A stretch of DNA of 24,804 nt from Hadesarchaea archaeon (GCA_029259185.1 JAPDJF010000020.1:1-24804); one strand, 5' to 3'. Shown: positions 1-24,804, numbered from the stretch's first letter. Notes: generated by a model not told the origin, from the sequence alone. Made by a program: numbers and translations.

Positions 1-120
1 CAAACCTATCTTCAACTGTGATGGTGTATTTCGTCATCACAATAGGTTACTACAAACTACTATATATGCGCTCCACCTCTCATCTCCTCCCTTGCGGAAG
101 GGGACTTCCCGGCGGTGGAG
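1..120 (-). mobile_element. Left end of an IS200/IS605-family element running off the left window edge; second copy of the element at 21551-22345
   Basis: 3-125 is roughly 90% identical by eye to 22231-22350. On the minus strand: TTTAA | CTCCACC...AAGT-CCCCTTCC GCAA GGGAGGAG...GGTGGAG subterminal hairpin, then a TATA-like ATATATA and the start of a small ORF (MTKYTITVEDR, ATG at 37). Confidence 0.85.
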
Positions 121-139
121 TTAAATTCTTTCGTCCGGC

Positions 140-433
140 TTATTTCCACATGCCGAGCAACATACCCACGATGAAGCTCACCGAGCTGTATGGAATGATG
201 TCTTTCAAGGCCTCCCCCGTGTCCAAGATGTTTGGGAGAAAATCCATCGCTTTCTCGTACAGGTCGCTGAAAGAAATGCTCAGAGAACCTGTGACCGTGA
301 GTAAGACCACAAGCATCATCAAGAGGAGGGTCAACTTGGCCGTACGTTTCACTATCGCACCAAAGACCAAGCCTATCAGGAATGGAAGAACAATGGGGGC
401 CAACCAAGCCACTTCAGGCGGAGGAGACATCAT
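140..433 (-). CDS. Small membrane protein, FUN14-like
   Basis: 97 aa with 2-3 hydrophobic segments; G-x-x-x-G pattern followed by a basic patch (IGLVFGAIVKRTAK) and a C-terminal SFIVGMLLG resemble archaeal FUN14-type proteins. Confidence 0.6.
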   Translation of the reverse strand: MMSPPPEVAWLAPIVLPFLIGLVFGAIVKRTAKLTLLLMMLVVLLTVTGSLSISFSDLYEKAMDFLPNILDTGEALKDIIPYSSVSFIVGMLLGMWK

Positions 434-475
434 CTAACTCGGAGCGAAGTTTTAAAAATGTGAAAGGTCACGTAT

Positions 476-1063
476 TTGAGTGTATCTTTGGAGGAAACAA
501 TCAAGAATTTGGTCAAGGCCTTCATAGACGAAAGCCAAGCCAGAAACCGTTACACCCTCTACGCGAAGGTGGCCAAGAAGGAGGGTTACGAGCAGATAGC
601 GGAGATCTTCTCCATGACGGCAGAGAACGAGAGGGAGCATGCTAGCACGCTGTTCAAACTCATAAACGAGCTCACGAAAGGAAAGGTGAACGCGGTGAAG
701 GTTGAAGCGGAAGCTCTGTTGACACTCTCCACTACGGCCGAAAACTTGAAGGCCGCGATAGCCGGAGAAAATCACGAGCACACCCAGTTGTATCCCCGGT
801 TTGCGGACGTAGCCGAGAGAGAGGGTCTAAAAGAGATCGCGGACAGGTTGAGAGCCATAGCCAGAGCTGAGGAGCACCATGAGGAAAGATACAAGAAATT
901 GTTGAAGGAGATCGAGGCTGGAACAGTTTTCAGAAAGGAGAAGGAAGTATGGTGGGTGTGCAGGGAATGTGGGTATGTCCACTTCGGGAGAGAGCCACCC
1001 GAGAGATGTCCTTCCTGTGATCATCCCAAGAGTTATTTTCAGCCCAGGTTCGAGCAATATTAG
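476..1063 (+). CDS. rbr: Rubrerythrin
   Basis: [30 protein letters not shown] di-iron ExxH motifs; C-terminal rubredoxin-like CRECG...CPSC; TTTTAAAAA at 450-458. Confidence 0.95.
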
Positions 1064-1083
1064 GAGGATGTGGAGGGAAAGGG

Positions 1084-1461
1084 TTGACGAAGAAGTGGCA
1101 AGTCTACAGGTGTAACGTGTGTGGAAACATCGTAATGGTCATGAGAGCGGGGAATGGGGAACTCGTCTGTTGTGGACAACCCATGGAACTCCTGGAGGAG
1201 AAAACGGGAGATCTAGCTCTTGAAAAGCATGTTCCGGTGATCGAGAAAACAGATACAGGTGTGAGGGTCAAAGTCGGTTCGATCCCCCATCCGATGGAGG
1301 AGAAGCATTACATCGAGTGGATCGAGTTGAGCGCTGATGGAAAAATTTACATGAAGTTCCTAAAGCCGGGTGAGGTGCCGGAGGCAGGGTTCGATATAAA
1401 AGCGGAGAAATTTTTGGCGAGAGAGTATTGTAGCGTTCACGGGCTATGGAAGTCTGGTTAG
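1084..1461 (+). CDS. dfx: Desulfoferrodoxin (2Fe superoxide reductase)
   Basis: N-terminal CNVCGN...LVCCGQPM desulforedoxin domain; [17 protein letters not shown] and YCSVHGLW motifs. Confidence 0.95.
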
Positions 1462-1656
1462 AGGATTTGCGAATCTTCACTCGGATCGTTCCAATGGATG
1501 GAGTCTGGCGTGAAACTGATCCCAGTCCCGAAGACGGACGTCTGAGTATGGAGAGCTGGCTCGATTCTCGAGTTATCGGCGTGCGTTGGTAGGAGGTGGA
1601 AAAAGATTTTGTTCCTCGTTGGGGTGAGGGATAGAACGAGGTCGGGTAAAGATGTC

Positions 1657-2292
1657 GTGGAATCCAGGGTTGAGACGTTGTTGAGATCCCTCAGAGGGTT
1701 GATGAAGGGAGAGGTGAAAAGAGCCGTGGATTCCCGCTTGAAAGAGTTCAAGAGACTCAGAAGGGGGAGTAATGAAGAAATTTTCAAGGAGCTCTGTTTC
1801 TGCATCTTGACAGCGAACTTCAGCGCTGAAAGGAGCGCAGAAATCCAGCGGGAGGTGGGTCAAGGATTTTTGACCCTAGGGGTAGCGGAACTCGCTGAGA
1901 AGTTGAAAAAACTCGGCCACCGATATCCCAATGTCAGAGCCGAATATATCGTTGAGGCTAGGAAATACGTGGATTCGCTGGGAAAGACGCTCGGCGACCT
2001 GAGGGGTGAGGAGCGGAGGGAATGGTTGGTCAAAAACGTGAGGGGACTCGGGTACAAAGAGGCGAGTCACTTCTTGAGAAACATGGGGTTTACAGACTTT
2101 GCGATTTTGGATTTTCACGTGCTTGACTTGCTAAGGGAGTATGGCGTCATCGATAGATGTGGCCCCTTGAGGAAACGAAGGTACCTCGAGATCGAGAACT
2201 CGTTGAGGAAGATCGGGGAAAAGCTGGGGCTGAATTTAGCCGAATTGGACTTATACCTCTGGTACATGAAAACCGGGAGGATCGTGAAGTGA
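1657..2292 (+). CDS. ogg: 8-oxoguanine N-glycosylase/DNA lyase (Ogg, HhH family)
   Basis: ELCFCILTANFSA and LVKNVRGLGYKEASHFLRNMG...AILD HhH motif; LDLYLWYMKTG C-terminus. Start uncertain (GTG 1657 chosen; the ORF is open from 1609). Confidence 0.9.
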   Translation: MESRVETLLRSLRGLMKGEVKRAVDSRLKEFKRLRRGSNEEIFKELCFCILTANFSAERSAEIQREVGQGFLTLGVAELAEKLKKLGHRYPNVRAEYIVEARKYVDSLGKTLGDLRGEERREWLVKNVRGLGYKEASHFLRNMGFTDFAILDFHVLDLLREYGVIDRCGPLRKRRYLEIENSLRKIGEKLGLNLAELDLYLWYMKTGRIVK

Positions 2293-2368
2293 GGTGGACT
2301 ACCCAACCCGCATAAAAAGGGTAAAAAGATAAAAGGATTCCAAGCAATAAATTAAAGGCCGAGGTTTC

Positions 2369-2647
2369 ATGGGGGAAAAGAGCGAAGATAGGACTAAGGT
2401 CAAGAAAGTAGTTCTAGACATCCTGAAACTCCTGGACATGCCACTGGTGGAATTCGCCAGAGAACTGAACGGACTCGACAACATCCGAAGGGTAGATCTC
2501 CTAGTCCAAGAGATGGATCGAAAAACCGAGACGGTGAAGGCCACAGTGGAGGGTGCGAACATAAACCTCGAACTCCTGAGGAAGAAAATAGAGGGAATGG
2601 GAGGAACCATCCACTCCGTCGATCAGGTAGTGACTGAAAAGGATTGA
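2369..2647 (+). CDS. DUF211 family protein
   Basis: VVLDILK...EMDRKTE...EG...IEGMGGTIHSVDQV pattern; customary partner of the downstream VIT1 gene. Confidence 0.85.
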   Translation: MGEKSEDRTKVKKVVLDILKLLDMPLVEFARELNGLDNIRRVDLLVQEMDRKTETVKATVEGANINLELLRKKIEGMGGTIHSVDQVVTEKD

Positions 2648-2648
2648 A

Positions 2649-3221
2649 ATGTTCGAGAAGATCAGGAGTTACCTCTCGCTCTTGCGGGCGGAGCAGATCC
2701 TCCGGAGGTATTGGGTGGTGAACAGTTTCGATGGGATTCTCATCGTGCTTGGTGTACTATTCGGGTCCCGTGCGGCGGGTGTACTGGATGCCTCCTCGAT
2801 CATCCACATCACGATGGCGGGAGCGGTGGCCATGTTCATCTCGGGTTTCTTCGGATGTTATCTCGCGGAGAAGGCTGAGCGTGAGAGAGAGGTCAGGGAG
2901 TTCGAGGGCGCGATACTGAAGAAACTTGACAAGTCTATGATCCACGATGCTTCCACTAAGGTGCCATTGTTCATCGCATTGGTGGATGGGCTCTCCCCTT
3001 TGGTCTCGGTGATCATAATCATCTCCCCGTTTTTCTTCTCATCGATCATAGGTGCCACGCTGGCGTTTTACATCTCGGTGATCTTGGCAGTCTCCCTCCT
3101 ATTCGTGCTCGGATGTTTTTTGGGGAAGCTTTCGGGTACGAGGATTTTGGTCGGCGGGTTGAAGATGGTTCTGGTGGCATTGTTCGTGATAGCGTTGATG
3201 CTCCTGTTCGGTCTGATGTGA
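2649..3221 (+). CDS. VIT1/CCC1-family membrane protein (Fe/Mn transporter-like)
   Basis: RRYWVVNSFDGIL, AMFISGFFGCYLAEKAERERE; about 5 TM segments; 1 bp from the DUF211 gene. Confidence 0.85.
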   Translation: MFEKIRSYLSLLRAEQILRRYWVVNSFDGILIVLGVLFGSRAAGVLDASSIIHITMAGAVAMFISGFFGCYLAEKAEREREVREFEGAILKKLDKSMIHDASTKVPLFIALVDGLSPLVSVIIIISPFFFSSIIGATLAFYISVILAVSLLFVLGCFLGKLSGTRILVGGLKMVLVALFVIALMLLFGLM

Positions 3222-3272
3222 TCGAAGATTCTCCAAAATTGGGAAGATAATTCGGATGGTGACGGTGGGGTG

Positions 3273-3431
3273 TTAGTACCGTTTCCTGTGACGTTCCCAA
3301 CACTCTCTACAGTACACAGGCCTGCCTTCGGTCGGCCTGAAGGGGACTTCGCACTCTTTCCCGCAGTCGGAACATATAGCCTTGTGCATTTGCCTCGGCC
3401 TGAAGCCCCGGTAGGAACCTCTGCTTCTCAT
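3273..3431 (-). CDS. CxxC-x17-CxxC zinc-ribbon protein (52 aa; below the ORF-track cutoff)
   Basis: Manual translation: MRSRGSYRGFRPRQMHKAICSDCGKECEVPFRPTEGRPVYCRECWERHRKRY*, with exactly 17 residues between the CxxC pairs; AAGGAGGT ribosome-binding site upstream. Confidence 0.92.
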   Translation of the reverse strand: MRSRGSYRGFRPRQMHKAICSDCGKECEVPFRPTEGRPVYCRECWERHRKRY

Positions 3432-3457
3432 TCTCGCTAACCTCCTTCTCTCTTTTT

Positions 3458-3557
3458 GGATATACCAGAAGAAACGTTTCGTTTCTCCAATGGGTCACTG
3501 GCTCGAGGCTCAGAAACCCAGTATATCCTATCTCTCTTTCATCGCATCGTATAAAAA
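3458..3557 (-). promoter_or_regulatory. TATA box (TTTTTATA, 3550-3557) and structured 5' leader of the CxxC-x17-CxxC gene
   Basis: Closing stem GGAUAUAC/GUAUAUCC (3521-3528 with 3458-3465) encloses UGGGU..ACCCA and AGAAACG-AAA-CGUUUCU hairpins. Confidence 0.6.
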
Positions 3558-3602
3558 CCCTTCATGTGGAGGGGCTTTACACCGCAAAAGTTAAATTGAC
3601 TC

Positions 3603-3875
3603 GTGACCTCCTCCCCTCGCTTTCGCAGGGGGCTTCCGGTTGTCCTCTGCACGCCATTGCCGGCAGGACTTTCGGGCGCGGTCACTCCACCGTGGGTGCT
3701 CACGGTAGCGCCCCCGGCGGTTCGGATATACCGAGCCGCCTCAGTCAGGTTCCGACCAGCCTTGCGGCTTTCGCCCGATGCACTTCTATTTCGGAGAGTT
3801 GACCGCCAAGCGAGTTTGACGCCTGCTGGGTGGCGTTCTCCGAAGCCCACGCCCCGTGCGAGAGGGGCATGTTGA
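3603..3875 (-). ncRNA. Putative ~270-nt multi-branched RNA (omegaRNA-like position)
   Basis: Stems CAUGCCCC/GGGGCGUG, UUCGGAGA/UCUCCGAA, and UCGGGCG/CGCCCGA enclosing four hairpins including AGCC-GCAA-GGCU; G-U wobbles favour the minus strand. Confidence 0.55.
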
Positions 3876-3977
3876 TCTCCTTCGGAACCTAACCGGCCAT
3901 TGGTTTGTTGTTTCTCCGTAAATATATCCGCCTCGCTAACCCCTCCATTTCGGAAAGGGACTGCGCTCTGCATTGAG
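3603..3977 (-). mobile_element. Non-autonomous IS200/IS605-derived element (PATE-like, ~375 bp) with structured RNA cargo
   Basis: Right end GAAG-CCCCCTGCGAAAGCGAGGGG-AGGAGG-TCAC, resembling the right end at 21551; left-end hairpin CCCTTTCCGAAATGGAGGGG near 3940-3960, resembling the other left ends; no transposase or tnpB ORF. Confidence 0.75.
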
Positions 3978-4144
3978 TTCAAACCGAGTGGGATCACGCT
4001 TAAGTCCTCGAAAGGGATTACCGGACAAAAAAGCACAATGTTATGAAAGACGTTTCGGCCCTTTATGATTGAATTTCTCTATGCGCAGATTTCTTAAATT
4101 CATCAAAGCTCAATAATCTTGAGGAGAATCCGGTTAAGGAAAAA

Positions 4145-4172
4145 TTTAAATATTTCAAAAATTTTTTAAATA
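4145..4172 (+). promoter_or_regulatory. TATA box plus palindromic operator (candidate ArsR site)
   Basis: TTTAAATA at 4145-4152; TATTTCAAAAA|TTTTTTAAATA (4151-4172, 1 mismatch) lies between the TATA box and ATG 4178. Confidence 0.55.
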
Positions 4173-4177
4173 CTAGA

Positions 4178-5191
4178 ATGAGAAAAGGGCTTTTAACATT
4201 TGGTCTGATGTTTTTTGGACTCATCACCATCGTGTACCCCAAGGTCACGGGTTCCCCCCTAACACCTGTCTTTGCGTATGGAAAGTTGGACGGGTACCCT
4301 GTGTGGGAGATCCCTTTCGTTTACATCTTCAGCTACGCAACTCGTGCGTGGGGCGCATTGCTTTTTGCTTTCATGCTCGGAGGATTCTTCTCGGCCTTCA
4401 TCCCAAGGGAGAGAATGATGCGGTATTTCTCAAGCAAAAGGATAGAGAACTATTTTTTTGCCGCCGTTTTGGCACCCGTATTCACCGTTTGTTCGTGTGC
4501 TATGATACCAATCTTTGGAGGGATAATGATGGCGGGAGCGGGTGTGGGTCCTGCAATATCTTTCTTACTGATGGCACCCGCTGCGAACGTTATGGCGTTG
4601 GTCTTCACCTCCGAAATAATATCCGCCAAGCTCGCACTCGCGAGATTCATGTTTTCATTCATTGGTGCAATTATCATCGGGGCGGCGGTGGCCCGAACCT
4701 CATGGGGTCGGAGTGTGGAGGAAAAGTTCGGGAGGACGGCCTCTGAGCGGGCGGTGGAAATCGAACGGATGGGGTTCGACGAGAAATGCTGGGAAGCGGG
4801 GAGGGTGGCTTGGGATCTCGTCAAGCGGGTCGTTCCCTACTTGCTGGTTGGAGTATTCTTCGTCTCTTACATCGAGGCTTACCTTCCCGAGGATGTGGTG
4901 GCGAAGTGGTTGACTGGGATCAAGGGTGTGGTGTTGGGGGGAGTCTTAGGAGTTCCCACCTACACACCGACGCTAGTAGAGGTATTTTTCACCAAGTCCC
5001 TCTTAAACTTGGGGATGGCTCCCGCTGCCGCTTTGGCTTTCCTGATAGGCGCTCCCATGGCCTCCGTTCCTTCCATGCTGGGGGTTTCACGTATCGTGGG
5101 GTGGAGAGTCGTCGGTACGTATGCGTCTCTTGCAATAATCATGGCGATAATGTCTGGTTTGTGTTACTTAGCACTGGGGGTGGGATTGTAG
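4178..5191 (+). CDS. ArsP/DUF318-family permease
   Basis: Multiple TM segments; PVFTVCSCAMIP, AISFLLMAP, AFLIGAPMASVP; clustered with ArsR and thioredoxin genes. Confidence 0.88.
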   Translation: MRKGLLTFGLMFFGLITIVYPKVTGSPLTPVFAYGKLDGYPVWEIPFVYIFSYATRAWGALLFAFMLGGFFSAFIPRERMMRYFSSKRIENYFFAAVLAPVFTVCSCAMIPIFGGIMMAGAGVGPAISFLLMAPAANVMALVFTSEIISAKLALARFMFSFIGAIIIGAAVARTSWGRSVEEKFGRTASERAVEIERMGFDEKCWEAGRVAWDLVKRVVPYLLVGVFFVSYIEAYLPEDVVAKWLTGIKGVVLGGVLGVPTYTPTLVEVFFTKSLLNLGMAPAAALAFLIGAPMASVPSMLGVSRIVGWRVVGTYASLAIIMAIMSGLCYLALGVGL

Positions 5192-5569
5192 GTGGTGAGG
5201 CTGAAAAGGAGATTCGTGATTCCCGAAGAGATCCGAGTGGAAGTCGAAGAAAAAGGAGGGTTCGAGCAGATCGTCCAGGGGCTTCCTCGGGATGAGATGA
5301 GGGTGGTGACCAAGGTCATAGACACCCTCTCGGATCCCCAACGGGTGAAGATCCTTTATGCACTGGCACGCCAGCGGATGTGCGTTTGTATGTTGAGGAG
5401 GGTAATTGGGAGCTCCTACCCTAGATGCTCGTACCATCTCTCCAAACTCAAGAGAGGTGGGCTCGTGCGTTCCGAGCGTTTGGGGAATTACTTCATATAT
5501 TCTCTCACCCCTTTTGGGAAGAGCATAGTCAAGCACTTTAGGAAGTACAGACCGGAGGTGAGAACATGA
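5192..5569 (+). CDS. ArsR/SmtB family transcriptional regulator
   Basis: LSDPQRVKILYAL..MCVC..SYHLSKLKRGGLV..Y.LT winged HTH; start at 5192 or 5195. Confidence 0.9.
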   Translation: MVRLKRRFVIPEEIRVEVEEKGGFEQIVQGLPRDEMRVVTKVIDTLSDPQRVKILYALARQRMCVCMLRRVIGSSYPRCSYHLSKLKRGGLVRSERLGNYFIYSLTPFGKSIVKHFRKYRPEVRT

Positions 5570-5796
5570 AAATAGAGGTGTTAGGAATGGGCTGTCCCAA
5601 GTGCAGGAAAGTGGAGGAAAACGCTAGGAAAGCTGTGAAAGAGCTGGGGATAAAGGCGGAAGTCTCCCACGTATACGATGCTGTCGAGATAGCGAGGAGG
5701 GGAATAGTTTCAACACCTGCACTGGTGGTGAATGGGAAGGTTAAAGTGGCGGGAAGGGTTCCGACCGTGGATGAGATAAAGCGATTTTTGAAATAG
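5566..5796 (+). CDS. Small redox-active disulfide protein (MTH895-type thioredoxin)
   Basis: MKIEVLGMGCPKC...STPALVVNG...GRVP; ATGA overlap with the ArsR gene. Confidence 0.92.
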   Translation: MKIEVLGMGCPKCRKVEENARKAVKELGIKAEVSHVYDAVEIARRGIVSTPALVVNGKVKVAGRVPTVDEIKRFLK

Positions 5797-5835
5797 GATC
5801 TGAAGTCGGTTTCCCCTTGTGAACCGATGGATTTT

Positions 5836-6003
5836 GTGAACTACCCTCCCTCACGGAAGGGACTCCTCCGACCGCACCTTCACAGCTTGGGGAACTCCAG
5901 CACGGGATCCCTTTACGGAGACCTCTGTCCCAGAGGCGTCCCCGACAAAGATTGCGGGCTCTCATCCCCTCCCTTTCGGAAGGGAACCTCCCGCCCGCAT
6001 CAG
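5836..6003 (-). mobile_element. 168-bp IS200/IS605-derived miniature element (left end + degenerate omegaRNA + right end)
   Basis: Minus strand: TTTAA|CTGATGCGGGC...CCCTTCCGAAAGGGAGGGGATGAGAGCCCGC (left end) ... CCCTTCCGTGAGGGAGGGTAGTTCAC (right end; terminal GGGTAGTTCAC shared with 21551-21561). Confidence 0.8.
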
Positions 6004-6032
6004 TTAAATTTTAGGGATTACCTAAATTTTAA
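6004..6032 (+). promoter_or_regulatory. TATA-overlapping inverted repeat, candidate DtxR/MntR operator
   Basis: TTAAATTTTAGG-GATTA-CCTAAATTTTAA (12-bp arms, 1 mismatch) directly before ATG 6034; TTAGG...CCTAA half-sites are typical of DtxR-family boxes. Confidence 0.7.
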
Positions 6033-6033
6033 G

Positions 6034-6465
6034 ATGGGGGAATTGACTGTAACCGAGAATGAGGCTAGGTACCTCAAGCTTATCTACAGACAGCAGCATG
6101 AGGAGTCCAGGAGAGTGAAGACAACCTCTTTAGCCAAGTTCTTCGGGATCCAGCCAGCCAGCGTAACAGAGGCTCTCCAGAACCTCTCTAGGAAAAAGCT
6201 CGTTGTTTACCACCGGTATCGGGGGGTTGAACTCACTCCCGAAGGTGTTACGCTAGCTCAGAGGCTCTTGAGGAACCACCGAATCCTTGAAGTCTTCCTG
6301 ACGAAATTCTTGGGGCATGATAAGGAGAGAGCCTGCCAAGAGGCCTCTAGGCTGGATTACCACGTCTCCGAGGAACTCATCAACTCCATATGTCGAGTCT
6401 ACGGACACCCCCGCCTCTGCCCTTGTAACAAAACGATCTTTCCAAATCCCAAGTGTGAGAGGTGA
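6034..6465 (+). CDS. DtxR/MntR family metal-dependent transcriptional regulator
   Basis: YLKLIY, PASVTEALQNL, YRGVELTPEG, RNHRILEVFL, GHPRLCP; true start ATG 6034 (the upstream open frame is the mobile element). Confidence 0.92.
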   Translation: MGELTVTENEARYLKLIYRQQHEESRRVKTTSLAKFFGIQPASVTEALQNLSRKKLVVYHRYRGVELTPEGVTLAQRLLRNHRILEVFLTKFLGHDKERACQEASRLDYHVSEELINSICRVYGHPRLCPCNKTIFPNPKCER

Positions 6466-6470
6466 AGTGA

Positions 6471-7301
6471 GTGATAGCCGAAGCCCTGTGCGAAACCGTT
6501 CAGATCCTAGCCATGGTGTTTGTTCTGATGACGGTGATCGAGTACTTCGAACTCCGGACTCAGAGGCGCGTGAGCAGATGGATGACCCGGGAGCCGCTGA
6601 GGCAGTATCTCCTCGCCTCTTTCCTAGGGGCTACTCCAGGTTGTGTTGGGGCTTTTGCCTGCGTTTCGCTCTACGTGCATGGATTCCTGAGCATGGGGGC
6701 GATAACAGCTTGTATGATCTCCACCTCGGGAGACGAAGCGTTCGTGATGTTAGCGAAGTTTCCTCTGGTTGCGCTGGTACTATTTATCCTGTTGTTTGTG
6801 CTCGGGGTCTTGGGTGGTTTCTTGATGGACTCGATCGTTCGGAGATTCGGGATAACCAAAGACAAAGAGTGCGTGATCGAAGTCCATCGTCTCGAACGCG
6901 CGCGCGCCAGACATCGCCACTTCATGAAAGAGCACGTTTTCGAACACATCATCAAGCAACACCTCCCTAAACTCTTCGCTTGGGTTTTCGGGGCTCTGCT
7001 CGTGATCCATCTCATCCCGAACTTGGAGTCCACCATCTCGCATCTCCCTACACCTATGCTGATTTTCTCAGCCGCTGTGGTTGGGTTGGTGCCTGGCTCC
7101 GGGCCCCACATCCCGTTCGTGCTTCTCTTCGCAGATGGAACTATTCCATTCTCCGTGTTGTTGACGAGCTCAGTGGTCCAAGACGGACATGGCATGCTCC
7201 CGCTGCTTTCTTACACTATGCGAGACTCGGCGATAGTGAAAGCGTTCAATCTGGTCTACGGCTTACTCGTTGGAACGGTGGCAGCCCTAGTGTTCGGTTG
7301 A
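6471..7301 (+). CDS. Putative manganese/heavy-metal transporter (DUF2899/ArsP_2-type)
   Basis: LGATPGCVGAF, ISTSGDEAFVM, His-rich loop, PGSGPH, VQDGHGMLPLL; directly follows the DtxR gene. Confidence 0.82.
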   Translation: MIAEALCETVQILAMVFVLMTVIEYFELRTQRRVSRWMTREPLRQYLLASFLGATPGCVGAFACVSLYVHGFLSMGAITACMISTSGDEAFVMLAKFPLVALVLFILLFVLGVLGGFLMDSIVRRFGITKDKECVIEVHRLERARARHRHFMKEHVFEHIIKQHLPKLFAWVFGALLVIHLIPNLESTISHLPTPMLIFSAAVVGLVPGSGPHIPFVLLFADGTIPFSVLLTSSVVQDGHGMLPLLSYTMRDSAIVKAFNLVYGLLVGTVAALVFG

Positions 7302-7417
7302 CTCTGGATGGAATCCCGTTCTCCCCGTCCCCCTGCTCAAAAATTTTAAATCTAGCCGAAAACAATTAATCTATTGGAAACTTCTCTAGAGCCGCCTCTG
7401 GACTAGGAGGTGGTTCC

Positions 7418-8551
7418 ATGCGGGTTGCTTTGGTGGTTCCCCCGTGGGTGAGGGTACCTCCGGTGAGATATGGTGGCATCGAGTACGAGGTCGCATTGCT
7501 CGCTGATGGGCTAGTGGAGAGGGGGCATGACGTCACCGTGTACACTGTGCGGAGTTCAAGGAGCAAAGGTAAAGTAAGGGGAATATTCGAGGAAGGGAGG
7601 CTCTCGACCCTAGACGGTTCGAGAATAGACATATTCAGAGAAGGTGTGCTTCACTCGATCGCCGCATACAAGGAGATATCGCTTGAAGGATTTGACGTAG
7701 TGCATGATCACACATGGGGGGAAGGCTTGGCCTGTGCAGCTTTCACACGGATCCCTACCGTCCATACCATCCATGGTGTGGTGGACGAGCGGAACGAGGC
7801 ATTTTACCGTACGCTCTCCAAGCTCGCGAACATATTTCTCGTCACCATAAGCAACTGGCAGCGAGCACTTCTCGTAGGTCTGCCGAACTGTGTGGGGACA
7901 GTCCACAACGCCGTTGATGTTCGCGAGTTTCCGTATCGAGAGGAGAAAGAGGATTTCTTCCTCTATCTGGGGAGGTTCTGTCCTGAGAAGGGAGCACACC
8001 TAGCATGTGAGGCGGTGAGGAGGATCGATGGCAGGTTAGTGCTCGTTGGGAAGCTGAATGAAAGGGCCGAGTGGGAATACTTTGAGAGAGAAATTAAACC
8101 GTATGTGGATGGAAAACAAATAATCTTTGAAGGTGAGGTAAGTAACCAGCGGAAGAAAGAACTGCTCGCTCATGCCTCAGCTTTGTTAGTCCCCCTTCAG
8201 TGGGATGAGCCGTTCGGGATAGTGATGGTCGAGGCCCTCGCTTGTGGAACACCAGTAGTAGCATTCAACCGCGGGGCGGCCCCTGAGATAGTGAAGAATG
8301 GGGAGGTGGGGTTCGTCGTTAACGGTTTTGAGGAGTTCGTGAAACGGATGAAGGATGTCCATGACATCGACTCGAGGAAATGCAGAGAGCGGGTGGTGGA
8401 GGAGTTCAGCAAGGAGGTAATGGTTAAAAAGTATGAGGAGGTATATCATCGAATCGTCGGAGAGGAGCCATGGAGCACTCGACGTGGTTCATCGGTGAGA
8501 ACCGCTTCGATCCAGCAAGACAAAAAGTCTACGAAACTCTTTTCGCGTTAG
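7418..8551 (+). CDS. GT4 family glycosyltransferase
   Basis: VPPVRYGGIE, GRFCPEKG, WDEPFGIVMVEALACGTPVV; GGAGGTG ribosome-binding site. Confidence 0.93.
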   Translation: MRVALVVPPWVRVPPVRYGGIEYEVALLADGLVERGHDVTVYTVRSSRSKGKVRGIFEEGRLSTLDGSRIDIFREGVLHSIAAYKEISLEGFDVVHDHTWGEGLACAAFTRIPTVHTIHGVVDERNEAFYRTLSKLANIFLVTISNWQRALLVGLPNCVGTVHNAVDVREFPYREEKEDFFLYLGRFCPEKGAHLACEAVRRIDGRLVLVGKLNERAEWEYFEREIKPYVDGKQIIFEGEVSNQRKKELLAHASALLVPLQWDEPFGIVMVEALACGTPVVAFNRGAAPEIVKNGEVGFVVNGFEEFVKRMKDVHDIDSRKCRERVVEEFSKEVMVKKYEEVYHRIVGEEPWSTRRGSSVRTASIQQDKKSTKLFSR

Positions 8552-10695
8552 GAAATGGGTTCTTAGGAAGCAGGGGGGTACTTGAAGAGATCCCCCCAGG
8601 TTGCCATCCCGGAACCTACCTAGCAGGAGTTTACGATAGATCCGAAGCAGAGACCTTTGAGCTGGTGAACCTTCCCAATCCGGTCCACTTTCGGGTGTAC
8701 GTAGATGGGGCTCCCTTGGAGATTCAGCGTGCGCTGCGACATGAGCGTCAGTTGGACATGCGTAGGGCCGTCCTCAAACGAAGAACCATTTTCTGCGATC
8801 GGAAGGGAAAGAGGTACCTGTATTCCTCCGAGAGGTTCATCAGCCTAGCAGATGAGAGCTTGGGCGTGATGAGGGTGGGAATAAAGCCGCTGGATGGGGA
8901 AGCAACCGTGCGGGTCGAAAGCGCGCTGGATACCGGCGTAGCTAACGCCTCCCGAACTGGTAGAGATCCTGTGAGGCATTACAGGGTGATACGCGTGGAA
9001 ACGAAGAGAGACGGGCTCGGGCGCGTGATCGTGAGGACACTAGATCGCGGGGTGAAGATCGTGCACACGTCTAGGATGTATCCGGGGAACGTTGAGGATA
9101 GGAGGAGTTCGGTCGTCCACCGCTGGGAGGGAAAAGTTGGAAGAGGGATAACCCTAACCTTCCGTAAGGTGTTTCGTGTTTCCAAGGGTGGGGATGGGAC
9201 CCTCCCCCGTCCCACAGAGCGATTTTTCGATTCGGCTTTCGAAGAGCACGCGGAAAAGTGGGGGAAACGTTGGTTGGAGGCCGACGTGAGGCTCTCCGGG
9301 AATCCCGAGGACCAAAGGGCTCTGAGATTCTGTATTTTTCACTTGCTTATCGCCGGGAGCGAGAGGTATGAGTGGAGCATTCCCGCTAAGACCCTGAGTG
9401 GGGAAGGTTACGGGGGGCATATCTTCTGGGATGCGGAGATATACATGCTGCCTTTCTTCGCCCACACATTGCCCCGGATAGCCCGAAACATGCTGATGTA
9501 CAGATACAGGAGGCTTCAACCTGCACGGGAGAAAGCGAGAGCCCTAGGTTATCGCGGGGCCCTCTTTCCTTGGGAGTCCGCTGATACGGGGGAAGAAGTT
9601 ACCCCGAGATATCTCATGGATCGAAGAGGCAAACGGGTCAGGGTCTATACCCACGAGAGGGAGCATCACATCGCAGGTGATGTGGCATACGCGGTGGGGA
9701 GGTATTACACGATCACCGGTGATGACGATTTCATGCTGAAGTATGGGGCGGAAATGGTTTTTGAAGTCGCACGCTTCTGGGAGAGCAGAGTTGTATTTGA
9801 TTCGGAAACGGGTCTTTTCGAGATAAAGAACGTGATCGGACCGAATGAATTCCAGACCGGTGTTGACAACAACTCCTACACGAACCATCTAGCGAGATGG
9901 TGCCTACTCTACGCGCGGGAACTCCGGCAGAGACTGTCTCAGGAGTATCCGAGAGAGATGAAGAGGTTGGAAAAACGAATGGGTATTGGGGATAGAGAAT
10001 TCGAGAGATTCGAGGAGATAGCTTCCAGGATGAAGTTCCTCCAGCGAGAGGATGGACTTATCGAGCAATTCGAGGGCTACTTCGGACTCGAAGATGCGAT
10101 GGTCGGTGATGTGGACGGTAAGGTATCTCTCCCCCGCCCCGAGGAACTTGAGGAATCCCATACCCAACTGACTAAGCAGGCGGATGTTGCGTTGCTTTTG
10201 ACCCTCTTTCCTGAGGACTTCTCAGAAGAGGTCAAGATAAAGAATTTTGAGTATTATGAGAGAAGGTGTACCCATAGGTCATCACTGAGCCCGCCCGTCT
10301 TCGGTCTCCTCGCCGCCCGGATTGGACGTACGGAAAAAGCGTACCGTTATTTTAGGCTGGCTTCGAATGCCGACTTGGAGGATTACTACGGCAATACGGG
10401 GGACGGAATCCACGGGGCTATGATAGGAGGAGTTTGGATGCTTGTGGTCAACGGTTTCATGGGAGTTCACGTCCGAGGGGATCACATGGTCTTGGATCCA
10501 TCTCTCCCAAAGGCGTGGAGGAGCGTGAGGCTCGGCCTGAGATGGAAAGGGAATCACTTGAAGCTCTGGGTTTCCAAGAAATATACGCGCGTGTTCAACT
10601 CGGGCCCTAGAAGGGTACAGGTGGAGGTGTGGGGAACGGTCAAGACGGTTCCTCCGGGCCACACTGTTCGGGTGGTGAATCCCTCTAAGAGTTGA
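8470..10695 (+). CDS. GH65 glycoside phosphorylase/hydrolase (kojibiose/trehalose/maltose phosphorylase family)
   Basis: ETLFALGNGFLGSRG, GEGYGGHIFWDAE, GALFPWES, GPNEF (catalytic Glu region), KQADV, HRSSLS. Confidence 0.93.
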   Translation: MEHSTWFIGENRFDPARQKVYETLFALGNGFLGSRGVLEEIPPGCHPGTYLAGVYDRSEAETFELVNLPNPVHFRVYVDGAPLEIQRALRHERQLDMRRAVLKRRTIFCDRKGKRYLYSSERFISLADESLGVMRVGIKPLDGEATVRVESALDTGVANASRTGRDPVRHYRVIRVETKRDGLGRVIVRTLDRGVKIVHTSRMYPGNVEDRRSSVVHRWEGKVGRGITLTFRKVFRVSKGGDGTLPRPTERFFDSAFEEHAEKWGKRWLEADVRLSGNPEDQRALRFCIFHLLIAGSERYEWSIPAKTLSGEGYGGHIFWDAEIYMLPFFAHTLPRIARNMLMYRYRRLQPAREKARALGYRGALFPWESADTGEEVTPRYLMDRRGKRVRVYTHEREHHIAGDVAYAVGRYYTITGDDDFMLKYGAEMVFEVARFWESRVVFDSETGLFEIKNVIGPNEFQTGVDNNSYTNHLARWCLLYARELRQRLSQEYPREMKRLEKRMGIGDREFERFEEIASRMKFLQREDGLIEQFEGYFGLEDAMVGDVDGKVSLPRPEELEESHTQLTKQADVALLLTLFPEDFSEEVKIKNFEYYERRCTHRSSLSPPVFGLLAARIGRTEKAYRYFRLASNADLEDYYGNTGDGIHGAMIGGVWMLVVNGFMGVHVRGDHMVLDPSLPKAWRSVRLGLRWKGNHLKLWVSKKYTRVFNSGPRRVQVEVWGTVKTVPPGHTVRVVNPSKS

Positions 10696-10723
10696 GGATT
10701 TTCGGGCGAGTATACACGGCTGG

Positions 10724-11770
10724 CTATCGGTACCACTCCAAGCTCTGGGTGATGTAGTCTGTGAAGTCTTCGAAGAATTTTTTGCTTTTCTCCTTCATCT
10801 TCGTCTTCGCGATGAAGTCCTTTGCTTTCCTCGCGTGCTTTATCGACTCCGCCTTCGCAGCATCCAGCGCACCACTCCTCCTCAGCATTTCCTTAAGGAT
10901 TTCAAGTTCTTCTCCATTCAGCACACCTTTTCCTGAGAGCTTCCGGAAGATCTTCAGGTCCTCATCTCCCCCTAGCTCTAACATCAGCACCACGTGGAGC
11001 GGTTTTTTGCCCTTACGTAGATCACCGCCCGGGCACCTTCCATACTGCTGTTCCGTGGCGAAGGTGTCTATAATATCGTCTTGAATGTCGAACGCGTAAC
11101 CGATGTGTGTAGCGGCACTCCTCAAAACCTCTATGTCTTCCTCCGGTGCACCCCCGAGGATAGCACCCGTTACCATAGTTGTCGTAAATAGGGAGGTGGC
11201 TCTTTTCGAAGCCATGGTGTACCATTCCTCGACACTCGGTTCCTCTCGCTCGAAGAGTAAATCGAGAATTTGGCTCTCGTTGACCCTCCGGTAGCTTTCT
11301 GTGAAAAGGTTCACAACACGGAGCAATCTTTCTTTCTCGAAACCGGAGGTGAGCACGGCCTCCAGCGAGAGGGCGTAGGCTATATCGCCGATGAACATAG
11401 ACAGACCCTCTCCGAGCCTCACTCCGTGGACCTCAGAGAACATCACGTGAAGCGATTTGCCCCCTCTCCGAGTTTCATCCTTATCAGCCAAGTCGTCGTG
11501 GATGAGGATGGAGTGTCTGTATATCTCCACTCCGACGGCTACCCGGAGGATCTTCTCGTCGATCTTCCCCCCATACCCCTCGTAGGTGAGGAGGGTGCTA
11601 CAAGAGGCCAGCCTCTTTCCCTTCCTCCGTACGTATTCCTCGAGTCTCTTATAACTCTCCAAGATCGATGGATGGTAGCCTCCAGCCTCGAGCCTCAGGG
11701 ATTCAAAATATTTTCCCAATTCGTTCTCCACGATGGAGGAATACCGCTCAAGCGTGTCCTCCAAGTTCAT
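10724..11770 (-). CDS. Polyprenyl diphosphate synthase (trans-IPPS)
   Basis: GKRL, LIHDDLADKDETRRG (FARM), FDIQDDIID (SARM), GDLRKGK; start at MNLED (11770) after an AGGAGG site. Confidence 0.92.
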   Translation of the reverse strand: MNLEDTLERYSSIVENELGKYFESLRLEAGGYHPSILESYKRLEEYVRRKGKRLASCSTLLTYEGYGGKIDEKILRVAVGVEIYRHSILIHDDLADKDETRRGGKSLHVMFSEVHGVRLGEGLSMFIGDIAYALSLEAVLTSGFEKERLLRVVNLFTESYRRVNESQILDLLFEREEPSVEEWYTMASKRATSLFTTTMVTGAILGGAPEEDIEVLRSAATHIGYAFDIQDDIIDTFATEQQYGRCPGGDLRKGKKPLHVVLMLELGGDEDLKIFRKLSGKGVLNGEELEILKEMLRRSGALDAAKAESIKHARKAKDFIAKTKMKEKSKKFFEDFTDYITQSLEWYR

Positions 11771-11961
11771 CCAGTCCCTCCTGCAGGCTCTCCGGTTCGT
11801 GCCCACTGGTCTGGTTCCTCCCCATCCCGGGGACATCCTCCAGTTTTCTGGTCCTCATTTCCTTCCCCATTTATCCACGCTCAATAAATGTTTCCTTGTA
11901 TCAATTTCTTTTCTCACCCCAGGGTTGTATCCTTTTTAACCGCTTAAGAGAACATCCGAAC

Positions 11962-14331
11962 GTGCACACCGCCGTGAAGGTTGCTCTGGTACTCCTCATC
12001 TGTGTCGTAGCCGTAGTTGGGGGGATGTTCCTCCGGGGTCGGGAAGAGCGGGAAAGGCGTGTTGAGGAAGGAGGGAGGATGGAGGGAGGGGTAGTGGATG
12101 TGAGCTTTAGTGTGCGAGTGCCCGAGAACACACCCGGATCGAGCGTGTATTTGGTGGTGATTTCGTTTAGGGGTGATGAAGTGAAGCGCGTGAAGATGGT
12201 AGAAGCGAGACCGAACGAGTGGACGACTACCCTAACCCTTACCGAGGGCGCGCTGATCCGTTATTTCTATGACAGGGGAAACCCGTCGACGAAGGAGAGA
12301 TTCGATGAGGATGTGAGAATCTCCTTCAGGTATTTGCTAGTCTCCCGCGAGGATCCAGAGGTGGAGGATGTTGTGGCGATGTGGGAGGATGTTCCGTGCG
12401 TGCGGGAAGTCGCAACGCTTCGCGGTACGGTCACCGGTGGAGGGTCTCCTCTCGTAGGCGCGACGGTCTCCGTGAATGGGTTCCACGCGGCCACGAACTA
12501 CGATGGGAGCTTTGAAATCGAGGGAGTCCCAGTTGGGAAGCAGAGGATCACGGTCTTCACTACACTGGGGGAGTACAAGCCACTCTCTAAGGAAATCTAC
12601 CTCACCTCGGCCGGGGAAAACGTGAACTTCGACTTGGAACCGGCGAAGGGTGTTATGGTTACTCTCACCGTGAAGCCTCCAGCCGAAACTCCAAAGAACG
12701 CGATCATCAAAATAAGCGGGAACCTATACCAGCTTGGTTCGGTGAGATGGCAACTTAACGGACTCACCCCAGACCCAACGAGATGGGTTCGTATGGAAAA
12801 GCTCCCGGATGGTAGGCTCACCACGACCCTTGAGTTACACGAGGGGACGTATGTGGAGTATGTGTACACACTGGGGTTGAATGACGAAGTCGCCTCTCAA
12901 AGGCGGGTAATACGAAGCTTCGTGGTGGACGGCGTCGATGAGGTTAGGAATGAGATCATCGAAAGTTGGAGCCTTGAGGGTGAGGTACCCGTAACTTTGA
13001 ATGTCACCATCCCCACGAACACACCCCCTGAAGATGAGATCTTCATAGATGTGGGTGGTCCGATCCTCCCAATGGACAGGATGTCGGAAAACATGTGGAC
13101 TTTCACCTATTTTACCCACCCTGGGTGGACTTGGAAGTACAGATACGTGCGCGGTGGCGTGGGCGGCGTGGGAAACGAGGCCTTCCAGCCTGATAACCTC
13201 CAAGCTTATAGATCCGTGTTCATCCCGGACAATGGGGTGGTGGTTGAGGATGTGGTTGAAAGGTGGAGGTGGTTCCCGAGGGGAAATTATCCACCCGTGT
13301 ATGACTTCGAGCTCACGCACGTGAAACCTAGAGACTTCTTCATCACAGGAGTGCTTTTTCCAGACTATTGGACACCTTCCTTCTTTTCTTTGTTTAAGAG
13401 TAGCCTCGATCGCTTGGATGCGAACAACTGCGATTGGGTCGCACTGGCTTCCGTATGGGATTGGGGGCGGATGAGTCCACTGCCTAAGCTCCAGAACCGA
13501 AGCATATGGTCTCCGTCGGTGATGATGCCTACTGAAGATCTAAGGGAAGTGACGAGGCTGGCGACCGCGAAGGGAAAGCGGGTGTATCTCATGCTCACCA
13601 TGAATGATGAAATGACCCCCGGCATTCCGTACTGGGATTTCCACTCACGGGAGTGGTATGATGGGTGGTACCGGGAAGCGAGGAAATTCTTCCTTTATCA
13701 CGCCAAAATAGCTGAGGAGCTTGGAGTGAGCGTCCTCCAGCTCCACGGTGTGACTCTCTTCCAGTATAAGGATCCCTCGCTGAAGGAGGTGGTCGATAAT
13801 TACATGCGGAGCATCATCACCGAGATGCGCGAACTGTTTAGCGGATATCTCGTGATCGACGGCCCTCCCTCGGGCTACAGGCACTACGAACTCTTGGACT
13901 TCATAGGGGTTTCGGTTTGGCAGGACTTGGAGGTTAGGAAGGACGCAACAGTGGACGAGCTGAAGGCTGCGTTTGACGCCTACTTCGATGGGGAGGTTAA
14001 AGAGATCTACGAGACTTACGGGAAGCCCGTGGTGATCACCCAGTTCGCGTATCCGAGTATCGACGGTGGGGCGAACCAGCTTCCATATATTTCAGCCCAT
14101 GATGAGGACGATCCCTCGATAACCCTTGATCTGGAGGAGCAAGCTAGGATATACGAGGCAGCTTTTCGCTCGATAGCTGAAAGGGAGTGGATCGTGGGGT
14201 TCATCCCATTCGGTTACAGCTACTTGGATCTCCCGGAAAGTAAGGATGAGTCGATCCGTGGGAAGCCAGCGGAGAACGTGCTTGCAGCGTATTACCTCGC
14301 GTTCGGTGAGGTTTCGGGTGAGCTCTCCTGA
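11962..14331 (+). CDS. Membrane-anchored multidomain protein: three CBM20-like beta-sandwich repeats, a carboxypeptidase-regulatory-like domain and a C-terminal GH113-like TIM barrel
   Basis: N-terminal TM helix; repeats VSFSVRVPENTP / VTLTVKPPAETP / VTLNVTIPTNTP each followed by M...W...Y.Y...W; LRGTVT..PLVGATVSV..TNYDGSFEIEGVP; C-terminal LDFIGVS, YGKPVVITQFAYPS, DLEEQARIYEA, IRGKPAE. TATA-like TTTTTAA ~25 nt before GTG 11962. Confidence 0.75.
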   Translation: MHTAVKVALVLLICVVAVVGGMFLRGREERERRVEEGGRMEGGVVDVSFSVRVPENTPGSSVYLVVISFRGDEVKRVKMVEARPNEWTTTLTLTEGALIRYFYDRGNPSTKERFDEDVRISFRYLLVSREDPEVEDVVAMWEDVPCVREVATLRGTVTGGGSPLVGATVSVNGFHAATNYDGSFEIEGVPVGKQRITVFTTLGEYKPLSKEIYLTSAGENVNFDLEPAKGVMVTLTVKPPAETPKNAIIKISGNLYQLGSVRWQLNGLTPDPTRWVRMEKLPDGRLTTTLELHEGTYVEYVYTLGLNDEVASQRRVIRSFVVDGVDEVRNEIIESWSLEGEVPVTLNVTIPTNTPPEDEIFIDVGGPILPMDRMSENMWTFTYFTHPGWTWKYRYVRGGVGGVGNEAFQPDNLQAYRSVFIPDNGVVVEDVVERWRWFPRGNYPPVYDFELTHVKPRDFFITGVLFPDYWTPSFFSLFKSSLDRLDANNCDWVALASVWDWGRMSPLPKLQNRSIWSPSVMMPTEDLREVTRLATAKGKRVYLMLTMNDEMTPGIPYWDFHSREWYDGWYREARKFFLYHAKIAEELGVSVLQLHGVTLFQYKDPSLKEVVDNYMRSIITEMRELFSGYLVIDGPPSGYRHYELLDFIGVSVWQDLEVRKDATVDELKAAFDAYFDGEVKEIYETYGKPVVITQFAYPSIDGGANQLPYISAHDEDDPSITLDLEEQARIYEAAFRSIAEREWIVGFIPFGYSYLDLPESKDESIRGKPAENVLAAYYLAFGEVSGELS

Positions 14332-14379
14332 GCACTTCTTTCGTACCCTGATCTCAATCTCGCACCTGGTCACCGAAAC

Positions 14380-14730
14380 CTAACATATCTCCACCTGAAG
14401 ACATGGTAGGTCGGTTTTCAAGCTCCGCAGGAAGCGAAGCTCCCGGATACCAGGGATTTCCGGGTAGCCTCCGTTGCAGCTAACCGCAACTTCATCGTGC
14501 ACCAAGCTTTCGGCCTGATGCAGGGCGGTAAGCCCGCTTCCCGCGCTTAGCCAGCGCCTCGGACTTCCATCGGCGGTCATGCTCTCTTTTGCCCCGCGTA
14601 AGAGACTCCGAGAGCTGGAGTTCAGGCTTGCGCGGATCGACCGGAGCATGTCCGGACTTTTGGAAGAAGAATACGTGTTCCTCTGTCCACACATGGTCGA
14701 GAAACTTAGACGAGCTGGGGGGACACCTCT
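14380..14730 (-). ncRNA. Decayed tnpB 3' end with a retained structured RNA (omegaRNA-like) and degenerate right end
   Basis: Six consecutive hairpins at 14420-14557 with minus-strand G-U wobbles and a CAUGCUC/GAGCAUG stem; frame-broken remnants VPPA..MCGQR / FF.KSGH..VD / ASLN resemble the TnpB Zn-finger and RuvC-III; ends TTCAGGTGGAGATATGTTAG. Confidence 0.5.
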
Positions 14731-14775
14731 CTGGCCTACGAACCGAGTAAAATATCGAGGAACTAAATAAATTCG

Positions 14776-15126
14776 ATGGTGGGAGCAGTGATAGAATCCT
14801 ACGGCTTCGGGAGAATAGTGGTAAACGGACGGACCTATACCTCGGATGTCTTGATTTTCCCCGATCACGTTGAGGATGGGTGGTGGAGAGAAGAAGGGCA
14901 TCGCCTTTCGGTCAGGGATTTGAAAAGGGTTCTTGAGGCTAGGCCTGAGGTACTGATCGTGGGTACGGGTGAGTTGGGGATGATGCGAGTTCCGGAGGAA
15001 ACGGCGGAGTTCGTTCGTTCGGAGGGTATCGAGCTCGTGGTCAAGCCAACCGGAAAAGCGGTCGAACTCTACAATGAGTTTTCGAAGACAAGGCGGGTGG
15101 TGGCCGCTATGCACCTCACGTGTTGA
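14776..15126 (+). CDS. Mth938-like (DUF498) protein
   Basis: IESYGFGRIVVNGRTY..D, PEVLIVGTG, T..AVELYN, AAMHLTC. Confidence 0.92.
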   Translation: MVGAVIESYGFGRIVVNGRTYTSDVLIFPDHVEDGWWREEGHRLSVRDLKRVLEARPEVLIVGTGELGMMRVPEETAEFVRSEGIELVVKPTGKAVELYNEFSKTRRVVAAMHLTC

Positions 15127-15272
15127 ACCGAGGTTACGAGATGGGGAGGAAAAGGATGAAAGAGGGTAGACCAAAGGGAGAAGTGGAAAAAGCCTTAAGA
15201 GCGATCTTCCGGGATCGGTATGCGGGGCGTCCGAGTCCTCCATACCCTCCAGCACACTCGCCTCTGAGTTAC

Positions 15273-16520
15273 ATGGGGAAAGGGCGCACGGCTACCCGCT
15301 TAGCCCTTAGACTCTCGCTTTTGACACTTTTGGTGCTCCTCACGGGTTTGGTTTTAGCGGAGGGCACTAGAGCCCAAGAGAATTTCGTTTACCTCATCAG
15401 GGTCAAGGGTGATATCAACGCGGGCATCGCGGATTTCATCGGGAAATCCGTCGAGCGGGCTGAAGGGGATAACGTCCCGTTGTTGATAAGGATCGATACC
15501 CCAGGAGGATTGCTTTCGGCGACCGAACGGATCGTCAAGCGGATTCAGGGATCTGAGGTGCGGGTGGTGGTCTGGGTCTCTCCCGCCGGTGCATGGGCCT
15601 ACTCAGCGGGGACCTTCATCCTACTCGCCTCGGATGTTGCAGTGATGGACAACAACACGGTGATAGGAGCAGCCCAACCGAGACCGGAAGATCCGAAGAT
15701 TACCCAGGCGATGGCGGAGTGGATAGAATCGATCGCCAAAAGCAAGGGGCGTCCAGCAGAGATCGTGAGGAGTTTCGTCGAGAACAATCGCACGATGGAC
15801 GAAGAAGAGGCAATGAGGGAGGGAGTGATAGACCTCGTGACGGGGAACGTGAATGAGATCCTCACCTATCTTGGTCTCGGTGGGGCAGAGGTCAGGGAGA
15901 TGAAAATGAGCTGGATCAGTGAATTTTTGCGTATCATCAGTAATCCACAAGTTGTCTTCATCCTCTTCATCCTCGGGCTCTTCGGCTTGATAGCGGAGAT
16001 CACCACCCCTGGCGTAGGGGTTCCGGGGGTGGGTGGAGCGATATGTCTATTACTCTCCCTGTGGGGAATGGGGGTGCTCCGAATAAGCTACACAGGGGTG
16101 GCGCTCATAGGTTTGGGAATAATCCTGCTCGCGTACGAACTCCTCACTTCCGGGTTCGGAGTCTTCGGGAGTGGGGGGGTGGTGGCCCTCCTGATAGGGT
16201 TGATGATGGTCGATAAGGAGCCTTGGATGGAGATCGTTGGTACGGTGATGAAAGGTGTGATCCTGGGCATGGTCTTGATCTTGGCTGTCCTCCTTTTCTT
16301 AATCAGACGATCGGTGAGGAGGCCCACGGTTACGGGCAAAGAGGGGCTGGTCGGGAAAGTGGGCAAAACCGTCACGGAGCTGGCTCCCGAAGGCCTCGTC
16401 AGCCTCGATGGTGAACTCTGGACAGCGATTTGTGGAGAGCACCTCCGAAAGGATGAAGAAGTAATCGTGAAAGAGGTGCGGGGGATAAAACTGATCGTCG
16501 AGAAATATCGGAAGGAATGA
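15273..16520 (+). CDS. nfeD: NfeD long-form membrane serine protease (ClpP-like domain + TM domain + OB fold)
   Basis: Signal peptide, IDTPGG, AYSAGTFI, IGAAQP, EITTPGVG, TGKEGLVGKVG, L.PEG.V..DGELW; start ATG 15273 chosen. Confidence 0.92.
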   Translation: MGKGRTATRLALRLSLLTLLVLLTGLVLAEGTRAQENFVYLIRVKGDINAGIADFIGKSVERAEGDNVPLLIRIDTPGGLLSATERIVKRIQGSEVRVVVWVSPAGAWAYSAGTFILLASDVAVMDNNTVIGAAQPRPEDPKITQAMAEWIESIAKSKGRPAEIVRSFVENNRTMDEEEAMREGVIDLVTGNVNEILTYLGLGGAEVREMKMSWISEFLRIISNPQVVFILFILGLFGLIAEITTPGVGVPGVGGAICLLLSLWGMGVLRISYTGVALIGLGIILLAYELLTSGFGVFGSGGVVALLIGLMMVDKEPWMEIVGTVMKGVILGMVLILAVLLFLIRRSVRRPTVTGKEGLVGKVGKTVTELAPEGLVSLDGELWTAICGEHLRKDEEVIVKEVRGIKLIVEKYRKE

Positions 16521-16523
16521 CTT

Positions 16524-17297
16524 TCAGCTCTTGGACCTCTTTCTCACCGTGGAGGATAGTGCCACGACTTCACCAAGTTGGGTACCGAGCTGGGTGGGAC
16601 TAACCACGATCATATTCTTCTCTCTCGCGATTTCGGTAAGAGTCTGAAGTTCCCGGAGCCTCAGCGCGGCGGGGTTCAGTTGGTATTCCTTCGCAGCCTC
16701 CGCCATGCGCTTTGCTGCTTCGAATTCGCCTTGGGCCATTATAACTCTCGACCTTCGCTCCCTCTCAGCTTCCGCCTGCTTGGCTATCGCCCTAAGCATC
16801 TCTTCAGGCAGGCTGACATCTCGAATGGTGACGGCACTAACCTTTATCCCCCATGGGTCGGTCGCTCTATCGATGAGGTGTTGAAGTTTAGCGTTCAGCT
16901 CGTCGCGCTTGCTCAGGAGTTCGTCGAGTTCAGATTGCCCCAAGATGTCGCGAAGCGTCGTCTGTGCGAGAAGGCCTGTGGCCATGATGTAGTCTTCCAC
17001 TTTCATCACCGAGTCCGCTGGGTTCACCACCCGCATGTAAACGACCGCATCAACGTCAACGCTCACGTTATCTTTGGTGATCACCCGTTGCTTCGGTACA
17101 TCCAAGGTTATAGTACGGAGGTCTATTTTGACGAACTTCTCCAGACCTGGGATGATCAAGAATATTCCCGGACCTTTCACCCCAACGAACCTGCCGAGTC
17201 TGAATTTGACCGCACGCTCGTATTCCCGGACTATCCTCAAACATGAGGTGAGGAACAGCCCTACTACGAAGATCATTCCAGCGATTACGTCGATCAT
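16524..17297 (-). CDS. Stomatin/slipin (SPFH, band 7) protein
   Basis: IVREYERAVKFRLG, VITKDNVSV.VDAVVY, ATDPWGIKV, QAEAERERR, LRLRELQTL; own BRE/TATA (AAAAGCTATATA) at about 17330-17341. Confidence 0.95.
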   Translation of the reverse strand: MIDVIAGMIFVVGLFLTSCLRIVREYERAVKFRLGRFVGVKGPGIFLIIPGLEKFVKIDLRTITLDVPKQRVITKDNVSVDVDAVVYMRVVNPADSVMKVEDYIMATGLLAQTTLRDILGQSELDELLSKRDELNAKLQHLIDRATDPWGIKVSAVTIRDVSLPEEMLRAIAKQAEAERERRSRVIMAQGEFEAAKRMAEAAKEYQLNPAALRLRELQTLTEIAREKNMIVVSPTQLGTQLGEVVALSSTVRKRSKS

Positions 17298-17353
17298 CGA
17301 GTCCTCAAGAGTTCCAAAGGTCACGCGTGTATATAGCTTTTCGGTTAGAGGGA

Positions 17354-18097
17354 TCAGACCTTCAGCTTCCAGAGTTCCGGAAGGGGCAGACATCCCACTT
17401 CCACGCTTATCCCCACCGCTTTCAGTTCGTCAATGTTTGTCATCTCACGCAACACGGGGGAGAGGAGTTCCTCTCTGGGTATCAGGTTCACTTCACTTCC
17501 CCCTGCTAGGGTGGAGAAGGCGGGGAGAACCAAGAGCCTTTTGTCTTTCATCCTCCCGTAAAGGAAGCAGTCTACCTTCTCCTTCGTTCCTACCTCGTCG
17601 AAAAGTGCGATCGAAGGATGCTCATGTCCCATGACCACATACCCGCTCCTACTCTTGGACAAGCTTGGGGGTGCACGATGCCCGTGCAGGAAATAAAAGT
17701 CATCCATCTCCAGCTCGTCGAAGAGCTTCGCCCCGTGCTTCCGGGTGATCCTGATCAGATAGTTATCGTGGTTTCCTTTGAGTACGAGGACTTCGTCGAA
17801 CCTCTCTCCGAGGAATCCGAGGAAATCTGAGACCTCGACAAACTCGTGGTAGCTGGTCTCCGAGAATTCATGCTTTACATCACCACACACGATGATCGTG
17901 CTTGCATCCTTCTGCTCAAGGATCGACTTCAGAGTCCTCATTTCCTGCTCGAACTGAACCTTTGGGACGAAGATTCCCTGCTCGGCCATGATCCCCTCAT
18001 ACCCGAGGTGCAGGTCTGCGATCACTATTGCGTCCAGCTCTCGGATGTAGGCCGCGGGGTAAGGGGTAATGATCTCGATCTTCTCCCAAAGCTTCAT
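17354..18097 (-). CDS. Metallophosphoesterase (Lhr-associated, calcineurin-like)
   Basis: ADLHLGYE, GDVKH, GNHD, HGH, GHEHP, LPAFS motifs. Confidence 0.92.
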   Translation of the reverse strand: MKLWEKIEIITPYPAAYIRELDAIVIADLHLGYEGIMAEQGIFVPKVQFEQEMRTLKSILEQKDASTIIVCGDVKHEFSETSYHEFVEVSDFLGFLGERFDEVLVLKGNHDNYLIRITRKHGAKLFDELEMDDFYFLHGHRAPPSLSKSRSGYVVMGHEHPSIALFDEVGTKEKVDCFLYGRMKDKRLLVLPAFSTLAGGSEVNLIPREELLSPVLREMTNIDELKAVGISVEVGCLPLPELWKLKV

Positions 18098-18100
18098 GCT

Positions 18101-18817
18101 TCACCTCAAGAGTACCACCGTCAGGATCGCCAGCCCCGCGGCGGTTTCTTCCTCAGGCAATCGTCTGAGTCTCTTCAGAAAGCTTTTGCTGCTGGTGACC
18201 CGCTGCACGGGGTCTACGTAGAGGAGGAAAGGAGAGGGCGATGTGTCCCCTCTTTGCAGCCTCCAGTACCTCCGCTTGTCCCCCGCTATTCGTTCCCTCC
18301 TCTCCCTCACCAGCTCATGTGGATCCCTCACATGCCACAATCTCCGTGCCCCCTCGACGCTCCATTGGTAGAGGTCAAGGACACTGTAGTCGGCTATACG
18401 CATGTGGAGCTTCAAGTCTCGCGGCTTGAGTTCGACCCTTGATTCGACGCGATCCACCTCCAGTGGTTCTAGGAGGTCGATTACATTCTTCCCCACGCCG
18501 AGGATAGGACTCACGTGGACAGAGGCGAGTACCACCCCTTCCGCCACGATGCGTTCGACACCGAATTCGGACTCTATCAGACGAGTGAGTTTTATGAGCC
18601 CCTTCACCGGGTACGCGAGTTCGACGAAAGGCTTGCCTCCCAGATGTTCCTCGAAGCAGTCCATCCTCCGGTCGAGCATTGAGGGAGAAACCCCGACGTT
18701 TCTGTACTTGAACCTCCGCACGACTGAGTCCAGAAGCCCTTTCACCCCTTTTTCGTCCGCGTCGAACAGTAGGATCCCTCGCAGATTCTTGACCACCGCA
18801 GCGTATCTGGAGAACAT
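18101..18817 (-). CDS. Hypothetical protein (238 aa) between lhr and the metallophosphoesterase
   Basis: Long ORF with protein-like composition; 1-bp gap after the lhr stop and 3-bp gap before the MPE start; no motif recognised. Confidence 0.8.
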   Translation of the reverse strand: MFSRYAAVVKNLRGILLFDADEKGVKGLLDSVVRRFKYRNVGVSPSMLDRRMDCFEEHLGGKPFVELAYPVKGLIKLTRLIESEFGVERIVAEGVVLASVHVSPILGVGKNVIDLLEPLEVDRVESRVELKPRDLKLHMRIADYSVLDLYQWSVEGARRLWHVRDPHELVRERRERIAGDKRRYWRLQRGDTSPSPFLLYVDPVQRVTSSKSFLKRLRRLPEEETAAGLAILTVVLLR

Positions 18818-18818
18818 T

Positions 18819-21473
18819 TTATTCCCCAGTCCTCTTACCGATGCGTTTCATAACGGCCTCGTAGAGCTGGAGCAGACGCTTTTTCCTGTCTTCCATCAAG
18901 ATCACGTCGGCATCACCCAAGAGGATTAGGTTGTGTGCAAAGGGGCTGGGAACTTCCGTTGAGATGACTTTAGGCCTGAGCCTCCCTTCCCTCAACCACC
19001 TGAGCACGAGTTCAGCACGTTCGACGTCCATGGTGTCCCGCAGGATCTCCCGATAGGTCTCCTTAATTATCGGGAAATCCGGGTCTATCCCCTCGACCAC
19101 GTTCAAAAGGGTCTGCGAGCTGAGCTGTTGTTTGCTTACGCTTATCTTGTATCCTTTGTAGTTCCGGAGCACGAGGAAGCTGCGCGCAGCACAGTGTCGG
19201 AAACGACGCTTCATGAGTTCCGTGCGGCGGATGTTTTTCCTCAGGAGTCGGTTGAGGTCGCAGTCCGAGAGTTTTCCGACGAGTTCGGCGACGTTCAGCT
19301 CCTTTCTTCCGGGCAGGAGCATTGCGAAGCCGTTGTCGCTTAGGATGACAGCGACATTCGCTCCGAGCATGTCGGAGGCTATGATCCCTGCGGCCCTCGA
19401 GAGGGCCTCGTTCACGCGCCTTCCGAAGAGAGAGTGAAACACGTAGTACTTCCTCCCCTTGAGGTCGGAGGTATGCTCGATGAGTAGCTCCCGGCTCGAA
19501 GGGATTCCACCCGTGAATTCGTACTGCTCACGGAAGTATTCATAGAGAGAATTGGCGGCCTTCTCGTCCACGGGATAGTTCTTGAGCAACCACTCCACGA
19601 TTTTTCGTTTGTTCTTCCCACGTTTGAGCATTCGCCCCACTCGATCTCGGAACTTCTGAACCTCGAGCGCGAGATCGAAACTGAGCGGGAGCATCTCTGA
19701 GAACCACGCGGGAATGGTGGGAACGGCATCCGCTGGAGCCTCGTCAACGAAACACCTCATCCCACGAGCAAATCTGAAGCGGTACATCTTCCCCCCGAGT
19801 ACGAAGATGTCACCTGGGCGGAGGCGCTCCAAGAACCCCTCTTCGATTCCCCCTATGTAATGGCGGTCGCGGTGGCGGTAGACATCTATTTTCACCTCGT
19901 CAGGGATTGCACCTAAGTTGAGGTAGTAGATTATCCGTGTGTATCTTCCCCTCCTTCCAAATGTTTCCTCTCTCTCGTCGTACCAGATCTTCCCGTAGAC
20001 CGCACGATCCTCTAGTGAGGTGTAGTGTCCTGCGAGGTAGCGGAGCAGGGAGCGGAAGTCTTCCTCGCTGAGGTCGCGGTAGGGATAAGCGCGTCTTATC
20101 ACCTTGAGAGCCTCTTCCACCCTCCACCTCCGCGTGAGCGCCATCCCTACAACGTGTTGAGCTAGGATGTCGAGACAATTTGATGGCATGTCTATCTCAT
20201 CGAGTTGTCTGCGCATGGCGGAACGCAGCATGACCGTGCACTCCACGAGATCATCCCTATCGAGCACGATCACCCTCCCCTTCGCCACATCTCGAAACCT
20301 GTGGCCACTCCTCCCTATGCGTTGCACCGCACGTGTCACGCTTTTTGGTGAGCCTATCTGAACCACGAGATCCACATGGCCTATGTCTATGCCCAGCTCT
20401 AAACTCGTGCTGGAGATCACGGCCTTCAGCGTTCCATCCTTCAGACGTTTCTCGACATCTAGGCGGATATCACGGGAGAGCGAGCCGTGGTGGGCACCTA
20501 TGGTATGCTCGTTGTACTTGTGGGGCCAAGTTTCCTTGAGATGGTACACCACTCGTTCGGTGCCACTGCGCGTGTTCGTGAAGACTAGGGTCGTGCGGTG
20601 GGAGCTTATCAACCCATCAAGGGTTCGATAGAGAGCGGCGTTACACCTTGCGGCACTCGTCTGCACGAGGTTTCTGACGGGGCTCATCACCTGCAGGTCG
20701 AATGGTTTGTACCAGCTGACGTCAACGATCGAGCAGCTACGTGGTCTCCCTCCGTCGTACCCCACGAGGTAGCGTGCTGCGCGCTCGAGGGGGTGTAAGG
20801 TCGCCCCAAGTCCCACGCGCTGGAACTCTGTACCAACCTCCTCGCGCAGGCGCTCGAGCGAGAGGGCGAGGTGAACTCCACGTTTGTCGTTCGCAAGTTC
20901 GTGGATTTCGTCTACCACCACCCAGCGCACCGTCCTCAAGTGTCGGACGAACTTTGGGGCATTGAGGAGTACCGCTATGCTCTCGGGAGTTGTGACCAAG
21001 ATGTGGGGAGGTGACTTGAGCTGCTTCTGCTTTTCGTGGGGGGAGACATCTCCGGTTCGGACAGCTATCCTTACCTCAGGGAGTTCGACTCCCCGCTCTC
21101 GTGCTATCTCCCTGATTTCCTTTAGAGGGACGAGGAGGTTCCTCTTTATGTCGTTGTCGAGGGCTTTAAGGGGGGAGACGTAGATGCAATAGACACCCTC
21201 CGCGAGTTCCCCTATCTCACCGAGTCCGAAGAGGTCGCTCAGGATCGACATGAATGCACTCAAGGTTTTCCCCGAACCCGTGGGGGCGGTGATTATCACG
21301 TTCTTCCCCTCGGAGATGAGCTTGAAAGAGTACTGCTGGGGAGGGGTGAGTTCTCGGAAGTTCCGTTCGAACCACTCTCGCACGTACGGGCGAAGGCATC
21401 CCAGACTCACTTCGTCGGGGAAAGGTTTTTCCACACGCTCCAGCCCCAGCCACTCGTCTAGCTGTGCATGCAT
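18819..21473 (-). CDS. lhr: Lhr-family ATP-dependent SF2 helicase
   Basis: APTGSGKT, SPLKALDNDI, VRTGD, TTPES, DEIH, SLELGIDIG, QRIGRSGH, IPAWFSE, PSPFA. Confidence 0.95.
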   Translation of the reverse strand: MHAQLDEWLGLERVEKPFPDEVSLGCLRPYVREWFERNFRELTPPQQYSFKLISEGKNVIITAPTGSGKTLSAFMSILSDLFGLGEIGELAEGVYCIYVSPLKALDNDIKRNLLVPLKEIREIARERGVELPEVRIAVRTGDVSPHEKQKQLKSPPHILVTTPESIAVLLNAPKFVRHLRTVRWVVVDEIHELANDKRGVHLALSLERLREEVGTEFQRVGLGATLHPLERAARYLVGYDGGRPRSCSIVDVSWYKPFDLQVMSPVRNLVQTSAARCNAALYRTLDGLISSHRTTLVFTNTRSGTERVVYHLKETWPHKYNEHTIGAHHGSLSRDIRLDVEKRLKDGTLKAVISSTSLELGIDIGHVDLVVQIGSPKSVTRAVQRIGRSGHRFRDVAKGRVIVLDRDDLVECTVMLRSAMRRQLDEIDMPSNCLDILAQHVVGMALTRRWRVEEALKVIRRAYPYRDLSEEDFRSLLRYLAGHYTSLEDRAVYGKIWYDEREETFGRRGRYTRIIYYLNLGAIPDEVKIDVYRHRDRHYIGGIEEGFLERLRPGDIFVLGGKMYRFRFARGMRCFVDEAPADAVPTIPAWFSEMLPLSFDLALEVQKFRDRVGRMLKRGKNKRKIVEWLLKNYPVDEKAANSLYEYFREQYEFTGGIPSSRELLIEHTSDLKGRKYYVFHSLFGRRVNEALSRAAGIIASDMLGANVAVILSDNGFAMLLPGRKELNVAELVGKLSDCDLNRLLRKNIRRTELMKRRFRHCAARSFLVLRNYKGYKISVSKQQLSSQTLLNVVEGIDPDFPIIKETYREILRDTMDVERAELVLRWLREGRLRPKVISTEVPSPFAHNLILLGDADVILMEDRKKRLLQLYEAVMKRIGKRTGE

Positions 21474-21550
21474 CAACTCCCCCTACAGCGTTCAGGATCC
21501 AAAAACTTAACCCAACACGGTCTCGCTACCACTAGATTCCCGAAAGGGAT

Positions 21551-21690
21551 GTGAACTACCCCCAGCTCTCGCAGGGGGCTTCCTGCCTCAGCGACGGAAC
21601 ATGTCCTGCGACCACAGCCGAAGCCGGAACGCGGGGTAGAGGCCCAATCTCCGCAGGCGTTCGCTCGGGCCGTCCCAGCTCCCTATCGAA
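21551..21690 (-). ncRNA. TnpB omegaRNA (reRNA) scaffold; predicted guide begins at 21550 (AUCCCUUUCGGGAAUCUAGU)
   Basis: GGGACGGCCCGA..ACGCCTGCGGAGA..CCTCTAC...GTCGCTGAGGCAGGAAGCCCC..TCAC layout overlapping the tnpB 3' end, as is usual for IS605 omegaRNAs. Confidence 0.7.
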
Positions 21691-22139
21691 TCCCTCAGGG
21701 ATCTGCGAAGTTCCCCTCGGGTTCACCTCCACAAACCGCCTACCAGCGCTCGCAGCCTTGTAGGCGAGCGCGTGGAAGAACTTTCCCCAAGAGGCGTGTC
21801 TGATCCCGACGTCGATCCCGACCGCCTTGCCCGTCTTCGGCAGGGGTTCCAATTCCCCCTCCACCTGAAATATCGCGTACCACTTGCCCGAGCGTTCGCG
21901 CTTGACTATAACCCCCTTCACCTTTCCCTCGATCACCTCGTTAAGCTCCGGGAGCTCGCGCTGCTTCAAATCGACGATGAGGGCCTGAGTATCCGTTCGC
22001 TTCAGCCTTATCCCCTTCTCATGCGCAAAATTGAGTTCGGAGGCAGGCGGTTGTAGAGCCACCTGCAAAGTGCCATGTGTCGATCCAGAGCGCGCTCGGC
22101 TGTCTTTGAAGGATACAGGCGGAACCTATGGCTAAGCAC
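21556..22139 (-). pseudogene. tnpB: tnpB with a frameshift and internal deletions
   Basis: MLSHRFRLYPSKTAERALDRHMALCRWLYNRL, frameshift near 22040, then GKWYAIFQVE, AVGIDVG (RuvC-I), ASWGKF..LAYKA, VNPRGTSQ; RuvC-II and RuvC-III motifs absent. Confidence 0.88.
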
Positions 22140-22265
22140 GGGCTTGCCTCACTTCTTTCTTTATCAGCTCCACTATTGCTTCATTGATGGTCTTGTCCTT
22201 CGTTATGATCCGCTTGAATTCCTCCCCCCCAACCTATCTTCAACTATGATGGTGTATTTCGTCAT
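22132..22265 (-). pseudogene. Small ribbon-helix-helix-like protein upstream of tnpB, frameshifted at a G7 run
   Basis: MTKYTIIVEDRL / EEFKRIITKDKTINEAIVELIKKEVRQARA*; beta-helix-helix pattern; stop overlaps the tnpB GTG; 5' part repeated at 1-37. Confidence 0.6.
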
Positions 22266-22368
22266 CACAATAGGTTACTAACTACTGTATATCGTTCCGC
22301 CTCTCATCCCTTCCCTTGCGGAAGGGGACTTCCCGGCGGTAGAGTTTAAAAGTGTTCGCCGAAATTCG

Positions 22369-22956
22369 ATGATGACGTTCTCAATCGTGGCCCGGGATCC
22401 TAGGAGGAATCTCTTGGGCGTTGCGGTGGCTTCTGGCTCTGTGGGTATTGGGAACCGGGTCCCCTGGGTGGAGGAGAGAGTTGGAGCGATAGCCACTCAG
22501 GGTTACACTGATCCCTCGTACGGATCCCGTGGTTTGAATCTCTTGAAGGAAGGGATGACTCCACGGGAGGCCTTGAGGCTGATGCTGATGGGAGATCGGG
22601 AAAGGGAGTTGAGGCAAGTCGTGATAATCGATGCGAAGGGAAACCGCGTCGCCCACACGGGATCCGAATGTCCGGCTTGGTGCGGACACCTCATTGGAAG
22701 GGATTTCGTGTGTGCGGGAAACATGATCTCAGGAGAAGCCACGCTTGAGGCTATGGCCAAAGCTTTTGTGGGAGGCTCTAGCTTCGAGGAGAAACTGGTT
22801 GGAGCACTTGAGGCCGGGGCAAGGGCGGGGGGAGACCTACGAGGAGAGAAATCGGCAGCGCTCCTGATCGCCGGTGAGAGATCCGTGTGGATCCGCGTCG
22901 ACATGAGTTCGAACCCCATCCTCCAGCTCAGGAGGAGCCTTGAGAGACGAAATTAG
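22369..22956 (+). CDS. DUF1028 family protein (Ntn-hydrolase-like)
   Basis: MTFSIVARD, GVAVAS, VGAIATQ, RQV..ID, AHTG..C, AGNM, AGGDLRG..SAAL, RVD. Confidence 0.92.
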   Translation: MMTFSIVARDPRRNLLGVAVASGSVGIGNRVPWVEERVGAIATQGYTDPSYGSRGLNLLKEGMTPREALRLMLMGDRERELRQVVIIDAKGNRVAHTGSECPAWCGHLIGRDFVCAGNMISGEATLEAMAKAFVGGSSFEEKLVGALEAGARAGGDLRGEKSAALLIAGERSVWIRVDMSSNPILQLRRSLERRN

Positions 22957-22978
22957 CGGTTCGAGTTTTTCTTCGACC

Positions 22979-23752
22979 TCACAGATCGCGGACGATCTCT
23001 AGGATGTGCTCGTGGATCCTCCCGTTTGAGAAGACGATGTCCGACCGTTCCGCTCTCCATGTGTTGCCCTTGAAGTCCGTGACCTTCCCTCCTGCCTCTT
23101 CCACGATCAGCACACTCGCCGCGATGTCCCAGGGTTCGATCTTGGTGGTGGCGTAGGCGTCTCCCCTCCCACATGCCACCCAAGCCGCCTCCAAGCCGGC
23201 GGATCCTAGCTTCCTGAGATCCTTCACCCTGGGGTAGATCGCGCAATTCACCCTCCTTGTTCTCACCCTGTTCCTATCTCCCCCCTCGCAGAAGTACACG
23301 TAGCATTCCTCCAACCTTTCGGTGGTGGAGACGGAAATACGCTCCCCGTTGAGGAATGCTCCTTTTCCCTTCTCGGCCGTGTAGAGCTCCCCGATCGCGG
23401 GAGCATAGGTCACCCCTAGCACGGGCTCTTTTTTCTTGAGGAGGGCTATGGTTACACAGAAGAGCGGATTGCCCGAGGCGAAGTTTGTCGTTCCATCGAG
23501 GGGATCCGCTATCCACGTGTACTCAGAACCTTTGTCGACGATTCCCGTCTCCTCGGTCCAGATGTTGTGAGAGGGGTACTCCTCCGAGATAGCGTTGACT
23601 ATCAGTTCGTCCGATGCTTCATCATAGCGGGTGGTGATCCCCTTGGCGGTTCTTCGGAGGTTAAGCAATTCAGGGTCTCTTCGAAAATTCGAAGCAAGCA
23701 CTTTTCCAGCTCGAGTAGCGAGTTCAGCCGCGAACTCCAGATCCGGTTTCAT
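22979..23752 (-). CDS. suhB: Inositol monophosphatase / FBPase family protein
   Basis: EE, WIADPLDGTTNFASG, RKLGSA, VACGRGD, PWDIAA..LIVEEAGG; start at MKPDL (23752). Confidence 0.93.
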   Translation of the reverse strand: MKPDLEFAAELATRAGKVLASNFRRDPELLNLRRTAKGITTRYDEASDELIVNAISEEYPSHNIWTEETGIVDKGSEYTWIADPLDGTTNFASGNPLFCVTIALLKKKEPVLGVTYAPAIGELYTAEKGKGAFLNGERISVSTTERLEECYVYFCEGGDRNRVRTRRVNCAIYPRVKDLRKLGSAGLEAAWVACGRGDAYATTKIEPWDIAASVLIVEEAGGKVTDFKGNTWRAERSDIVFSNGRIHEHILEIVRDL

Positions 23753-23850
23753 CTGACGAAATTTTGATATCCAGCTGATTAATGTGACGGAAAAGATCAA
23801 TAAAGAGATTTTCCTAGGTGAGCGCTTGGACTCGAGTGTTTTCCTCAAGA

Positions 23851-24500
23851 TCAGGCTGTTTCGGGTTCCAAATCTTTAAACCCTGAAACTTCTCCGCTCC
23901 CCTCCGCCGGGTTCACCTCATCGCTTATGCTCGAACACCCCGGCCTCACAGGATGCATCGCGGAGCTATCGGGGTAGCCTGGGATCCCCTCATCCTTGGC
24001 TCTTCTCAGCAGATTTATGCAGGCGTTCACATCTCGATCCAACCCGCACCTAGGGCACTCCTTCAGGGAACCTATCTCGCCCCCGCATCTGGAGCACCAC
24101 TTTGATGTGTCGTGCGGACTGACGTACTCGGGCACCAGCCCGTTGAGCCTGAACTTGTAATCGAGCAGGAACTGAAGGCGCCTGAAGGGCCAAGAGTTCA
24201 GCCTCCGCTTCAAGCGCTTGGATCTTTCCGAAACAGGCTGAACCTTTCCGGTGCGGCTGTTGAAGCGTTTGGACTTCCGGTTGACCGATTTCCTCACGTG
24301 CTTCAGGTTTTCGAGCACGGGCTTTAGTTTCTGATCTCCGCAGAGTGAAGCTATTTTCTTACTCGATTTATGGAGTACGTCGTCCACCCTGCGCTTCTCC
24401 CTCCTGCCGTACTTCGCCATAAGCCGTTTGAACGATTTCGACTCCCTCGGCAGTTTCGCTTGGATGCGCTCCCTTTTCCCGGCGTAGGTCTCCCGTCTCA
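23851..24500 (-). pseudogene. tnpB: 5'-truncated TnpB/Cas12f-like nuclease (C-terminal half only)
   Basis: DDVLHK, VLENL (RuvC-II), RLNSWPFRRLQFLLDYK, VSPHDTSKWCSRCG..CPRCG, DRDVNACINL (RuvC-III); no RuvC-I, WED or REC segment upstream. Confidence 0.88.
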
Positions 24501-24514
24501 AGATAGTATAACCA

Positions 24515-24545
24515 CTTAGCATAAGAGCCTATCTAGACTTGAAAC
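24515..24545 (+). repeat. Single CRISPR-repeat-like sequence
   Basis: CTTAGCATAAGAGCCTATCTAGACTTGAAAC shares ATAAGA...TAGA.TTGAAA with ~30-nt archaeal repeats; only one copy seen. Confidence 0.35.
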
Positions 24546-24594
24546 AACCTACTCAAGATGTTAACTGCCTCTTTTCCCCCAACCGTATCCCCTC

Positions 24595-24632
24595 ATCCTA
24601 ATGTATTGTGCATATGCACAATACATTAGGAT
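24595..24632. repeat. Perfect 38-bp palindrome with no loop
   Basis: ATCCTAATGTATTGTGCAT|ATGCACAATACATTAGGAT. Confidence 0.95.
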
Positions 24633-24688
24633 TGTTTCCCATTCATTTTCCCATAGATCCTCAAGCCCTCTCACACGCTTCACCTTAC

Positions 24689-24804
24689 CACCACCAAGGA
24701 GGCCCCGTCCGAGAGGGCGGGGAGGAATTGGTGAAAACTTTTTATGTATTGAAGGAAATAATCCCTACCGTGAAGCAGACGCTCTTGGTCAGGCTGAACC
24801 CCAC
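24689..24804 (+). mobile_element. Left end and start of another IS200/IS605 element; tnpB-like ORF starts at GTG 24770 and runs off the window
   Basis: CACCAA..CCCCGTCC-GAGA-GGGCGGGG..TTGGTG hairpin, TATA-like TTTTTATG at 24739-24746, ORF MKQTLLVRLNP resembling TnpB N-termini (only 11 codons visible). Confidence 0.6.

Follow-up and report, generated by a model that had tools for sequence, protein, structure and literature searches.

The window, by which we mean the whole stretch of DNA analysed here (24,804 nucleotides), corresponds to contig C19 of a metagenome-assembled genome (MAG) of 1.27 Mb (54 contigs, 95% complete) that belongs to a hot-vent archaeon of the Hadarchaeota. At positions 3603-3976 it holds, on the minus strand (from T3976 to C3603), a protein-less element of 374 nt. 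Four copies of this element are present in the host genome, on contigs C19, C8, C2 and C1 (copies are named below by their contig); they share 94-98% identity, lie in differing flanks, and their comparison allowed us to fix the element boundaries. The features referred to in this report are the following.

3977-3981, minus strand: TGAAC, flanking target motif (TAM-like), directly 5' of the left end
3931-3976, minus strand: left end, common to all copies, with an imperfect hairpin at 3960-3940
3926-3919, minus strand: TATA-like box TATATTTA, just inside the left end
3742-3895, minus strand: orphan 5' domain of 154 nt in the MFE and centroid folds, closed by a 14-bp helix (3895-3882 with 3755-3742)
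3871-3848 and 3844-3790, minus strand: hairpins enclosed by the 14-bp helix in the MFE and centroid folds
3716-3740, minus strand: hairpin GGCGG-CUCGG-UAUAU-CCGA-A-CCGCC, whose 3' half opens the stretch colinear with a tnpB 3' end of genome G023
3603-3715, minus strand: omegaRNA-type core, delimited by the HgcC match and by alignment with loci L075, L014 and L074
3715-3709 with 3680-3674, minus strand: core stem 1, with an inserted hairpin at 3708-3687
3685-3681, minus strand: anti-tail GUGAC, beside stem 1
3665-3652, minus strand: GCAA-capped hairpin in GUCC/GGAC, within the core
3631-3613, minus strand: right-end hairpin, within the core
3607-3603, minus strand: tail GUCAC, the last five bases of the element
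3583-3602, minus strand: candidate guide flank GAGUCAAUUUAACUUUUGCG, directly 3' of TCAC, present once in the genome and presumed to be transcribed

Ends, copies and putative promoter of the element

As in the IS200/IS605 family, insertion has occurred 3' of a short conserved motif and without target-site duplication: the left flank is TGAAC in three of the four copies and TAAAT in the fourth (related elements follow TTTAAC), the right flanks are unrelated to one another, and no duplication of the target site is visible. Imperfect subterminal hairpins that resemble each other, also as in this family, are found at both ends. They are of the CCCC..GAAA..GGGG type, are not accompanied by terminal inverted repeats, and look like those of neighbouring IS605-type elements; in the window copy, a T at 3947, where the others have G, introduces one mismatch in the left-end hairpin. 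The right end terminates in TCAC (3606-3603, minus strand), and GGAAG, 5' of the right-end hairpin, provides a candidate guide tetranucleotide. A preliminary description of this DNA had announced a protein-less, multicopy element with IS605-type ends and a left-end hairpin, and in this respect it was borne out: the ends, the hairpins (the left one at 3960-3940), the TCAC terminus and the four copies were all found.

In four vent/marine metagenome runs, the contigs break off at 3976/3981 as well as at 3602/3603 and carry several different flanks. Their coverage rises about 2-6-fold from the flanks to the inside of the element, and none of them joins across the element position as an empty site would. 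The element has a G+C content of 61%, compared to 39-50% for its flanks and 52% for the genome.

Copy C8 terminates in GGTGAG instead of GGTCAC, and the terminal module is missing from copy C1 and from the copy on metagenome contig L073. Copy C2 is inserted within another IS-derived element, and copy C1 lies, from a reading by eye, at the end of a putative DNA ligase ORF. The right end of copy C2 adjoins a tRNA-like, interrupted stretch (L003, about 1869-1990, contig C2), a flank resembling an intron-bearing tRNA; ARAGORN reported no tRNA beside this copy. On contig L073 the left flank is that of copy C8, and the right flank and the variant 3' end are those of copy C1; this may reflect a chimeric assembly at the repeat, in the MAG contigs or in L073 itself, or recombination between strains. 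Just to the left of the element in the window lies a short repeat (4022-4131), within which metagenome contigs break at 4094-4128. It matches C2:79169-79281 (85% identity, 116 nt) and C1:56063-56100 (38 nt). The stretch 3984-4026 matches in antisense, at 81% identity, the part of the C1-type tnpB that encodes the N-terminus.

No protein-coding gene is present, as in non-autonomous members of the IS200/IS605 family. The earlier statement that the element carries no TnpB coding remnant holds, the best blastx match to the 11 TnpB frames of the host genome (E = 0.41) falling on the terminal hairpin itself. With the C-terminus of the G023 TnpB the best match (46 residues, E = 0.039 in a tiny search space) is not significant, and Pfam gave no family for the 165-aa frame through the element or for a 41-aa ORF. 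A match made by eye, ISEPPGALP to LSEVGALL, was discarded, as it merely reflects DNA colinearity. That the element encodes a small protein from the 41-codon ORF (3745-3870, minus strand) is highly improbable: in the window copy the ATG is preceded at 5 nt by a Shine-Dalgarno-like GGAGAU, but it is replaced by ACG in three of five copies, an in-frame stop lies just upstream, no Pfam family is recognized, and the substitutions, by reading, show no clear synonymous excess.

The TATA-like box reported inside the left end was confirmed in four of five copies, two of which have a 1-nt deletion directly before it; copy C2 carries AAATATTTAT in its place. Transcription is predicted to start at about 3897-3900. 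A decayed autonomous IS on contig C9 (41496-42475) comprises successively TTTTAAC and a left-end hairpin, then GGATATAAT and a tnpA that is broken, and lastly a tnpB with extensive deletions and a right end terminating in GTTCAC. With respect to the left-end hairpin that precedes it, the box of the element is placed as is GGATATAAT upstream of this broken tnpA. As it is placed as in a tnpA-bearing relative, the simplest reading is that it is probably the inherited tnpA promoter. Most elements of family B, described below, have a TATA-like box at the equivalent position.

The 3' module and its relation to tnpB-linked RNAs

At the Rfam gathering thresholds, no match was obtained in the window. 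An E-value scan of 3450-4150 yielded HgcC (RF00062) at 3590-3715 on the minus strand, with 29.4 bits, E = 8.1e-5 and an alignment spanning positions 1-130 of the 130 of the model, while the other four Rfam matches had E >= 1.8. The gathering cut-off of HgcC being 50 bits, a score of 29.4 bits is significant but sub-threshold, and we therefore did not file the element as a member of this family.

HgcC is a high-GC ncRNA of Methanocaldococcus and other hyperthermophiles, the function of which Rfam lists as unknown. The element resembles it by the full-model alignment, the identical tail GAGGAGGUCA, the GNRA-capped hairpin and the terminal hairpin; it differs by its score (29.4 bits against 50), the absence of model stem 3 and a stem-1 loop enlarged by a hairpin, and its RNA would exceed HgcC by about 170-185 nt at the 5' end. 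HgcC-like matches at E <= 0.001 number 10 in six of the 66 Hadarchaeota genomes; the best has 48.6 bits, and the cut-off is reached in none of the 66. Rfam searches of 12 related loci gave tRNA and sub-threshold HgcC only. A self-cleaving ribozyme, suggested by a hammerhead-like core seen by eye around CUGACUGAG, was rejected, since no ribozyme family matched at E <= 10.

One of these 10 matches in the phylum, at locus L075 (genome G023), overlaps with the final ~120 nt of a tnpB gene encoding OrfB_IS605 and TNB domains and interrupted by one frameshift. We therefore consider that the HgcC model marks the position of an omegaRNA. In blastn alignments the element is colinear with L075, from UAUCCGAA to GGGGGCGCUAC, GCCCGAAA(G/C)UCC, AAC and finally the terminal hairpin and tail. 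The element has an extra hairpin in its stem-1 loop, and one compensatory difference can be read from the two sequences (GUCC/GGAC in the element, CUCC/GGAG in L075). Besides L075, HgcC-type matches at omegaRNA sites were noticed at L074 (G015) and on contig C1 of the host genome (38407-38500).

Situated 83 nt from the end, GUGAC (3685-3681) could pair with the complementary tail GUCAC (3607-3603), and a pseudoknot is predicted between the two. The corresponding loops and tails elsewhere are the following.

HgcC consensus and L074: loop CUGAC, tail GUCAG
L075: loop CUGGC, tail GUCAG
L082, L014 and L018: loop GUGGC, tail GUCAC
C1-type tnpB of the host genome: loop GGCUU, tail AAGCC

In RNAs of HgcC type, the stem-1 loop and the final 5-6 nt of the transposon are complementary, by sequences that differ between lineages. 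In an automated test of loop-tail complementarity, the score for the own tail compared to other tails was 6/19 versus 18/114 in a first version and 8/17 versus 31/102 in a second; the third gave 9/20 versus 35/140 (Fisher p = 0.058), a weak result, obtained moreover on rows that are related and not independent. As a rule, loop-tail complementarity is thus only suggestive from this test. In the omegaRNA of ISDra2, a scaffold of 116 nt, nucleotides -5 to -3 pair with -103 to -105 (Nakagawa 2023, PMC10097598). The core of our element is similar to it in its length (about 113 nt compared to 116), in ending at the right end, and in having guide-adjacent nucleotides complementary to a site near stem 1; it is dissimilar in sequence, has no overlapping tnpB, and its pseudoknot is predicted, whereas that of ISDra2 is solved (PMC10097598).

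By its position and architecture, the element is omegaRNA-like. The HgcC match, the colinearity with G023 and the guide-adjacent pseudoknot complementarity lead us to regard the core as an omegaRNA type of ordinary size. This modifies the preliminary description, which had presented the RNA as unlike the canonical omegaRNA: the statement stands for the 5' 185 nt only, as the 3' 113-126 nt match HgcC, are colinear with a tnpB-linked RNA and possess the pseudoknot complementarity. Nor is the scaffold unusually large, at about 113 nt. We agree, on the other hand, that the element resembles the scaffold at 21551-21690 only in 25 nt of the terminal hairpin. The description had also envisaged that a known RNA family, with an ordinary tnpB upstream in longer copies, would remove the novelty; no full-length copy of the element itself was found, and it is in G023 that a colinear core overlaps a tnpB, which is frameshifted. 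The core ends exactly at the right end, 3603 (this concerns position, the transcript being predicted), so that the flank GAGUCAAUUUAACUUUUGCG would serve as guide.

Fold and distribution of the 5' leader

All seven helices named in the preliminary description exist, with 98.4% of 250 cells paired. The five-way junction into which they had been assembled is not the predicted fold: the MFE is -138.2 kcal/mol, versus -134.5 when its helices are enforced (a cost of 3.7). The closing helix of the junction and GGUCGG/CUGACU are each assigned a pairing probability of 0.004, compared to 0.995 for a competing long-range helix of 14 bp (3895-3882 with 3755-3742); the junction also competes with the local stem 1. 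The AGCC-GCAA-GGCU hairpin is complete in the window copy only, a pair being broken in four of five copies.

Folding is better than chance both for 316 nt (z = -3.05, none of 100 shuffles as good) and for the 5' 185 nt (z = -4.00, none of 200 shuffles as good). The plus strand folds equally well (z = -3.99 and -3.17), and structure therefore neither designates a strand nor separates an RNA from inverted repeats acting at the DNA level. Among the 50 pairs of the previously proposed structure and the 77 RNAalifold pairs, none changes on both sides; five near-identical sequences could not be expected to yield any such change.

Such results are compatible with an inert miniature transposon, moved now or in the past by a transposase in trans, whose interior is decaying or hitch-hiking DNA and whose fold arises from GC-rich, DNA-level inverted repeats. 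The equal folding of the two strands (z = -4.00 versus -3.99) and the lack of compensatory changes fit this explanation, as do the restriction of the 5' domain to near-identical copies, the helix broken in four of five copies, and the altered or missing right-end modules of two copies. It has to be weighed against the core, which preserves the layout of stem 1, anti-tail, GNRA hairpin and tail of its tnpB-linked relatives, against the retention of the TATA box in most copies, and against the two substitutions in the 3871-3848 stem, both of which keep pairing (G-C to G-U). We consider the inert transposon unlikely, though it retains real weight.

The 5' leader of 185 nt was found in the host genome and in one near-identical metagenome contig only. 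Sensitive blastn of leader and interior in the host genome retrieved nothing beyond the four copies. In 61 relatives and 66 Hadarchaeota genomes, blastn of the interior gave only matches of 21-57 nt, at chance level or in the right end, and nhmmer, run over all loci collected, matched nothing but the 3' scaffold of a single locus in G048. With a covariance model (R1) built on 3739-3900, only the four own copies were recovered from the 66 genomes (201-208 bits), the best three matches after them having E = 0.38-0.62. Exact-pattern scans returned one near-identical contig among public metagenome contigs, no 5' domain in 185,579 species genomes, one match in a second scan of genome contigs, and no 3'-scaffold motif in viral contigs; plasmid and phage collections contained no match to the interior. 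Given so narrow a distribution, the leader is likelier to be recent than to represent an old RNA class. The suggestion of a new large ncRNA class spread by Y1 transposases finds no comparative support, because neither homologues nor covariation were found: beyond the own copies of the leader, the searches and scans above retrieved one metagenome contig, and no pair covaries.

The closed 5' domain of 154 nt is a discrete unit, whose 14-bp helix starts a few nucleotides from the predicted transcription start and whose folding is well beyond chance (z = -4.0). By reading, the leader differs between copies at about 8 positions in 182 nt, fewer than in the left-end region (about 8 in 84 nt), and long structured leaders also exist in G023 elements. 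One might see in it a functional RNA module, serving for instance to stabilize or process the RNA or to bind a protein, or else cargo in the form of a new ncRNA. With no homologue detected by the covariance model in the 66 genomes, no Rfam match, no covariation, and a distribution that argues for a recent origin, we find this doubtful. To the same low degree we would credit the domain with being a functional add-on to a stand-alone guide-RNA gene, conferring heat stability, processing or protein recruitment. The orphan leader matters only if it is functional, in which case it could be a lead to RNA modules by which TnpB guide RNAs are modified.

Relatives, partner genes and a possible mode of action

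The last 44 nt of the element are found, at 89-93% identity, in elements of 46-336 nt that we designate family B, present in the host genome (contigs C2, C9, C29 and C6) and in genomes G011, G035, G053 and G055. Family B shares with the element the right-end hairpin and tail and the TATA-like box at the left end, the members built in this way measuring about 260-336 nt. The interior of family B goes back to a tnpB of the zinc-finger-less type found on contig C34, namely to its 3' end; in this it differs from the interior of the element, where no such origin is recognizable. Compensatory changes affect 7 of 45 predicted pairs of family B (12 aligned members). The same right end accompanies yet other interiors at L013, L018, L077 and in G023 elements with leaders of ~150 nt, and Hadarchaeota commonly harbour similar elements that bear a promoter, encode no protein and have other interiors. 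At L019:1504-1549 (G052), a minimal element of 46 nt consists of a single hairpin between TTTAAC and GGAGGTCAC, left and right ends being fused.

The host genome carries about 50 ends of IS605/IS1341 type. Its 28 TAGTTCAC-type tails, 16 CAAAGCC-type tails and about 7 GGTCAC-type ends stand against 23 TNB-domain matches, which are mostly fragments, with two genes judged near-intact; derivatives reduced to a guide RNA may therefore be the commonest form in this host. Four extra matches to GG.GG..GTCAC (on contigs C5, C14, C22 and C25) were set aside as chance occurrences, since the right-end hairpin is absent and three of them lie in apparent coding sequence.

Four Y1_Tnp matches were obtained in the host genome. 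The best has an internal stop and belongs to a decayed IS with related ends; the other three are short pieces, two of them of 24 residues at contig ends in this 95% complete genome. Only one near-full TnpB shares the right-end hairpin type (contig C34:2-1120, L060), at a contig edge and without a zinc finger. It lacks the CxxC...CxxC motif, matches positions 1-33 of the 60 of TNB only and reads NPGGTSQNIPEGFDRDY; putative RuvC aspartates are still visible by eye. Another TnpB, at C1:38446-39126, is closest to the G023 protein (47% identity) but has a different RNA tail.

In our opinion the element is rather probably a non-autonomous PATE/MITE of the IS200/IS605 family that bears an omegaRNA core. 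It is a variant of known selfish DNA rather than a new RNA class. The stand-alone, self-promoted, mobile guide-RNA gene of the preliminary description keeps its protein-less and multicopy nature, its TATA box and its omegaRNA-type end, and loses its unusually large scaffold.

What we observe is the anatomy of the element, its copies, the kinship of its core with a tnpB-linked RNA and the placement of its promoter, homologous to that in a relative; transcription, loading onto TnpB and, if there is one, a role for the leader are what we infer. The element would have originated by loss of tnpA and tnpB, leaving the left end with its promoter, the 185-nt leader and the omegaRNA core of ~113 nt. 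Transcription driven by the left-end TATA box would proceed through leader and core into the flank and yield a guide RNA. If this RNA were taken up by a TnpB made from another locus, empty TGAAC-flanked sites with a match to the flank could be cut, whereupon the element would be copied back by recombination; a Y1 transposase acting in trans might move it as single-stranded DNA. Candidates for the TnpB are the contig C34 type, which belongs to the same hairpin family, and the C1 type, 47% identical to the G023 protein and provided with its own tail. Against the PATE reading, the host assembly has no clearly intact genes for a partner transposase or TnpB.

PATEs, known from haloarchaea and Geobacillus stearothermophilus, are like the element in their IS200/IS605 hairpin ends, the absence of a protein gene and the presence of several copies. 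The right end of a PATE is described as encoding an omegaRNA that is necessarily used in trans (Meers et al. 2023 preprint, PMC10055086), and a stand-alone guide used in trans is thus already in print. PATE-derived RNA has been reported as expressed in Halobacterium (Gomes-Filho 2015, PMC4615843). The element is unlike PATEs in the 185-nt structured leader, devoid of detectable relatives, between promoter and core, and in its Hadarchaeota host.

The novelty is modest and lies in the long orphan leader, in the Hadarchaeota host, and in an explicit interpretation of HgcC-type RNAs as putative omegaRNA cores with a loop-tail pseudoknot. The element would illustrate that a TnpB transposon can shrink to a promoter and a guide RNA, the TATA box of the transposase position being left directly upstream of the omegaRNA. 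HgcC, with its function listed as unknown, would be tied to the omegaRNA position at tnpB 3' ends, and the family could be annotated in this way. The tetraloop of the IS1341 right end was noted in HgcC by Gomes-Filho 2015 (PMC4615843); within the literature searched, this paper, which predates the discovery of the guide function, is the only one to mention HgcC and TnpB together. If the 5' domain were a functional add-on, which we find doubtful, Hadarchaeota would more generally hold promoter-equipped, protein-less guide-RNA genes with long lineage-specific leaders, which outnumber intact tnpB genes and would exploit TnpB in trans.

Other IS-derived sequences reside in the window. On the minus strand, 21551-22130 is a tnpB remnant of the zinc-finger-less contig C34 type that has suffered an internal deletion, and 23851-24522 is a C-terminal tnpB fragment of another type, related to C5:15820-17016. 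Also on the minus strand, 5836-6020 is a protein-less IS605-type element of ~185 nt, composed of TTTAAC, a left-end hairpin, a short interior and a right end terminating in GGGTAGTTCAC; its left-end hairpin is nearly identical to that of the element studied here.
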